From Escherichia coli (GTDB taxonomy: Bacteria; Pseudomonadota; Gammaproteobacteria; Enterobacterales; Enterobacteriaceae): a DNA stretch of 64,000 bases. The stretch is taken from the NCBI RefSeq assembly GCF_016026235.1, contig NZ_CP065613.1; one strand, written 5' to 3'. The number at the start of each line of letters is the position of its first letter. Within the stretch, counting starts at the first letter, position 1. Shown in pieces: positions 1 through 64,000 of the stretch. The position numbers were made by a program, and so were the translations under genes. The notes below the pieces were generated by a model. That model was not told the origin of the DNA. It did no database searches and saw only the letters and a list, made by a program, of their open reading frames with translations.

Positions 1-47
<47 letters not shown>

Positions 48-48
48 C

Positions 49-515
<467 letters not shown>

Positions 516-556
516 TGACCTCTGTACTTATAACAACAACGTAAGGTTATTGCGCT

Positions 557-955
557 ATGCAAACACAAATCAAAGTTCGTGGATATCATCTCGACGTTTA
601 CCAGCACGTCAACAACGCCCGCTACCTTGAATTTCTCGAAGAAGCCCGCTGGGATGGGTTGGAAAATAGCGACAGTTTTCAGTGGATGACGGCCCATAAC
701 ATCGCCTTCGTCGTGGTCAATATCAATATTAACTATCGTCGCCCAGCGGTATTAAGCGACCTGTTAACTATTACCAGTCAGTTGCAGCAATTAAACGGTA
801 AAAGCGGCATCTTAAGCCAGGTCATTACACTGGAGCCGGAAGGGCAGGTGGTAGCGGATGCGCTTATTACGTTTGTTTGTATTGATCTTAAAACGCAGAA
901 AGCATTAGCTCTGGAAGGGGAATTGCGCGAAAAGCTGGAGCAGATGGTTAAGTAA
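557..955 (+). CDS. fadM: long-chain acyl-CoA thioesterase III
   Basis: ORF track 132 aa; hot-dog thioesterase; recognised as E. coli FadM (YbaW). Confidence 0.9.
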   Translation: MQTQIKVRGYHLDVYQHVNNARYLEFLEEARWDGLENSDSFQWMTAHNIAFVVVNININYRRPAVLSDLLTITSQLQQLNGKSGILSQVITLEPEGQVVADALITFVCIDLKTQKALALEGELREKLEQMVK

Positions 956-1006
956 ACGTTTTGTGGTGCCGGATGCTCAAGCCGCATCCGGCGACACCCG
1001 GAATAA

Positions 1007-1702
1007 TTACCTCAACCCGGTTTTCTGCTTCATCGCTGCCATCACCGTCGGTTTATCGGCCAGATAATGATTCAAACCGTTGGCGCGTAAATTACATGCC
1101 GCACAATGACCGCAACCGTCGCCTTTAATGCCGTTATAGCAGGTCAACGTTTCGTTACGGACTAAATCCAGTTTGCCGTAATAATCTGCCAGCGCCCAGG
1201 TTTCCGCTTTATCAATCCACATCAGCGGCGTTTCAAAACGAATATCTTTCGCCATGCCCAAACTGACGGCATGGTTTAGTGCTTTCACAAACTCATCGCG
1301 GCAATCCGGGTAGCCGGAGAAATCCGTTTCACAGACGCCGGTAATTACGGCTTCTGCTTTTACCTGATACGCATATATTGCCGCCAGCGTCAGGAACAAA
1401 ATATTACGCCCTGGGACAAACGTATTCGGGATGCCATCGGCTTCAGGTTCATAATCAGGCACCGGAATGCTGTCACGTGTCAGGCTGCTGACCGCCAGCT
1501 CGTTGAGCAGCGTTACATCAAGAACCTTATGCGCGCGTGCTCCCAGTTTCAGCGCCAGTTCGCGTGCCACGTCGATTTCTGCGCGATGTCGCTGACCGTA
1601 ATCGAACGTCACGCAATGGACTTCATCATATTGTTGTAATGCCTGCACCAGACAGGTGGTGGAATCCTGGCCTCCACTGAACACAACGACAGCACGTTTC
1701 AT
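1007..1702 (-). CDS. queC: 7-cyano-7-deazaguanine synthase (queuosine biosynthesis)
   Basis: ORF track 231 aa; SGGxDS PP-loop motif and C-terminal Cys cluster; recognised as E. coli QueC. Confidence 0.93.
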
Positions 1703-1766
1703 AGATAATCCTGCTTGAACAATAAAAGCGTTATGGTAACGCCTGCGATTAACCCGGACCAGCTAT

Positions 1767-3467
1767 TCATTGCGACGGCGCGGGAAGCCAGGCTTCGGTA
1801 AATTCAAACCAGCCGCGCGGTGTCAGTCGCACACCGTTCACGCCGGGAGGGGCACTAATGCGATAGTGATAGTTGAACAGCGGCGTCAGCGTCGCGTCTG
1901 CCATTAACTGGCTAAAAACCGCTTTCAGGGCATTAAATCGGTTTTCCTCATCAGGCATTACTTGCACCGCGTCCAGTGTCGATTGCAAATGGGCATATGC
2001 TGGAGCGTCGAAAACATGTGGCCACAGTGGATCGCAACGTAGCCATTGCTCCAGAGTATATTCCGGTGCTTCGCCAATTAATCTGTCGCCCATCATGAGG
2101 TCTGCGTGTGCCAGTAGGGTCGTGTCGTCCCAGTTTTTTGCGTTATGAAAAATAATTGTGAGTTCACAGCCTTCCGCTGCCAGTGTCGCCTGTAAGCGTT
2201 CTGCCATGGTATGAAGTTCTATCGGTAGGTGATAAACCAGCGTCAAGGTTTTCGGTAGTTTGACTTCATCCGGTACGTGCCAATGCGGAATAGTCCAGCC
2301 TGGCAGTAATGCATGACTGGCGGTGATCAGGTTTTCTCCGACTTCTAACGTTTGTAATAAACCGGATTGATGAATAATGGAGATCACTTTTCGCGCCTGC
2401 CAGAGGGAGAGTCGGGGACTTTTGCGCAACGTTAAATAGCAAAAACCTAAACTGATGCCACTACTGACCTGGCTGACCCGTTGCAGCTCCTCCGGTTTGC
2501 CGATGGTGATTTGCACGGGATGCCGACAACTGGTTCCCAAATCTTTTTCGAAAAGCGGCGGAGTTATCCAGTACTCAACCGCTTTAAGCAGCGGATGACG
2601 TAAATGGTAATAATCATGGCTTTCCAGGCGCACCAGCTCCGCTGTGAATTGTGTTAAGCGAAAAGGACCCGTGCCGATCAGTGGGAATTGCGGATGCGCC
2701 AGATGGCTGCAATAGCTCGCCAGCCGGTGCGCAAGCCAGTAATCAGGGCGATGTAAAAAGAAGGTCAGACACTGCGGATGGGTGACCTCAATACGCTTCA
2801 CGCTAATAAATAATTGATCCAGTGCTGGCAGTTGTAACAGCATCAATAATCGCTGGTGTAAGTGTGAGGCTTTTACTGCATCGCCGTTATGCCAGTGTAG
2901 GGTTGAACGAAGATAAAAGTCCCAGCGTAACCCGTCAGCAGAGGTTTCCCAGTGATGCGCTAAATCGCCAATCGGGCGCTGGGTATTATTATCGAAGCGG
3001 GTCAGGCCGGAAAATATCTGTCCGGCGAGATGCTGCTCGGCACGGCCGGGCAAAAAGCCCGGTTGTAGCGGTTCGAGCGGGCGATAGTAGGGAATACGCA
3101 ACGTGGGCGTATCGTTTTGCCATTGTCCGCCCATAAACGGCTGTAACAGAGTGCGCAGCTCACCTGGGGCCAGTTGCGCCAGCTCCAGCACATCTTGCTG
3201 CTTTCCGGTTTCCAGTGCCTGTTCCATCATCGCATTGCGTAGCGATTCTGGCGTGACCAGAAAGCGTAATTGTCCGCGCTTTCCGCGTCCTGACTGCGCC
3301 TGCCACTCCAGCCATCCCGCCTCTTGTGCCTGACGCAACAGCGTACGAACATGGCGTTCGCTGCAAAAACAGCGTTCGGCCAGTTCGCTGACGGTGACGG
3401 TTTGCGGCTTTCCGGCGGAAGGTTGCCACAGACGTTGATACTGGTTAAGACGGTTGAGCAGTCGCAT
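1767..3467 (-). CDS. ybaE: uncharacterized solute-binding-like protein YbaE
   Basis: ORF track 571 aa (1767..3482); start moved to the internal Met to give the 566 aa I recall for E. coli YbaE. Confidence 0.85.
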   Translation of the reverse strand: MRLLNRLNQYQRLWQPSAGKPQTVTVSELAERCFCSERHVRTLLRQAQEAGWLEWQAQSGRGKRGQLRFLVTPESLRNAMMEQALETGKQQDVLELAQLAPGELRTLLQPFMGGQWQNDTPTLRIPYYRPLEPLQPGFLPGRAEQHLAGQIFSGLTRFDNNTQRPIGDLAHHWETSADGLRWDFYLRSTLHWHNGDAVKASHLHQRLLMLLQLPALDQLFISVKRIEVTHPQCLTFFLHRPDYWLAHRLASYCSHLAHPQFPLIGTGPFRLTQFTAELVRLESHDYYHLRHPLLKAVEYWITPPLFEKDLGTSCRHPVQITIGKPEELQRVSQVSSGISLGFCYLTLRKSPRLSLWQARKVISIIHQSGLLQTLEVGENLITASHALLPGWTIPHWHVPDEVKLPKTLTLVYHLPIELHTMAERLQATLAAEGCELTIIFHNAKNWDDTTLLAHADLMMGDRLIGEAPEYTLEQWLRCDPLWPHVFDAPAYAHLQSTLDAVQVMPDEENRFNALKAVFSQLMADATLTPLFNYHYRISAPPGVNGVRLTPRGWFEFTEAWLPAPSQ

Positions 3468-3566
3468 ATAAACCCGGAACAATATTATTTAACTATTCAC
3501 TATTACTTCCGTATATATCAGGTGATACTCAATCACCATTAACCGTGTCACAGAGTGGAGAAAGAA

Positions 3567-4385
3567 ATGGCTCGTCTGGCAGCATTTGATATGGATGGCA
3601 CTTTATTGATGCCTGACCATCATTTAGGTGAGAAAACCCTCTCTACTTTGGCGCGACTGCGTGAACGCGACATTACCCTCACTTTTGCCACGGGGCGTCA
3701 TGCGCTGGAGATGCAGCATATTCTCGGGGCGCTATCGCTGGATGCATATTTGATTACCGGCAACGGAACGCGCGTGCATTCTCTGGAAGGTGAACTTTTA
3801 CATCGTGATGATTTACCTGCGGATGTCGCGGAGCTGGTGCTGTATCAGCAATGGGATACCCGAGCCAGCATGCATATCTTCAATGACGATGGTTGGTTTA
3901 CCGGGAAAGAGATCCCTGCGTTGTTGCAGGCATTTGTCTATAGCGGTTTTCGTTATCAGATAATCGATGTCAAAAAAATGCCACTCGGCAGCGTCACCAA
4001 GATCTGCTTCTGTGGCGATCACGACGATCTTACACGCTTGCAGATCCAGCTATACGAAGCATTAGCCGAGCGTGCACATTTGTGTTTTTCCGCCACGGAT
4101 TGCCTCGAAGTGCTGCCGGTGGGCTGCAATAAAGGCGCTGCACTGACGGTGCTGACCCAACATTTAGGTTTATCGTTGCGCGATTGCATGGCCTTTGGTG
4201 ATGCGATGAACGATCGCGAAATGTTAGGCAGCGTCGGTAGCGGATTTATTATGGGCAATGCGATGCCGCAACTGCGCGCGGAGCTCCCGCATTTACCGGT
4301 GATTGGACATTGCCGAAATCAGGCTGTCTCTCACTATTTGACGCACTGGCTGGACTATCCACATCTACCTTATTCCCCCGAATAA
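3567..4385 (+). CDS. cof: HMP-PP phosphatase Cof (HAD superfamily)
   Basis: ORF track 3555..4385; DMDGTLL HAD motif near N-terminus; start at [14 protein letters not shown] by recollection of Cof. Confidence 0.9.
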
Positions 4386-4537
4386 CGAGATCCCTTCCAG
4401 CACCGAGCAATTGCCCGGTTTTTTTTGCGTTGAATTTGTCATTTTGTGCCGTGGTGTTTAAACCGCACAGAATAAATTGTCGTGATTTCACCTTTAAAAT
4501 AAAATTAAAAGAGAAAAAAATTCTCTGTGGAAGGGCT

Positions 4538-4996
4538 ATGTTAGATAAAATTGACCGTAAGCTGCTGGCCTTACTGCAGCAGGATTGCACCCTCTCTTTG
4601 CAGGCACTGGCTGAAGCCGTTAATCTGACAACCACCCCTTGCTGGAAGCGCCTGAAACGGCTGGAGGACGACGGTATCCTTATCGGCAAAGTCGCCCTGC
4701 TGGATCCGGAAAAAATAGGCCTCGGCCTGACCGCCTTTGTGCTGATAAAAACGCAACATCACAGCAGCGAATGGTATTGCCGCTTTGTCACGGTGGTTAC
4801 CGAAATGCCAGAAGTGCTGGGGTTCTGGCGCATGGCTGGTGAATACGATTATCTGATGCGCGTCCAGGTTGCCGACATGAAACGCTACGACGAGTTTTAT
4901 AAGCGTCTGGTAAACAGCGTGCCGGGGCTGTCGGACGTCACTTCCAGCTTCGCGATGGAACAGATTAAATACACCACTTCTTTACCCATCGAATAA
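4538..4996 (+). CDS. decR: Lrp/AsnC-family transcriptional regulator DecR (YbaO)
   Basis: ORF track 4310..4996 contains the 152 aa Lrp/AsnC regulator starting [10 protein letters not shown]; upstream part of the ORF treated as non-coding extension. Confidence 0.88.
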
Positions 4997-5025
4997 ATAT
5001 CCAGAATCAGGTCAGGACACAACGC

Positions 5026-8572
<3,547 letters not shown>

Positions 8573-8684
8573 ATAGCGCAATATTTCATCGTTGGTGCAA
8601 AAATGTAACGCACTGTGCACTGTCATAGTGCGTTTTCATTTTCAATCTTCTTAACTTCCTGCTCTCTTTCTCGTTTTTCATTTC

Positions 8685-8700
8685 TGGCACACCGCTTGCA
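8685..8700 (+). promoter_or_regulatory. sigma54 (RpoN) -24/-12 promoter TGGCAC-N5-TTGCA for glnK-amtB, with NtrC-type palindromes upstream (about 8590-8632)
   Basis: Exact TGGCAC N5 TTGCA at 8685-8700, about 50 nt upstream of glnK ATG; TGCAC-N7-GTGC palindrome at about 8616-8632. Confidence 0.75.
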
Positions 8701-8752
8701 ATACCTTCTTCGTGTAGCAGAACCATTACCGAATTCTGACCGGAGGGGATCT

Positions 8753-9091
8753 ATGAAGCTGGTGACCGTGATAATCAAACCATTCAAGCTGGAAGACGTT
8801 CGTGAAGCGTTATCTTCCATTGGTATTCAGGGCCTGACCGTCACCGAAGTGAAAGGTTTCGGGCGTCAGAAAGGGCATGCCGAGCTGTACCGGGGGGCGG
8901 AATACAGCGTCAACTTCCTGCCAAAAGTAAAAATTGATGTGGCGATTGCTGATGACCAACTCGATGAAGTGATCGATATCGTCAGTAAGGCGGCTTACAC
9001 CGGAAAAATTGGCGACGGCAAAATCTTCGTCGCTGAATTGCAACGCGTCATTCGTATTCGTACCGGCGAAGCCGACGAAGCGGCGCTGTAA
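8753..9091 (+). CDS. glnK: nitrogen regulatory protein PII-2 GlnK
   Basis: 112 aa PII protein MKLVTVIIKPFKLEDVREAL inside ORF 8615..9091. Confidence 0.95.
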   Translation: MKLVTVIIKPFKLEDVREALSSIGIQGLTVTEVKGFGRQKGHAELYRGAEYSVNFLPKVKIDVAIADDQLDEVIDIVSKAAYTGKIGDGKIFVAELQRVIRIRTGEADEAAL

Positions 9092-9274
9092 TCTCTGGCA
9101 CACAGCAACAGGAACGAAAAATGAAGATAGCGACGATAAAAACTGGGCTTGCTTCACTGGCGATGCTGCCGGGACTGGTAATGGCTGCACCTGCGGTGGC
9201 CGATAAAGCCGACAATGCGTTTATGATGATTTGTACTGCGCTGGTGCTGTTTATGACTATTCCGGGGATTGCCC

Positions 9275-10567
9275 CTGAGGGATCCCCAGAAAATTTAGTA
9301 AACCATTATCATATTGGTATACCGTTGCTGTAGAACTTTCAGCCCTGCGTCAAGTGACAGTGTGTTTAGTATGAGTGGAGAATGTCGAATCACATTCTCC
9401 GCCAGTTTTAATAACGAGATGACTCGCCTGTGCTTCACTGTATTTGCCTGATATTTATGATGTATCCCTTTGTTTTCCAGGCTGAAACCGCTTAACCACA
9501 TAATGATACTGGCTAATGTTGCGATCAGACTCAATACCGTGACCCGCCCGGATGAATGACTGGCACCAAACCGTAGTCCAAATCCCCAGCGAGGATTTTT
9601 TCATCCCTGAAATTTTGCTCAATTTGCATTCTACGGCTGTATAATTTCATTACCTGTTTTGGCGAGAACTCAGTACTGTTTGTGAAAATAAACCATGGTG
9701 ATTTCCCGGCAGTACGAGCTTTAGCCGTCACCGATGGTCTGGTTGCTCTTTCCTTCGAGCGTTTAAATCTACGACCTTTAGGCTTACTTTTATAAAGATA
9801 AAAATGCCCTTCATGTTGTGCATTTTTATCTCGACCCAGCAGGCCTTCACCTAAATAAATTGCTGTCGTTGATGCTTTTGTGCCTGAGTCCGACACCTTT
9901 TCCCAGCCATTACCAACATTGTAATAATGATTGCCCAGTACCCGGCAAATATAGGTCCAGCCACGGGAGCGGAGCTGTTGGAACCATCGCCCCTGAAAAC
10001 CGGCATCTGTAATAACAATGACATCAGTCCCGGGGGAAAAGCACTCAGCAAGCGATTCCAGAAAACGCTCATGTACATCTGCATTCGCTGTCTGTGATGA
10101 TGGAACGACACAACTCATCAACGGTAAAGAACGCCCGTCACATGCCAGGCTTGCCCGCAAAAGCTGAAAACGAGAGGCATGATAAGCACTCCAGTCAATG
10201 AGTATCACAACACGAGACATTCCCCGCGTAATCTTTTGGGTAATTCGCTGAAAAATGGTGGAAACCTCATTTTGCAAATGTCGATTCCCCAACAGTCGAT
10301 CCACCCGCTTTATTTTGTTTTTAACTGATGCCGTACCGGTTAAATGACGCCCGATACTGGTAAGTGTGAGGGAAGCGCCATTTATTACAGCATTAGTTGC
10401 GTCAATCAGTGATTTTTGACGGTAAAGATGCAAAGGGGCCAGTATGTTGTTAAGGAAATTTTGGCATAATGAACGTGCAGGCATAGTGGTGATCTCCTTG
10501 AAATTGTTAGCACAATCAATTAGATCACATCTCACTATGCCTGTCTTGTTTTCTGGGGATTCCTCAG
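9275..10567 (-). mobile_element. IS10-like insertion sequence (IS4 family), about 1.29 kb, imperfect terminal inverted repeats CTGAGGGATCCCC / CTGAGGAATCCCC, flanked by direct repeat (G)GGATTGCCC
   Basis: Terminal IRs read directly; flanking duplication at 9265-9274 and 10568-10577; internal transposase with IS4-family Y-R-E-K signature. Confidence 0.88.
9295..10484 (-). CDS. IS4-family (IS10-like) DDE transposase, apparently frameshifted (N-terminal frame 9531..10484, C-terminal frame 9295..about 9579)
   Basis: ORF track 9531..10649 and 9295..9534 both transposase-like, in different frames; YSRRMQIEQNFRDEK signature; AAGGAG SD upstream of ATG at 10484. Confidence 0.8.
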
Positions 10568-11728
10568 GGGATTGCCCTGTTTTACGGTGGGTTGATTCGC
10601 GGCAAAAACGTGCTGTCGATGCTGACGCAGGTGACGGTGACATTTGCACTGGTCTGTATTCTCTGGGTGGTTTACGGTTACTCGCTGGCGTTTGGTGAGG
10701 GCAACAACTTCTTCGGCAACATTAACTGGTTGATGCTGAAAAACATCGAACTGACGGCGGTGATGGGCAGCATTTATCAGTATATCCACGTAGCGTTTCA
10801 GGGATCGTTTGCCTGCATTACCGTAGGCTTGATAGTTGGGGCGCTGGCGGAACGAATCCGCTTCTCAGCTGTGTTGATTTTCGTGGTGGTATGGCTGACG
10901 CTCTCTTACATTCCAATTGCGCATATGGTCTGGGGCGGTGGTTTGCTGGCTTCTCACGGTGCGCTGGATTTCGCGGGTGGCACGGTGGTGCACATTAACG
11001 CCGCAATCGCCGGTCTGGTGGGCGCGTATCTGATAGGAAAACGCGTGGGCTTCGGTAAAGAGGCGTTTAAACCGCACAACCTGCCGATGGTCTTCACCGG
11101 GACTGCCATTCTCTATATCGGTTGGTTTGGCTTTAACGCCGGGTCAGCGGGCACGGCGAATGAAATCGCGGCACTGGCATTTGTGAATACTGTGGTCGCA
11201 ACGGCGGCGGCAATTCTTGGCTGGATCTTCGGTGAATGGGCGCTGCGTGGTAAGCCTTCACTGCTGGGGGCGTGTTCTGGCGCGATTGCCGGTCTGGTCG
11301 GCGTGACGCCAGCCTGTGGCTACATTGGTGTTGGCGGCGCGTTGATTATCGGCGTGGTAGCTGGTCTGGCGGGCTTGTGGGGCGTTACCATGCTCAAACG
11401 CTTGCTGCGGGTGGATGATCCCTGCGATGTCTTCGGTGTGCACGGCGTTTGTGGCATTGTCGGCTGTATCATGACCGGGATTTTTGCCGCCAGCTCGCTG
11501 GGCGGCGTGGGCTTCGCTGAAGGTGTGACGATGGGCCATCAGTTGCTGGTACAGCTGGAAAGCATTGCCATTACGATCGTCTGGTCCGGTGTGGTGGCAT
11601 TTATTGGCTACAAACTGGCGGATCTGACGGTTGGCCTGCGTGTGCCGGAAGAACAAGAGCGAGAAGGGCTGGACGTCAACAGTCACGGCGAGAATGCCTA
11701 TAACGCGTAACAAGCACTGCAAAAAACA

Positions 11729-11760
11729 GCCGGACGGTTTTCACCTCCGGCTATTTTTTT
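11729..11760 (+). terminator. Rho-independent terminator after amtB (hairpin GCCGGA...TCCGGC plus T-tract)
   Basis: GC hairpin followed by 8 T directly after amtB stop; also lies at the tesB 3' end on the opposite strand. Confidence 0.6.
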
Positions 11761-12619
11761 AATTGTGATTACGCATCACCCCTTCCTGAACGGTCGAGGC
11801 AACCAGTACGCCGTCATGGGTATAAAACTCACCGCGCACAAAGCCACGTGCGCTGGACGCCGAGGTGCTCTCCACGCTATACAGCAGCCATTCATTCAAA
11901 TTAAACGGGCGATGGAACCACATGGAATGGTCAATGGTGGCAATCTGAATCCCCGGTTCGAGAAAACCGATGCCGTGCGGCTGTAGAGCTACCGGCAGGA
12001 AGTTAAGATCAGAAGCGTAACCGAGCAGATACTGATGAACGCGCAGGTCATCCGGCACGCTACCATTTGCGCGGATCCACACCTGACGATGTGGTTCTGC
12101 GACGTGACCTTTCAGTGGGTTATGAAACTCCACCGGACGGACTTCCAGCGGACGATCGCAGATGAATTTATCTTTCAGCACTGGCGGCAGCAGGTGCGCC
12201 AGCGACTGGGCGATTTGCGTTTCCGAAGGCAGGCCATCAGGCGCTGGCGCGGACGGCATTGTTTTTTGATGTTCGAAACCCGCTTCTGGTGCCTGGAAAG
12301 AGGCCGTCATATAAAAAATCGGTTTGCCGTTTTGAATAGCAGCAACCCGGCGGGCGCTGAAGCTGTTACCGTCACGCAGCGTTTCGACATCATAAATAAT
12401 CGGTTTCTTACTATCGCCTGGGCGAAGAAAGTAGCTGTGAAACGAATGTACCAGCCGCTCTTCCGGGACGGTCTCTTTTGCAGCATACAAGGCCTGACCC
12501 ACGACCTGGCCGCCAAACACCTGGCGTAAACCTAAATCTTCACTCTGGCCGCGAAAGAGTCCTTCCTCAATTTTTTCCAGATTTAACAATGTCAGTAAAT
12601 TTTTTAGCGCCTGACTCAT
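11759..12619 (-). CDS. tesB: acyl-CoA thioesterase II
   Basis: 286 aa starting [20 protein letters not shown] inside ORF 11759..12703. Confidence 0.93.
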
Positions 12620-12836
12620 ATAACTCTCCAGTAACAAAGCTGCCGCAGCAAGCCAAAGTGAGTTGAGTATAACGCAAATTTGCCACTGGTCCGATGGGTA
12701 CAATAGTCTGAATTACGGGCTAATTACAGGCAGAAATGCGTGATGTGTGCCACACTTGTTGACGTTACTATTTTGTTAACCACTCTTCCGGCGAGGAAAG
12801 TTAGCCCGCTGGTGCATTGATAATAAGGAGAAATGA

Positions 12837-13409
12837 ATGAAACTCGTGCACATGGCCAGTGGTTTAGCGGTTGCGATTGCGTTGGCGGCTTGCGCAGATA
12901 AAAGCGCGGATATTCAGACGCCAGCCCCGGCTGCAAATACGTCTATTTCAGCAACACAACAACCTGCTATCCAGCAACCGAATGTCTCCGGTACCGTCTG
13001 GATCCGTCAGAAAGTCGCACTGCCGCCTGATGCTGTGCTGACCGTGACACTTTCTGACGCGTCGTTAGCCGATGCACCGTCAAAAGTGCTGGCGCAGAAA
13101 GCGGTGCGTACTGAAGGTAAACAGTCACCATTCAGCTTTGTTCTGCCATTTAACCCGGCAGATGTTCAGCCGAACGCGCGTATTCTGTTGAGTGCGGCGA
13201 TTACCGTGAATGACAAACTGGTATTTATCACCGATACCGTTCAGCCGGTGATCAACCAGGGCGGAACTAAAGCCGACCTGACATTGGTGCCGGTACAGCA
13301 AACCGCCGTGCCGGTTCAGGCCAGCGGTGGCGCAACGACTACCGTACCTTCGACTTCACCAACTCAGGTGAATCCGTCTTCGGCAGTTCCAGCTCCTACG
13401 CAATATTAA
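12837..13409 (+). CDS. ybaY: outer-membrane lipoprotein YbaY
   Basis: ORF track 190 aa; lipobox LAAC after signal peptide. Confidence 0.88.
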   Translation: MKLVHMASGLAVAIALAACADKSADIQTPAPAANTSISATQQPAIQQPNVSGTVWIRQKVALPPDAVLTVTLSDASLADAPSKVLAQKAVRTEGKQSPFSFVLPFNPADVQPNARILLSAAITVNDKLVFITDTVQPVINQGGTKADLTLVPVQQTAVPVQASGGATTTVPSTSPTQVNPSSAVPAPTQY

Positions 13410-13439
13410 GCGACGTTAACCCTCTCCGCCCGGAGAGGG

Positions 13440-13829
13440 TTAGTAGTTCCAGCGATAACGCTGCAAGTCGATTTGCCCGCTTCCCGATACCATCACACCT
13501 TCTGCCAGTAATGCCTGTCGCTGACGCTGTAAATCCGGTCCGGTTAGCGAAATTGTGCCGTGGCGATTAACCACCCGGTGCCAGGGTAAGGTGCTGCCTT
13601 CAGGGAGACGCTTTAACACACCGCCCACCTGGCGCGCGGCGCGGGGCGATCCCGCCAGTTTCGCCACATCACCGTAAGTGGTGACATAGCCTTCGGGAAT
13701 AGCGGCGACGATTTGCCAGACGCGTTGGGGAAATGAATCTTCTTTTTCCATCTTTTCTTCCTGAGGTAATTTTTCAGCATAATCTGGAAAAACGCCCGAG
13801 TGAAGTCGCATTGCGCAAGAAACCAGCAT
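13440..13829 (-). CDS. atl: DNA base-flipping alkyltransferase-like protein Atl (YbaZ)
   Basis: 129 aa inside ORF 13440..13904; HRVVN motif of the AGT-like fold without the active-site Cys. Confidence 0.85.
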   Translation of the reverse strand: MLVSCAMRLHSGVFPDYAEKLPQEEKMEKEDSFPQRVWQIVAAIPEGYVTTYGDVAKLAGSPRAARQVGGVLKRLPEGSTLPWHRVVNRHGTISLTGPDLQRQRQALLAEGVMVSGSGQIDLQRYRWNY

Positions 13830-13905
13830 CTGGCACGCAATGGGTTGCAATTCGCCGGGGCAGCAGTGATAATGCGCCTGCGCGTTGGTTTTCAACGCTC
13901 TCAAT

Positions 13906-14019
13906 GGGGGCTCTGTTGGTTCTCCCGCAACGCTACTCTGTTTACCAGGTCAGGTCCGGAAGGAAGCAGCCAAGGCAGATGACGCGTGTGCCGGGATGTA
14001 GCTGGCAGGGCCCCCACCC
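13906..14019 (+). ncRNA. ffs: 4.5S RNA (signal recognition particle RNA)
   Basis: 114 nt GGGGGCUCUGUUGG...GGCAGGGCCCCCACCC read directly; matches the E. coli 4.5S RNA as I recall it. Confidence 0.93.
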
Positions 14020-14129
14020 ATTTCTGCCTCCCACCGTTTCGTCAAAAAATCCCAACATGGCTAAACTTTAACCACAACTGACGTCGCAAGAATTGTCTGG
14101 CTGCGCAGTACGCTTCGGAGGTATGTCTG

Positions 14130-14483
14130 ATGAAGTATGTTGATGGTTTTGTGGTTGCCGTTCCTGCCGATAAAAAGGATGCCTATCGGGAAATGGCCGC
14201 TAAGGCCGCGCCATTGTTTAAAGAGTTTGGCGCGCTTCGTATTGTCGAATGCTGGGCCAGCGATGTACCGGATGGCAAAGTGACCGATTTTCGTATGGCG
14301 GTGAAAGCGGAAGAGAATGAAGAGGTTGTCTTTAGCTGGATTGAATACCCTTCAAAAGAGGTCCGCGACGCAGCTAATCAAAAGATGATGTCGGACCCAC
14401 GGATGAAAGAGTTCGGCGAGTCCATGCCGTTTGACGGCAAGCGAATGATCTATGGCGGATTCGAGTCAATCATCGACGAATAG
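14130..14483 (+). CDS. ybaA: DUF1428 protein YbaA
   Basis: ORF track 117 aa; recognised as E. coli YbaA. Confidence 0.88.
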   Translation: MKYVDGFVVAVPADKKDAYREMAAKAAPLFKEFGALRIVECWASDVPDGKVTDFRMAVKAEENEEVVFSWIEYPSKEVRDAANQKMMSDPRMKEFGESMPFDGKRMIYGGFESIIDE

Positions 14484-14524
14484 GTAGCGTGACGGGCTGT
14501 GCGGCGTGCCGTCAGCCCAAAAAT

Positions 14525-16081
14525 TCACAAATGTTGCTCGGCCCAGCGTAAGAAATCTTCTTTCGGTAATGCCTTGCTGTAGAGCCAGCCCTGACCGTAG
14601 TGCACGCCATGCTGGCGTAGCCACTCTTCTTGTTTACTGGTTTCGATTCCCTCCGCTACCATTTTCAGTTTCAGTGTTTTTGCCATTTCGATGATATGCG
14701 GCGTGACATTTTTATATTCCAGCGCATCAACGAAAGATTTATCGATCTTCAGAATGTCGACATCCAGATCCTGTAAATAACTTAAACTTGAATACCCCGT
14801 ACCAAAATCATCAAGATAAATTTCATGGCCCGCCTCCCGGTAGCGAGAAATTATCGGGGCGCTGGTTTTCGGATCGGCAAACTCGCGTTCAGTGAGTTCA
14901 AGCGCGATCTGTCTGGGATTAACCTGATAGTGATTGATCATTTCACGCAGCAATTGCGGGATTTTTTCCGAGGTGAGCACGGTGGATTCAAGATTGATCG
15001 AAATATGCTGCTGTGGATGCTGACGCAAGCAGTCGCCCATATCTTCAAAGACGCTTCTTATAATCAGTAGCGTCAATGGCTCAGAAAGGCCCGTTTGCTG
15101 TGCCAGCGGAATAAAACTATCTGGTGACAACCAACTACCGTCTGTCTGCGGCCAGCGCGCCAGTGCCTCAGCACCGACAATTTTGCCATTGGCTAAGGAG
15201 ACAATCGGCTGATAGTGCACGCAAATATCACGATTTTCGATAGCATCCTGCAGCCGATGATGCGGTGACTGGATACGGCGCAAAATACGCAGCACAAACA
15301 TCGCTGCCAGCAGGCCAATCACCAACCCGAGCGGTAACCAAATAAAGACTTGCCGATGCCAGCCTTTCTGCAACATTTTCGTTGAAGCCCAGGTGATGAT
15401 CGAAATATTCATCTCCGGGAAGGGCAGGATATCGTAAATGATCCCATTATTTTCGATATGCTCACCGGGTGTTTTTTGTAGCCTGGTAATAATTCCCTGA
15501 GCAATTTCATCGCTGCTGGTTATGACAACGTTATGGGCATTGCCAATAATGGCGGCATCAATTTGCCATGAGCTATAGGGAATGACATCAATAAAGGAAG
15601 CGGGGTCGATCATGACGACATAATGTGCCGTTCCCATGGCGACCATGTAACGGATAATGCCTAAATCGTTATGCGATGTTAACCAGACACGATAACCATC
15701 TTTCGAAATTTTACCTGGCTCGGGAAAGGTATCGGGCGGACTTTCATGCTCCAGAGACGAACACTGGGGAACGTTGTTATCGATATAAACCACTTCCTGA
15801 ATATAGCGATAACTGTAAGATACCCGACGCATTTCCATGAGATGGGCTTCGCTACAGTCAGCGCCTTGCCATCTTTCCAGCTCTTGCAGCGCATCTTTCC
15901 CTTGTGTCGCCACCTTATTGGCCCGAATAGCGACGCGGGAGGAATAGGTATCCAGCTCTTCAATAAACGATGTTTCTACCTGCTGATGGGCCAGCCAGAT
16001 GCTTAAGCCGACAGGCAGCAATACTGAAAGAATCAGTACTCCCGAAATAAGGCCGACCAGATGTCGTGTTCTCACCAGCAT
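14525..16081 (-). CDS. pdeB: c-di-GMP phosphodiesterase PdeB (YlaB), CSS-EAL domain protein
   Basis: ORF track 518 aa; N-terminal TM and periplasmic CSS domain, C-terminal EAL domain (EALARW...). Confidence 0.9.
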   Translation of the reverse strand: MLVRTRHLVGLISGVLILSVLLPVGLSIWLAHQQVETSFIEELDTYSSRVAIRANKVATQGKDALQELERWQGADCSEAHLMEMRRVSYSYRYIQEVVYIDNNVPQCSSLEHESPPDTFPEPGKISKDGYRVWLTSHNDLGIIRYMVAMGTAHYVVMIDPASFIDVIPYSSWQIDAAIIGNAHNVVITSSDEIAQGIITRLQKTPGEHIENNGIIYDILPFPEMNISIITWASTKMLQKGWHRQVFIWLPLGLVIGLLAAMFVLRILRRIQSPHHRLQDAIENRDICVHYQPIVSLANGKIVGAEALARWPQTDGSWLSPDSFIPLAQQTGLSEPLTLLIIRSVFEDMGDCLRQHPQQHISINLESTVLTSEKIPQLLREMINHYQVNPRQIALELTEREFADPKTSAPIISRYREAGHEIYLDDFGTGYSSLSYLQDLDVDILKIDKSFVDALEYKNVTPHIIEMAKTLKLKMVAEGIETSKQEEWLRQHGVHYGQGWLYSKALPKEDFLRWAEQHL

Positions 16082-16238
16082 ATCCTTATTAACACAGTGT
16101 AGGGAAAGTATATCTGATTGTGGAAAAAGGCTGGCAGGAGATAAGGAGGTAGAGCTGGTATTTCATGAAGTGATGGGTGGAAACGATCGTTGTCATTTGA
16201 CCAGGCGCAGAGCTTTACGCCTGGTATGTAATCCTAAC

Positions 16239-16709
16239 TTAAGATGTTGATTCGGCGCGAGCGAGGGTAAAAATATCGTAAAAAGACAGTTCACCTTTAC
16301 GGACGATCATTTTTTGCAGTTGTTCCTTATGAACATCCGCGACACGCGGAGAGTTCAAGATGGCTTCAACCAGCGCGGCAGGTACAAAGCGCGTGTTGTA
16401 CCATTCGCCGTTATAGCAAACGCGGAAATCCAGCACGTCGATATCTTCATAGCGGTAGCGTGGGTAAACATCGAAAAAGAAGAAACCATTAAGCAGGATA
16501 AATAATACAACCAGTAGCCAGACAGAGCCTGAAAGCGTTTCGGATTGCAACATCACCGCCAGGGTGGCAAAAAAAGCGACGTACATACCGATAAACAGCC
16601 CCGGATGTTTACGGATAAAACTGATACTAAAGCGGGGTTTGTTGTCGCGTTTTTCGCGGGTATTCAGAGACTCAATCGTTTCGGTCAGCAGGCGTTGTAT
16701 TTCGGTCAT
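16239..16709 (-). CDS. ylaC: inner membrane protein YlaC
   Basis: 156 aa starting [16 protein letters not shown] inside ORF 16239..16748. Confidence 0.85.
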
Positions 16710-16824
16710 CGTTTGCCTTCGTGGTATCTGCAACTTTCCAGGGAACACCCTATTTTAACGTGGGAATAGTAGAGGGAAAGTAACAGATTTACCACAATTT
16801 TGCATAACAGTTGCGAAAAACCGA

Positions 16825-17376
16825 TTACAATTTTTTGATTATTCTGGCTGGATTACCGCCCACGACAACGTTGTCCGGGACATCTTTTGTGACAACTGCA
16901 CCTGAGGCTACCACGACGTTATCACCAATGGTCACACCAGGGTTAATGACCGCGCGTCCGCCAATCCAGACGTTATTACCGATGGTGACGGGTTTCCCCA
17001 GTTCAGCACCGCTATTACGTGCTACAGGGTCGATGGGATGTGTTGCCGTGTAGATATGAACGCCTGGTGCCAACATACAGTTATCACCGATGCGAATAGG
17101 GCAGACATCAAGCATCACGCAATCGAAGTTGGCGAAAAAATTATTACCGAGAAAAATGTTATAGCCATAGTCACAGCGAAACGTTGGCTCAATATAAGCC
17201 TCTGTCACCTGACCGAATAGATCAGCGAGAATTTGCTGGCGTAATGTGTGCTCTTCCGCCAGGGAATGATTGTATCGGTGAATAAGCTGACGAGCACGCA
17301 GGCGATCGCGAGATAACGTCTCATCTGCCGAGCGATACAACTCACCAGCAATCATCTTTTCTTTTTCTGTGCTCAT
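16825..17376 (-). CDS. maa: maltose O-acetyltransferase (hexapeptide-repeat)
   Basis: ORF track 183 aa; left-handed beta-helix hexapeptide repeats. Confidence 0.92.
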
Positions 17377-17547
17377 TACTGACCTCCGGTTGCTGAAAAT
17401 GCGGCAACACAGTAAGACGAAAAGTCAGTGAAGAGAACGTTCCCATTACATCTGTGTGATAAAGATCACATAGGGTATGTCTTCATGGCGGAAAAGTATA
17501 AAATTCTTAATAAACAGCCAGTTATAGCTCCGAAAGCGAATTATTTA

Positions 17548-17766
17548 TTAGCGAATAAATTTCCATACTGAGGAAGGGATCTTGTCGTACAGTTTATTCA
17601 TGGTCAATTCGGCGAGGCGGTGATCTGCGGCTGAGTAAAATACCGCCAGTTCATTATCTGATAATTCGTATTTATTTTTCTCGATAACACGCTCCAGCGT
17701 GTCAATTGTCTGGCAACGACGTAAACGCATTAAATAATCGGTTTTCGTTAAAGGTTTTTCGGACAT
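17548..17766 (-). CDS. hha: haemolysin expression-modulating protein Hha
   Basis: 72 aa [27 protein letters not shown] inside ORF 17548..18012. Confidence 0.93.
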
Positions 17767-17791
17767 ACTTCTACCCATGGTTGTAATAATT

Positions 17792-18166
17792 CTAACAAGA
17801 TAAACTCGCAGGATTCTCTTTCGTCGCATTGACAAAACAACGGAATAGTCGATTACCTGATTTCCGCCATTTCTGAAGATCCTGCATATTAATACCATAA
17901 CTACTGAACAACATAAAGGTGTCATCCAGATATTCGTCGATCTGCTCAATGAGCTTATTGTCTTCATTATACTTAATTTTGTAATTAAGTGCGAAGGTCG
18001 CAATATGCTCAATCAGTTCATTCAACTGGAGGTTGATCGCCGAGGTTGGGTCGTTAACCCAGCCATGATTGCTTTCTTCAAGGTTTGCAAGGCAGTCATG
18101 ATACAGGGTTTCACAGAGAAACTTAAGCTGTGCGATATCATGTCTTTTGGGTGAGTATTCATCCAT
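17792..18166 (-). CDS. tomB: Hha toxicity modulator TomB (YbaJ)
   Basis: ORF track 124 aa immediately upstream of hha. Confidence 0.9.
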
Positions 18167-18670
18167 AACGCGTCCCCTTCTTAGCGGTTGAACTAACGGA
18201 CACCTTTCGGGATGGAAAAAACTTACTGACCTGGACTTGCCCTCTCGTTTGTTAGCTTAACTATAAGCCACTCTTTGCAGGTTTTCATCGCATTATTACG
18301 AAAAATTACAATTAGGAAGGAATCGGGACAGGACTCACTTTTTCATACTAGCACTAACCCGCAGCAGGTAAAAGCAGTTTGCTCGAACTGTTCATAACAT
18401 TTCAGGATTATCGCCAGATGAAATTGGTGACACTAATACCAGGATTGCTCTGAATATGACGTAATAACCGAGGAATGAATAAAGAATTACCGCAAATAAT
18501 TAAGAATAGCCTCTAAATGATTATGGATTATTAAATCTATTAGCGCTACTTAATATAAATTAACTAACAATCAGTATTTTTTATGAATTTTATCCGTGGT
18601 TAATACTGGTTTTCGTATGAGATCCTGAGTTGGTGGTTCAATTACTCCTTAATGTTCGTAGGTTATGCAT

Positions 18671-18692
18671 AAAAAAGGCCGCTTGCGCGGCC
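18671..18692 (-). terminator. Rho-independent terminator of acrB (GGCCGC-TTGC-GCGGCC with U-tract on minus strand)
   Basis: Perfect GC hairpin preceded on plus strand by AAAAAA, immediately 3' of acrB. Confidence 0.65.
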
Positions 18693-18711
18693 TTAGTGAT
18701 TACACGTTGTA

Positions 18712-21864
<3,153 letters not shown>

Positions 21865-21883
21865 TTAACGGCTCCTGTTTAAG

Positions 21884-23077
21884 TTAAGACTTGGACTGTT
21901 CAGGCTGAGCACCGCTTGCGGCTTGCTGGTTATTATCAGCGGTAACTTCTTGTGCTTTTACCTGGACACCAGGACGCACTTTCTGCAGCCCACTTATTAC
22001 TACGCGATCGCCTGCTTTCAGACCTTCTGTCACCAGCCACTTATCGCCAATAGCCTGGCTTGCAACGATCGGACGGGTTTCCACTTTGTCATCCGCGCCA
22101 ACCACCAGTACGGTGGCATCGCCACGCGGCGTACGGGTTACGCCCTGTTGCGGGACTAAAATAGCGTTTGGATTAAGCCCTTCTTCCAGACGTGCGCGCA
22201 CGAACATACCCGGCAGCAGAGTGTGATCCGGGTTCGGGAAGATAGCGCGTAGGGTGATAGACCCAGTGGTCTGATCAACGGTAACGTCAGAGAATTCCAG
22301 CGTACCGTCCTGCGGGAACTTAATGCCGTCACTGGTGATCAGCGACACTTTGGCTTTGCCGTTCTCTTGTTTCAGCGTGCCATTCGCCAGTTCCTGTTTC
22401 AGGCGCAGGAAGTCGTTGCTGGACTGGGTCACATCAACGTAGATCGGATCAAGTTGCTGCACGGTTGCCAGCGCAGTCGCCTGACCGTTCTGTACCAATG
22501 CGCCTTCCGTCACGTTCGACTTACCAATGCGACCGCTAATCGGAGAGGTGACTTTGGTGTAAGCCAGATTGATCCGCGCAGTTTCAACAGCAGCTTTCGC
22601 CGCAGTTACCGCAGCATTCGCCTGTTGCGCATCAGCCAGAGCCTGATCGTACTCTTGCTTACTGATGTACTGAGTACCGAGCAGTTTCTGATAACGATTC
22701 ACCGTCAATTGCGCGATATTGGCTGCAGCCTGGGCTTTCGCCAGATCACCTTTCGCACTGTCGTATGTCGCCTGATAGGTCGCAGGATCAATCTGATAGA
22801 GAGAGACACCTGCTTCGATGTCGCTACCTTCTTTGAAATTACGCTTCAGGATAATCCCGCTAACTTGAGGACGAACTTCTGCGATCCGGTAGGCACTGGT
22901 GCGACCCGGAAGCTCGGTTGTGATCTGCAGAGGTTCAGTTTTGACTGTTACTACGCCAACGGCGGGCATCTGCTGGCCACCTTGTTGGGCCTGTTTGTCG
23001 TCACATCCTGTTAGGGCTAAGCTGCCTGAGAGCATCAGAACGACCGCCAGAGGCGTAAACCCTCTGTTTTTGTTCAT
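21884..23077 (-). CDS. acrA: RND efflux periplasmic adaptor AcrA
   Basis: 397 aa starting MNKNRGFTPLAVVLMLSGSLALTGC (lipobox) inside ORF 21884..23113. Confidence 0.95.
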   Translation of the reverse strand: MNKNRGFTPLAVVLMLSGSLALTGCDDKQAQQGGQQMPAVGVVTVKTEPLQITTELPGRTSAYRIAEVRPQVSGIILKRNFKEGSDIEAGVSLYQIDPATYQATYDSAKGDLAKAQAAANIAQLTVNRYQKLLGTQYISKQEYDQALADAQQANAAVTAAKAAVETARINLAYTKVTSPISGRIGKSNVTEGALVQNGQATALATVQQLDPIYVDVTQSSNDFLRLKQELANGTLKQENGKAKVSLITSDGIKFPQDGTLEFSDVTVDQTTGSITLRAIFPNPDHTLLPGMFVRARLEEGLNPNAILVPQQGVTRTPRGDATVLVVGADDKVETRPIVASQAIGDKWLVTEGLKAGDRVVISGLQKVRPGVQVKAQEVTADNNQQAASGAQPEQSKS

Positions 23078-23166
23078 ATGTAAACCTCGAGTGTCCGATT
23101 TCAAATTGGTCAATGGTCAAAAGTTAATAAACCCATTGCTGCGTTTATATTATCGTCGTGCTATGG

Positions 23167-23190
23167 TACATACATTCACAAATGTATGTA
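23167..23190. promoter_or_regulatory. AcrR operator, 24 bp inverted repeat TACATACATTCACAAATGTATGTA in the acrR/acrAB divergent promoter region
   Basis: Near-perfect palindrome read directly between acrA and acrR starts. Confidence 0.8.
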
Positions 23191-23218
23191 AATCTAACGC
23201 CTGTAAATTCACGAACAT

Positions 23219-23866
23219 ATGGCACGAAAAACCAAACAAGAAGCGCAAGAAACGCGCCAACACATCCTCGATGTGGCTCTACGTCTTTTCTCACAGCAGG
23301 GGGTATCATCCACCTCGCTGGGCGAGATTGCAAAAGCAGCTGGCGTTACGCGCGGTGCAATCTACTGGCATTTTAAAGACAAGTCGGATTTGTTCAGTGA
23401 GATCTGGGAACTGTCAGAATCCAATATTGGTGAACTAGAGCTTGAGTATCAGGCAAAATTCCCTGGCGATCCACTCTCAGTATTAAGAGAGATATTAATT
23501 CATGTTCTTGAATCCACGGTGACAGAAGAACGGCGTCGATTATTGATAGAGATTATATTCCACAAATGCGAATTTGTCGGAGAAATGGCTGTTGTGCAAC
23601 AGGCACAACGTAATCTCTGTCTGGAAAGTTATGACCGTATAGAACAAACGTTAAAACATTGTATTGAAGCGAAAATGTTGCCTGCGGATTTAATGACGCG
23701 TCGCGCAGCAATTATTATGCGCGGCTATATTTCCGGCCTGATGGAAAACTGGCTCTTTGCCCCGCAATCTTTTGATCTTAAAAAAGAAGCCCGCGATTAC
23801 GTTGCCATCTTACTGGAGATGTATCTCCTGTGCCCCACGCTTCGTAATCCTGCCATTACCGAATAA
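23219..23866 (+). CDS. acrR: TetR-family repressor AcrR
   Basis: ORF track 215 aa; N-terminal TetR HTH. Confidence 0.95.
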
Positions 23867-23993
23867 CCCTGAATCTGACTCCAGGATTTTTCCTGGACAT
23901 TTTCGTCGTTGCTATTCTGGTTCACTGCGCCGTGATATTCTTGCGGTTTGACTTTTTCAGGTCGTTCTTCAGGTTCAGAAACCTTCATTCATC

Positions 23994-26900
23994 ATGACTA
24001 TGTTCCAGTATTACAAACGATCACGGCATTTTGTTTTTTCAGCATTTATTGCTTTTGTTTTTGTCTTGTTATGCCAGAACACGGCGTTTGCGCGGGCGTC
24101 ATCGAATGGTGATTTACCGACAAAAGCGGACCTGCAGGCGCAACTTGACTCACTAAATAAACAAAAAGATCTTTCTGCTCAGGACAAACTGGTGCAGCAG
24201 GATCTGACAGATACATTAGCCACCCTCGATAAAATCGATCGCGTAAAAGAAGAGACCGTTCAGCTACGGCAAAAAGTCGCTGAAGCGCCGGAAAAAATGC
24301 GCCAGGCGACCGCGGCGTTAACAGCACTTAGCGATGTCGATAACGACGAAGAAACGCGCAAAATTCTGAGCACGCTTTCGTTGCGCCAGCTGGAAACTCG
24401 CGTTGCCCAGGCGCTGGACGATTTGCAAAACGCACAAAACGATCTGGCGTCTTATAACAGCCAGCTGGTTTCGTTACAGACGCAGCCCGAACGCGTGCAA
24501 AATGCGATGTATAACGCTTCGCAGCAGCTGCAACAAATTCGCAGTCGTCTGGATGGGACTGATGTCGGCGAGACTGCCTTACGTCCCAGCCAGAAAGTGT
24601 TAATGCAGGCTCAGCAGGCGTTGCTGAATGCGGAGATTGACCAGCAACGTAAAAGCCTGGAAGGGAATACCGTCTTGCAGGATACCTTGCAAAAGCAACG
24701 TGATTACGTGACGGCGAACAGCGCCCGTCTGGAGCACCAGTTGCAGCTGTTGCAAGAAGCGGTAAACAGCAAGCGCCTGACTTTAACCGAAAAAACGGCG
24801 CAGGAAGCCGTCTCCCCGGATGAAGCCGCGCGTATTCAGGCTAATCCGCTGGTGAAGCAGGAACTGGAAATTAACCAGCAGTTGAGTCAGCGTCTGATTA
24901 CCGCGACTGAAAACGGTAATCAGTTGATGCAGCAAAACATTAAAGTCAAAAACTGGCTGGAGCGGGCGCTGCAATCGGAACGCAATATTAAAGAGCAGAT
25001 TGCCGTCTTGAAGGGCAGCCTGCTGTTATCTCGTATCCTTTACCAGCAACAACAAACGCTGCCCTCGGCGGATGAACTGGAAAACATGACCAACCGCATC
25101 GCGGATTTGCGTCTCGAACAGTTTGAAGTTAACCAGCAGCGTGATGCACTCTTCCAGAGCGATGCGTTCGTCAACAAACTGGAAGAAGGTCACACCAACG
25201 AAGTCAACAGCGAAGTTCACGATGCGTTATTGCAAGTGGTTGATATGCGTCGCAAATTGCTGGATCAACTCAACAAACAGTTGGGTAACCAGCTGATGAT
25301 GGCCATTAACCTGCAAATCAACCAGCAGCAGTTAATGAGCGTATCGAAAAACCTGAAATCCATCCTGACTCAGCAAATCTTTTGGGTGAACAGTAACCGT
25401 CCAATGGACTGGGACTGGATCAAAGCGTTCCCGCAAAGCCTGAAAGATGAATTTAAGTCGATGAAAATTACGGTGAACTGGGAAAAAGCCTGGCCCGCCG
25501 TTTTTATCGCTTTCCTCGCCGGTTTGCCGCTGCTGTTGATTGCCGGGCTGATCCACTGGCGTCTGGGCTGGCTGAAAGCGTATCAACAGAAACTGGCTTC
25601 CGCTGTGGGTTCCCTGCGTAACGACAGTCAGCTCAACACACCAAAAGCGATCCTTATCGACCTGATCCGTGCGCTGCCGGTGTGCCTGATTATTCTCGCG
25701 GTTGGCCTGATTCTGTTGACCATGCAGCTCAACATCAGCGAACTGCTATGGTCGTTCAGTAAAAAACTGGCGATTTTCTGGCTGGTGTTTGGCCTGTGCT
25801 GGAAGGTACTGGAGAAAAATGGCGTTGCCGTGCGTCACTTCGGCATGCCGGAGCAGCAGACCAGCCACTGGCGTCGGCAAATTGTCCGCATCAGTCTCGC
25901 GTTGCTGCCTATCCATTTCTGGTCTGTGGTGGCAGAACTTTCCCCGCTGCATCTGATGGATGATGTGCTGGGGCAGGCGATGATTTTCTTCAACCTGCTG
26001 CTGATTGCCTTCCTGGTATGGCCAATGTGCCGCGAAAGCTGGCGTGATAAAGAGTCGCACACCATGCGACTGGTCACCATTACCGTGCTGTCGATTATCC
26101 CGATTGCATTGATGGTGCTGACTGCCACGGGTTATTTCTACACCACGCTGCGCCTCTCCGGGCGTTGGATTGAAACCGTTTATCTGGTGATCATCTGGAA
26201 CTTGCTCTACCAGACGGTATTGCGCGGCTTAAGCGTAGCGGCGCGGCGTATCGCCTGGCGTCGTGCGCTGGCGCGTCGGCAGAATCTGGTGAAAGAGGGC
26301 GCAGAAGGTGCCGAACCGCCGGAAGAACCCACCATTGCACTGGAACAGGTTAACCAGCAGACGCTGCGTATTACCATGTTGCTGATGTTTGCGCTGTTCG
26401 GTGTCATGTTCTGGGCAATTTGGTCCGATTTGATCACCGTGTTCAGCTATCTCGACAGCATTACGCTGTGGCATTACAACGGTACTGAAGCTGGTGCTGC
26501 GGTGGTGAAAAACGTCACCATGGGTAGTCTGTTGTTTGCGATTATCGCCTCAATGGTGGCCTGGGCGTTGATTCGCAACCTGCCTGGTTTGCTGGAAGTG
26601 CTGGTGCTCTCGCGACTGAATATGCGCTAGGGCGCGTCGTATGCCATTACTACCATCCTTAACTACATCATTATTGCTGTTGGTGCGATGACGGTGTTCG
26701 GATCGCTGGGCGTCTCTTGGGATAAACTCCAGTGGCTGGCAGCAGCATTATCCGTAGGTCTTGGTTTTGGTTTACAAGAAATTTTCGGTAACTTCGTCTC
26801 CGGTTTGATCATTCTATTCGAACGTCCGGTGCGTATTGGCGATACGGTAACCATTGGTAGCTTCTCGGGGACGGTAAGTAAGATCCGTATTCGTGCGACA

Positions 26901-27356
26901 ACGATTACCGATTTCGATCGCAAAGAAGTGATCATCCCGAACAAAGCGTTTGTTACCGAGCGTCTGATCAATTGGTCGTTGACTGACACTACTACGCGTC
27001 TGGTGATCCGTCTCGGCGTGGCCTATGGCTCCGATCTGGAAAAAGTGCGTAAAGTGTTACTGAAGGCGGCGACTGAGCACCCAAGGGTGATGCACGAACC
27101 AATGCCGGAAGTCTTCTTTACGGCGTTTGGTGCCAGCACGTTGGATCATGAGCTGCGTCTGTATGTGCGTGAACTGCGTGACCGTAGCCGTACTGTCGAT
27201 GAGCTAAACCGTACTATCGATCAGCTGTGCCGTGAAAACGACATCAACATTGCCTTTAACCAGCTTGAAGTGCATTTGCACAACGAGAAGGGCGATGAAG
27301 TGACGGAAGTCAAACGCGACTACAAAGGCGACGATCCGACGCCAGCGGTAGGGTAA
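23994..27356 (+). pseudogene. mscK: mechanosensitive channel MscK (KefA) with in-frame TAG stop at 26628-26630 (codon 879); C-terminal MscS-like domain continues in the same frame to 27356
   Basis: ORF track 23994..26630 (878 aa) and 26688..27356 (222 aa) are in the same frame, separated only by the TAG; together they give about 1120 aa. Confidence 0.8.
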
Positions 27357-27414
27357 TAACGAAAGGGGGCGACATTTTGTTGCCCCGAGATTGCTAACAA
27401 AGTGCGCGTTGTTC

Positions 27415-27520
27415 ATGCCGGATGCGGCGTGACTGCCTTATCCGGCCTACGAAACCGCAAAAATTCAATATATTGCAGGAGCGGTGTAGGCCTGATAAGC
27501 GTAGCGCATCAGGCAGTTTT
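27415..27520. repeat. REP (palindromic unit) elements downstream of mscK
   Basis: GCCGGATGCGGCGTGA / GCCTGATAAGCGTAGCGCATCAGGC type imperfect palindromes. Confidence 0.7.
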
Positions 27521-27567
27521 GCGTTTGCCCGCAACCTTAGGGGACATTTAGCCACCCCATTTATTTC

Positions 27568-27729
27568 TCACTTTTCCGCCTCATCATCGCGCGTTAATTT
27601 CTTTTCATAATCGCGTTTTACAATATCCAGCGCGCGCAGCACGGTGCGGGCTGGGATCTGATTTTCTTCCAGCAGCACAATTAAATCGACGGCCAGTTTG
27701 ACATCGTCGGGGGCATTTTCCAGTGACAT
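27568..27729 (-). CDS. ybaM: small protein YbaM (DUF2496), 53 aa
   Basis: Hand-translated minus-strand [56 protein letters not shown]; below the 60 aa cutoff of the ORF track. Confidence 0.75.
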
Positions 27730-27742
27730 ACTCTCTCCATTG

Positions 27743-28270
27743 CTAGCGGGTTAAACGCGCTAACCTGTTTTCGATTTTTTCCAGCGCATGGCGACACCGC
27801 GCCAGGCGCGCTTCATAGGCTTCCACTTCACGATGCAGCGTTTGCTGTTCCACGAGATCGGTCACCCGCGCCAGGCGGGCTCTGCGTTCGGCAACCATCT
27901 CACGTAGCCGCCGCTCAAAATCCTGATGCTGAATACGTTTACGCTGCCAGCGGGCAATTTTCGGTGGCGCACTGTCCCACTCGCGCAATGACCAGGCGGA
28001 GGCTTCACGCGCGATGGCTTCCAGTTGTGCCGCCAGATGTTCCGCCAGCCAGGCCACTTGCGGCAGCTGTTGCTGCTCAACTGCATGACGAAGCGCAGCC
28101 AGATTATCGCCCGCCTCGTCGAGACAAGCCTGTAGTGTTGTCGCACGAGTCTGAAAAAGATGCCTGTCGAAACGAGCACTTAGCGTGGCGAACTGTGACA
28201 CCGGGGCACAACGCTGACGCAGCGTAGCGAGCTGTCCTTCCAGTTTTTCCAGCAGCAGGGCGGTTTTCAC
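27743..28270 (-). CDS. priC: primosomal replication protein N'' PriC
   Basis: ORF track 175 aa; recognised as E. coli PriC. Confidence 0.9.
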
Positions 28271-28339
28271 GATAAGACCTCAATGAAAATGATAATTGTT
28301 ATGCTAAAGTAGCCACTCTGTAAGCTGACAACACTCAAT

Positions 28340-28717
28340 ATGCAACGAATCATTTTAATCATCATTGGCTGGCTGGCGGTAGTGCTGGGCACGCTGGGCG
28401 TGGTATTACCGGTATTACCGACGACGCCGTTTATCCTGCTGGCGGCCTGGTGCTTTGCCCGTTCTTCCCCGCGCTTTCACGCCTGGTTGCTGTACCGCTC
28501 ATGGTTTGGCAGCTATCTACGTTTCTGGCAGAAACATCATGCGATGCCGCGCGGCGTCAAACCGCGGGCGATTTTGCTTATTTTGCTCACGTTTGCCATT
28601 TCTCTGTGGTTCGTCCAGATGCCATGGGTGCGCATCATGTTGCTGGTAATTCTCGCCTGTTTGCTTTTCTATATGTGGCGAATTCCGGTGATTGATGAAA
28701 AGCAAGAAAAGCACTGA
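28340..28717 (+). CDS. ybaN: inner membrane protein YbaN (DUF454)
   Basis: ORF track 125 aa, hydrophobic. Confidence 0.88.
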
Positions 28718-28869
28718 AGCACAACAATCGCAGTTGCAATTATTGCGTACAGCCAGTACATTCTGGCGTTTTCGAGCACAGGCGCAGGCGGTCAAAGGTT
28801 AAACAACTGTTACTTTTGATACGTTTAAAACGCGCCGTGAGTACCACCGTAACAAGCAGGCATACACTT

Positions 28870-29421
28870 ATGACCGCGACTGCACAGCAGCTTGAGTATC
28901 TCAAAAATAGCATCAAAAGCATTCAGGACTACCCAAAACCCGGCATTCTTTTCCGCGATGTCACCAGCTTACTGGAAGACCCGAAAGCTTACGCTCTCAG
29001 CATCGACTTGCTGGTTGAGCGTTACAAAAATGCGGGCATTACCAAAGTTGTCGGCACCGAAGCGCGTGGCTTCTTGTTTGGCGCTCCGGTAGCTCTGGGT
29101 CTGGGCGTTGGCTTTGTACCGGTCCGTAAACCGGGCAAACTGCCGCGTGAAACCATCAGTGAAACTTACGACCTGGAATACGGCACCGATCAGCTGGAGA
29201 TCCACGTTGATGCCATCAAACCGGGCGACAAAGTTCTGGTGGTGGACGATCTGCTGGCAACCGGCGGCACTATCGAAGCGACCGTTAAACTGATCCGTCG
29301 TCTGGGTGGTGAAGTGGCTGACGCTGCGTTCATTATCAACCTGTTCGATCTCGGCGGCGAACAGCGTCTCGAAAAACAGGGCATTACCAGCTACAGCCTT
29401 GTCCCGTTCCCGGGCCATTAA
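28870..29421 (+). CDS. apt: adenine phosphoribosyltransferase
   Basis: 183 aa starting [30 protein letters not shown] inside ORF 28816..29421; PRPP-binding motif [13 protein letters not shown]. Confidence 0.95.
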
Positions 29422-29549
29422 TTATCGCCAGTCTTGTGCTGCCCACGCTACGGACAGCACAAGATGTGCATTCAGCCTCGCCGTTCTGACGGGGCTGTGT
29501 TAGCATTACCCCTTCGTGAATCCACCTTCCAGCGTTTCAGAGCCTGCCA

Positions 29550-31481
29550 ATGAGTTATCAGGTCTTAGCCCGAAAATGGCGCCCACAAACCTTTGCTGAC
29601 GTCGTCGGCCAGGAACATGTGCTGACCGCACTGGCGAACGGCTTGTCGTTAGGGCGTATTCATCATGCTTATCTTTTTTCCGGCACCCGTGGCGTCGGAA
29701 AAACCTCTATCGCCCGACTGCTGGCGAAGGGGCTAAACTGCGAAACCGGCATTACCGCGACGCCGTGCGGCGTGTGCGATAACTGTCGTGAAATCGAGCA
29801 GGGGCGCTTTGTCGATCTGATTGAAATCGACGCCGCCTCGCGCACCAAAGTTGAAGACACTCGCGACCTGCTGGATAACGTCCAGTACGCTCCGGCGCGT
29901 GGTCGTTTCAAAGTTTATCTGATCGACGAAGTGCATATGCTGTCGCGCCACAGCTTTAACGCATTGTTAAAAACCCTTGAAGAGCCGCCGGAGCACGTTA
30001 AGTTTCTGCTGGCGACGACCGATCCACAGAAATTGCCGGTGACGATTTTGTCACGCTGTCTGCAATTTCATCTCAAGGCGCTGGATGTCGAGCAAATTCG
30101 CCATCAGCTTGAGCACATCCTCAACGAAGAACATATCGCTCACGAGCCGCGGGCGTTGCAATTGCTGGCGCGCGCCGCTGAAGGCAGCCTGCGAGATGCC
30201 TTAAGTCTGACCGACCAGGCGATTGCCAGCGGTGACGGCCAGGTTTCAACCCAGGCGGTCAGTGCGATGCTGGGTACGCTTGACGACGATCAGGCGCTGT
30301 CGCTGGTTGAAGCGATGGTCGAGGCCAACGGCGAGCGCGTAATGGCGCTGATTAATGAAGCCGCTGCCCGTGGTATCGAGTGGGAAGCGTTGCTGGTGGA
30401 AATGCTCGGCCTGTTGCATCGTATTGCGATGGTACAACTTTCGCCTGCTGCACTTGGCAACGACATGGCCGCCATTGAGCTGCGGATGCGTGAACTGGCG
30501 CGCACCATACCGCCGACGGATATTCAGCTTTACTATCAGACGCTGTTGATTGGTCGCAAAGAATTACCGTATGCGCCGGACCGCCGCATGGGCGTTGAGA
30601 TGACGCTGCTGCGCGCGCTGGCGTTCCATCCACGTATGCCTCTGCCTGAGCCAGAAGTGCCACGCCAGTCCTTTGCGCCCGTCGCGCCAACGGCAGTAAT
30701 GACGCCAACCCAGGTGCCGCCGCAACCGCAATCAGCGCCGCAGCAGGCACCGACTGTACCGCTCCCGGAAACCACCAGCCAGGTGCTGGCGGCGCGCCAG
30801 CAGTTGCAGCGCGTGCAGGGAGCAACCAAAGCAAAAAAGAGTGAACCGGCAGCCGCTACCCGCGCGCGGCCGGTGAATAACGCTGCGCTGGAAAGACTGG
30901 CTTCGGTCACCGATCGCGTTCAGGCGCGTCCGGTGCCATCGGCGCTGGAAAAAGCGCCAGCCAAAAAAGAAGCGTATCGCTGGAAGGCTACCACTCCAGT
31001 GATGCAGCAAAAAGAAGTGGTCGCCACGCCGAAGGCGCTGAAAAAAGCGCTGGAACATGAAAAAACGCCGGAACTGGCGGCGAAGCTGGCGGCAGAAGCC
31101 ATTGAGCGCGACGCGTGGGCGGCACAGGTGAGTCAACTTTCGCTACCAAAACTGGTCGAACAGGTGGCCTTAAATGCCTGGAAAGAGGAGAGCGACAACG
31201 CAGTATGTCTGCATTTGCGCTCCTCTCAGCGGCATTTGAACAACCGCGGTGCACAGCAAAAACTGGCTGAAGCGTTGAGCATGTTAAAAGGTTCAACGGT
31301 TGAACTGACTATCGTTGAAGATGATAATCCCGCGGTGCGTACGCCGCTGGAGTGGCGTCAGGCGATATACGAAGAAAAACTTGCGCAGGCGCGCGAGTCC
31401 ATTATTGCGGATAATAATATTCAGACCCTGCGTCGGTTCTTCGATGCGGAGCTGGATGAAGAAAGTATCCGCCCCATTTGA
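29550..31481 (+). CDS. dnaX: DNA polymerase III subunits tau and gamma
   Basis: ORF track 643 aa; Walker A GTRGVGKTS. Confidence 0.97.
   Translation: MSYQVLARKWRPQTFADVVGQEHVLTALANGLSLGRIHHAYLFSGTRGVGKTSIARLLAKGLNCETGITATPCGVCDNCREIEQGRFVDLIEIDAASRTKVEDTRDLLDNVQYAPARGRFKVYLIDEVHMLSRHSFNALLKTLEEPPEHVKFLLATTDPQKLPVTILSRCLQFHLKALDVEQIRHQLEHILNEEHIAHEPRALQLLARAAEGSLRDALSLTDQAIASGDGQVSTQAVSAMLGTLDDDQALSLVEAMVEANGERVMALINEAAARGIEWEALLVEMLGLLHRIAMVQLSPAALGNDMAAIELRMRELARTIPPTDIQLYYQTLLIGRKELPYAPDRRMGVEMTLLRALAFHPRMPLPEPEVPRQSFAPVAPTAVMTPTQVPPQPQSAPQQAPTVPLPETTSQVLAARQQLQRVQGATKAKKSEPAAATRARPVNNAALERLASVTDRVQARPVPSALEKAPAKKEAYRWKATTPVMQQKEVVATPKALKKALEHEKTPELAAKLAAEAIERDAWAAQVSQLSLPKLVEQVALNAWKEESDNAVCLHLRSSQRHLNNRGAQQKLAEALSMLKGSTVELTIVEDDNPAVRTPLEWRQAIYEEKLAQARESIIADNNIQTLRRFFDAELDEESIRPI
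30833..30839 (+). other. dnaX: dnaX programmed -1 ribosomal frameshift heptamer A AAA AAG (yields gamma; -1 frame stops at TGA 30842-30844), followed by GC-rich stem-loop
   Basis: Slippery heptamer and downstream hairpin CCGGCAGCCGCTACCCGCGCGCGGCCGG read directly; mechanism is established for E. coli dnaX. Confidence 0.85.
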
Positions 31482-31518
31482 TCGTAAGCACAGCTTACGT
31501 TCGTCATCCTTAACGTGA

Positions 31519-31862
<344 letters not shown>

Positions 31863-31863
<1 letters not shown>

Positions 31864-32468
31864 TGCAAACCAGCCTGCTGTTAACACAGCTTATGGAAGC
31901 ACTGCGCTGTCTGCCGGGCGTTGGCCCGAAGTCGGCGCAGCGTATGGCGTTCACGCTGCTTCAGCGCGATCGTAGCGGCGGGATGCGTCTGGCGCAGGCG
32001 CTCACCCGGGCGATGTCGGAAATCGGCCACTGCGCCGATTGCCGCACTTTCACCGAACAGGAAGTCTGTAACATCTGTTCGAATCCGCGTCGTCAGGAAA
32101 ACGGTCAAATCTGTGTGGTGGAGAGTCCGGCGGACATCTACGCCATTGAGCAGACGGGGCAGTTTTCAGGCCGTTATTTTGTGTTGATGGGGCACCTGTC
32201 ACCGCTGGACGGCATCGGTCCGGATGATATCGGCCTTGATCGTCTGGAACAGCGTCTGGCAGAGGAAAAAATCACTGAAGTGATCCTCGCCACCAATCCC
32301 ACGGTTGAAGGTGAAGCTACCGCTAACTACATTGCCGAGCTTTGCGCGCAATATGACGTGGAAGCCAGCCGAATCGCTCATGGCGTACCGGTTGGCGGCG
32401 AACTGGAAATGGTCGATGGCACCACGCTGTCACACTCCCTTGCTGGGCGTCATAAGATTCGTTTTTAA
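31863..32468 (+). CDS. recR: recombination protein RecR
   Basis: ORF track 201 aa; C4 zinc finger and Toprim motifs. Confidence 0.96.
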
Positions 32469-32497
32469 GCAAACGAGAGCAGGATCACCTGCTCTCG

Positions 32498-32526
32498 CTT
32501 GAAATTATTCTCCCTTGTCCCCATCT
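32498..32526 (+). promoter_or_regulatory. sigma32 heat-shock promoter of htpG (CTTGAAA -35, 14 nt spacer, CCCCATCT -10)
   Basis: Both sigma32 consensus elements read directly about 50 nt upstream of htpG ATG. Confidence 0.75.
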
Positions 32527-32577
32527 CTCCCTCATCCTGTTTTTAACCTTAAAATGGCATTATTGAGGTAGACCTAC

Positions 32578-34452
32578 ATGAAAGGACAAGAAACTCGTGG
32601 TTTTCAGTCAGAAGTGAAACAGCTTCTGCACCTGATGATCCATTCTCTCTATTCCAATAAAGAAATCTTCCTGCGTGAGCTTATCTCTAACGCCTCCGAT
32701 GCGGCGGACAAGCTGCGTTTCCGTGCGCTATCTAACCCGGACCTGTACGAAGGTGATGGCGAACTGCGCGTTCGTGTCTCTTGCGATAAAGACAAGCGCA
32801 CGCTGACCATCTCCGATAACGGCGTGGGGATGACCCGCGACGAAGTGATTGACCATCTGGGGACTATCGCTAAATCCGGTACCAAATCATTCCTCGAATC
32901 CCTGGGTTCTGACCAGGCGAAAGACAGCCAGCTGATCGGTCAGTTTGGTGTTGGTTTCTACTCTGCGTTTATCGTGGCCGACAAAGTGACCGTGCGTACT
33001 CGCGCGGCAGGCGAAAAACCAGAAAACGGCGTCTTCTGGGAATCGGCTGGCGAAGGTGAATATACCGTTGCCGACATCACCAAAGAAGATCGTGGTACTG
33101 AAATCACCCTGCATCTGCGTGAAGGCGAAGACGAGTTCCTCGATGACTGGCGCGTGCGTTCCATCATCAGCAAATACTCCGACCATATCGCGCTGCCGGT
33201 AGAGATCGAAAAACGCGAAGAGAAAGACGGCGAAACCGTTATCTCCTGGGAGAAAATCAACAAAGCGCAGGCGCTGTGGACTCGTAACAAGTCGGAAATC
33301 ACCGATGAAGAGTACAAAGAGTTCTACAAACACATCGCCCACGACTTTAATGATCCGCTGACCTGGAGCCACAACCGCGTTGAAGGTAAGCAGGAGTACA
33401 CCAGCCTGCTGTACATCCCGTCCCAGGCTCCGTGGGATATGTGGAACCGTGATCATAAACACGGCCTGAAACTGTACGTCCAGCGTGTGTTCATCATGGA
33501 CGACGCAGAACAGTTCATGCCGAACTATCTGCGCTTCGTGCGTGGTCTGATTGACTCCAGCGATCTGCCGCTGAACGTTTCCCGTGAAATCCTCCAGGAC
33601 AGCACGGTAACGCGTAACCTGCGCAATGCGCTGACCAAGCGTGTGCTGCAAATGCTGGAAAAACTGGCGAAAGACGACGCGGAAAAATACCAGACCTTCT
33701 GGCAACAGTTTGGCCTGGTACTGAAAGAAGGTCCGGCGGAAGATTTCGCTAACCAGGAAGCGATCGCCAAACTGCTGCGTTTTGCTTCTACTTATACCGA
33801 TTCTTCTGCGCAGACCGTGTCTCTGGAAGACTACGTTTCCCGCATGAAAGAAGGGCAGGAGAAAATCTACTACATCACTGCAGACAGCTATGCGGCAGCG
33901 AAGAGCAGCCCGCACCTGGAACTGCTGCGTAAGAAAGGCATCGAAGTTCTGCTGCTTTCCGACCGCATCGATGAGTGGATGATGAACTATCTGACTGAGT
34001 TCGACGGTAAACCGTTCCAGTCGGTGTCTAAAGTTGACGAGTCGCTTGAAAAACTGGCTGACGAAGTTGATGAGAGCGCGAAAGAAGCGGAGAAAGCACT
34101 GACTCCGTTCATCGACCGTGTGAAAGCCCTGCTCGGCGAGCGCGTGAAAGATGTCCGTCTGACTCACCGTCTGACCGATACGCCAGCGATCGTTTCGACC
34201 GACGCGGACGAAATGAGCACTCAGATGGCGAAACTGTTCGCTGCGGCGGGCCAGAAAGTGCCAGAAGTGAAATACATCTTCGAACTGAACCCGGATCACG
34301 TACTGGTGAAACGTGCGGCAGATACTGAAGATGAAGCGAAGTTCAGCGAGTGGGTAGAACTGCTGCTGGATCAGGCGCTGCTGGCAGAACGCGGCACGCT
34401 GGAAGATCCGAACCTGTTTATTCGTCGTATGAACCAGCTGCTGGTTTCCTGA
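32578..34452 (+). CDS. htpG: chaperone HtpG (Hsp90)
   Basis: ORF track 624 aa; GHKL ATPase N-terminus. Confidence 0.97.
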
Positions 34453-34456
34453 TGTC

Positions 34457-34495
34457 ATGCCGGATGACCTTTGTGTCATCCGGCATTTTTCTTTT
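34457..34495 (+). terminator. Rho-independent terminator after htpG
   Basis: Inverted repeat ATGCCGGATGAC / GTCATCCGGCAT followed by TTTTTCTTTTC. Confidence 0.7.
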
Positions 34496-34560
34496 CATCA
34501 TCTGCACTTTCCGCAAATTATCTCGCCATTAACCGTTTCAGCCTCAGGTGCCTTTCTTGA

Positions 34561-35277
<717 letters not shown>

Positions 35278-35512
35278 TTCGAAAGCGCGCACGGACAGTC
35301 CCCTCGCCCCCTCGGGGAGAGGGTTAGGGTGAGGGGAACAGGCCCGCACAAGCAAACTTATCAGCAATCTCAGGCCGGATATTCATTCGGCCTTTTACAA
35401 AAACCTCAATCTGCGCTATTCCTTTTTCTGATTTGACCTCTCACAGCAATTAGTTCTTCTTCCTCACTTTTCCGCTACAATTATCAACAAGTTGAATCGA
35501 TAAGAGGCGGTA

Positions 35513-36475
35513 ATGCGTCAGACTAAAACCGGTATCCTGCTGGCAAACCTGGGTACGCCCGATGCCCCCACACCTGAAGCGGTAAAACGCTATCTGAAAC
35601 AATTTTTAAGCGACAGACGCGTGGTTGATACCCCACGGTTGTTATGGTGGCCGTTGCTGCGCGGCGTGATTTTGCCGCTGCGCTCGCCGCGTGTGGCGAA
35701 GCTGTACGCCTCGGTCTGGATGGAAGACGGCTCGCCGCTGATGGTTTACAGCCGCCAGCAACAGCAGGCGTTGGCACAACGTTTACCGGATACGCCCGTA
35801 GCGCTGGGCATGAGCTACGGCTCGCCATCACTGGAAAGCGCCGTCGATGAACTCCTGGCAGAGCATGTAGATCATATTGTGGTGCTGCCGCTTTATCCGC
35901 AATTCTCCTGTTCTACGGTCGGTGCGGTATGGGATGAACTGGCACGCATTCTGGCGCGCAAACGTAGCATTCCGGGGATATCGTTTATTCGTGATTACGC
36001 CGATAACCACGATTACATTAATGCACTGGCGAACAGCGTACGCGCTTCTTTTGCCAAACATGGCGAACCGGATCTGCTGCTGCTCTCTTATCATGGCATT
36101 CCCCAGCGTTATGCAGATGAAGGCGATGATTACCCGCAACGTTGCCGCACAACGACTCGTGAACTGGCTTCCGCATTGGGGATGGCACCGGAAAAAGTGA
36201 TGATGACCTTTCAGTCGCGCTTTGGTCGGGAACCCTGGCTGATGCCTTATACCGACGAAACGCTGAAAATGCTCGGAGAAAAAGGCGTAGGTCATATTCA
36301 GGTGATGTGCCCGGGCTTTGCTGCGGATTGTCTGGAGACGCTGGAAGAGATTGCCGAGCAAAACCGTGAGGTCTTCCTCGGTGCCGGCGGGAAAAAATAT
36401 GAATATATTCCGGCGCTTAATGCCACGCCGGAACATATCGAAATGATGGCTAATCTTGTTGCCGCGTATCGCTAA
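35513..36475 (+). CDS. hemH: ferrochelatase
   Basis: ORF track 320 aa. Confidence 0.95.
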
Positions 36476-37431
36476 AGCTGAGCGGTAAAGAACTGAGCGC
36501 CGTCGCGAAGAGCCTCGTCGGCGGTTTTCATCATCCGTGAATAATGCAAAAAGGCGTGCAGCGTGCCTGGGTAGAGTTTGAACTCACAGGGCTGCTGATG
36601 CGCCGCTAACGTCTGGTAAAGCAGACGGCTGTCATCCAGCAGCGGATCGAACTCCGCCCCGGCAATAAAACAGGGCGGAACTTCGCGAGTGAGATCATTA
36701 TTAAACAGACAGTAATACGGCGACTCGCGGTCCGCGTCGTTGCTTAAATACGCCTCTTCATACATCTGCAAATCCTGTTGCGTTAAGCCATCCCAGACAC
36801 CGCCCAACAGACGACGAGTCACGGAATCCCGTAATCCGTAAAGCCCATACCACAGCAAAACACCCGCAATTTTACCGCAATCGATCTGTTTATCACGCAA
36901 CCACAACGCACTGGCGAGCGCCAGCATGGCACCTGCGGAATCACCGGCAAAGCCAATGCGGGACATATTGATTTGATAATCCTCCGCCTGTTGGTGGAAA
37001 TGACAACAAGCAGCCACAATTTCCTCTATCGCTTGCGGAAAACGTGCTTCAGGTGAAAGGGTGTAATCAATACCAATCACCGTACATTGGCTGTAGCTTG
37101 CCAGCAGGCGCATGATGCGATCGTGGGTATCGAGATTGCCGAGAATAAAACCGCCTCCATGCAAATAAAATAGCGTCGCTGGGCTATCTGGCTGCGGACA
37201 AAAGAGACGTGTTTCCACCTGCCCATATTTTGTTGGAACCATGTAAGCTCTGGTTGCCATTTCTGGAGCGCCCGCATTCCAGAATCGGCGCTCAAGCGTG
37301 TAATACTGTCGTTGCTCAGCAATCGTTCCCGTTGCGGGCCAGGGCGGTAAATCAGGCTGAAGAGTATTCACAACGGTCTTCATTTCAGCAGAAATAAGGT
37401 CCAGAACAGGTAATTTGTTTTCCGGCTTCAT
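36472..37431 (-). CDS. aes: acetyl esterase Aes (alpha/beta hydrolase, HGGG motif)
   Basis: ORF track 319 aa; HGGGF and GDSAG motifs. Confidence 0.95.
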
Positions 37432-37582
37432 ACAAAAACTCCTTTCAAATTACGTCATTGTAAGGAACCACTGCCATGAAAATGCGATCCCGCCTGCTGA
37501 TATTGAAACTGGCTGCGTCTCGCGCGCTCCCGTCAGATTGTGTTAACATTCGCCGCTCAGTTAACCACCCGTAAAAACAACC

Positions 37583-38887
37583 ATGAAATTTCCCGGTAAA
37601 CGTAAATCCAAACATTACTTCCCCGTAAATGCACGCGATCCGCTGCTTCAGCAATTCCAGCCAGAAAACGAAACCAGCGCCGCCTGGGTCGTAGGTATTG
37701 ACCAGACGCTGGTCGATATTGAAGCGAAAGTGGATGATGAATTCATTGAGCGTTATGGATTAAGCGCCGGGCATTCACTGGTGATTGAGGATGACGTAGC
37801 CGAAGCGCTTTATCAGGAACTAAAACAGAAAAACCTGATTACCCATCAGTTTGCGGGTGGCACTATTGGTAACACCATGCACAACTACTCGGTGCTCGCG
37901 GACGACCGTTCGGTGCTGCTGGGCGTCATGTGCAGCAATATTGAAATTGGCAGCTATGCCTATCGTTACCTGTGTAACACCTCCAGCCGTACCGATCTTA
38001 ACTATCTACAAGGCGTGGATGGCCCGATTGGTCGTTGCTTTACGCTGATTGGCGAGTCCGGGGAACGTACCTTTGCTATCAGCCCTGGCCACATGAACCA
38101 GCTGCGGGCTGAAAGTATTCCGGAAGATGTGATTGCCGGAGCCTCGGCTCTGGTTCTCACCTCTTATCTGGTGCGTTGCAAGCCGGGTGAACCCATGCCG
38201 GAAGCAACCATGAAAGCCATTGAGTACGCGAAGAAATATAACGTACCGGTGGTGCTGACGCTGGGAACTAAGTTTGTCATTGCCGAGAATCCGCAGTGGT
38301 GGCAGCAATTCCTCAAAGACCACGTCTCTATCCTTGCGATGAACGAAGATGAAGCCGAAGCGTTGACCGGAGAAAGCGATCCGTTGTTAGCATCTGACAA
38401 GGCACTGGACTGGGTTGATCTGGTGCTGTGCACCGCAGGGCCAATCGGCTTGTATATGGCGGGCTTTACCGAAGACGAAGCGAAACGTAAAACCCAGCAT
38501 CCGCTGCTGCCGGGCGCTATAGCCGAATTCAACCAGTATGAGTTTAGCCGCGCCATGCGCCACAAGGATTGCCAGAATCCGCTGCGTGTCTATTCGCACA
38601 TTGCGCCGTACATGGGCGGGCCGGAAAAAATCATGAACACCAACGGAGCAGGGGATGGCGCACTGGCAGCGTTGCTGCATGACATTACCGCCAACAGCTA
38701 CCACCGTAGCAACGTACCAAACTCCAGCAAACATAAATTCACCTGGTTAACTTATTCATCGTTAGCCCAGGTATGTAAATATGCTAACCGTGTGAGCTAT
38801 CAGGTACTGAACCAGCATTCACCTCGTTTAACGCGCGGCTTGCCGGAGCGTGAAGACAGCCTGGAAGAGTCTTACTGGGATCGTTAA
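37583..38887 (+). CDS. gsk: inosine-guanosine kinase
   Basis: ORF track 434 aa. Confidence 0.95.
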   Translation: MKFPGKRKSKHYFPVNARDPLLQQFQPENETSAAWVVGIDQTLVDIEAKVDDEFIERYGLSAGHSLVIEDDVAEALYQELKQKNLITHQFAGGTIGNTMHNYSVLADDRSVLLGVMCSNIEIGSYAYRYLCNTSSRTDLNYLQGVDGPIGRCFTLIGESGERTFAISPGHMNQLRAESIPEDVIAGASALVLTSYLVRCKPGEPMPEATMKAIEYAKKYNVPVVLTLGTKFVIAENPQWWQQFLKDHVSILAMNEDEAEALTGESDPLLASDKALDWVDLVLCTAGPIGLYMAGFTEDEAKRKTQHPLLPGAIAEFNQYEFSRAMRHKDCQNPLRVYSHIAPYMGGPEKIMNTNGAGDGALAALLHDITANSYHRSNVPNSSKHKFTWLTYSSLAQVCKYANRVSYQVLNQHSPRLTRGLPEREDSLEESYWDR

Positions 38888-38900
38888 GTTATCGTCGGTT

Positions 38901-38985
38901 CGTAGGCCAGCTAAGGCGTTCACGCCGCATCTGGCATTTTGCTCTCAATGCCTGATGCGACGCTGGCGCGTCTTATCAGGCCTAC
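38901..38985. repeat. REP elements downstream of gsk
   Basis: GCCTGATGCGACGCTGGCGCGTCTTATCAGGCCTAC type palindromic units. Confidence 0.7.
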
Positions 38986-39016
38986 ATATCCGCGCCTATT
39001 ATCCGGCAACCACCGT

Positions 39017-40693
39017 TTACCCCGTCACCACTTCACCCGCCGGTGGCGTTTCCAGCAGTTCCAGCATAGTACGGGCAATTTCACGCTCGCCCATCACTAC
39101 CTGATTCGCACCACGTTCGGTGATATACGCCACTTCATCGTCATAATGGGCGCGGGCAATAATCTCAATATCCGGATTTTTCGCGCGGGCAGATGCCACA
39201 ATCTCACCCGCTTCATAACCGTTGGGGATCGTCAGGATCAGCCATTTTGCACATTCCAGATGCGCCAGTTGCATAATTTCTTCGTTCGCTGCATTGCCCA
39301 ATACTGCGCGGACCCCGCGCTCTCGCAGCTCATCAACACGGGTTCGTGACGTCTCAATCACCACCAGCGGAATATCAGAGGCGAGCAATTTCTCCCCCAG
39401 CAGGCTGCCTACACGACCGTAACCCACCAATAGCGCATGGTTGCAAATATCCACTGGGATCTGCTTCTCTTCTTCGATTGCCTCTTCCAGCGTCTGCTCT
39501 TCCAGCGTTTCGGTCTTCGCCAGATATTTCTCCAGCAGCGCAAACAGGACCGGATTGAGCATAATCGACAAAATCGCACCTGCCAGTACCAGGTTCTGCC
39601 CGGCTTGCGGCAACAGATCCAGCGCCATGCCCAGTCCCGCCAGGATAAACGCGAACTCACCAATTTGCGCCAGGCTGGCGGCGATAGTTAATGCCGTACG
39701 TTGGGAGTGACCAAACAGTCGCACCAGGAAAAATGCGGCTAACGACTTACCAAACAGAATAATCGCCAGCGTCGCCAGCACTGCCAGCGGTTGCTGAATC
39801 AGAATTAACGGATCAAACAACATCCCGACGGAGACAAAAAACAGCACCGCAAACGCGTCGCGCAATGGCAGCGTATCGTGGGCGGCACGGTGACTCAGTT
39901 CAGACTCGTTCAGTACCATCCCGGCAAAGAACGCACCGAGTGCAAAGGAGACATCAAACAGCTCTACCGCACCAAAGGCAATCCCTAACGCCAGCGCCAG
40001 CACCGACAGGGTAAACAGCTCGCGAGAACCGGTTGCCGCGCTGCGTGCCATAATCCACGGCACCAGACGGCGACCTACCAGCATCATAATGGCGATAAAC
40101 GCGATCACTTTGCCGATGGTGATCCCCATATCGACTGCAAGAGTGGCAAAGCCCACATCGCCCTGTTCCATCATTCCTGCCACTGCGGGCAGCAACACCA
40201 GCGTCAGAACCATTACCAGGTCTTCCACAATCAACCAACCGATGGCGATTTGCCCACGCTGACTGTCAATTAATTGCCGTTCTTCAAGTGCGCGCAGTAA
40301 CACCACGGTACTGGCGGTGGAAAGACATAAACCGAACACGATACCGGTCATTAACGACCAGCCCAGCACGGCAGAGAGCGCCATACCCAGCAGCGTCGCC
40401 ACGGCTATCTGGGCGATCGCACCGGGAATGGCGATGGCCTTTACCGCCATCAAATCCTTCAGCGAAAAGTGCAGACCCACGCCAAACATCAACAGAATGA
40501 CGCCCAGTTCAGCCAGTTCCGGCGCAAGCTTGGTATCGGCAACAAAGCCCGGAGTGAATGGTCCTGCCAGCACACCCGCTAACAGATATCCCACCAGAGG
40601 AGAAATACGTAGTTTATTGGCCAGCATGCCGAGGATAAAGGCGAGCACAAGGCCGCCAACAATGGTGGTGATAAGCGGGGTGGCGTGATGCAT
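39017..40693 (-). CDS. ybaL: CPA2-family cation:proton antiporter YbaL (KefB-like, with TrkA-N domain)
   Basis: ORF track 558 aa; polytopic membrane domain plus C-terminal Rossmann GYGRVG. Confidence 0.92.
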   Translation of the reverse strand: MHHATPLITTIVGGLVLAFILGMLANKLRISPLVGYLLAGVLAGPFTPGFVADTKLAPELAELGVILLMFGVGLHFSLKDLMAVKAIAIPGAIAQIAVATLLGMALSAVLGWSLMTGIVFGLCLSTASTVVLLRALEERQLIDSQRGQIAIGWLIVEDLVMVLTLVLLPAVAGMMEQGDVGFATLAVDMGITIGKVIAFIAIMMLVGRRLVPWIMARSAATGSRELFTLSVLALALGIAFGAVELFDVSFALGAFFAGMVLNESELSHRAAHDTLPLRDAFAVLFFVSVGMLFDPLILIQQPLAVLATLAIILFGKSLAAFFLVRLFGHSQRTALTIAASLAQIGEFAFILAGLGMALDLLPQAGQNLVLAGAILSIMLNPVLFALLEKYLAKTETLEEQTLEEAIEEEKQIPVDICNHALLVGYGRVGSLLGEKLLASDIPLVVIETSRTRVDELRERGVRAVLGNAANEEIMQLAHLECAKWLILTIPNGYEAGEIVASARAKNPDIEIIARAHYDDEVAYITERGANQVVMGEREIARTMLELLETPPAGEVVTG

Positions 40694-40931
40694 TCCGTCT
40701 CCTTTTCCTGGTGGTTATTGTCCATTTTTGGCCGGGGAAACCAAAATTACAGGTAATAGTTTATGACAATTTCATTGATGATGTTCATGAATAATTATTG
40801 AATTTTGCAGAAAAATGGAATTAGCTGCAAAAAAAAGCACGGATCGGAAAACAGAAGGCGGTTTAACAGAGGAAAGGCTTATGGCGACTGTAAAACGATG
40901 CAGCCAAAGTTTGCCTTTGGCTGCAATGAAA

Positions 40932-42152
40932 TCAGTCTTTATGCCGGTTATCAGGCAGGAATATGGTCAACATCCCCAATAGTGGCAGGAAAGCACAGAT
41001 TTTATAGACTAACTCGATGCTGGTGTGATCGGCGATAAGCCCCAGAACTGCCGCTCCCAGACCTCCCATGCCAAAAGCAAAACCGAAAAAGAGTCCAGAA
41101 ACCATACCGATACGTCCTGGAAGCAGCTCCTGAGCGTAGACTAGAATGGCAGAGAATGCCGAAGCGAGGATAAATCCAATAATCACCGTTAAAACCCCCG
41201 TCCAGTGCAGGCTGGCGTAGGGTAAAATCAGCGTAAACGGCGCAACGCCGAGGATAGAGCCCCAAATCACATATTTCCGCCCAATTTTATCCCCTACAGG
41301 CCCGCCGATCACCGTACCTGCCGCAACGGCAAACAGGAAGGCAAACAGATGAAGCTGAGCATTCTGGATAGATAATCCGAATTTTTGCATCAGATAAAAG
41401 GTGTAATAGCTGCTGATGCTCGCCATATAGAAATATTTCGAGAAAATGAGGATTAACAGAATGCTGACCGCCAGTACAACTTTATTGCGCGGCAGTGGAT
41501 TGATAATCGTCGCTTTGGGTTTTCCTTTATTCATTCGGTGCTGTGCCGAGTACCAACGGCTGATTTGCGCCAACACCACGATCGCCAGCAGTGCCGCAAG
41601 CACAAACCAGGCAACGTTGCCTTTGCCATAAGGCGCGATAATCACCGCCGCCAGCAAGGGTCCCAGGGAACTGCCAAAGTTGCCGCCGACCTGAAAGATT
41701 GATTGCGCCAGGCCATGCCGCCCGCCGGACGCCATACGGGCCACGCGAGAAGATTCCGGATGAAAGACCGATGAACCGGTACCGACCAGCGCCGCCGCCA
41801 GCAGAACTGCGCCAAAACTGCCTGCCAGCGCAAGCAGCACCAGACCACTTAAGGTAAAGCACATGCCAATTGGCAACGACCACGGCATCGGATATTTATC
41901 GGTCCAGTAGCCGACCACTGGTTGCAGTAGCGAAGAGGCGAGCTGGAAGGTGAGGGTTATCATGCCAATCTGCATAAATGTCAGAGAAAATTCTGACTGA
42001 AGCAGCGGATAAATCGCCAGAATCAGCGATTGGATCATATCGTTCAGCAGATGTGAGAGGCTGATAGCACCTAAAATACCAAACGATGTTCGGGCCTTGG
42101 TCGTTGACGCAGCCGCGCCCGCCACAGGCTGGGTTTGTTCACTCATTGCCAT
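40932..42152 (-). CDS. fsr: fosmidomycin resistance MFS transporter Fsr
   Basis: ORF track 406 aa. Confidence 0.9.
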   Translation of the reverse strand: MAMSEQTQPVAGAAASTTKARTSFGILGAISLSHLLNDMIQSLILAIYPLLQSEFSLTFMQIGMITLTFQLASSLLQPVVGYWTDKYPMPWSLPIGMCFTLSGLVLLALAGSFGAVLLAAALVGTGSSVFHPESSRVARMASGGRHGLAQSIFQVGGNFGSSLGPLLAAVIIAPYGKGNVAWFVLAALLAIVVLAQISRWYSAQHRMNKGKPKATIINPLPRNKVVLAVSILLILIFSKYFYMASISSYYTFYLMQKFGLSIQNAQLHLFAFLFAVAAGTVIGGPVGDKIGRKYVIWGSILGVAPFTLILPYASLHWTGVLTVIIGFILASAFSAILVYAQELLPGRIGMVSGLFFGFAFGMGGLGAAVLGLIADHTSIELVYKICAFLPLLGMLTIFLPDNRHKD

Positions 42153-42369
42153 AGGAAAGTCACTTTTTCAGGGTTGCGATGTAAAGAATGATCTTATTTG
42201 TGATTATTACCCGACTAACATACCTGTATGCGCCGCCTGAAGGAAGTCTCAACGCTGAATACAGAATTTCTAATCTGGATGCAGATTTATCTTCACCGGA
42301 CGCAGACTTGTCTATGATGTCGCGTCATACTATTTTTCAACACGTTGAAATCAGGTCAGGGAGAGAAGT

Positions 42370-44022
42370 ATGAAATTATTGCAGCGGGGCGTGGCGTTAG
42401 CACTGTTAACCACATTTACACTGGCGAGTGAAGCTGCTCTGGCGTATGAGCAGGATAAAACCTACAAAATTACAGTTCTGCATACCAATGATCATCATGG
42501 GCATTTTTGGCGCAATGAATATGGCGAATATGGTCTGGCGGCGCAAAAAACGCTGGTGGATGGTATCCGCAAAGAGGTTGCGGCTGAAGGCGGTAGCGTG
42601 CTGCTACTTTCCGGTGGCGACATTAACACTGGCGTGCCCGAGTCTGACTTACAGGATGCCGAACCTGATTTTCGCGGTATGAATCTGGTGGGCTATGACG
42701 CGATGGCGATCGGTAATCATGAATTTGATAATCCGCTCACCGTATTACGCCAGCAGGAAAAGTGGGCCAAGTTCCCGTTGCTTTCCGCGAATATCTACCA
42801 GAAAAGTACTGGCGAGCGCCTGTTTAAACCGTGGGCGCTGTTTAAGCGTCAGGATCTGAAAATTGCCGTTATTGGTCTGACGACGGATGACACAGCGAAG
42901 TTAGGCAATCCAGAAAACTTCACCGATATTGAGTTCCGTAAGCCCGCCGATGAAGCGAAGCTGGTGATTCAGGAGCTGCAACAGACAGAAAAGCCAGACA
43001 TTATTATCGCGGCGACACATATGGGGCATTACGATAACGGCGATCACGGTTCTAACGCACCGGGCGATGTGGAGATGGCACGCGCGTTGCCTGCCGGATC
43101 GCTGGCGATGATTGTCGGCGGTCACTCGCAAGATCCAGTCTGTATGGCAGCGGAAAATAAAAAGCAGGTAGATTACGTTCCGGGTACGCCATGCAAACCG
43201 GATCAACAAAACGGCATCTGGATTGTACAGGCGCATGAGTGGGGCAAGTACGTTGGTCGGGCCGACTTTGAGTTTCGCAACGGCGAAATGAAAATGGTTA
43301 ACTACCAGCTGATTCCGGTGAACCTGAAGAAGAAAGTGACCTGGGAAGACGGGAAAAGCGAGCGCGTGCTGTACACCCCGGAAATCGCTGAAAACCAGCA
43401 AATGATCTCGCTGTTATCACCGTTCCAGAACAAAGGCAAAGCGCAGCTGGAAGTGAAAATAGGCGAAACCAATGGTCGTCTGGAAGGCGATCGTGACAAA
43501 GTGCGTTTTGTACAGACCAATATGGGGCGGTTGATTCTGGCAGCACAAATGGATCGCACTGGTGCCGACTTTGCGGTGATGAGCGGAGGAGGAATTCGTG
43601 ATTCTATCGAAGCTGGCGATATCAGCTATAAAAACGTGCTGAAAGTGCAGCCATTCGGCAATGTGGTGGTGTATGCCGACATGACCGGTAAAGAGGTGAT
43701 TGATTACCTGACAGCCGTCGCACAAATGAAGCCAGATTCAGGTGCCTACCCGCAATTTGCCAACGTTAGCTTTGTGGCGAAAGACGGCAAACTGAACGAC
43801 CTGAAAATCAAAGGCGAACCGGTCGATCCGGCGAAAACTTACCGTATGGCGACATTAAATTTCAATGCCACCGGCGGTGATGGCTATCCGCGCCTTGATA
43901 ACAAACCGGGCTATGTGAATACCGGCTTTATTGATGCCGAAGTGCTGAAAGCGTATATCCAGAAAAGCTCGCCGCTGGATGTGAGTATTTATGAACCGAA
44001 AGGTGAGGTGAGCTGGCAGTAA
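42370..44022 (+). CDS. ushA: periplasmic UDP-sugar hydrolase / 5'-nucleotidase UshA
   Basis: ORF track 550 aa with signal peptide. Confidence 0.96.
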   Translation: MKLLQRGVALALLTTFTLASEAALAYEQDKTYKITVLHTNDHHGHFWRNEYGEYGLAAQKTLVDGIRKEVAAEGGSVLLLSGGDINTGVPESDLQDAEPDFRGMNLVGYDAMAIGNHEFDNPLTVLRQQEKWAKFPLLSANIYQKSTGERLFKPWALFKRQDLKIAVIGLTTDDTAKLGNPENFTDIEFRKPADEAKLVIQELQQTEKPDIIIAATHMGHYDNGDHGSNAPGDVEMARALPAGSLAMIVGGHSQDPVCMAAENKKQVDYVPGTPCKPDQQNGIWIVQAHEWGKYVGRADFEFRNGEMKMVNYQLIPVNLKKKVTWEDGKSERVLYTPEIAENQQMISLLSPFQNKGKAQLEVKIGETNGRLEGDRDKVRFVQTNMGRLILAAQMDRTGADFAVMSGGGIRDSIEAGDISYKNVLKVQPFGNVVVYADMTGKEVIDYLTAVAQMKPDSGAYPQFANVSFVAKDGKLNDLKIKGEPVDPAKTYRMATLNFNATGGDGYPRLDNKPGYVNTGFIDAEVLKAYIQKSSPLDVSIYEPKGEVSWQ

Positions 44023-44058
44023 TCCGAAAGTGCCGGATATTTGCATCCGGCACAATGC

Positions 44059-44553
<495 letters not shown>

Positions 44554-44659
44554 TTAAACAAAAAAACGAAGCAAGCATACGCCTGATGGCGGTCCAAAAA
44601 AAAGAGTCATCTTGCCTAAGAGTATTGGCAGGATGGTGAGATTGAGCGACAATCGAGTT

Positions 44660-44743
44660 ACACCGTCGCTTAAAGTGACGGCATAATAATAAAAAAATGA
44701 AATTCCTCTTTGACGGGCCAATAGCGATATTGGCCATTTTTTT
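44660..44743 (+). ncRNA. chiX: ChiX (MicM/SroB) small RNA
   Basis: About 84 nt ACACCGUCGCUUAAAGUGACGGCAUAAUAAUAAAAAAAUGAAAUUCCUCUUUGACGGGCCAAUAGCGAUAUUGGCCAUUUUUUU in the ybaK-ybaP intergenic region, ending in a terminator hairpin plus U-tract; recognised from memory. Confidence 0.88.
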
Positions 44744-45536
44744 AGCGCAACATTTGCGGTAAATTCCCTTCTCCATACAGGTGTAGTGCACCGACCGCGA
44801 CCACATATCGCCCCGGCGGCATGGCGCGTAATTTATCCCGCCAGGTGAGATTTCGCTGATGCATCAGCACATCGTACAGCGACTGACTGAACGTATTGGG
44901 CAGCGTTATTTCATTATTTTGCGGCGGCGCATTCAGCCACCAGCTCATCATTTGTTGCAGCAACCGTGCGTTGGTATGCCAGTGGGTCAGCGTATCGTCC
45001 AGCAGCGCCAGTCCTTTGTCAGGGAGCTGGAGCAACATGGCAATCTGGTTTTCAGCCCCTTCCAGTTCAATCACGGGTTTATGTTGTTGCTTCGCCGCCT
45101 GCAATAGCTGGTAATCGATACCGTATTCTGCCCGCAGCCCCAGTTTTTGCGCCTGCGTCGCCTGAAGAACCATCGCGATTTGCCACAGCGGTTGGGTAGA
45201 AAAGAGTGAGGGAGAAATGCCCATCTCCTGGCTAATGTGCTGCAGATTTTGGAGTTGCTCCTCGCTAATGCGCTCTTCCAGCGCCTCGCAGGCAGGCAAA
45301 TTAGCAAAAGGCGTATCGCTGGTGGAAACATCCGCCTCGACGATCAGCGCATCGGCGTTTTTGAGCTTTTTGAGCAAACGGGTGGGCAGGGGAGCCATAT
45401 CGTGGCTACCCATATGAATACTGCCAATCAGATGAAAATGGCGATTGCCGGGAAGGGTGATATCGATGGCAGGCCAGGTGTAATGATTACCGCGCAGCGC
45501 GGCCCAAAGCGTTTTTACCCGGTACAACAGATCCAT
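44742..45536 (-). CDS. ybaP: TraB-family protein YbaP
   Basis: ORF track 264 aa. Confidence 0.9.
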   Translation of the reverse strand: MDLLYRVKTLWAALRGNHYTWPAIDITLPGNRHFHLIGSIHMGSHDMAPLPTRLLKKLKNADALIVEADVSTSDTPFANLPACEALEERISEEQLQNLQHISQEMGISPSLFSTQPLWQIAMVLQATQAQKLGLRAEYGIDYQLLQAAKQQHKPVIELEGAENQIAMLLQLPDKGLALLDDTLTHWHTNARLLQQMMSWWLNAPPQNNEITLPNTFSQSLYDVLMHQRNLTWRDKLRAMPPGRYVVAVGALHLYGEGNLPQMLR

Positions 45537-45673
45537 ACGACCTCCCTTTGTGAAATATCATGCTAGCGCGCGGTGAGGGATGGCGCAAATGGAGTTGGGG
45601 ACTTGTTTAATGTGTTTGTATGATTCAGTATGTTCTTGTATCGCTATTCACAGGGAAGCAACAGTTAAAAACT

Positions 45674-46015
45674 ATGAAACAGGCAACAAGAAAACCGACG
45701 ACACCCGGAGATATTCTTCTCTATGAATATCTGGAACCGCTCGCTTTGAAAATCAATGAGTTAGCAGAGTTGCTGCATGTTCATCGTAATAGCGTCAGTA
45801 CACTGATCAATAATAATCGTAAACTCACCACTGAAATGGCATTCCGTCTGGCGAAAGTTTTTGATACCACAGTCGATTTTTGGCTAAACCTTCAGGCGGC
45901 AGTTGATCTTTGGGAAGTTGAAAACAACATGCGCACCCAGGAAGAATTGGGACGGATTGAAACAGTGGCTGAATATTTGGCACGCCGTGAAGAGCGTGCA
46001 AAAAAGGTCGCGTAA
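45674..46015 (+). CDS. ybaQ: XRE-family HTH protein YbaQ (HigA-like)
   Basis: 113 aa starting MKQATRKPTTPGDILLYEYLEPL inside ORF 45620..46015. Confidence 0.88.
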   Translation: MKQATRKPTTPGDILLYEYLEPLALKINELAELLHVHRNSVSTLINNNRKLTTEMAFRLAKVFDTTVDFWLNLQAAVDLWEVENNMRTQEELGRIETVAEYLARREERAKKVA

Positions 46016-46037
46016 GGCCAAAACATCGCTTCATCTC

Positions 46038-46275
<238 letters not shown>

Positions 46276-46330
46276 TCATGCGTCGATGCCAAATGCGCCA
46301 CCCTAAAGCAGCGCATCCGCAATGACATAC

Positions 46331-48835
46331 TTATTCCTTCGGTTTAAACCGCAGCAACCGGTTGGCGTTACTCACTACGGTAATCGACGAGAGCGCCATT
46401 GCCGCTCCGGCAACTACCGGGTTAAGCAGTGTTCCAGTAAACGGCCACAAAATACCGGCGGCGACCGGAATACCGATACTGTTGTAGATAAACGCGCCGA
46501 GCAGGTTCTGCTTCATGTTGCGCAGCGTTGCGCGGGAAATAGCGAGCGCATCCGCAACGCCCATCAGGCTATGGCGCATCAGGGTAATCGCCGCGGTTTC
46601 AATAGCAACATCACTGCCGCCACCCATCGCAATGCCGACATCCGCCTGAGCCAGCGCTGGCGCGTCGTTAATGCCGTCGCCCACCATTGCCACCTGACGT
46701 CCTTCACTTTGCAGGCGTTTAATCGCTTCGGCTTTACCGTCCGGCAGCACCCCGGCTATCACCTCATCAATCCCTGCTTCTTTGGCGATTGCATTGGCGG
46801 TGGTTGGGTTATCCCCGGTCAACATCACCAGACGATATCCCGCTTTATGCAGGCGTTGCAGCGCCGCCACGCTATCACTACGCAATGGATCGCGTACAGC
46901 CAGCAGGGCTACCGCTTTCCCGTCAACCGCCAGCAGCACAGGCGTTGCCCCTTGCGATGCCTGAGCAGTAATCTCCGCTTCGATAGCTTTGGTATCAACC
47001 TGTTGCTCATTTAACAACGCCTGATTACCCAGCAATAACGCATGACCTTCTGCTTCACCGCTCACGCCCAGCCCGCGCAATGTGCGGAAATCGTTGACCT
47101 GCGGCAGCTGCATATCGCCTGCTTTATCGAGGATCGCTCGTGCCAGCGGATGGCTGGAACCTTGCTCCAGCGCCGCCGCCAGACGCAATGCTTGCGCTTC
47201 ATCAACATCAGCAAATGTTTTTACTGCGACAACCTGCGGCTTCCCTTCGGTCAGCGTCCCGGTTTTATCGAACACTACGGTATCGAGTGTACTGGCGCGT
47301 TGCAGCGCGTCGGCGTCCCGCACCAGCACGCCAAACTCAGCCGCCCGCCCGACGCCGGAAATAATCGACATTGGCGTCGCCAGCCCCAGCGCACACGGAC
47401 AGGCAATAATCAGCACCGTGGTGGCTATCACCAGGGTATAGACAATCTGCGGTGCCGGACCAAAGAAATACCAGATTGCTGCACTGATCAGCGCAATCAC
47501 CACTACTACCGGCACAAATACGGCTGAGATTTTATCCGCCAGCTGACCGATTTCTGGCTTGCTGCTCTGGGCCTGGCGCACCATGCGAATGATCCGTGAC
47601 AGCGTGGTATGGCTGCCAACCGCACTGGCACGAAACAGCACACTGCCGTCCTGTACCACTGTCCCGGCATGGACGCTATCGCCTTCGCCTTTTTGCTGCG
47701 GGATTGGTTCGCCCGTCAGCATCGCTTCATCCAGCCATGCTTCGCCCTGGGTAATCTCACCATCTACCGGCACGCGATCGCCGGTCGTCAGGCGCAGTAA
47801 CATCCCAGGCTGAACTTCCGCCAGCGGCACGCTTTTTTCACCCTCTGCGGTGACCACTCGCGCCGTCGGTGGGGTTAAATCGAGTAATTTCTCCAGCGCC
47901 TTAGAAGAACGCTGACGCGCGCGCGCTTCCAGCATATGGCCGAGATTAATCAGACCGATAATCATCGCACTGGCTTCATAGTAAAGATGCCGCGCTTCCA
48001 TCGGGAACCACTGCGGCCACAGGTTGACGCTCATCGAATAGAGCCACGCCACACCCGTACCCAGCGCCACCAGCGTATCCATCGTCGCCGCACCGTTCAG
48101 CAGGCTTTTCCACGCGCTGCGGTAAAAATGGCCGCCGGCGAAAACCATTACCGCCAGGGTTATCAGGCCGATAACTAACCACAAGCTGCGGTTGTCAGCG
48201 GTGACCATCATGTTATCGCCGATCATCCCCCAGACCATTACCGGGATACCCACAGCCAGTGCAACAATTGCCTGCCAGCGGAAGCGCTTCATCGTAGCTA
48301 CGGCGGTTTCTTGCTGGCGCTCGCGGCGTTTAGCGTCATCTTCAATCGCTTCCGCACCGTAGCCCGCTTTTTCCACCGCCTGCACTAAATCTTGTGGGGA
48401 GGCACTGCCCATCACCAGCGCAGTACGCTCCGCCAGGTTTACCCGTGCCTGAGTGACGCCCGGTACGCTTTGCAGCGCATTTTGTACGCGGGTGACACAG
48501 CTGGCGCAGCTCATGCCGCTCAGCAGCAACTGCTGGCTGTCATCGTCATCGGCGGTCGCTGCCGGAAGCGCCTCAGAAACCGCTGTCAGTGCTTCCGACG
48601 GGATTGATGACTCCGCCAGCGGTTTAGCCTTTGGGTGGCTTACAGATGCGTCATAACCCGCTTGTTTGATGGTTTCGATCAGCTGTTCTGCACTGGCAGT
48701 CCCGGTAACGTGCGCTTCAGTGATAGACACATCCGCTTGTTCCACATCCGGGCGCTGTTCGAGACTTTCTTTCACGCGTTTAACGCAGTGACCGCAGGAC
48801 AGGCCGTCCAGGGTCAGGTCGATAGTTTGTGACAT
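46331..48835 (-). CDS. copA: Cu(I)-exporting P-type ATPase CopA
   Basis: ORF track 834 aa; two N-terminal GxxCxxC metal-binding domains, CPC motif, DKTGT phosphorylation site. Confidence 0.97.
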
Positions 48836-48882
48836 AAAACACTCCTTTAAGACAGTTTTGACTGGCTGTGATAAAGGTTAAA

Positions 48883-48901
48883 CCTTCCAGCAAGGGGAAG
48901 G
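48883..48901 (-). promoter_or_regulatory. CueR operator in the copA promoter (CCTTCC-N7-GGAAGG dyad between -35 TTGACC and -10 TAACCT, 19 bp spacer)
   Basis: Dyad and MerR-type long-spacer promoter read directly upstream of copA. Confidence 0.8.
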
Positions 48902-49096
48902 TCAAGAAATTAATAAACCAGGCGAGTAAAAGTCCGTAAAGATTAAAAAATTGGCTCAATTTGCATCAGGATTAGACATTTATCTCTTTGTTTTCCTGTA
49001 GTTAAGTTGCGGGTGCTAAGTTAAATCAGGATGCCTGAAAATCGGCACCGGGGTGAGGAATTACCTCCCGCATCTATAAAAAGGAGTTAACAAAAG

Positions 49097-50029
49097 ATGT
49101 TAGATGCAAACAAATTACAGCAGGCAGTGGATCAGGCTCACACCCAATTTCACTCACTTAACGGCGGACAAAATGCCGATTACATTCCCTTTCTGGCGAA
49201 TGTGCCTGGTCAACTGGCAGCAGTGGCTATCGTGACCAGCGATGGCAACGTCTATAGTGCGGGTGACAGTGATTACCGCTTTGCGCTGGAATCCATCTCG
49301 AAAGTCTGTACGTTAGCCCTTGCGTTAGAAGATGTCGGCCCGCAGGCGGTACAGGACAAAATTGGCGCTGACCCGACCGGATTGCCCTTTAACTCAGTTA
49401 TCGCCTTAGAGTTGCATGGCGGCAAACCGCTGTCGCCACTGGTAAATGCTGGCGCTATTGCCACCACCAGCCTGATTAACGCTGAAAATGCCGAACAACG
49501 CTGGCAGCGAATTTTACATATCCAACAGCAACTGGCTGGTGAGCTGGTAGCGCTCTCTGACGAAGTCAACCAGTCGGAACAAACAACCAACTTCCATAAC
49601 CGGGCCATTGCCTGGCTGCTGTACTCCGCCGGATATCTCTATTGTGATGCAATGGAAGCCTGTGACGTGTACACCCGTCAGTGCTCCACGCTCATCAATA
49701 CTGTTGAACTGGCAACGCTTGGCGCGACGCTGGCGGCGGGTGGTGTGAATCCGTTGACGCATAAACGCGTTCTTCAGGCCGACAACGTGCCGTACATTCT
49801 GGCCGAAATGATGATGGAAGGGCTGTATGGTCGCTCCGGTGACTGGGCGTATCGTGTTGGTTTACCGGGCAAAAGCGGTGTAGGTGGCGGTATTCTGGCG
49901 GTCGTCCCTGGAGTGATGGGAATTGCCGCGTTCTCACCACCGCTGGACGAAGAAGGCAACAGTGTTCGCGGTCAAAAAATGGTGGCATCGGTCGCTAAGC
50001 AACTCGGCTATAACGTGTTTAAGGGCTGA
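49097..50029 (+). CDS. glsA: glutaminase 1
   Basis: ORF track 310 aa. Confidence 0.93.
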   Translation: MLDANKLQQAVDQAHTQFHSLNGGQNADYIPFLANVPGQLAAVAIVTSDGNVYSAGDSDYRFALESISKVCTLALALEDVGPQAVQDKIGADPTGLPFNSVIALELHGGKPLSPLVNAGAIATTSLINAENAEQRWQRILHIQQQLAGELVALSDEVNQSEQTTNFHNRAIAWLLYSAGYLYCDAMEACDVYTRQCSTLINTVELATLGATLAAGGVNPLTHKRVLQADNVPYILAEMMMEGLYGRSGDWAYRVGLPGKSGVGGGILAVVPGVMGIAAFSPPLDEEGNSVRGQKMVASVAKQLGYNVFKG

Positions 50030-50031
50030 TC

Positions 50032-51324
50032 ATGATGAACACGGAAGGTAATAACGGTAACAAACCCCTCGGTCTATGGAATGTCGTTTCCATCGGTATT
50101 GGGGCAATGGTGGGGGCGGGGATCTTCGCGCTGCTGGGGCAGGCTGCGTTGCTAATGGAAGCCTCGACCTGGGTCGCCTTTGCTTTTGGCGGTATTGTGG
50201 CGATGTTTTCCGGTTATGCCTATGCGCGTCTGGGGGCGAGCTATCCCAGCAATGGCGGCATTATCGACTTCTTTCGTCGCGGATTAGGCAACGGCGTCTT
50301 TTCGCTGGCGCTCTCGTTACTGTACCTGTTGACGCTGGCGGTGAGCATCGCCATGGTCGCCCGTGCTTTTGGCGCTTATGCCGTGCAGTTTTTGCATGAA
50401 GGCAGCCAGGAGGAGCACCTTATTTTGCTCTACGCGTTGGGGATCATTGCGGTGATGACGCTTTTCAACTCCTTAAGCAACCATGCGGTAGGGCGGCTGG
50501 AAGTGATCCTCGTCGGCATTAAAATGATGATCCTGTTATTGCTGATTATTGCCGGTGTCTGGTCGCTGCAACCGGCGCATATTTCCGTCTCTGCGCCCCC
50601 CAGCTCCGGTGCGTTCTTCTCCTGTATCGGGATAACCTTCCTTGCCTATGCGGGCTTTGGCATGATGGCGAACGCGGCGGATAAAGTGAAAGATCCGCAG
50701 GTCATTATGCCACGGGCGTTTCTGGTGGCGATTGGCGTTACCACGTTGCTTTACATCTCGCTGGCGCTGGTTTTGCTTAGCGATGTATCGGCATTAGAGT
50801 TAGAAAAATATGCCGATACCGCCGTAGCGCAGGCAGCTTCTCCGCTGCTCGGGCATGTGGGTTATGTGATCGTCGTCATCGGCGCTTTACTGGCGACGGC
50901 TTCAGCCATCAACGCGAACCTGTTCGCCGTGTTTAACATCATGGACAACATGGGCAGCGAACGCGAACTGCCGAAGCTAATGAATAAATCCCTGTGGCGG
51001 CAGAGTACCTGGGGCAACATCATTGTCGTGGTGTTGATTATGCTGATGACGGCGGCATTAAATTTAGGCTCACTCGCCAGCGTTGCCAGCGCCACCTTTT
51101 TGATTTGCTATCTGGCGGTGTTTGTGGTGGCGATCCGCCTGCGTCATGATATTCACGCCTCGTTGCCGATTCTTATCGTAGGTACGTTGGTGATGTTGTT
51201 GGTGATCGTTGGCTTTATCTACAGCCTGTGGTCCCAGGGCAGCCGTGCGTTGATATGGATTATTGGCGCAATCTTACTCAGCCTTATTGTGGCAATGGTC
51301 ATGAAGCGCAATAAAACCGTATAA
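50032..51324 (+). CDS. ybaT: APC-family amino acid transporter YbaT
   Basis: ORF track 430 aa, polytopic. Confidence 0.9.
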   Translation: MMNTEGNNGNKPLGLWNVVSIGIGAMVGAGIFALLGQAALLMEASTWVAFAFGGIVAMFSGYAYARLGASYPSNGGIIDFFRRGLGNGVFSLALSLLYLLTLAVSIAMVARAFGAYAVQFLHEGSQEEHLILLYALGIIAVMTLFNSLSNHAVGRLEVILVGIKMMILLLLIIAGVWSLQPAHISVSAPPSSGAFFSCIGITFLAYAGFGMMANAADKVKDPQVIMPRAFLVAIGVTTLLYISLALVLLSDVSALELEKYADTAVAQAASPLLGHVGYVIVVIGALLATASAINANLFAVFNIMDNMGSERELPKLMNKSLWRQSTWGNIIVVVLIMLMTAALNLGSLASVASATFLICYLAVFVVAIRLRHDIHASLPILIVGTLVMLLVIVGFIYSLWSQGSRALIWIIGAILLSLIVAMVMKRNKTV

Positions 51325-51448
51325 CATCTCTCTGTGCGCAGTACTTCCTGTATTATTGTGGTGGCGGTCGATATTCGCACTGGCAAAAAAACGTGCTTGA
51401 ATATCTGTTGAAACCCTTTAACAAAGCACAGGAGGCGTTGCGCGAACG

Positions 51449-51856
51449 ATGAACATCAGCGATGTAGCAAAAATTACCGGCCTGACCAGCAAAGCCATTC
51501 GCTTCTATGAAGAGAAGGGGCTGGTGACGCCGCCGATGCGCAGCGAAAACGGTTATCGCACCTACACGCAGCAGCATCTCAACGAACTGACCTTACTGCG
51601 CCAGGCACGGCAGGTGGGCTTTAACCTGGAAGAGAGCGGCGAGCTGGTGAATCTGTTTAACGACCCGCAGCGGCACAGCGCCGACGTCAAACGGCGCACG
51701 CTGGAGAAGGTGGCGGAGATCGAACGACACATTGAGGAGCTGCAATCCATGCGCGACCAGCTGCTGGCACTGGCGAATGCCTGCCCTGGCGATGACAGCG
51801 CCGACTGCCCGATTATCGAAAATCTCTCCGGCTGCTGTCATCATCGGGCAGGGTGA
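51449..51856 (+). CDS. cueR: MerR-family copper-responsive regulator CueR
   Basis: ORF track 135 aa; C-terminal CPGDDSADC metal-binding loop. Confidence 0.95.
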
Positions 51857-52315
51857 TTAAGACGAGACGGCTCGGATATGTAGGGTTATCCCTTCTATCG
51901 CAATGACTTCAACATGCGTACCTGCACCGAGATCCTCGCTGGCGCTGACAGGCCATGAACTGTCACCGACGCGCATATGACCGCGCCCGTTGACCAGCGG
52001 AGATTCCAGCACAAAACGTCGGCCAATCAGCTGCTGCCCGCGCTGGTTTAAATGACTGTCGCTGTGCTTTTGTTCGCGCACCCGCCGCGACAACCATTTC
52101 CACCACAGCCAGGCGGCGAGCAGCGTCAGGACGGCAAACATCACCCCTTGCCACTCCCAACCCAGCGGCACCAGCCAGACCACCAGGCCGGTAATCACCG
52201 CTGCCACGCCACTCCACAACAAATAACCATTTCCGCCCAGCATCTCGGCTGCCAGCAGCAAACCGCCGAGACTGAGCCAGAAAATATGTGGATGAACGAC
52301 CATTAACTCCATCAT
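51857..52315 (-). CDS. ybbJ: NfeD-like inner membrane protein YbbJ
   Basis: ORF track 152 aa; overlaps the start of qmcA, operon-like. Confidence 0.88.
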
Positions 52316-53229
52316 GGCTGAGTCCGTTTGTTGGCGCTGTCTTTCACCAGCTCAGCAATCCCGGCAATCGACCCCATCAGGCTGCTGGCCTCTAATGGCA
52401 TCATCACCACTTTGCTGTTACTGGACGAACCGATCTGCTGTAACGCTTCGGTGTATTTCTGCGCTACGAAGTAGTTCACCGCCTGAATATCACCGGAGGC
52501 GATGGCTTCAGACACCATTTTGGTGGCGCGGGCTTCTGCTTCAGCGGAACGTTCACGCGCTTCAGCCTGTAAAAACGCCGACTGACGTTCGCCTTCCGCT
52601 TTCAGGATTTGCGACTGTTTTTCACCTTCGGCTTTGAGGATTTCCGCCTGACGGATCCCTTCCGCTTCAAGAATGTAAGCGCGTTTGGTACGTTCCGCTT
52701 TCATCTGCGCGTTCATTGAAGAGATAAGCTCTGCCGGTGGGCGCACGTCGCGAATTTCAATACGGGTGACTTTAATCCCCCACGGGTTAGTGGCTTCATC
52801 GACAATACGCAGCAGGCGTGAGTTGATGCTGTCGCGCTGAGAGAGCATTTCGTCAAGTTCCATTGAACCCAGCACGGTACGGATGTTAGTCATGGTCAGG
52901 TTGATGATCGCCAGCTCCAGATTGCTGACTTCATAAGCCGCGCGCGGCGCATCAATCACCTGAATAAAGCACACGGCGTCGATGGTAACGTTGGCGTTAT
53001 CTTTCGAGATAACTTCCTGGGAAGGGATATCGAGCACTTGCTCCATCATATTGATCTTGCGACCAATGCGATCCATAAACGGCACCACCAGACTGAGCCC
53101 CGGCTGTAACGTTTTGGTATAGCGACCAAAACGTTCTACCGTCCATTGATAGCCCTGCGGCACGATTTTGACGCCCGCGCCGACAATGACCAGCGCGACA
53201 AAAATGAGAATCGGGATAAAGATAAGCAT
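52312..53229 (-). CDS. qmcA: SPFH/stomatin-family protein QmcA (YbbK)
   Basis: ORF track 305 aa. Confidence 0.92.
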
Positions 53230-53374
53230 CGGAAAAACCTCCTGTTGTACCGTCCATAATCAGCAAAATTGCTGCTTGATTAAACAAATTATACCTGATT
53301 ACTGAAAGAGAGTTCCCCCTTATTCCTGCGAAGGATAAACTGTTTTTAGTAAAAATCAGAAAAAGGGAACAGCG

Positions 53375-54052
53375 ATGCAGGAAAATAGTCCTTTGCTTCA
53401 GCTACAAAACGTAGGATATCTGGCGGGTGATGCGAAGATTCTTAATAACATCAATTTTTCGCTGCGTGCTGGCGAATTTAAGTTAATTACCGGTCCTTCT
53501 GGTTGTGGCAAAAGTACGTTGCTAAAAATAGTTGCTTCATTGATCAGCCCAACCAGCGGAACGTTACTGTTTGAAGGTGAGGATGTCAGCACACTAAAGC
53601 CAGAAATCTACCGCCAGCAAGTTTCTTACTGCGCCCAGACGCCGACGCTGTTTGGCGATACGGTATACGATAACCTGATTTTTCCCTGGCAGATCCGTAA
53701 CCAGCAGCCTGACCCGGCCATTTTTCTCGATTTTCTCGAACGCTTCGCTTTGCCGGACAGCGTTTTGACGAAGAATATCGCCGAGCTATCTGGTGGTGAA
53801 AAACAACGCATCTCATTGATTCGTAACCTGCAATTTATGCCGAAGGTTTTATTGCTGGATGAAATAACCAGTGCGCTGGATGAAAGTAATAAACATAACG
53901 TCAATGAGATGATCCATCGTTATGTGCGCGAGCAAAATATTGCCGTGCTGTGGGTGACACACGATAAAGACGAAATTAATCATGCGGATAAAGTGATTAC
54001 ACTGCAACCGCATGCCGGAGAAATGCAGGAAGCACGCTATGAACTCGCATAA
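53375..54052 (+). CDS. fetA: ABC transporter ATP-binding protein FetA (YbbL)
   Basis: ORF track 225 aa; Walker A GPSGCGKST, signature LSGGEKQR. Confidence 0.92.
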   Translation: MQENSPLLQLQNVGYLAGDAKILNNINFSLRAGEFKLITGPSGCGKSTLLKIVASLISPTSGTLLFEGEDVSTLKPEIYRQQVSYCAQTPTLFGDTVYDNLIFPWQIRNQQPDPAIFLDFLERFALPDSVLTKNIAELSGGEKQRISLIRNLQFMPKVLLLDEITSALDESNKHNVNEMIHRYVREQNIAVLWVTHDKDEINHADKVITLQPHAGEMQEARYELA

Positions 54053-54818
54053 TATTACTAACGAATCATTAGCACTGGCATTAATGCTGGTGGTGGTGGC
54101 AATCTTAATTAGCCATAAAGAAAAACTGGCGCTGGAGAAAGATATTCTCTGGAGCGTCGGGCGAGCGATAATTCAGCTGATTATTGTCGGCTATGTGCTG
54201 AAGTATATTTTCAGCGTGGATGATGCCTGCCTGACATTATTGATGGTGTTATTTATCTGCTTTAATGCGGCGTGGAACGCGCAAAAACGCAGTAAATATA
54301 TTGCTAAAGCTTTTATCTCATCGTTTATTGCCATTACGGTCGGGGCGGGAATTACCCTGGCGGTGCTGATTCTCTCTGGGTCGATTGAATTTATCCCGAT
54401 GCAGGTGATCCCTATCGCCGGGATGATTGCCGGTAACGCCATGGTAGCGGTGGGGTTGTGTTACAACAATTTAGGGCAACGGGTCATTAGCGAACAGCAA
54501 CAGATTCAGGAGAAACTGAGTCTTGGTGCGACGCCGAAGCAGGCTTCAGCGATATTGATTCGCGACAGTATTCGCGCGGCTTTAATTCCGACGGTCGATT
54601 CAGCAAAAACGGTTGGCTTAGTGAGTTTACCTGGAATGATGTCCGGGCTGATATTTGCCGGGATTGATCCGGTGAAGGCGATTAAATATCAGATTATGGT
54701 GACCTTTATGCTGCTCTCAACCGCCAGCTTGTCGACCATTATTGCCTGCTATTTAACCTATCGTAAGTTTTATAATTCGCGCCACCAGTTGGTGGTGACG
54801 CAATTGAAGAAGAAATGA
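54039..54818 (+). CDS. fetB: ABC transporter permease FetB (YbbM)
   Basis: 259 aa starting MNSHNITNESLALALMLVVVAIL inside ORF 54012..54818; overlaps fetA stop. Confidence 0.9.
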   Translation: MNSHNITNESLALALMLVVVAILISHKEKLALEKDILWSVGRAIIQLIIVGYVLKYIFSVDDACLTLLMVLFICFNAAWNAQKRSKYIAKAFISSFIAITVGAGITLAVLILSGSIEFIPMQVIPIAGMIAGNAMVAVGLCYNNLGQRVISEQQQIQEKLSLGATPKQASAILIRDSIRAALIPTVDSAKTVGLVSLPGMMSGLIFAGIDPVKAIKYQIMVTFMLLSTASLSTIIACYLTYRKFYNSRHQLVVTQLKKK

Positions 54819-54880
54819 TGCGATGCCGGATGCGCAGCATCGCATCCGGCGTTGTGGTTCATGTGCCGATCAACGGAATA

Positions 54881-55777
<897 letters not shown>

Positions 55778-55795
55778 TTAAGCGCGCGCTTCAAC

Positions 55796-56605
55796 TCACC
55801 CCTGCAATATTTTGTCCATCACGCGCCCCGGCAGCAGGCGCTTAAGCACCATTACCGCCCAGGTCACCAGCGTCACCGGATAGCGCATCTTCGGCTTCTC
55901 GCTAATAAAAGCATGGCGTACTTTGTCCACCACCGCTTCCGGTCCCAACGTAAAGCGGGCGGCGATGCCGGGATTTTCGACTGGTTTATCACTTTGCGTC
56001 TGGTTGACGTTGTCGGTGAAGCGAGTACGAATGGGACCGGGTTCGATCAGGCTGACTTTAATTCCGCTGTGGCGCAGCTCCATGCGCAGTGCGTCTGACC
56101 ACGCCTCCAGCGCATATTTACTGGCCGCGTAAGCGCCACGACCCGGCGTGGAGATTAATCCCATCACCGATGATGTCATCACAATACGCCCTTCACCGTG
56201 CGGTAACATCGCGGGTAACAGGCGCATGGTGAGCTGGTGTGCGCCGAAAAAGTTGGCGGAAAACTGCTGTTCCATCTGCGCACGGCTGATGGTGGAAAGG
56301 GGGCCATACATGCCGAATCCGGCATTGTTAAAGATCCCATACAGACAATTATCGGTCAGGGCGATCACCTCGTCGGCTGCGCGATCAACACTTTCTGGTG
56401 AATCCAGATCGATCAACACGCCGGTAAATCCCATGCTGTTCATGCGCTCAACATCATCCGGTTTCCGGCAACCTGCCAGCACATGAAAACCCTGGCGTTT
56501 TAATTCGAGCGCGCTTTCCAGGCCAATTCCACTGGAACATCCGGTAATTAAGACCGATTTTTGCATAACTTTACCTGTCAGGATCTCCGTTGCTTTATGA
56601 GTCAT
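55796..56605 (-). CDS. ybbO: short-chain dehydrogenase/reductase YbbO
   Basis: ORF track 269 aa; TGCSSGIG Rossmann motif, YxxxK active site. Confidence 0.9.
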   Translation of the reverse strand: MTHKATEILTGKVMQKSVLITGCSSGIGLESALELKRQGFHVLAGCRKPDDVERMNSMGFTGVLIDLDSPESVDRAADEVIALTDNCLYGIFNNAGFGMYGPLSTISRAQMEQQFSANFFGAHQLTMRLLPAMLPHGEGRIVMTSSVMGLISTPGRGAYAASKYALEAWSDALRMELRHSGIKVSLIEPGPIRTRFTDNVNQTQSDKPVENPGIAARFTLGPEAVVDKVRHAFISEKPKMRYPVTLVTWAVMVLKRLLPGRVMDKILQG

Positions 56606-57221
56606 GATTTACTAAAGGCTGCAACTGCTTCGCCATCCAGTCGGCAATAAACGGCTGGGCGTCGTGGTTGGGATGAATACCGTCATCCTGCATCCATTGT
56701 GGCTTGAGGTAGACCTCTTCCATAAAAAAGGGCAGCAGCGGAACATCAAACTCTTTGGCGAGTTTGGGGTAAATGGCGCTAAAGGCTTCATTATAACGGC
56801 GACCATAGTTTGCAGGCAGACGTATTTGCATTAACAATGGTTCAGCGTTGGCGGCTTTGACATCCTGCAAAATCTGGCGCAGCGTTTGCTCGGTTTGCTG
56901 TGGCTGAAAACCACGCAAACCGTCATTGCCGCCCAGTTCAACCAGCACCCAGCGCGGCTGATGCTGTTTCAGCAGAGCCGGAAGGCGCGCCAGCCCTTGT
57001 TGCGAAGTGTCGCCGCTGATGCTGGCATTAACTACCGACGTTTTACTCTGCCACTTATCATTCAACAAGGCAGGCCAGGCCGCGCTGGCAGACATTCGAT
57101 ACCCAGCGCTCAGGCTATCACCCAGAATCAATAACGTGTCCGCTGCGGCGGCACGGAAGGTTAACAGGACCAGGAACAGGAAGGGCAAATGCCAGCGGAA
57201 AACATTGTTGAAGTTCATCAT
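56595..57221 (-). CDS. tesA: multifunctional acyl-CoA thioesterase I / protease I / lysophospholipase L1 TesA
   Basis: 208 aa starting MMNFNNVFRWHLPFLFL inside ORF 56595..57251; GDSLS SGNH-hydrolase motif. Confidence 0.93.
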   Translation of the reverse strand: MMNFNNVFRWHLPFLFLVLLTFRAAAADTLLILGDSLSAGYRMSASAAWPALLNDKWQSKTSVVNASISGDTSQQGLARLPALLKQHQPRWVLVELGGNDGLRGFQPQQTEQTLRQILQDVKAANAEPLLMQIRLPANYGRRYNEAFSAIYPKLAKEFDVPLLPFFMEEVYLKPQWMQDDGIHPNHDAQPFIADWMAKQLQPLVNHDS

Positions 57222-57875
57222 CTTAAGAAGTCCGTCGGTCAGGGGGAGCATGAACTCTCCATCCTCACCGGAGTTGAGCTGGTTGTCAAACGTGGCGAGA
57301 CCATCGCACTGGTGGGCGAGTCGGGATCGGGTAAGTCAACCTTGCTGGCGATCCTCGCCGGGCTGGATGACGGCAGCAGTGGCGAAGTGAGTCTGGTGGG
57401 ACAACCGCTACATAATATGGACGAAGAAGCGCGGGCAAAGTTGCGCGCGAAGCACGTAGGCTTTGTTTTTCAGTCATTTATGTTAATTCCTACCCTTAAC
57501 GCGCTGGAAAACGTCGAGCTTCCGGCGCTGCTGCGCGGTGAGAGTAGCGCGGAAAGTCGTAACGGAGCGAAAGCGTTGCTCGAACAGTTAGGTCTGGGTA
57601 AACGTCTGGATCATCTTCCGGCACAGCTTTCCGGCGGTGAACAGCAACGAGTGGCGCTGGCACGAGCCTTTAACGGTCGACCTGATGTGCTGTTTGCCGA
57701 CGAACCCACCGGCAACCTTGACCGCCATACCGGCGATAAAATTGCCGACCTGCTGTTTTCCCTCAACCGTGAGCATGGCACCACGTTGATTATGGTGACC
57801 CACGACCTGCAACTGGCGGCACGCTGCGACCGCTGCTTACGGCTGGTGAACGGGCAGTTGCAGGAGGAAGCATGA
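57189..57875 (+). CDS. ybbA: ABC transporter ATP-binding protein YbbA
   Basis: ORF track 228 aa; Walker A GESGSGKST. Confidence 0.92.
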   Translation: MPAENIVEVHHLKKSVGQGEHELSILTGVELVVKRGETIALVGESGSGKSTLLAILAGLDDGSSGEVSLVGQPLHNMDEEARAKLRAKHVGFVFQSFMLIPTLNALENVELPALLRGESSAESRNGAKALLEQLGLGKRLDHLPAQLSGGEQQRVALARAFNGRPDVLFADEPTGNLDRHTGDKIADLLFSLNREHGTTLIMVTHDLQLAARCDRCLRLVNGQLQEEA

Positions 57876-60286
57876 TTGCACGTTGGTTCTGGCGCGAATG
57901 GCGTTCGCCGTCGCTATTAATTGTCTGGCTGGCGCTAAGCCTGGCGGTGGCCTGCGTGCTGGCGCTGGGCAATATCAGCGATCGCATGGAGAAGGGCTTA
58001 AGCCAGCAAAGCCGTGAGTTTATGGCGGGCGATCGGGCGCTGCGCAGTTCGCGCGAAGTGCCGCAAGCGTGGCTGGAGGAAGCGCAAAAGCGCGGCCTGA
58101 AAGTCGGCAAGCAGCTGACTTTCGCCACCATGACATTTGCAGGCGACACACCGCAGCTGGCGAACGTTAAAGCGGTGGATGATATCTACCCGATGTATGG
58201 CGATCTGCAAACCAATCCCCCTGGCCTGAAACCGCAGGCGGGCAGCGTATTGCTGGCCCCACGCCTGATGGCACTGCTTAACCTGAAAACGGGCGACACC
58301 ATTGACGTGGGCGATGCCACCTTGCGGATTGCCGGAGAAGTGATTCAGGAACCGGATTCCGGTTTTAACCCCTTCCAGATGGCTCCGCGTCTGATGATGA
58401 ATCTGGCGGATGTCGATAAAACCGGAGCCGTGCAGCCGGGGAGTCGGGTCACCTGGCGCTATAAATTCGGCGGCAGCGAGAACCAGCTCGACAGCTATGA
58501 GAAATGGTTGTTACCTCAGCTTAAACCCGAACAACGCTGGTACGGTCTGGAACAGGACGAAGGCGCGCTGGGGCGATCGATGGAACGCTCGCAACAGTTC
58601 CTGCTGCTTTCGGCGCTTCTGACCTTGCTGCTGGCAGTGGCAGCGGTGGCGGTAGCGATGAATCATTACTGTCGCAGTCGCTACGATCTGGTGGCGATCC
58701 TCAAAACACTGGGGGCAGGGCGAGCGCAACTGCGTAAGCTAATCGTCGGTCAGTGGTTGATGGTGCTGACGCTTTCAGCCGTTACCGGTGGGGCGATAGG
58801 CCTGTTGTTCGAAAACGTGTTGATGGTGCTGCTCAAGCCCGTTCTGCCTGCTGCACTACCGCCAGCCAGCCTCTGGCCGTGGCTGTGGGCGCTTGGCACC
58901 ATGACGGTCATCTCGCTGCTGGTGGGGCTACGACCATACCGCTTGTTGCTGGCAACGCAGCCTTTACGCGTATTACGTAATGATGTGGTAGCGAACGTCT
59001 GGCCGCTGAAGTTTTATCTGCCGATTGTCAGTGTGGTGGTTGTGCTGCTGCTCGCCGGATTAATGGGTGGCAGCATGCTGCTTTGGGCGGTGCTGGCGGG
59101 CGCGGTAGTACTGGCTTTGCTGTGCGGTGTGCTGGGCTGGATGCAGCTGAATGTACTTCGCCGCATGACGCTGAAATCGCTACCTCTGCGCCTGGCGGTT
59201 AGCCGCCTGTTACGTCAGCCGTGGTCAACGTTAAGCCAGCTTTCGGCATTTTCGCTCTCCTTTATGCTGCTGGCGCTGTTGCTGGTATTGCGTGGCGATC
59301 TGCTCGACCGCTGGCAGCAGCAGCTACCGCCAGAAAGCCCGAACTACTTTTTAATTAACATCGCCACAGAACAGGTAGCACCGCTAAAAGCGTTCCTCGC
59401 GGAACATCATATAGTCCCGGAATCGTTTTATCCGGTGGTGCGGGCGAGACTGACGGCGATTAACGGCAAGCCGACAGAAGGCAATGAAGATGAGGCGCTC
59501 AATCGCGAACTCAATCTTACCTGGCAAAATACGCGGCCCGATCATAATCCGATTGTCGCCGGTAACTGGCCGCCAAAAGCCGATGAAGTATCGATGGAAG
59601 AGGGGCTGGCGAAACGCTTAAACGTTGCCCTCGGTGATACCGTGACTTTTATGGGCGATACCCAGGAGTTCCGCGCTAAAGTGACCAGCCTGCGCAAAGT
59701 GGACTGGGAAAGTCTGCGGCCTAATTTCTATTTTATTTTCCCTGAAGGGGCATTAGACGGGCAACCGCAGAGCTGGCTTACCAGTTTCCGCTGGGAGAAT
59801 GGCAACGGCATGTTGACGCAACTCAACCGCCAGTTCCCGACCATTAGCCTGTTAGACATTGGCGCGATTTTAAAACAGGTCGGCCAGGTGCTGGAGCAGG
59901 TAAGTCGGGCGCTGGAGGTGATGGTGGTGCTGGTCACCGCCTGCGGTATGTTGCTGTTGCTGGCACAGGTGCAGGTGGGAATGCGTCAGCGTCATCAGGA
60001 GCTGGTGGTGTGGCGCACACTCGGTGCGGGGAAAAAACTGCTGCGTACCACGTTGTGGTGTGAGTTCGCCATGCTTGGGTTTGTTTCTGGCCTGGTGGCC
60101 GCAATTGGTGCGGAAACGGCACTGGCAGTGTTGCAGGCGAAAGTGTTTGATTTTCCGTGGGAGCCAGACTGGCGATTGTGGATTGTTCTGCCGTGCAGCG
60201 GTGCGCTGCTGCTGTCGCTTTTCGGCGGCTGGCTGGGCGCGAGACTGGTTAAGGGTAAGGCGCTGTTCAGGCAGTTTGCGGGGTGA
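57872..60286 (+). CDS. ybbP: ABC transporter permease YbbP (FtsX-like, duplicated)
   Basis: ORF track 804 aa; overlaps ybbA stop. Confidence 0.92.
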   Translation: MIARWFWREWRSPSLLIVWLALSLAVACVLALGNISDRMEKGLSQQSREFMAGDRALRSSREVPQAWLEEAQKRGLKVGKQLTFATMTFAGDTPQLANVKAVDDIYPMYGDLQTNPPGLKPQAGSVLLAPRLMALLNLKTGDTIDVGDATLRIAGEVIQEPDSGFNPFQMAPRLMMNLADVDKTGAVQPGSRVTWRYKFGGSENQLDSYEKWLLPQLKPEQRWYGLEQDEGALGRSMERSQQFLLLSALLTLLLAVAAVAVAMNHYCRSRYDLVAILKTLGAGRAQLRKLIVGQWLMVLTLSAVTGGAIGLLFENVLMVLLKPVLPAALPPASLWPWLWALGTMTVISLLVGLRPYRLLLATQPLRVLRNDVVANVWPLKFYLPIVSVVVVLLLAGLMGGSMLLWAVLAGAVVLALLCGVLGWMQLNVLRRMTLKSLPLRLAVSRLLRQPWSTLSQLSAFSLSFMLLALLLVLRGDLLDRWQQQLPPESPNYFLINIATEQVAPLKAFLAEHHIVPESFYPVVRARLTAINGKPTEGNEDEALNRELNLTWQNTRPDHNPIVAGNWPPKADEVSMEEGLAKRLNVALGDTVTFMGDTQEFRAKVTSLRKVDWESLRPNFYFIFPEGALDGQPQSWLTSFRWENGNGMLTQLNRQFPTISLLDIGAILKQVGQVLEQVSRALEVMVVLVTACGMLLLLAQVQVGMRQRHQELVVWRTLGAGKKLLRTTLWCEFAMLGFVSGLVAAIGAETALAVLQAKVFDFPWEPDWRLWIVLPCSGALLLSLFGGWLGARLVKGKALFRQFAG

Positions 60287-60302
60287 TGACTGGTGTTAGA
60301 TT

Positions 60303-60602
<300 letters not shown>

Positions 60603-60703
60603 TGAACAGTGTGCATTTTGGCAATAAATCTGAAACCAACTGTCATGTCGGTTTTTTAAAGGCCGAAGGTGGTAAACCTTCGGCCTTAGCTACGTTTCCT
60701 CAG

Positions 60704-60787
60704 TTATTCAATAAACTGACGGATCAGTTCCAGCAGCGCGATTAGCGCCTTAAGCACGATGAGAACTTTATCGAGAAAAGTTTTCAT
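60704..60787 (-). CDS. candidate type I toxin: 27 aa hydrophobic/amphipathic peptide MKTFLDKVLIVLKALIALLELIRQFIE (DinQ/TisB-like)
   Basis: Hand-translated ORF with strong SD AAGGGAG 6 nt upstream of ATG, SD embedded in perfect palindrome CTCCCTTAAGGGAG; central ALIALLELIR segment resembles DinQ as I recall it; not in the ORF track (under 60 aa). Confidence 0.45.
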   Translation of the reverse strand: MKTFLDKVLIVLKALIALLELIRQFIE

Positions 60788-61046
60788 CCGTTGCTCCCTT
60801 AAGGGAGAAAGACAATCACAGCTTACCCTTACGTTGCCTGTAACTATGATTTTCTTCATGTGCTAGATGAGGACTGCCTCTCTCCAAATTAGAGCACCAG
60901 AATCAGCACCACCTGTATCCTGACCAGGACTTAAAAGTACTTTTCCGCACTGCGGTAATCCCTTGAGGCAGTATCACTACTAGCGTCGGGATTGTATCGC
61001 CAACATAGCTGTTTGAATATGTAGGCATCCTGACTTATAATTCACT

Positions 61047-61137
61047 TGCTAGATGAGGACTGTTTCATTTCTGCCCGGAACCACCAAGTCTTGGGCGGAA
61101 AAAATAAAAAAACCGACTGTCATGTCGGTTTTTTTAT
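61047..61137 (+). ncRNA. candidate antitoxin sRNA (about 90 nt), divergent from the toxin ORF; its 5' end carries a 16 nt box identical to 60861-60876 and hence complementary to the minus-strand toxin leader
   Basis: Near-consensus sigma70 promoter TTGAAT (61013-18), 17 nt spacer, TATAAT (61036-41); transcript would start about 61044-61048 and end at hairpin AACCGAC-TGTCAT-GTCGGTT plus 7 T (61111-61137). Confidence 0.45.
61111..61137. terminator. bidirectional Rho-independent terminator (A-tract, hairpin, T-tract) shared by selU (minus) and the candidate sRNA (plus)
   Basis: AAAAAAACCGAC TGTCAT GTCGGTTTTTTT read directly. Confidence 0.75.
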
Positions 61138-61198
61138 ATCTGTATTCTGGTGCAACCATTCTGTTCTCACGACAATCGCCGTTTCAGAATACCGCCCA

Positions 61199-62308
<1,110 letters not shown>

Positions 62309-62361
62309 TCAAATCAGCTTGCGCGCTATTTTACGCGCCAACGCGCAAGGAAACTTGATTT

Positions 62362-63288
62362 TTAACTGCGTGGGTTGCCGAAAATTTCTAAAAATCCGCT
62401 GATTTCCGGCCTGCGCTGGGTAAACAAGGTCACAATATCTTCTACCGCTTTGCCGCTGCCAAATTTGCGCCATGCCAGACTCAATGGCGAAGGAGGGCGC
62501 ATCGTTGGGATTACCCGGCTGACCAGTTGTTGATTATCGATCATTGACTGGCAAAGCGATTTTGGCAAAAAACCAATGCCAACGCCCGCCAGATGGGCGG
62601 CGATTTTCGTTTCCATATCGGGAACAATAATCTCTTTTTGACCCGGCAATCGCCAGGCGACGCGTTTGGTTAAGGTGCGGGCGCTGTCTTCAATATTGAC
62701 CGCCGGAAAGCGCCGCAACTGCGCTTCTGTTAACGGCTCTTCAACGTTCGCCAGCGGATGATCCGCCGCCATGACAAATCGCCATTGCACCGATCCTAAG
62801 GGATCAAGACTAAAGGTATTTGCCAGCGCCTCAGTTCCCGTGACGCCGATAGCCAGCGAAAAACCTTCGTACAATAGCGAGTCCCAGACTCCCATATAGA
62901 TTTGTCGAGAGATGTGAAACTGGGTAAAGGGGTAACGTTCATTCAGCCACGCCAGCAACTGGGCGACGGCCTGGGGGTTGTAGAGCAGGTTGTTGATGAC
63001 AATATTCACCTGGCGTTCCACGCCATCATTCACCTGTTGCAGCTCGCTTGGCATACTTTCCAGCCAGCTCAGCCAGTCTCTGGCCTGGGAAAGTAGATGC
63101 TCGCCAGCCGCTGTCAACGTCACGCTACGAGTCGTGCGGAAAAACAGCGCTACTCCGGTATTCTCTTCCAGAAGTTTAATGCGATAACTGATCGTCGCCG
63201 TGGTTTTACATAATCGTTCTGCCGCTTTTGAAAAACTTCCTGTTTCAGCAACCGCAATGAAAGTCCGCAAGGTTTCTGGATCGAACAT
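62362..63288 (-). CDS. allS: LysR-family activator AllS of the allantoin regulon
   Basis: ORF track 308 aa; N-terminal LysR HTH. Confidence 0.92.
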
Positions 63289-63517
63289 CTTCAGGTATCC
63301 CCTTTTAAATCCGCAAGTTGCGTGATTTTCTTATCCTCTGATTTATCAGTATTTTTACATGATAACCCTGTTCAATTTGTGGACTAAATCTAGTTTTGGA
63401 AAAATATTCCAACTTTTGTATTGATGTTGTTCTCTTAAGGTTTTAGATTGCCTGTTATTGAAACCAAGCTGACCGGTCGGCGGTGGTTGAACGGAATTAT
63501 GTTACAAGGACAAAAAG

Positions 63518-64000
63518 ATGAAACTTCAGGTATTACCGTTAAGTCAGGAAGCCTTTAGTGCTTATGGCGACGTAATCGAAACGCAGCAACGGGATTTTTT
63601 CCATATTAACAATGGCCTGGTGGAGCGTTACCACGATTTGGCGCTGGTTGAGATTCTTGAGCAAGACCGTACGCTTATCAGCATTAACCGCGCGCAACCG
63701 GCGAATCTGCCGCTGACCATTCACGAACTCGAACGTCATCCGCTGGGTACTCAGGCCTTTATCCCGATGAAAGGTGAGGTGTTTGTGGTGGTCGTGGCGT
63801 TAGGTGACGACAAACCAGACCTGTCAACCCTGCGGGCGTTTATTACCAACGGCGAACAGGGAGTGAATTACCATCGTAACGTCTGGCATCACCCACTTTT
63901 CGCCTGGCAGCGTGTCACCGATTTTCTGACCATCGATCGCGGCGGCAGTGACAACTGTGATGTTGAAAGTATTCCTGAACAGGAACTCTGTTTTGCGTGA
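63518..64000 (+). CDS. allA: ureidoglycolate lyase AllA
   Basis: ORF track 160 aa ending with TGA at the window edge. Confidence 0.92.

What the first reader, a model, noticed from the sequence alone, without database searches (positions are those of the whole stretch)
60861..61062. 16 nt direct repeat TGCTAGATGAGGACTG that would give RNA-RNA complementarity between divergent transcripts
The two copies (60861-60876 and 61047-61062) are identical over 16 nt and near-identical over 21 nt (TCAnnTGCTAGATGAGGACTG). Copy 2 sits exactly at the predicted 5' end of the sRNA; copy 1 lies in the presumptive 5' leader of the oppositely transcribed small ORF. A direct DNA repeat between divergent transcription units yields antisense complementarity at the RNA level, the signature of trans-acting type I antitoxins. 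Alternative: copy 1 could be the start of a second tandem plus-strand sRNA, since TATGAT at 60845-60850 is a possible -10.
Basis: seen in the sequence. Interest (0 to 1): 0.6.

Follow-up and report, generated by a model that had tools for sequence, protein, structure and literature searches.

The report
Second DinQ/AgrB-type toxin–antitoxin locus

Summary
The repeat is confirmed. TGCTAGATGAGGACTG occurs exactly twice in the window, at 60861-60876 and 61047-61062 (0.01 expected by chance), and extends to 20/22 identity.

The window is E. coli. Between ybbP and mnmH lies a type I toxin-antitoxin module of the DinQ/AgrB (dql) family:
- The 27-aa ORF at 60787..60704 (-) passes NCBIfam toxin_DinQ (40.9 bits, cutoff 30).
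- The sRNA at 61049-61137 (+) passes Rfam AgrB (53.6 bits, gathering 40).
- The whole toxin mRNA aligns with K-12 dinQ mRNA.
- Copy 1 sits at the position of the AgrB-binding site mapped experimentally in dinQ.
- Copy 2 is the sRNA's 5' tail.

Across about 25 related loci the box sequence differs between loci but matches between each sRNA and its own toxin leader. That is covariation supporting functional pairing.

This locus differs from canonical dinQ in several ways:
- It has no LexA box.
- It has one sRNA, not two.
- The two promoters sit back to back.
- Pairing is limited to about 18-23 bp, against 30/31.

The locus is in about 1314 of 5426 complete E. coli genomes, always alongside canonical dinQ. 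About 179 of them carry a 108-bp deletion that removes the toxin start but keeps the sRNA.

The parts
60861..60876 (-). Repeat copy 1. On the minus-strand toxin mRNA it forms the core of the antitoxin-binding site. The full predicted duplex covers 60863-60885: 18 contiguous pairs, one mismatch, then 4 more pairs.
   Evidence: Exact repeat. Lies +76 from the start codon, the same position as the AgrB site in K-12 dinQ and 5 other loci. Duplex predicted.
61047..61062 (+). Repeat copy 2, the 5' tail of the AgrB-like sRNA. The transcribed part starts at about 61048/61049.
61049..61137 (+). AgrB-family small RNA (antitoxin), about 89 nt. It has a 5' pairing tail, a stem-loop at 61070-61099 with the conserved CCACCAA loop, and a terminator hairpin.
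   Evidence: Rfam RF02891 AgrB 53.6 bits against a gathering score of 40, full-length 1-84/84. Fold.
61013..61041 (+). sRNA promoter, TTGAAT-17 nt-TATAAT (10/12 match to consensus).
   Evidence: Positioned like the K-12 agrB promoter relative to the RNA start.
61104..61137 (+). sRNA intrinsic terminator. The 14-bp stem AAAAAACCGAC/GTCGGTTTTTT has the same stem sequence as the K-12 agrA/agrB terminator.
60704..60787 (-). Toxin ORF, 27 aa, MKTFLDKVLIVLKALIALLELIRQFIE (DinQ family). RefSeq names it dinQ.
   Evidence: NCBIfam NF041472 toxin_DinQ 40.9 bits, cutoff 30. PGAP annotation WP_349808740.1.
60791..60810 (-). Shine-Dalgarno hairpin. On the mRNA it reads CUCCC-UUAA-GGGAG. The SD GGGAG corresponds to + strand 60794-60798 and is sequestered by element 3.
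   Evidence: Palindrome I4. Present in the MFE fold of the full-length leader. Aligns with dinQ elements 3:4.
60654..60984 (-). Predicted toxin mRNA, about 331 nt. The +1 is placed at 60984 by alignment with the mapped K-12 dinQ +1.
   Evidence: Pairwise and multiple alignments. The start site was not mapped here.
60965..60984 (-). The mRNA 5' end, GCUAGUAGUGAUACUGCCUC. It is a degenerate third, inverted copy of the box and pairs with the antitoxin-binding site (the S1 'lock' of dinQ).
   Evidence: MFE fold of the +1 leader. Analogous to stem S1 of dinQ in PMC5066626.
60991..61017 (-). Putative toxin promoter. The -10 TACAAT lies at + 60991-60996 and the -35 TTCAAA at + 61012-61017, with a 15-nt spacer. 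The -35 overlaps the sRNA -35 back to back. There is no LexA box.
   Evidence: The -10 aligns with the dinQ -10 TATGAT. LexA scans. Inferred, not mapped.
60659..60687 (-). Toxin mRNA terminator hairpin, GGCCGAAGG...CCUUCGGCC.
   Evidence: Inverted repeat I3. Aligns with the dinQ terminator.
60633..60657 (+). A 25-nt near-copy (24/25) of the sRNA terminator, so that direct repeats flank the whole module at 477-nt spacing.
   Evidence: family D1. Origin not resolved.

Best explanation
The two boxes are the recognition module of a type I toxin-antitoxin pair of the DinQ/AgrB (dql) family, lying between ybbP and mnmH.

The minus strand encodes a toxin mRNA of about 331 nt. It has a 197-nt leader and a 27-aa hydrophobic DinQ-type peptide. 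The plus strand, 64 bp beyond the toxin start site, encodes an AgrB-type sRNA of about 89 nt from a strong sigma-70 promoter.

The sRNA's 5' tail (copy 2) pairs in trans with the leader at copy 1. The duplex has 14 Watson-Crick pairs from the exact repeat, extended by U:G, U:G, U:A and C:G to 18 contiguous pairs, then one mismatch and 4 more pairs.

By analogy with dinQ, the full-length mRNA should be translationally inert. Its own 5' end, a degenerate inverted third copy of the box, pairs with the same site, and the Shine-Dalgarno GGGAG sits in a CUCCC-UUAA-GGGAG hairpin. Removing the 5' end would free leader element 2 (GGAGAGAGGCA) to pair with element 3 (UGUCUUUCUCC) and open the SD. Binding of the sRNA would recapture element 2, re-close the SD hairpin and create an RNase III substrate. 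That would keep the toxin off.

Shown here: the repeat, family membership of both genes, positional homology of the site, and family-wide covariation. Inferred: the transcription starts, processing, translational switching, RNase III cleavage and toxicity.

Unlike dinQ, the toxin promoter has no LexA box, so this copy is probably not SOS-controlled.
For: - The repeat is exact and non-random.
- The toxin matches NCBIfam toxin_DinQ above its cutoff, and RefSeq annotates it as dinQ.
- The sRNA matches Rfam AgrB full-length above the gathering score, with a promoter and terminator.
- The toxin mRNA aligns end to end with K-12 dinQ mRNA and with five plasmid or chromosomal dql mRNAs. Conserved blocks include AAGTCCTGG, GGTGGTGC, ACAGGCA, GTAAG, AAACGGATG and CTGGAACTGATCCG.
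- In 7 loci the sRNA 5' end matches its own leader at +73 to +77 from the start codon, with a different sequence in each locus.
- In 19 more loci from 100,044 species genomes, 17 have an adjacent AgrB hit. The neighbouring sRNA best matches its own target among 15 distinct targets in nearly all of them.
- Duplex energies are strongest on the diagonal. The window sRNA with its own leader gives -39.3 kcal/mol, against -20.8 +/- 2.7 for shuffled sRNA tails.
- In Escherichia sp. E1V33, which carries both paralogues, cognate pairs give -39.3 and -56.1 against -24.7 and -29.7 for crossed pairs.
- The MFE fold of the full-length leader shows the 5'-end lock on the target site and the closed SD hairpin.
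- The mechanism is established experimentally for dinQ/agrB (PMC3567139 and PMC5066626) and for plasmid dqlB/agrB (PMC12365149).
Against: - There are no expression data. Both start sites, the processing event and toxicity are inferred.
- The toxin promoter is weak by consensus. Its 15-nt spacer was not picked up by the promoter scan.
- Complementarity is much shorter than in other family members: 21/34 identical positions against 27-31/34. The part of the AgrB site that lies in the sRNA stem-loop arm has diverged on both partners.
- The thermodynamic test of SD opening and closing did not reproduce the known K-12 behaviour, so it cannot be used for this locus.
- About 179 genomes have lost the toxin start by deletion, so the toxin is dispensable.
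- Within E. coli the boxes are invariant in every copy inspected. Covariation is therefore seen only between paralogous or orthologous loci, not within this locus.
Confidence: 0.85

Rival explanations
1. The boxes are only a relic of common descent. On this view the sRNA gene arose by duplicating the toxin leader region, and the locus is now a decaying, non-functional remnant whose repeat does no work.
For: Complementarity has eroded to 21/34, with the 3' two-thirds of the ancestral site diverged on both partners. A 108-bp deletion allele lacking the toxin start is carried by about 179 genomes. A further decayed sRNA remnant exists next to mnmH in strain BS-01. The toxin promoter is suboptimal.
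Against: The intact module is >=99% identical in 1133 of 1135 genomes. It has 1 mismatch in 600 nt against Escherichia sp. E1V33, whose flanking genes differ by about 4%. The ORF, SD, SD hairpin, 5' lock, promoter and terminators are all intact. The 18-bp contiguous duplex is comparable with other working type I pairs, such as the 18 nt of OrzO/zorO as I recall it (own knowledge). The retained identical stretch is exactly the hypervariable specificity segment of the family.
Confidence: 0.07
2. Copy 1 is the start of a second, tandem plus-strand sRNA (an AgrA-like paralogue) driven by TATGAT at 60845-60850. Both boxes would then be transcribed in the same sense.
For: K-12 and several relatives do carry two or three tandem AgrA/AgrB genes. 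TATGAT lies 10 nt upstream of copy 1.
Against: There is no AgrB-like match at copy 1 even at E<=10. No promoter passes the scan there; my reading of the -35 region is CTTACC, 3/6. No plus-strand terminator lies between 60877 and the sRNA promoter. The sequence downstream of copy 1 is the reverse complement of the conserved dinQ-type leader (SL2 and the GGTGGTGC block), not an AgrB body. In every relative a box copy lies at this same distance from the toxin start codon, inside the leader.
Confidence: 0.03
3. The sRNA's main job is not, or not only, its neighbouring toxin. It could cross-regulate the canonical SOS-induced dinQ mRNA, or other mRNAs, through its short 5' seed. That would explain why it is kept after the toxin is deleted.
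For: The window sRNA is predicted to pair fairly well with some canonical dinQ leaders: -33.9 kcal/mol (K-12 type) and -36.7 (L007 type) against -39.3 for its own leader. The sRNA and its promoter are intact in the toxin-deleted allele. Canonical dinQ is present in 5422 of 5426 genomes, so both always co-occur.
Against: In the one genome where both loci were compared directly, crossed pairs are weak: -24.7 and -29.7, or -15.9 and -16.7 for the 20-nt tails. All five deletion alleles inspected share the same junction and SNPs, so retention may simply reflect one recent event. duplexfold ignores accessibility.
Confidence: 0.05

Closest known systems
dinQ-agrA/agrB of E. coli K-12 (arsR-gor intergenic region; Weel-Sneve 2013 PMC3567139; Kristiansen 2016 PMC5066626)
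   Same: The toxin peptide is of the same family (shared ALIALLELIR core; NCBIfam hit). The ~331-nt mRNA has a homologous leader: 5' lock, SL2 and SL4 blocks, and an SD hairpin. The sRNA is of the AgrB family, divergently encoded and non-overlapping. The sRNA 5' tail is complementary to the leader about 76 nt upstream of the start codon.
   Different: The chromosomal site differs (ybbP-mnmH). No LexA operator is recognisable, whereas K-12 has one at core 7/8 and 15/20 and this locus reaches at best 6/8 and 11/20, lacking the right CAG. There is one sRNA instead of two, and the promoters are back to back with overlapping -35 hexamers. Pairing is 18 (+4) bp including wobbles, against 30/31. The box sequence differs at 4 of 16 positions, changed on both partners. 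The peptide starts with ATG, has 3 extra N-terminal residues and a shorter C-terminus.
dql (dinQ-like) genes, dqlA/dqlB, of Enterobacteriaceae chromosomes and plasmids (Kristiansen 2016), with asRNAs predicted in T1TAdb (PMC8594479); DqlB/agrB of pOXA-48 validated as an addiction module (PMC12365149)
   Same: This is the class the locus most naturally belongs to: a dinQ homologue outside arsR-gor, co-resident with dinQ, with sigma-70 promoters, terminators and the four leader elements. The plasmid members show toxicity and rescue by agrB through a 35-nt leader complementarity.
   Different: The peptide scores as DinQ (40.9 bits), not DqlB (24.5 bits, below the cutoff of 35), and lacks the 7-aa DqlB insertion. 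The locus is chromosomal and not on a mobile element as far as the window shows. I could not check whether this exact locus is among the 14 dql genes of the 2016 paper, because its supplement is not held. No held paper contains the box or the peptide sequence.
zorO-orzO (E. coli O157:H7) and tisB-istR-1 type I systems
   Same: The architecture is the same: a divergent, non-overlapping sRNA, a long toxin 5' UTR that must be processed to be translated, and a short complementarity of about 18-21 nt within the UTR.
   Different: These are not homologous by these tests. Rfam OrzO-P reaches only 24 bits against a gathering score of 60, and that hit is on the terminator. One paper notes partial similarity between the zor and plasmid dinQ 5' UTRs (PMC11264685).

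Membership tests
DinQ/AgrB (dql) type I toxin-antitoxin family | A small hydrophobic toxin peptide that matches the DinQ profile | tested here: met
   NF041472 toxin_DinQ 40.9 bits, cutoff 30; K-12 DinQ scores 54 bits as a control.
DinQ/AgrB (dql) type I toxin-antitoxin family | An sRNA that matches the AgrB covariance model, with two hairpins and a CCACCAA loop | tested here: met
   RF02891 53.6 bits against a gathering score of 40, model positions 1-84/84, at 61049-61137 (+).
DinQ/AgrB (dql) type I toxin-antitoxin family | A toxin mRNA leader homologous to the dinQ leader, with conserved blocks, an SD hairpin and four mutually exclusive elements | tested here: met
   Alignments. The 5' lock and SD hairpin appear in the MFE fold. 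An 11-bp pairing between elements 2 and 3 can be drawn directly from the sequence.
DinQ/AgrB (dql) type I toxin-antitoxin family | The sRNA is divergent, does not overlap the mRNA, lies within 500 nt, and has a 5' end complementary (>=15 nt) to the leader upstream of the RBS | tested here: met
   There are 64 bp between the predicted starts. The repeat is 16 nt exact, giving an 18-bp contiguous duplex at +76 from the start codon.
DinQ/AgrB (dql) type I toxin-antitoxin family | The peptide is toxic, and toxicity is neutralised by the sRNA through base pairing, translational block and RNase III cleavage | not testable with these tools
   Known for dinQ/agrB and pOXA-48 dqlB/agrB only.
DinQ/AgrB (dql) type I toxin-antitoxin family | The primary transcript is inert and is activated by 5' processing (+44 in dinQ) | tested here: inconclusive
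   The partition-function SD accessibility moves in the expected direction for this locus (0.02 full-length, 0.17 truncated, 0.01 with sRNA). The K-12 positive control did not reproduce the published behaviour.
dinQ proper (SOS / LexA-regulated orthologue in arsR-gor) | A LexA operator over the toxin promoter (damage inducibility) | tested here: not met
   No CTGT-N8-ACAG with <=1 mismatch occurs in 60600-61200. The best 20-mer scores core 6/8 and 11/20, against 7/8 and 15/20 for K-12.
dinQ proper (SOS / LexA-regulated orthologue in arsR-gor) | [quoted passage not shown] | tested here: not met
   The locus lies between ybbP and mnmH with a single sRNA. Canonical dinQ exists separately in 5422 of 5426 genomes.
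DqlB subfamily | The peptide matches the DqlB profile (31 aa, with an internal insertion) | tested here: not met
   NF041473 DinQ_rel 24.5 bits, below the cutoff of 35. The alignment shows the insertion is absent.

The most novel reading that the evidence does not exclude
This paralogue may be a 'seed-only', SOS-independent derivative of DinQ/AgrB. Its sRNA would recognise targets through an 18-nt single-stranded 5' tail only and would have a role beyond its neighbouring toxin. That role could be one-way cross-repression of some alleles of the canonical SOS toxin mRNA dinQ, or regulation of unrelated mRNAs. Such a role would explain why the sRNA gene survives intact in the ~179 genomes where the toxin start has been deleted, and why the module is about 25 times more conserved than its flanking genes between E. 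coli and Escherichia sp. E1V33.
Probability: 0.12. Interest if true: 0.5.

Novelty: new member of a known kind. Interest (0 to 1): 0.25.

Why it matters
The locus adds a second chromosomal DinQ/AgrB-type module, present in about a quarter of complete E. coli genomes, to the repertoire of type I toxin-antitoxin systems. RefSeq calls its toxin 'damage-inducible DinQ' although it has no LexA box, and does not annotate its sRNA at all, so the current annotation is misleading and incomplete. Comparing the two co-resident paralogues shows how specificity is encoded in the family: a hypervariable 5' segment of about 14-18 nt changes in step on the sRNA and the leader. Natural alleles (intact, toxin-deleted, decayed sRNA) could serve for studying the birth, insulation and decay of type I systems. 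It does not reveal a new mechanism.

Tried and rejected
1. Thermodynamic test of the translational switch. I computed partition-function SD accessibility for the full-length, truncated and sRNA-bound leader. The K-12 positive control gave 0.44, 0.31 and 0.46 instead of closed, open, closed. Cofolding also closes the SD with a non-cognate sRNA. I therefore did not use this as evidence.

2. Full-length duplexfold of the sRNA against the mRNA. It produced unrealistic 80-nt duplexes. I replaced it with 30-nt and 20-nt 5' tails and a shuffle control.

3. LexA-box search. Nothing convincing was found.

4. A second sRNA at copy 1. Rejected; see the rival explanations.

5. Covariation within E. coli orthologues of this locus. 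The boxes are invariant in all copies inspected and the copy-1 segment is >=99% identical in 1133 of 1135 genomes, so no test was possible.

6. The fixed-register scoring mis-registered the window-type target by one base and gave a meaningless 4/34. The correct own-target figure is 21/34 identical plus wobbles.

7. Literature. No held paper contains the box or peptide sequence. The supplement of Kristiansen 2016 that lists the dql loci is not held, so I could not establish whether this exact locus has been listed before.

Full report
**1. Observation.** The 16-mer TGCTAGATGAGGACTG occurs exactly twice in the 64-kb window, at 60861-60876 and 61047-61062, both on the + strand. No further sites appear even with two mismatches allowed. 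Dinucleotide-preserving shuffles give 0.01 matches on average, and none of 100 reach two. The repeat finder extends the pair to 22 nt at 20/22 identity, at 60855-60876 and 61041-61062.

**2. Surroundings.** The window is E. coli. ybbP ends at 60286 and is followed by REP/BIME elements. mnmH occupies 62293..61199 on the minus strand. Two small genes lie between them.

- On the plus strand there is a near-consensus promoter, TTGAAT-17-TATAAT at 61013-41, and a strong terminator at 61104-37. They bracket an RNA of about 89 nt. This RNA matches Rfam AgrB (RF02891) over the full model at 53.6 bits, above the gathering score of 40, starting at 61049.
- On the minus strand, the ORF at 60787..60704 encodes MKTFLDKVLIVLKALIALLELIRQFIE. 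It scores 40.9 bits on NCBIfam toxin_DinQ, above the cutoff of 30. RefSeq genomes annotate it as 'damage-inducible type I toxin DinQ'. The sRNA is not annotated in those records.

**3. Homology of the whole unit.**

- The minus strand from about 60984 to 60654 aligns end to end with the 331-nt K-12 dinQ mRNA. It also aligns with five further dinQ or dqlB mRNAs from chromosomes and IncX/IncI plasmids.
- The -10 TACAAT aligns with the dinQ -10 TATGAT, and the G at 60984 aligns with the mapped dinQ +1.
- Copy 1 of the box lies 76 nt upstream of the start codon. In K-12 and five other loci the sRNA-complementary segment lies at +73 to +77. In K-12 it is the experimentally defined AgrB site, G88-A119 (PMC5066626).
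- Copy 2 is the sRNA's 5' tail. Its first one or two bases fall just upstream of the inferred start.

**4. Predicted pairing.**

- sRNA nt 1-18 (CUAGAUGAGGACUGUUUC) pair contiguously with the mRNA (GAGAGGCAGUCCUCAUCUAG). Fourteen pairs are Watson-Crick pairs from the exact repeat. U:G, U:G, U:A and C:G follow, then one mismatch and four more pairs.
- For the 30-nt tail, duplexfold gives -39.3 kcal/mol, against -20.8 +/- 2.7 (minimum -31.9) for 500 shuffled tails.
- This is much shorter than in relatives: 21/34 identical positions here, against 27-31/34. In the other loci the complementarity continues into the 5' arm of the sRNA's first stem-loop (CTCACTCCGGCCAGAGC). In this locus that part has diverged on both partners. 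Pairing is therefore confined to the single-stranded tail.

**5. Covariation across the family.**

- A pattern built from conserved leader blocks found 19 loci among one-genome-per-species contigs. They come from Escherichia, Citrobacter, Serratia, Kosakonia and Pantoea, plus some contigs whose records are titled Lachnospiraceae or Chryseobacterium. Seventeen have an AgrB hit next to the toxin.
- The box is hypervariable between loci. Examples are TTAGATAAGAACTC in K-12, TTAGATGTGGACTG in Serratia oryzae, TTGGTTGTTGAGAG in Citrobacter amalonaticus, TTAGTTAAAGACAG, TTAGGTGTAGAGTG, and CTAGATGAGGACTG here. Within each locus the sRNA and the leader carry the same version.
- Among 15 distinct targets, a neighbouring sRNA best matches its own target in nearly every locus. 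The fixed register is off by one for the window type, so one search gives the correct figures for it.
- The energy matrix is strongest on the diagonal.
- Relative to K-12, four of the 16 positions differ, and all four are changed in both copies. This is the best evidence available here that the repeat is a functional specificity determinant and not a chance or purely historical repeat.

**6. Mechanism, by analogy and marked as inferred.** For dinQ, the primary transcript is inert. Its 5' end pairs with the AgrB site (stem S1) and the SD is in a hairpin (elements 3:4). Removing 43 nt lets element 2 pair with element 3 and opens the SD. AgrB binds across element 2, re-closes the SD and triggers RNase III cleavage.

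All the pieces are present in this locus:

- The mRNA 5' end GCUAGUAGUGAUACUGCCUC is a degenerate inverted third copy of the box. In the MFE fold it pairs with the target site.
- The SD GGGAG is in a perfect CUCCC-UUAA-GGGAG hairpin.
- GGAGAGAGGCA (element 2, overlapping the sRNA site) can form 11 pairs with UGUCUUUCUCC (element 3). This can be read directly from the sequence.

A partition-function test of the switch was not usable, because the K-12 control failed.

**7. Differences from canonical dinQ.**

- No LexA box. No CTGT-N8-ACAG with <=1 mismatch occurs in the locus. The best 20-mer scores 6/8 core and 11/20, against 7/8 and 15/20 for the K-12 operator. 'Damage-inducible' is thus probably a misnomer for this copy.
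- One sRNA, not agrA plus agrB.
- The -35 hexamers of the two divergent promoters overlap (TTGAAT at 61013-18 on +, TTCAAA at 61017-12 on -).
- The toxin promoter has a 15-nt spacer and was not called by the scan.
- The peptide has three extra N-terminal residues and a shorter C-terminus.

**8. Distribution.**

- The locus is in 1314-1332 of 5426 complete E. coli genomes, always chromosomal.
- Canonical dinQ is in 5422 of 5426 genomes, so this is always a second paralogue.
- The copy-1 segment is intact in 1135 genomes, and >=99% identical in 1133 of them.
- The remaining ~179 carry a 108-bp deletion of 60765-60872, between GATGAGAAC and GATGAGGAC. It removes the toxin's first codons, the SD, the SD hairpin and most of copy 1, but keeps the sRNA gene. 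All five such alleles inspected share the junction and linked SNPs, which is consistent with a single event.
- Outside E. coli, the window type was found only in Escherichia sp. E1V33. There the module has 1 mismatch in 600 nt, while the flanking ybbP and mnmH differ by about 4%. That genome also carries canonical dinQ. Cognate duplexes (-39.3, -56.1) clearly beat crossed ones (-24.7, -29.7), so the two systems look insulated there. Against K-12-type or L007-type dinQ leaders, the window sRNA is predicted to pair less selectively (-33.9, -36.7).

**9. Rivals.**

- A second tandem sRNA at copy 1 is rejected: there is no CM hit, no promoter and no terminator, and the downstream sequence is antisense leader.
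- A purely vestigial repeat is unlikely, given the intact signals and extreme conservation. It cannot be excluded without expression data.
- A wider role for the sRNA is possible but unsupported.

**10. Relation to the literature.** dinQ/agrAB was described in 2013 (PMC3567139). The dql family and its shared leader architecture were described in 2016 (PMC5066626), which notes that some strains carry dql genes together with dinQ. T1TAdb predicted the asRNAs (PMC8594479). Plasmid DqlB/agrB was validated in 2025 (PMC12365149). No held paper contains this box or this peptide, and the 2016 supplement is not held. I therefore cannot say whether this precise locus has been listed.

**Verdict.** The locus is a new, or at least uncharacterised, member of a known kind, and of low-moderate interest.

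Noticed in passing
window 60765-60872 (alleles L009, L010, L034, L035, L036): About 179 of roughly 1314 carrier genomes have a 108-bp deletion between the microhomologies GATGAGAAC (in the ORF) and GATGAGGAC (in box copy 1). It removes the toxin start, the SD and most of the target site, and leaves an intact 'orphan' sRNA gene. All five alleles inspected share the junction and linked SNPs (61045 C>T, 61259 C>A). In some of these genomes PGAP still calls a 25-aa 'dinQ'.
   Followed up: yes
window 60633-60657 and 61110-61134: A 25-nt direct repeat (24/25), AAACC[A/G]ACTGTCATGTCGGTTTTTT, flanks the whole toxin-antitoxin module at 477-nt spacing. The right copy is the sRNA terminator. The left copy may be a remnant of another AgrB-type gene, or a scar of how the module was inserted or duplicated. 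The stem AAAAAACCGAC/GTCGGTTTTTT is also the K-12 agrA/agrB terminator stem.
   Followed up: partly
L024 (Escherichia sp. E1V33) versus window 59800-62400: The module (60600-61200) has 1 mismatch and 1 indel, whereas the flanking ybbP and mnmH sequence differs by about 4% (79 mismatches in 2397 nt overall). This suggests strong constraint or recent transfer or recombination of the module.
   Followed up: partly
L011 (E. coli BS-01, NZ_CP172816.1), next to mnmH: In a strain with an Rhs-type (DUF6531) pseudogene at this site, only a decayed remnant of the sRNA gene remains. The -35 region and the stem-loop are kept, a 24-nt insertion sits in the box, and the terminator is degenerate. There is no toxin.
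   Followed up: partly
window 60704-60859 (-); L014: An in-frame upstream ATG gives a 51-aa ORF. Some RefSeq records annotate 'dinQ' with this long form. Homology, the SD GGGAG and the family alignment support the 27-aa start at 60787. Many genomes also have a 1-nt deletion at 61018, in the shared -35 region, which turns the sRNA -35 into TTGAAA with a 16-nt spacer.
   Followed up: partly
L005 (IncI1 plasmid p1108-emrB) 1162-1249 and 1408-1495; L023 (Citrobacter amalonaticus): Some loci carry two or three tandem AgrB-type sRNAs, of which only one matches the adjacent toxin leader. The second sRNA of L005 matches the leader of a different dqlB (L008 type, -51.3 kcal/mol). This hints at cross-immunity between plasmid-borne systems.
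   Followed up: no
L007, L015, L019, L021, L022 (E. coli and other Escherichia, arsR-gor or arsC locus): In several genomes the canonical dinQ leader carries the box variant TTAGATGACGACTAT, which matches the 'AgrA-type' sRNA and not the K-12 AgrB type. L007 has a single sRNA of that type. Which of agrA or agrB is the working antitoxin may therefore differ between lineages.
   Followed up: no
window 60300-60610: There are three tandem REP/BIME units after ybbP. They hit Rfam naRNA4 (79 and 77 bits) and ES036, which is ordinary for an E. coli intergenic region. Escherichia sp. E1V33 has about 200 nt less of it.
   Followed up: no
L016, L020, L028, L032 (records titled uncultured bacterium, Lachnospiraceae MAGs, Chryseobacterium sp.): Near-canonical dinQ/agrB or dql loci turn up on contigs assigned to non-enterobacterial genomes. 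This most likely reflects contamination or mis-binning of enterobacterial or plasmid contigs.
   Followed up: no

Follow-up and report, generated by a model that had tools for sequence, protein, structure and literature searches.

The locus considered here raises the question of what a perfect palindrome is doing at the start of a very small gene. In the window, that is, the whole 64-kb stretch of DNA that was analysed, the sequence CTCCCTTAAGGGAG at positions 60794-60807 is its own reverse complement over 14 nt. Read along the minus strand, this becomes CUCCCUUAAGGGAG-CAACGG-AUG: the Shine-Dalgarno (SD) sequence AAGGGAG runs from 60800 to 60794, is followed by a spacer of 6 nt and precedes an ATG start codon (60787-60785). 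The initial annotation had placed the SD of a 27-aa open reading frame (ORF) inside this palindrome, and the sequence confirms this placement, on the minus strand. It had also proposed that the palindrome folds into a hairpin that occludes the SD. A hairpin over the SD is indeed predicted, but with 5 bp and not 7, because a palindrome with zero spacer allows only five of its seven pairs to form. The feasible structure, with a predicted energy of -7.0 kcal/mol, is composed of a 5' arm CUCCC (60807-60803), a tetraloop UUAA (60802-60799) and a 3' arm GGGAG (60798-60794) that contains the SD core GGAG. As argued below, there are good grounds for regarding the palindrome as a stem-loop that is predicted to sequester the SD in the mRNA, read from the minus strand, of a DinQ-like (dql) type I toxin. 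This putative homolog of stem-loop SL5 of dinQ (60794..60807, minus strand) was identified from the sequence, the fold, the alignment with K-12 and 17 of 17 homologs.

The DinQ-like toxin ORF (MKTFLDKVLIVLKALIALLELIRQFIE, stop codon included; 60704..60787, minus strand) encodes a peptide of 27 aa that matches the NCBIfam model NF041472 (toxin_DinQ) with 40.9 bits (E = 1.8e-10), against a cut-off of 30. It has in common with K-12 DinQ the core ALIALLELIR, and its nearest relatives found were peptides of Serratia oryzae (MKTLIDKVLIVLKALVALLELIRQFID) and Photorhabdus khanii (MKAFLDKVLIVLKALVALLELIRQFID); Pfam contains no model for the DinQ peptide. In RefSeq, the ORF is labelled by PGAP as 'dinQ: damage-inducible type I toxin DinQ'. 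The ORF had first been described as a candidate type I toxin, and this description is borne out by the DinQ-family HMM match and by an adjoining AgrB-like small RNA (sRNA). By its sequence, the ORF codes for a DinQ-family type I toxin, and the peptide is presumably toxic by homology to DinQ, which is toxic according to Weel-Sneve 2013 as reported in PMC5066626. Other assignments were tried and rejected. An identity with DqlB (31-aa type, MINLLIIVLRAV...) was discarded with an NCBIfam NF041473 score of 24.5 bits, lower than the cut-off of 35. The appearance of the peptide had suggested zorO-orzO or tisB, and this guess was abandoned as well: the Rfam model OrzO-P gave a sub-threshold 24.1 bits versus 60 in the window, on the terminator only, and both AgrB and NCBIfam DinQ passed their thresholds. 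Finally, a 51-aa in-frame ORF starting from the ATG at 60859 was not retained as the product, since it lacks an SD and lies within the conserved leader (SL4).

A divergent AgrB-like antisense sRNA is predicted on the plus strand (61048..61137) from Rfam and from the alignment with agrA and agrB, including an intrinsic terminator (61104-61137). The Rfam model RF02891 (AgrB) scores 53.6 bits over 61049-61137, against a gathering score of 40; this is the only AgrB match at the locus that reaches the gathering score, and the sRNA folds with z = -5.4. A putative sigma-70-type promoter, TTGAAT-17-TATAAT (61013..61041, plus strand), agrees with the consensus at 10 of 12 positions. The predicted target of the sRNA lies in the toxin leader (60862..60885, minus strand; RNAduplex, -55.5 kcal/mol). 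The first 15 nt of the sRNA are a perfect Watson-Crick complement of 60876-60862, and past these 15 nt the pairing crosses element 2 of the leader, described below, via G-U pairs and one mismatch. The window duplex (-55.5 kcal/mol) stands between that of K-12 agrB with dinQ (-62.7 kcal/mol) and that of K-12 AgrA, which at -47.2 kcal/mol is nevertheless non-functional (PMC5066626), so that duplex energy alone is no proof of antitoxin activity. Cross duplexes with the K-12 system are predicted to be weak, with -35.9 and -46.6 kcal/mol. An AgrB-type sRNA that is divergent and complementary to the leader upstream of the ribosome-binding site (RBS) is present, and would be expected to repress the toxin.

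The dinQ-like cassette is flanked by ybbP (57872-60286) and mnmH/selU (61199-62293, minus strand), with allS and allA beyond, a gene order that identifies the DNA as E. coli, and direct repeats of 25-26 bp of the sRNA terminator are found on both sides of it. Canonical dinQ is located between arsR and gor. From gene order and homology, the ybbP-mnmH locus is predicted to be a second chromosomal site for a dinQ-agrB type of pair, in which toxin and antisense sRNA are divergently encoded. A literature search (dinQ with ybbP) returned no paper on the ybbP-mnmH copy. No LexA box (CTG-N10-CAG) is present between 58644 and 64000, the last match in the window ending at 58643, and the K-12 LexA operator TACTGTATGATTATCCAGTT is aligned to TTGGCGATACAATCCCGACG in the window copy. 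Because this box is missing, the designation 'damage-inducible' is unsupported for the window copy and is probably an over-annotation. The copy was rejected as dinQ proper, since it has no LexA operator, is not at the arsR-gor site and has one AgrB match; it is probably better filed as dql.

The toxin mRNA would carry a 5' UTR of 197 nt (60788..60984, minus strand), its +1 (G at 60984) having been placed by alignment to the mapped +1 of K-12 dinQ and by the family-conserved G[U/C]UAG start. The K-12 +1 (L002:1183) was itself set from the numbering of the paper, with four uracils at U16-U19 and the GUG start at 195. A putative -10 element of the toxin promoter, TACAAT (60991..60996, minus strand), aligns with K-12 TATGAT; a promoter scan recognised no -35 for the toxin promoter, and the -35 region is poor. 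At the other end of the transcript, a predicted terminator stem-loop, AAGGCCGAAGG-UUUACCA-CCUUCGGCCUU (60659..60687, minus strand), is aligned with the K-12 dinQ terminator and appears in the folds. In the minus-strand alignment to K-12 dinQ mRNA, the palindrome falls exactly on CUCCAUCGCAUGGAG, which is SL5 (C173-G187).

Four pairing elements can be recognised in this leader. Element 1 (5' lock; 60955..60984, minus strand) is predicted to pair with the element-2 region (RNAduplex, -25.1 kcal/mol), its core ACUGCCUC (60972-60965) with GAGGCAGU and, in the a/a' helix, GCUAG (60984-60980) with CUAGC, where the family otherwise has GUUAG/CUAAC, a compensatory change. The pairing of elements 1 and 2 is part of the minimum free energy (MFE) structure of the full-length mRNA. 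Element 2 (SD mimic; GGAGAGAGGCAGUC, 60872..60885, minus strand) is the alternative partner of element 3 (anti-SD; GAUUGUCUUUCUCC, 60804..60817, minus strand), of which the last four bases, CUCC, belong to the 5' arm of the hairpin. The 2:3 duplex comprises 14 bp, with energies of -22.2 and -21.4 kcal/mol, and is the strongest among all homologs; shuffled regions reach -7.8 +/- 2.1 kcal/mol, as compared with -21.4 kcal/mol, and none of 200 was as good. The duplex energies are -25.1 (1:2), -22.2 (2:3) and -7.0 kcal/mol (3:4), the 3:4 pairing being the SD hairpin itself. In silico, the leader thus combines the features that define the dinQ type, namely homology of the 5' UTR, SL2, SL4 and elements pairing 1:2, 2:3 and 3:4.

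The function of these elements has been established in K-12 dinQ (Kristiansen et al. RNA 2016, PMC5066626). In brief, the full-length (+1) RNA has its SD closed in SL5 and is untranslated; once the first 43 nt are lost, sequence 2 (SD mimic) becomes available, pairs with sequence 3 (anti-SD) and leaves the SD open; and AgrB, on the sequence-2 region, recloses the SD hairpin and creates a substrate for RNase III. SL5 was studied in that work by SHAPE, by disrupting and compensatory mutations and by S30 in vitro translation. The closed and open SD, the dependence on processing, the effect of AgrB and the cleavage by RNase III are experimental for K-12 dinQ only, and by analogy could apply to the window copy. 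The initial annotation's expectation that the SD stays closed until processing agrees with this published mechanism of the dinQ family.

It is likely that the window copy works by the same four-element RNA switch. As long as the transcript is unprocessed, its 5' end (element 1, 60984-60955) would pair around the SD mimic (element 2, 60885-60872); the anti-SD (element 3, ...CUCC(C), 60817-60803) would be left free and would fold onto GGGAG, with the SD closed and no toxin made. Once the 5' end had been removed, presumably by a processing event comparable to the +44 cut in dinQ, element 2 would capture the anti-SD in the 14-bp duplex; the SD would then be open and the 27-aa membrane peptide could be translated. 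The divergent AgrB-like sRNA (61048-61137), if it acts as AgrB does, would pair with 60885-60862 and cover element 2, upon which the hairpin would close again, and this pairing would probably create a substrate for RNase III. The in silico support for the switch consists of the anatomy of the leader, its homology, the conservation and covariation seen for both the hairpin and the 2:3 duplex, and thermodynamics similar to those of K-12.

With regard to the thermodynamics, a fold prediction of the leader had been suggested as a check on the hairpin; when run, it recovered the SD hairpin in both the MFE and the centroid structure, with z = -3.0 for the whole leader. According to the partition function, the probability of the SD hairpin is 0.92 in the full-length window mRNA (0.87 in the K-12 control), 0.15-0.63 in the 5'-truncated forms (0.69 in K-12) and 0.97 when the sRNA site, 24 nt in the window, is blocked (0.97 in K-12). 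Blocking only the 15-nt perfect site gave a probability of 0.02, i.e. an open SD, and, if the model is right, this means that the wobble extension over element 2 matters. The modelled behaviour of the window mRNA parallels that of the K-12 control. The opening of the SD in the 5'-truncated window forms is only partial over the range given above. Against the switch can be set the weakness of the hairpin (-7.0 kcal/mol), which is not significant as a single sequence, and the fact that the sRNA forms only 15 Watson-Crick pairs with its target, contact with element 2 being made via G-U pairs and one mismatch.

The main alternative is that the hairpin is closed in all isoforms of the mRNA and that, on the model of tisB and timP, translation depends on a standby site or a pseudoknot and not on an opening by the 2:3 duplex. 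This alternative has little probability, even though several 5' cut sites leave a hairpin that persists with a probability of 0.5-0.6 and long-range pairing is conceivable for the invariant motifs AAGYCCUG and ACAGGCA and for the start region AACGGRUG. Kristiansen et al. also state that a standby mechanism is not excludable for dinQ, pseudoknots not having been examined (PMC5066626). When the +44 RNA of K-12 was probed by SHAPE, however, its SD was found open, and translation follows the state of the hairpin (PMC5066626). The comparison of homologs described below argues against a permanently closed hairpin as well: the 2:3 duplex, strongest in the window at -21.4 kcal/mol, covaries in the family, the extension of the SD mimic changing together with the anti-SD. 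For 16 of the 17 homologs, the anti-SD pairs best with an element containing GGAG or GAG situated 98-102 nt before the start (-121 in Cedecea).

Whether the predicted switch is still in use in this strain was considered together with the distribution of the cassette. A query of 561 bp matched the cassette in 1331 of 5426 complete E. coli genomes, every match being chromosomal, and the presence or absence of the cassette is polymorphic among E. coli genomes. The SD/start segment is absent in ~15% of the carriers (1331 vs 1134 genomes); in strain HR5-1, for example, a deletion of ~104 bp takes it out. It appears that these ~15% of carriers have a toxin-dead deletion allele that retains the sRNA. 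Such polymorphism and deletions, together with the poor -35 region of the toxin promoter, could indicate a decaying and non-expressed remnant, in which the hairpin would be a fossil in this strain. A dead locus is nonetheless unlikely, given that the ORF, the SD, the four switch elements, the terminator, and the promoter and terminator of the sRNA are all intact in the window, and that the 61-nt SD/start segment is at least 99% identical to the window in 1087 genomes.

The palindrome had also been described as unlikely by chance, and this does not hold for the single sequence. Indeed, (i) perfect palindromes of at least 14 nt number 4 in the 64-kb window, against 5.0 +/- 2.4 expected from Markov-1 simulations, (ii) when the 30 nt upstream of the start are mononucleotide-shuffled, 11% of the shuffles fold equally well, (iii) for the upstream region with the start codon, 10 of 200 dinucleotide shuffles fold as well (z = -1.8), and (iv) among the gene starts crudely called in the window, ~14% have a local MFE equal to or below that of the toxin start. 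The single-sequence statistics of the palindrome and of its local fold are unremarkable. The palindrome is nevertheless beyond chance, because of its exact placement over the SD and of its conservation and covariation in homologs, and not because of these statistics.

Homologs were gathered from plasmids and E. coli genomes and by a scan of one genome per species, with a scan pattern built from the start region and the ORF only, the hairpin being excluded from the search. This gave 17 distinct leaders, from Escherichia, Salmonella, E. coli plasmids, Citrobacter, four Serratia, Photorhabdus, Xenorhabdus, Cedecea and other Enterobacteriaceae. Counted among the 17 is a leader (L009) from a contig labelled 'Haemophilus sputorum' that looks like enterobacterial or plasmid DNA. 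Two leaders labelled Lachnospiraceae (L013 and L027), which also look like DNA of such origin, are sequence duplicates of K-12 and of L003 and were not counted separately, and a match in a Firmicutes MAG (L023) was rejected as a false positive of the scan pattern. Base pairs were counted in a structure-anchored manner, the MAFFT alignment of the 37-nt SD segments being ungapped and out of register. In all 17 homologs, the 30 nt before the start codon fold as a hairpin with the SD in its 3' arm. Being bound to the SD, the pairs p1-p4 (CUCC/GGAG) hardly vary, and the inner pairs are exchanged: p5 is A-U in 12 homologs, C-G in 3 (among them the window and Photorhabdus, with CUCCC-AUAC-GGGAG) and U-A in 1, and p6 is U-A in 9, G-C in 1 and C-G in 1. 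Loop length varies between 3 and 9 nt, and the loop sequences are unrelated. Applied to the full leaders, RNAalifold recovered the SD helix, SL2 and SL4, with compensatory changes in 17 of 25 predicted pairs. Swapped inner pairs combined with variable loops are the signature expected of a selected RNA helix.

These data also bear on the idea that the palindrome is a by-product without any role, arising where an SD happens to follow a C/T-rich stretch. The rate of 14-nt palindromes (4 vs about 5) and the non-significant fold energy are what such an origin would produce, but the same-position hairpin in 17 of 17 homologs, the compensatory changes at p5 and p6 and the experimentally validated counterpart in K-12 (PMC5066626) make it very unlikely. 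Least probable of all is a DNA operator for a dimeric DNA-binding protein, which the perfect 14-bp dyad symmetry would suit, but the site belongs to the transcribed leader and is 6 nt away from the start codon, a LexA-type box is lacking, and the homologs keep complementarity and not sequence or spacing (loops of 3-9 nt, inner pairs swapped), a pattern that fits an RNA helix and not a protein-recognition site.

The DinQ family and the SD-hairpin mechanism have already been published, and the gene is already annotated in RefSeq. The present result mainly closes the question asked of the palindrome, which is the family-typical SD stem-loop predicted above, by a mechanism known for dinQ since 2016. 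Furthermore, the comparative set provides clean covariation support, in several genera, for the SD hairpin and for the competing SD-mimic duplex, and the presence or absence of the cassette and its toxin-deleted alleles are usable for studying selection on chromosomal type I toxins. A broader and tentative reading, which we consider possible but doubtful, is that of an SOS-independent DinQ-like module, in which the output would be set purely by the RNA switch together with one Agr-type sRNA, whose contact with the SD mimic is made only by G-U pairs, with a possible, hitherto undescribed pseudoknot and with the toxin-dead alleles as a natural series. A candidate for the pseudoknot in this reading is the invariant GUCCUG with GGAU of the start-codon region or with CAGG of the SL4 loop. 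If this reading were true, the toxin-dead alleles would constitute a natural series for asking which function keeps chromosomal type I toxins under selection.

Several known systems resemble the window locus to various degrees. In hok/sok of plasmid R1, the mRNA is likewise inert by intramolecular pairing until it is processed and the antisense RNA acts on the active form, but in that system it is a 3' trimming that disrupts a 5'-3' fold-back, coupling passes through mok, and the two loci are not homologous. The system zorO-orzO of E. coli O157:H7 shares a full-length leader (174 nt) that inhibits translation, a processed form that is active and a divergent sRNA with short complementarity, but its toxin (29 aa) belongs to another family; in a 2024 study, part of the zor 5' UTR was 71-74% identical to a leader that precedes plasmid dinQ ORFs. 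The tisB-istR1 system of E. coli is also a type I toxin locus with a long leader, a primary transcript that is inert until 5' processing at +42 activates it, an SD in a stem-loop and a divergent sRNA that pairs far upstream of the RBS. It differs from the window locus in that the SD stays closed and a standby site and a pseudoknot are needed (cf. PMC7708055), in that it is LexA-controlled, and in the absence of sequence homology.

The closest relatives are found in the dinQ-like (dql) family, which was defined by Kristiansen et al. (2016, PMC5066626) on chromosomes and plasmids of Enterobacteriaceae, with 14 dql sequences, and to which the dinQ mechanism was extended by alignment. The window copy shares with dqlA and dqlB the dinQ-like 5' UTR, the four pairing elements and, in its peptide, the signature residues. 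[quoted passage not shown] Compared with K-12 dinQ-agrAB, the window copy differs by its site (ybbP-mnmH vs arsR-gor), by having no LexA box, by its one sRNA gene where K-12 has agrA and agrB, by its start codon (ATG vs GTG), by its hairpin, which is CUCCC/UUAA/GGGAG with a tetraloop as opposed to CUCCA(U)/CGC/(A)UGGAG in K-12, by the complementarity between sRNA and target (15 Watson-Crick pairs and wobble vs about 34 nt) and by both termini of the peptide. The two loci nevertheless share a 27-aa peptide with its common core, a leader of ~195 nt with SL2 and SL4, an SD hairpin CUCC...GGAG at the same place (6-7 nt away from the start codon), a mimic of the SD ~100 nt upstream that is locked by the 5' end, a similar type of terminator and a divergent AgrB-type sRNA pairing over the mimic.

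The toxin–sRNA cassette, about 477 bp long and made up of the 27-aa DinQ-like type I toxin ORF (60704-60787, minus strand) and the divergent AgrB-like antisense sRNA gene (61048-61137, plus strand), has a copy of a terminator hairpin at each end, the two in direct orientation: the left copy, AAACCAACTGTCATGTCGGTTTTTT, lies at 60633-60660, and the right copy, AAACCGACTGTCATGTCGGTTTTTTT, at 61110-61137, is the sRNA's own terminator. The cassette-free strain LR-28 (locus L029) carries exactly one hairpin copy, directly followed by the sequence that starts at window position 61138. The single copy in this strain, together with the flanking direct copies in the window, suggests from sequence comparison that the cassette was gained or lost via recombination between the 25-26-bp repeats. 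REP/BIME elements (60324-60607), namely two full and one partial naRNA4 (RF02564) units, plus ES036, lie in the spacer that separates the cassette from ybbP; compared with strains LR-28 and HR5-1, the window contains approximately 200 bp of additional repeats of this kind.

A second type of variation, seen in some strains, is a deletion within the cassette. In strain HR5-1 (locus L030), approximately 104 bp (window ~60770-60873) are deleted between the microhomologies GATGAGAACT and GATGAGGACT; lost with them are the SD palindrome and the sRNA target as well as the start codon and N-terminal end of the toxin. The sRNA gene is retained in this allele, and no gene is annotated at that place. The cassette was found in 1331 genomes, whereas the 61-nt SD/start segment was found in only 1134; from these counts, about 15% of the cassette carriers may be toxin-dead.

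The same cassette, with one mismatch and one indel over 561 bp, is present in Escherichia sp. E1V33 (L025, NZ_RHJI01000019.1), labelled as a separate Escherichia species. This strain also has a canonical dinQ with a LexA box (L026), and the two modules thus coexist in one genome. Furthermore, assemblies with the labels Haemophilus sputorum and Lachnospiraceae contain dinQ/dql loci on short contigs (L009, L013, L027); these loci are identical or nearly so to E. coli or plasmid sequences, and their origin is likely contamination or plasmid carry-over.

Within the cassette, the toxin and sRNA promoters overlap back to back (60991-61041), and the sRNA -35 hexamer TTGAAT (61013-61018) occupies the expected place of the toxin promoter -35. 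A degenerate LexA-like half-site on the minus strand, CTACATATTCAAACAG, which lacks CTG, overlaps this hexamer.

Three leader motifs, all on the minus strand, are conserved among the 18 aligned leaders: AAGYCCUG (60925-60932), just 5' of the stem-loop SL2, and ACAGGCA (60835-60841), in the internal loop of SL4, are largely invariant, and conservation is complete for AACGG[A/G]UG (60785-60792) at the start codon. RNAalifold predicts that GUCC pairs with GG[A/G]U across the start codon; alternatively, CCUG could pair with CAGG of SL4, which would form a pseudoknot. No covariation supports the GUCC/CCUG contacts in the 18 aligned leaders, because both sides are invariant. The published model of the K-12 dinQ RNA switch (Kristiansen 2016, PMC5066626) does not include such a long-range contact.

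The AgrB-like sRNA is also predicted to differ from its K-12 counterpart at the 5' end. Whereas folding predicts no structure at the 5' end of K-12 AgrB, the 5' antisense seed of the window's sRNA (61048-61070, plus strand) is predicted to form a separate weak hairpin (GAUGAGG...UUUCAUU), which could slow target recognition.

What the first reader, a model, noticed from the sequence alone, without database searches (positions are those of the whole stretch)
61013..61041. Near-consensus orphan sigma70 promoter driving a short terminator-bounded transcript
TTGAAT, a 17 nt spacer, then perfect TATAAT, followed about 70-95 nt downstream by a strong intrinsic terminator. No protein-coding potential with an SD exists in the transcript. 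This is a strong sRNA gene signature independent of the toxin hypothesis.
Basis: seen in the sequence. Interest (0 to 1): 0.45.

Follow-up and report, generated by a model that had tools for sequence, protein, structure and literature searches.

The report
AgrB-type antitoxin RNA of a DinQ-like toxin
The promoter and terminator do bracket a real small-RNA gene of about 88 nt, but it is an ordinary member of the known AgrB family and is the antisense antidote to the DinQ-like membrane toxin gene next to it.

Summary
TTGAAT-17-TATAAT lies at 61013-61041 (+), a strong terminator at 61104-61137, and the RNA between them has no credible ORF. The promoter match alone is not above chance (6 such sites in the window, 7.6±2.4 in shuffles).

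The RNA (about 61048-61136) matches Rfam AgrB (RF02891) at 53.6 bits, above the gathering score of 40. It aligns end to end with E. coli K-12 agrA/agrB, including the -35, the -10 and the mapped start. It is transcribed divergently from a 27-aa DinQ-family toxin gene (60704-60787, minus strand; NCBIfam toxin_DinQ above cutoff).

Its first 24 nt pair with nt 100-123 of the predicted toxin mRNA 5'UTR (window 60862-60885). Across 11 DinQ/Dql-AgrB loci this intermolecular helix covaries: 96.8% of cells paired, 15 of 23 pairs compensatory, 0 of 500 shuffles as good. Cognate pairs are always the strongest.

So "sRNA gene" is right, but "orphan" and "independent of the toxin" are wrong. The toxin and RNA form a roughly 570-bp accessory cassette between ybbP and mnmH. 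About 24% of complete E. coli genomes carry it, in addition to the near-universal dinQ-agrAB. Unlike dinQ, it has no LexA box. The family is published (2013, 2016, 2021, 2025), so interest is low.

The parts
61013..61018 (+). sRNA promoter -35 hexamer, TTGAAT
   Evidence: Aligns with the TTGCAA -35 of K-12 agrA/agrB.
61036..61041 (+). sRNA promoter -10 hexamer, TATAAT
   Evidence: Aligns with the TAGCAT/TAGTAT -10 of agrA/agrB.
61048..61136 (+). AgrB-family antitoxin sRNA, about 88 nt. The start at 61048 or 61049 is predicted by homology; the 3' end lies in the U-run.
   Evidence: Rfam RF02891 AgrB at 61049-61137, 53.6 bits against a gathering score of 40, E 6e-8 local and 3e-6 for the whole window. 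Fold z = -5.65. Conserved architecture with covarying stems in 10 homologs.
61048..61071 (+). 5' targeting region of the sRNA, antisense to the toxin mRNA
   Evidence: 15 contiguous Watson-Crick pairs, then 9 more positions (4 G-U, 1 mismatch). Duplex -55.5 kcal/mol against -26.1±3.2 for shuffles. Direct repeat D4.
61070..61099 (+). Stem-loop 1 of the sRNA, with the conserved CCACCAA loop
   Evidence: Compensatory changes relative to K-12 AgrB.
61104..61137 (+). Intrinsic terminator of the sRNA. It is symmetric (A-run / U-run), so it probably also terminates the convergent mnmH gene.
   Evidence: One search lists it on both strands; inverted repeat I5. The mnmH stop codon is at 61199.
60862..60885 (-). 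sRNA target site in the toxin mRNA 5'UTR (predicted mRNA nt 100-123; equivalent to 'sequence 2' of dinQ)
   Evidence: Intermolecular covariation over 11 loci. The homologous dinQ site, G88-A119, is described in PMC5066626.
60991..60996 (-). Predicted -10 (TACAAT) of the toxin promoter. The predicted +1 is 60984, 64-65 nt from the sRNA start and divergent from it.
   Evidence: Aligns with the dinQ -10 TATGAT. Inference by homology. No LexA box is present here.
60965..60984 (-). 5' end of the toxin mRNA ('sequence 1'). It resembles the sRNA 5' end and pairs with the target site in the full-length mRNA.
   Evidence: MFE fold of nt +1..230; coordinates.
60794..60817 (-). 'Sequences 3 and 4': GAUUGUCUUUCUCC and the hairpin CUCCC-UUAA-GGGAG that encloses the Shine-Dalgarno sequence
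   Evidence: the hairpin is closed in the +1 form, and 2:3 pairing replaces it in 5'-truncated forms. Coordinates.
60704..60787 (-). DinQ-family type I toxin ORF, 27 aa, MKTFLDKVLIVLKALIALLELIRQFIE. RefSeq annotates a 51-aa version at 60704-60859.
   Evidence: NCBIfam NF041472 toxin_DinQ, 40.9 bits against a cutoff of 30. RefSeq annotation 'dinQ'. 17 of 27 residues identical to K-12 DinQ and 22 of 27 to a Serratia homolog.
60633..60687 (-). Toxin mRNA 3' hairpins: a GC-rich hairpin at 60659-60687, and a second at 60633-60654 that is a 96% copy of the sRNA terminator
   Evidence: (I7, D3).
60616..61186 (.). Approximate extent of the toxin-antitoxin cassette, present or absent as a unit between ybbP and mnmH
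   Evidence: Alignment with an 'empty' site in strain UPEC-455U.

Best explanation
The promoter at 61013-61041 drives an AgrB-family antisense RNA of about 88 nt. This RNA is the antitoxin of a type I toxin-antitoxin cassette. The toxin partner is the divergently transcribed DinQ-like 27-aa membrane peptide gene at 60704-60787 on the minus strand. The proposed mechanism is as follows. (1) The single-stranded 5' end of the sRNA (about 24 nt) base-pairs with nt 100-123 of the toxin mRNA 5'UTR, about 75 nt upstream of the start codon. (2) This sequesters 'sequence 2', so 'sequence 3' is free to close the CUCCC-UUAA-GGGAG hairpin over the Shine-Dalgarno sequence, and translation stays off. (3) The duplex is probably also cut by RNase III. 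(4) In the full-length mRNA the same site is occupied by the mRNA's own 5' end, which keeps the primary transcript inert until it is processed at the 5' end. Shown here: family membership, gene arrangement, complementarity, its covariation across loci, and predicted folds consistent with the switch. Inferred from dinQ/agrB and dqlB/agrB experiments: expression, toxicity, translational repression and RNase III cleavage.
For: Family membership: Rfam AgrB hit above the gathering score, and end-to-end alignment with K-12 agrA/agrB including promoter elements. Toxin identity: the adjacent ORF passes the NCBIfam toxin_DinQ cutoff and is annotated dinQ in RefSeq, and the toxin locus aligns with K-12 dinQ from the -10 to the terminator. 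Complementarity: the cognate duplex is -55.5 kcal/mol against -26.1±3.2 for shuffled sRNA 5' ends. Recurrence: all ten other DinQ/Dql loci examined (Escherichia, Citrobacter, Serratia, five plasmid types) have a divergent AgrB-family sRNA whose variable 5' end matches its own toxin mRNA. Covariation: 96.8% of cells paired, 15 of 23 pairs with compensatory change, 0 of 500 shuffles reaching this, and about 43% paired when slid. Specificity: the cross-pairing matrix is diagonal-dominant, with the window cognate pair at -34.0 and K-12 AgrB on the window target at -19.2. mRNA switch: MFE folds reproduce the published 1:2 / 2:3 / 3:4 pairings (PMC5066626). Experimental precedent: AgrB represses dinQ by pairing and RNase III cleavage (PMC3567139, PMC5066626), and plasmid agrB neutralises DqlB with compensatory-mutation proof (PMC12365149).
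Against: There is no expression data for this locus, and both transcription starts are placed by homology only. Complementarity is shorter and more wobble-rich than in most relatives: 15 perfect pairs plus 9 with 4 G-U and 1 mismatch, against 30-34 nearly perfect elsewhere. In the 5'-truncated MFE folds the Shine-Dalgarno sequence still pairs with an upstream GCUCU, so the 'open' state is not clearly predicted. Target sites in the comparative set were located by best duplex, which biases the counts slightly towards pairing, although all sites fall at the homologous position. In 192 carrier genomes the toxin start and half of the target are deleted while the sRNA stays intact, so the sRNA can persist without a functional partner.
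Confidence: 0.88

Rival explanations
1. A degenerate, AgrA-like paralog. The RNA is made but no longer neutralises its neighbouring toxin, as reported for K-12 AgrA, which has 25 of 31 complementarity and does not counteract DinQ.
For: Its pairing with the target is weaker than in most other cognate pairs (-46 against -50 to -67 kcal/mol). There are 4 G-U pairs and a mismatch beyond nt 15. The toxin is deleted in 192 genomes without loss of the sRNA.
Against: Unlike AgrA, whose match is interrupted at nt 9, 11 and 14, this RNA has an uninterrupted 14-15 nt Watson-Crick seed from its 5' end, and only one mismatch within nt 1-23, the last in-register position (nt 24) also being unpaired. It is the only agr copy in the cassette, and it is the best partner of its target among 12 sRNAs tested. 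About 86% of carriers keep an intact toxin ORF at 99% identity or more; an intact toxin without a working antitoxin would be expected to be counter-selected.
Confidence: 0.06
2. An independent ('orphan') trans-acting regulatory sRNA whose main targets lie elsewhere.
For: It has its own promoter and terminator. It is retained in toxin-deleted strains. It has moderate predicted pairing with other dinQ alleles and an IncI dqlB target, -28 to -31 kcal/mol.
Against: It belongs to the AgrB family. It always travels with the toxin as one roughly 570-bp cassette. Its variable 5' end covaries with the adjacent toxin mRNA across 11 loci. No other target was sought or found here.
Confidence: 0.04
3. No sRNA at all: the promoter match is a chance hit and the hairpin is only the terminator of the convergent mnmH gene.
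For: Promoter-like sites of this quality are as common in shuffled sequence. The terminator is symmetric and lies 62 nt past the mnmH stop codon.
Against: The whole segment from the -35 to the U-run is homologous to agrA/agrB, which have been shown to be expressed (PMC3567139). A covariance model that scores the stem-loops and the 5' region passes its threshold. Strains without the cassette lack this terminator too.
Confidence: 0.02

Closest known systems
AgrB / AgrA sRNAs of the E. coli K-12 dinQ-agrAB locus (Rfam RF02891; Weel-Sneve 2013, Kristiansen 2016)
   Same: Same family by covariance model. Same length of about 85 nt. Same layout: single-stranded 5' targeting region, stem-loop with CCACCAA loop, A-rich linker, terminator. 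Same divergent, non-overlapping position upstream of a DinQ-family toxin. The target lies at the equivalent place in the 5'UTR (nt 100-123 here, 88-119 in dinQ). The same four-element mRNA switch is predicted.
   Different: One agr copy rather than two. The targeting sequence differs at several positions with matching changes in the target, so K-12 AgrB is predicted not to pair with this mRNA (-19.2 against -34.0). Complementarity is shorter. The toxin promoter has no LexA box, so SOS control is unlikely. The location is ybbP-mnmH, not gor-arsR. It is accessory, in about 24% of genomes against more than 99% for dinQ-agrAB.
dql (dinQ-like) loci of Enterobacteriaceae, including the plasmid dqlB-agrB addiction module of pOXA-48 (Kristiansen 2016; T1TAdb 2021; PMC12365149)
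   Same: A DinQ-like toxin with a conserved 5'UTR, paired with a divergent AgrB-type RNA. The plasmid AgrB homologs score 50-63 bits on the same Rfam model, the same range as this one. Antitoxin function by base pairing was proven for dqlB-agrB.
   Different: The toxin here passes the DinQ model, not the DqlB model (24.5 bits against a cutoff of 35), and lacks the 4-residue insertion of DqlB. It is chromosomal, not plasmid-borne. Whether it is one of the 14 dql loci listed in 2016 (probably the 'dqlA' class) could not be checked, because the figure and supplement are not held.
IstR-1/tisB, OhsC/shoB and OrzO/zorO type I systems
   Same: A divergent, trans-encoded short antisense RNA pairs far upstream of the ribosome-binding site in a long, structured, processed 5'UTR of a small hydrophobic toxin mRNA (as stated in PMC5066626).
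   Different: No sequence or model match. The OrzO-P model scores 24 bits against a gathering score of 60, and only on the terminator. tisB uses a ribosome standby site rather than the 2:3 / 3:4 hairpin switch.

Membership tests
AgrB antitoxin sRNA family (Rfam RF02891) | Covariance-model score at or above the family's gathering score | tested here: met
   53.6 bits against 40, over the full model 1-84, at window 61049-61137 (+).
AgrB antitoxin sRNA family (Rfam RF02891) | Encoded divergently from, and not overlapping, a DinQ-family toxin gene | tested here: met
   The toxin ORF is at 60704-60787 (-). The predicted mRNA start at 60984 is 64-65 nt from the sRNA start.
AgrB antitoxin sRNA family (Rfam RF02891) | The sRNA 5' end is complementary to the toxin mRNA 5'UTR upstream of the ribosome-binding site | tested here: met
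   24-nt duplex, 15 of them perfect, at mRNA nt 100-123. Far stronger than shuffles. Covaries across 11 loci.
AgrB antitoxin sRNA family (Rfam RF02891) | Own sigma-70 promoter and Rho-independent terminator giving an RNA of about 80-90 nt | tested here: met
   (sequence level only).
AgrB antitoxin sRNA family (Rfam RF02891) | The RNA is expressed and represses toxin translation and toxicity; the duplex is cut by RNase III | not testable with these tools
   Shown only for K-12 agrB (PMC3567139, PMC5066626) and pOXA-48 agrB (PMC12365149).
DinQ proper (SOS-inducible dinQ gene) | Peptide matches the DinQ model | tested here: met
   NF041472, 40.9 bits against a cutoff of 30.
DinQ proper (SOS-inducible dinQ gene) | LexA operator in the promoter (damage-inducible) | tested here: not met
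   No CTG-N10-CAG motif in 60600-61200. The best 20-mer has 5 of 6 core and 11 of 20 total matches, against 6 of 6 and 15 of 20 at K-12 dinQ. It is therefore a dinQ-like paralog, not the SOS gene.
DinQ proper (SOS-inducible dinQ gene) | Located between gor and arsR | tested here: not met
   It lies between ybbP and mnmH. The canonical locus is present elsewhere in 5422 of 5426 genomes.
DqlB (plasmid DinQ-like toxin B) | Peptide matches the DqlB model | tested here: not met
   NF041473, 24.5 bits against a cutoff of 35.
Type I toxin-antitoxin system | Small hydrophobic toxic peptide plus an antisense RNA that blocks its synthesis | tested here: inconclusive
   The gene pair, hydrophobic peptide and complementarity are present. 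Toxicity and rescue were not tested.

The most novel reading that the evidence does not exclude
The sRNA may do more than silence its own neighbour. It is kept intact in 192 genomes where the toxin start and half the target are deleted. It also has moderate predicted pairing, largely through G-U wobbles, with some canonical dinQ alleles (-28 to -31 kcal/mol) and with an IncI dqlB target (-27.6). It could therefore act as a chromosomal 'anti-addiction' or cross-protecting antitoxin against related plasmid or chromosomal DinQ-like toxins. Its own toxin may be an SOS-independent DinQ paralog under a different, unknown signal.
Probability: 0.1. Interest if true: 0.45.

Novelty: already known. Interest (0 to 1): 0.15.

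Why it matters
The practical value is for annotation. RefSeq records mark only an over-long 51-aa 'damage-inducible DinQ' CDS here and no ncRNA. The locus is in fact a complete second DinQ/AgrB-type toxin-antitoxin cassette, carried by about a quarter of E. coli genomes, apparently without SOS control, and predicted not to be silenced by the canonical AgrB, although its own sRNA shows moderate predicted pairing with some dinQ alleles. It adds nothing new in principle to the DinQ/AgrB and dql literature.

Tried and rejected
1. LexA control of the toxin promoter: no operator found.
2. A third chromosomal paralog suggested by 70%-identity hits (H36-H39): these are just the canonical gor-dinQ locus with a longer BLAST alignment.
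3. Coding potential of the sRNA: rejected.
4. Promoter significance on its own: not above chance.
5. The genome contigs pattern scan returned four false hits, which are tRNA 3' ends followed by similar terminators (L009, L015, L016, L021). It also returned three E. coli-like contaminant contigs filed under other taxa (L007, L008, L011). All were discarded.
6. Whether this exact locus is listed in Kristiansen 2016 or T1TAdb: the supplements are not held. Full-text searches for the peptide sequence and the RefSeq protein accession found nothing relevant.
7. A first whole-length RNAduplex run over-extended the duplex. It was replaced by analyses restricted to the sRNA 5' end.
8. The other Rfam near-hits on the terminator (OrzO-P, STnc370, RNAI and others) are all far below threshold.

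Full report
**Observation.** The + strand carries TTGAAT (61013-61018), a 17-nt spacer and a perfect TATAAT (61036-61041), 10 of 12 consensus matches. A 14-bp hairpin followed by seven T lies at 61104-61137. The RNA between them (about 61048-61136) folds at -34.6 kcal/mol, z = -5.65 against dinucleotide shuffles. It has no plausible ORF: the only early ATG (61053) is 5 nt from the predicted 5' end, lacks a Shine-Dalgarno sequence, and has no stop codon before the terminator. The description is therefore accurate. The promoter match alone is not evidence, however. Sites of this quality occur 6 times in the window against 7.6±2.4 in shuffles.

**Identity.** A scan of Rfam 15 places the AgrB family (RF02891) at 61049-61137 (+). 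It scores 53.6 bits against a gathering score of 40, both in a local permissive scan and in a default scan of the whole window.
- The segment aligns end to end with K-12 agrA and agrB, fetched from NC_000913.3. The alignment includes the -35, the -10, the annotated 5' end, the CCACCAA-loop stem (with compensatory changes) and the terminator.
- Upstream and divergent lies a small ORF on the minus strand. Its 27-aa product, MKTFLDKVLIVLKALIALLELIRQFIE (60704-60787), passes the NCBIfam toxin_DinQ cutoff (40.9 against 30) but not the DqlB cutoff (24.5 against 35). It has no Pfam match.
- RefSeq annotates a 51-aa version as 'dinQ' in about 1,330 genomes and annotates no ncRNA.
- The whole toxin locus aligns with K-12 dinQ from the -10 to the terminator. 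This places the toxin -10 (TACAAT) at 60996-60991 and the mRNA start at about 60984.

**Link between the two genes.**
- The first 24 nt of the sRNA (61048-61071) are antisense to mRNA nt 100-123 (window 60862-60885). There are 15 contiguous Watson-Crick pairs, then 9 positions with four G-U pairs and one mismatch. The duplex energy is -55.5 kcal/mol against -26.1±3.2 for shuffled 5' ends.
- I collected related loci from three sources: a pattern scan of one genome per species, the plasmid collection, and K-12.
- Every DinQ/Dql toxin gene examined has a divergent AgrB-family RNA. The five genome and six plasmid loci scanned scored 50-108 bits; the Citrobacter and E1V33 copies were recognised from the pattern match and alignment. 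The hosts are E. albertii, Citrobacter, Serratia, Escherichia sp. E1V33, and IncX1, IncX7, IncI and IncFIB plasmids, pSGI4 and an Enterobacter plasmid. In each, the variable 5' end matches its own toxin mRNA.
- On a gapless alignment of target plus sRNA 5' end from 11 loci, the intermolecular helix is 96.8% paired. Fifteen of 23 pairs show compensatory changes. No shuffle of 500 reaches this, and slid registers give about 43% pairing.
- A 12 x 11 cross-pairing matrix is diagonal-dominant. The window pair scores -34.0. K-12 AgrB on the window target scores -19.2. The window sRNA scores -28.1 on K-12 dinQ.

**Mechanism.** Minimum-energy folds of the predicted toxin mRNA reproduce the model published for dinQ (PMC5066626).
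- In the full-length form, the 5' end (nt 1-20, itself similar to the sRNA 5' end) pairs with nt 103-123, and the hairpin CUCCC-UUAA-GGGAG closes over the Shine-Dalgarno sequence.
- In 5'-truncated forms, nt 100-113 pair with nt 168-181 instead.
- sRNA binding to nt 100-123 would restore the closed hairpin, as shown experimentally for agrB on +44 dinQ, where RNase III also cuts the duplex (PMC5066626). AgrB counteracts DinQ toxicity in vivo (PMC3567139). Plasmid agrB neutralises DqlB through base pairing, proven with compensatory mutants (PMC12365149).
- For the window locus these steps are inference by homology. The 'open' state is not cleanly predicted by MFE folding.

**Differences from canonical dinQ-agrAB.**
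- There is one agr copy, not two.
- The toxin promoter has no LexA box: no CTG-N10-CAG in the locus, and the best 20-mer scores 11 of 20 against 15 of 20 in K-12.
- Complementarity is shorter and richer in wobble pairs.
- The location is different and accessory. The toxin and sRNA form a roughly 570-bp cassette (about 60616-61186) that is absent from an otherwise collinear ybbP-mnmH spacer in strain UPEC-455U. The same spacer holds an Rhs element in K-12 and O157:H7, and T6SS-associated genes in strain E41-1.
- The cassette is present at 95% identity or more in about 1,325 of 5,426 complete genomes. Canonical dinQ-agrAB is in 5,422, so this is an extra copy. Its toxin is closest to a Serratia homolog, 22 of 27 identical, against 17 of 27 for DinQ.

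**Comparison with the literature.** Kristiansen et al. 2016 defined the dql (dinQ-like) genes in chromosomes and plasmids of Enterobacteriaceae. They noted that some strains carry them alongside dinQ and that databases annotate over-long N-termini. T1TAdb later predicted the matching asRNAs. I could not check whether this exact locus is on their lists, and no paper mentioning the peptide was found. Either way, a standard Rfam scan identifies the RNA, and the family, arrangement and mechanism are published.

**Verdict.** The finding is real but ordinary. It is a known kind of antitoxin sRNA, not an orphan. Interest is low.

Noticed in passing
window 60765-60872 (equivalent); L005 (E. coli EC488): 192 of about 1,317 carrier genomes, including ST648-type strains, have a 108-bp deletion between GATGAG(A/G)AC microhomologies. 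It removes the toxin start codon, the Shine-Dalgarno hairpin and the half of the target that pairs with the sRNA 5' seed. The sRNA gene and its promoter stay intact, leaving an 'orphaned' antitoxin.
   Followed up: partly
window 60286-61199 (ybbP-mnmH spacer); L003, L028, L029, L030: This intergenic spacer is a variable hot spot. It is empty in UPEC-455U, holds the DinQ-like cassette here, an Rhs element in K-12 and O157:H7, and T6SS tssD/DUF2931 genes in E41-1.
   Followed up: partly
window 60633-60657 and 61110-61134: A 25-nt direct repeat (96% identical). A slightly defective copy of the sRNA terminator sits just beyond the toxin gene's own GC-rich hairpin, so near-identical terminator sequences lie near both ends of the cassette. 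Its origin (duplication or insertion scar) is unexplained.
   Followed up: no
window 60704-60859 (-): The RefSeq/PGAP CDS 'damage-inducible type I toxin DinQ' (51 aa) is probably over-long. The upstream ATG at 60859 abuts the sRNA target and has no Shine-Dalgarno sequence, whereas the internal ATG at 60787 has GGGAG 6 nt upstream and matches the 27-aa DinQ. The label 'damage-inducible' is doubtful, since no LexA box is present.
   Followed up: partly
window 61012-61018: The sRNA -35 (TTGAAT, + strand) overlaps the best candidate -35 of the divergent toxin promoter (TTCAAA on the - strand, 15-nt spacer to TACAAT). The two promoters are back to back with starts only about 65 nt apart, so they may compete for RNA polymerase.
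   Followed up: no
L013 (E. coli E69), L012, L006 (E. albertii) compared with L002 (K-12): Canonical dinQ has at least two target alleles. In E69, L012 and E. albertii, the dinQ target (GAUAGUCGUCAUCUAA) is matched almost perfectly by the sRNA in the agrA position. K-12 AgrA pairs far better with that allele (-39.6) than with K-12 dinQ (-27.4). The 'non-functional' AgrA of K-12 may be the active antitoxin in other lineages.
   Followed up: partly
window 60300-60610: A cluster of REP/BIME-type repeats lies downstream of ybbP: two full naRNA4 (RF02564) matches at 60370-60447 and 60470-60548, a partial third copy, and ES036 at 60324-60366 (-). They form 100-nt tandem units.
   Followed up: no
window 13914-14010, 30814-30878, 44660-44743, 38905-38982, 46041-46219: Other Rfam hits above threshold in the window: SRP RNA (ffs), the dnaX frameshift element, sroB, and three further naRNA4/REP copies. 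These are the expected E. coli features.
   Followed up: no
L007 (Acinetobacter haemolyticus contig, 424 bp), L008, L011 (MAG contigs): Short contigs filed under non-enterobacterial taxa carry near-identical E. coli agrA/agrB sequence. This is most likely contamination in those assemblies.
   Followed up: no
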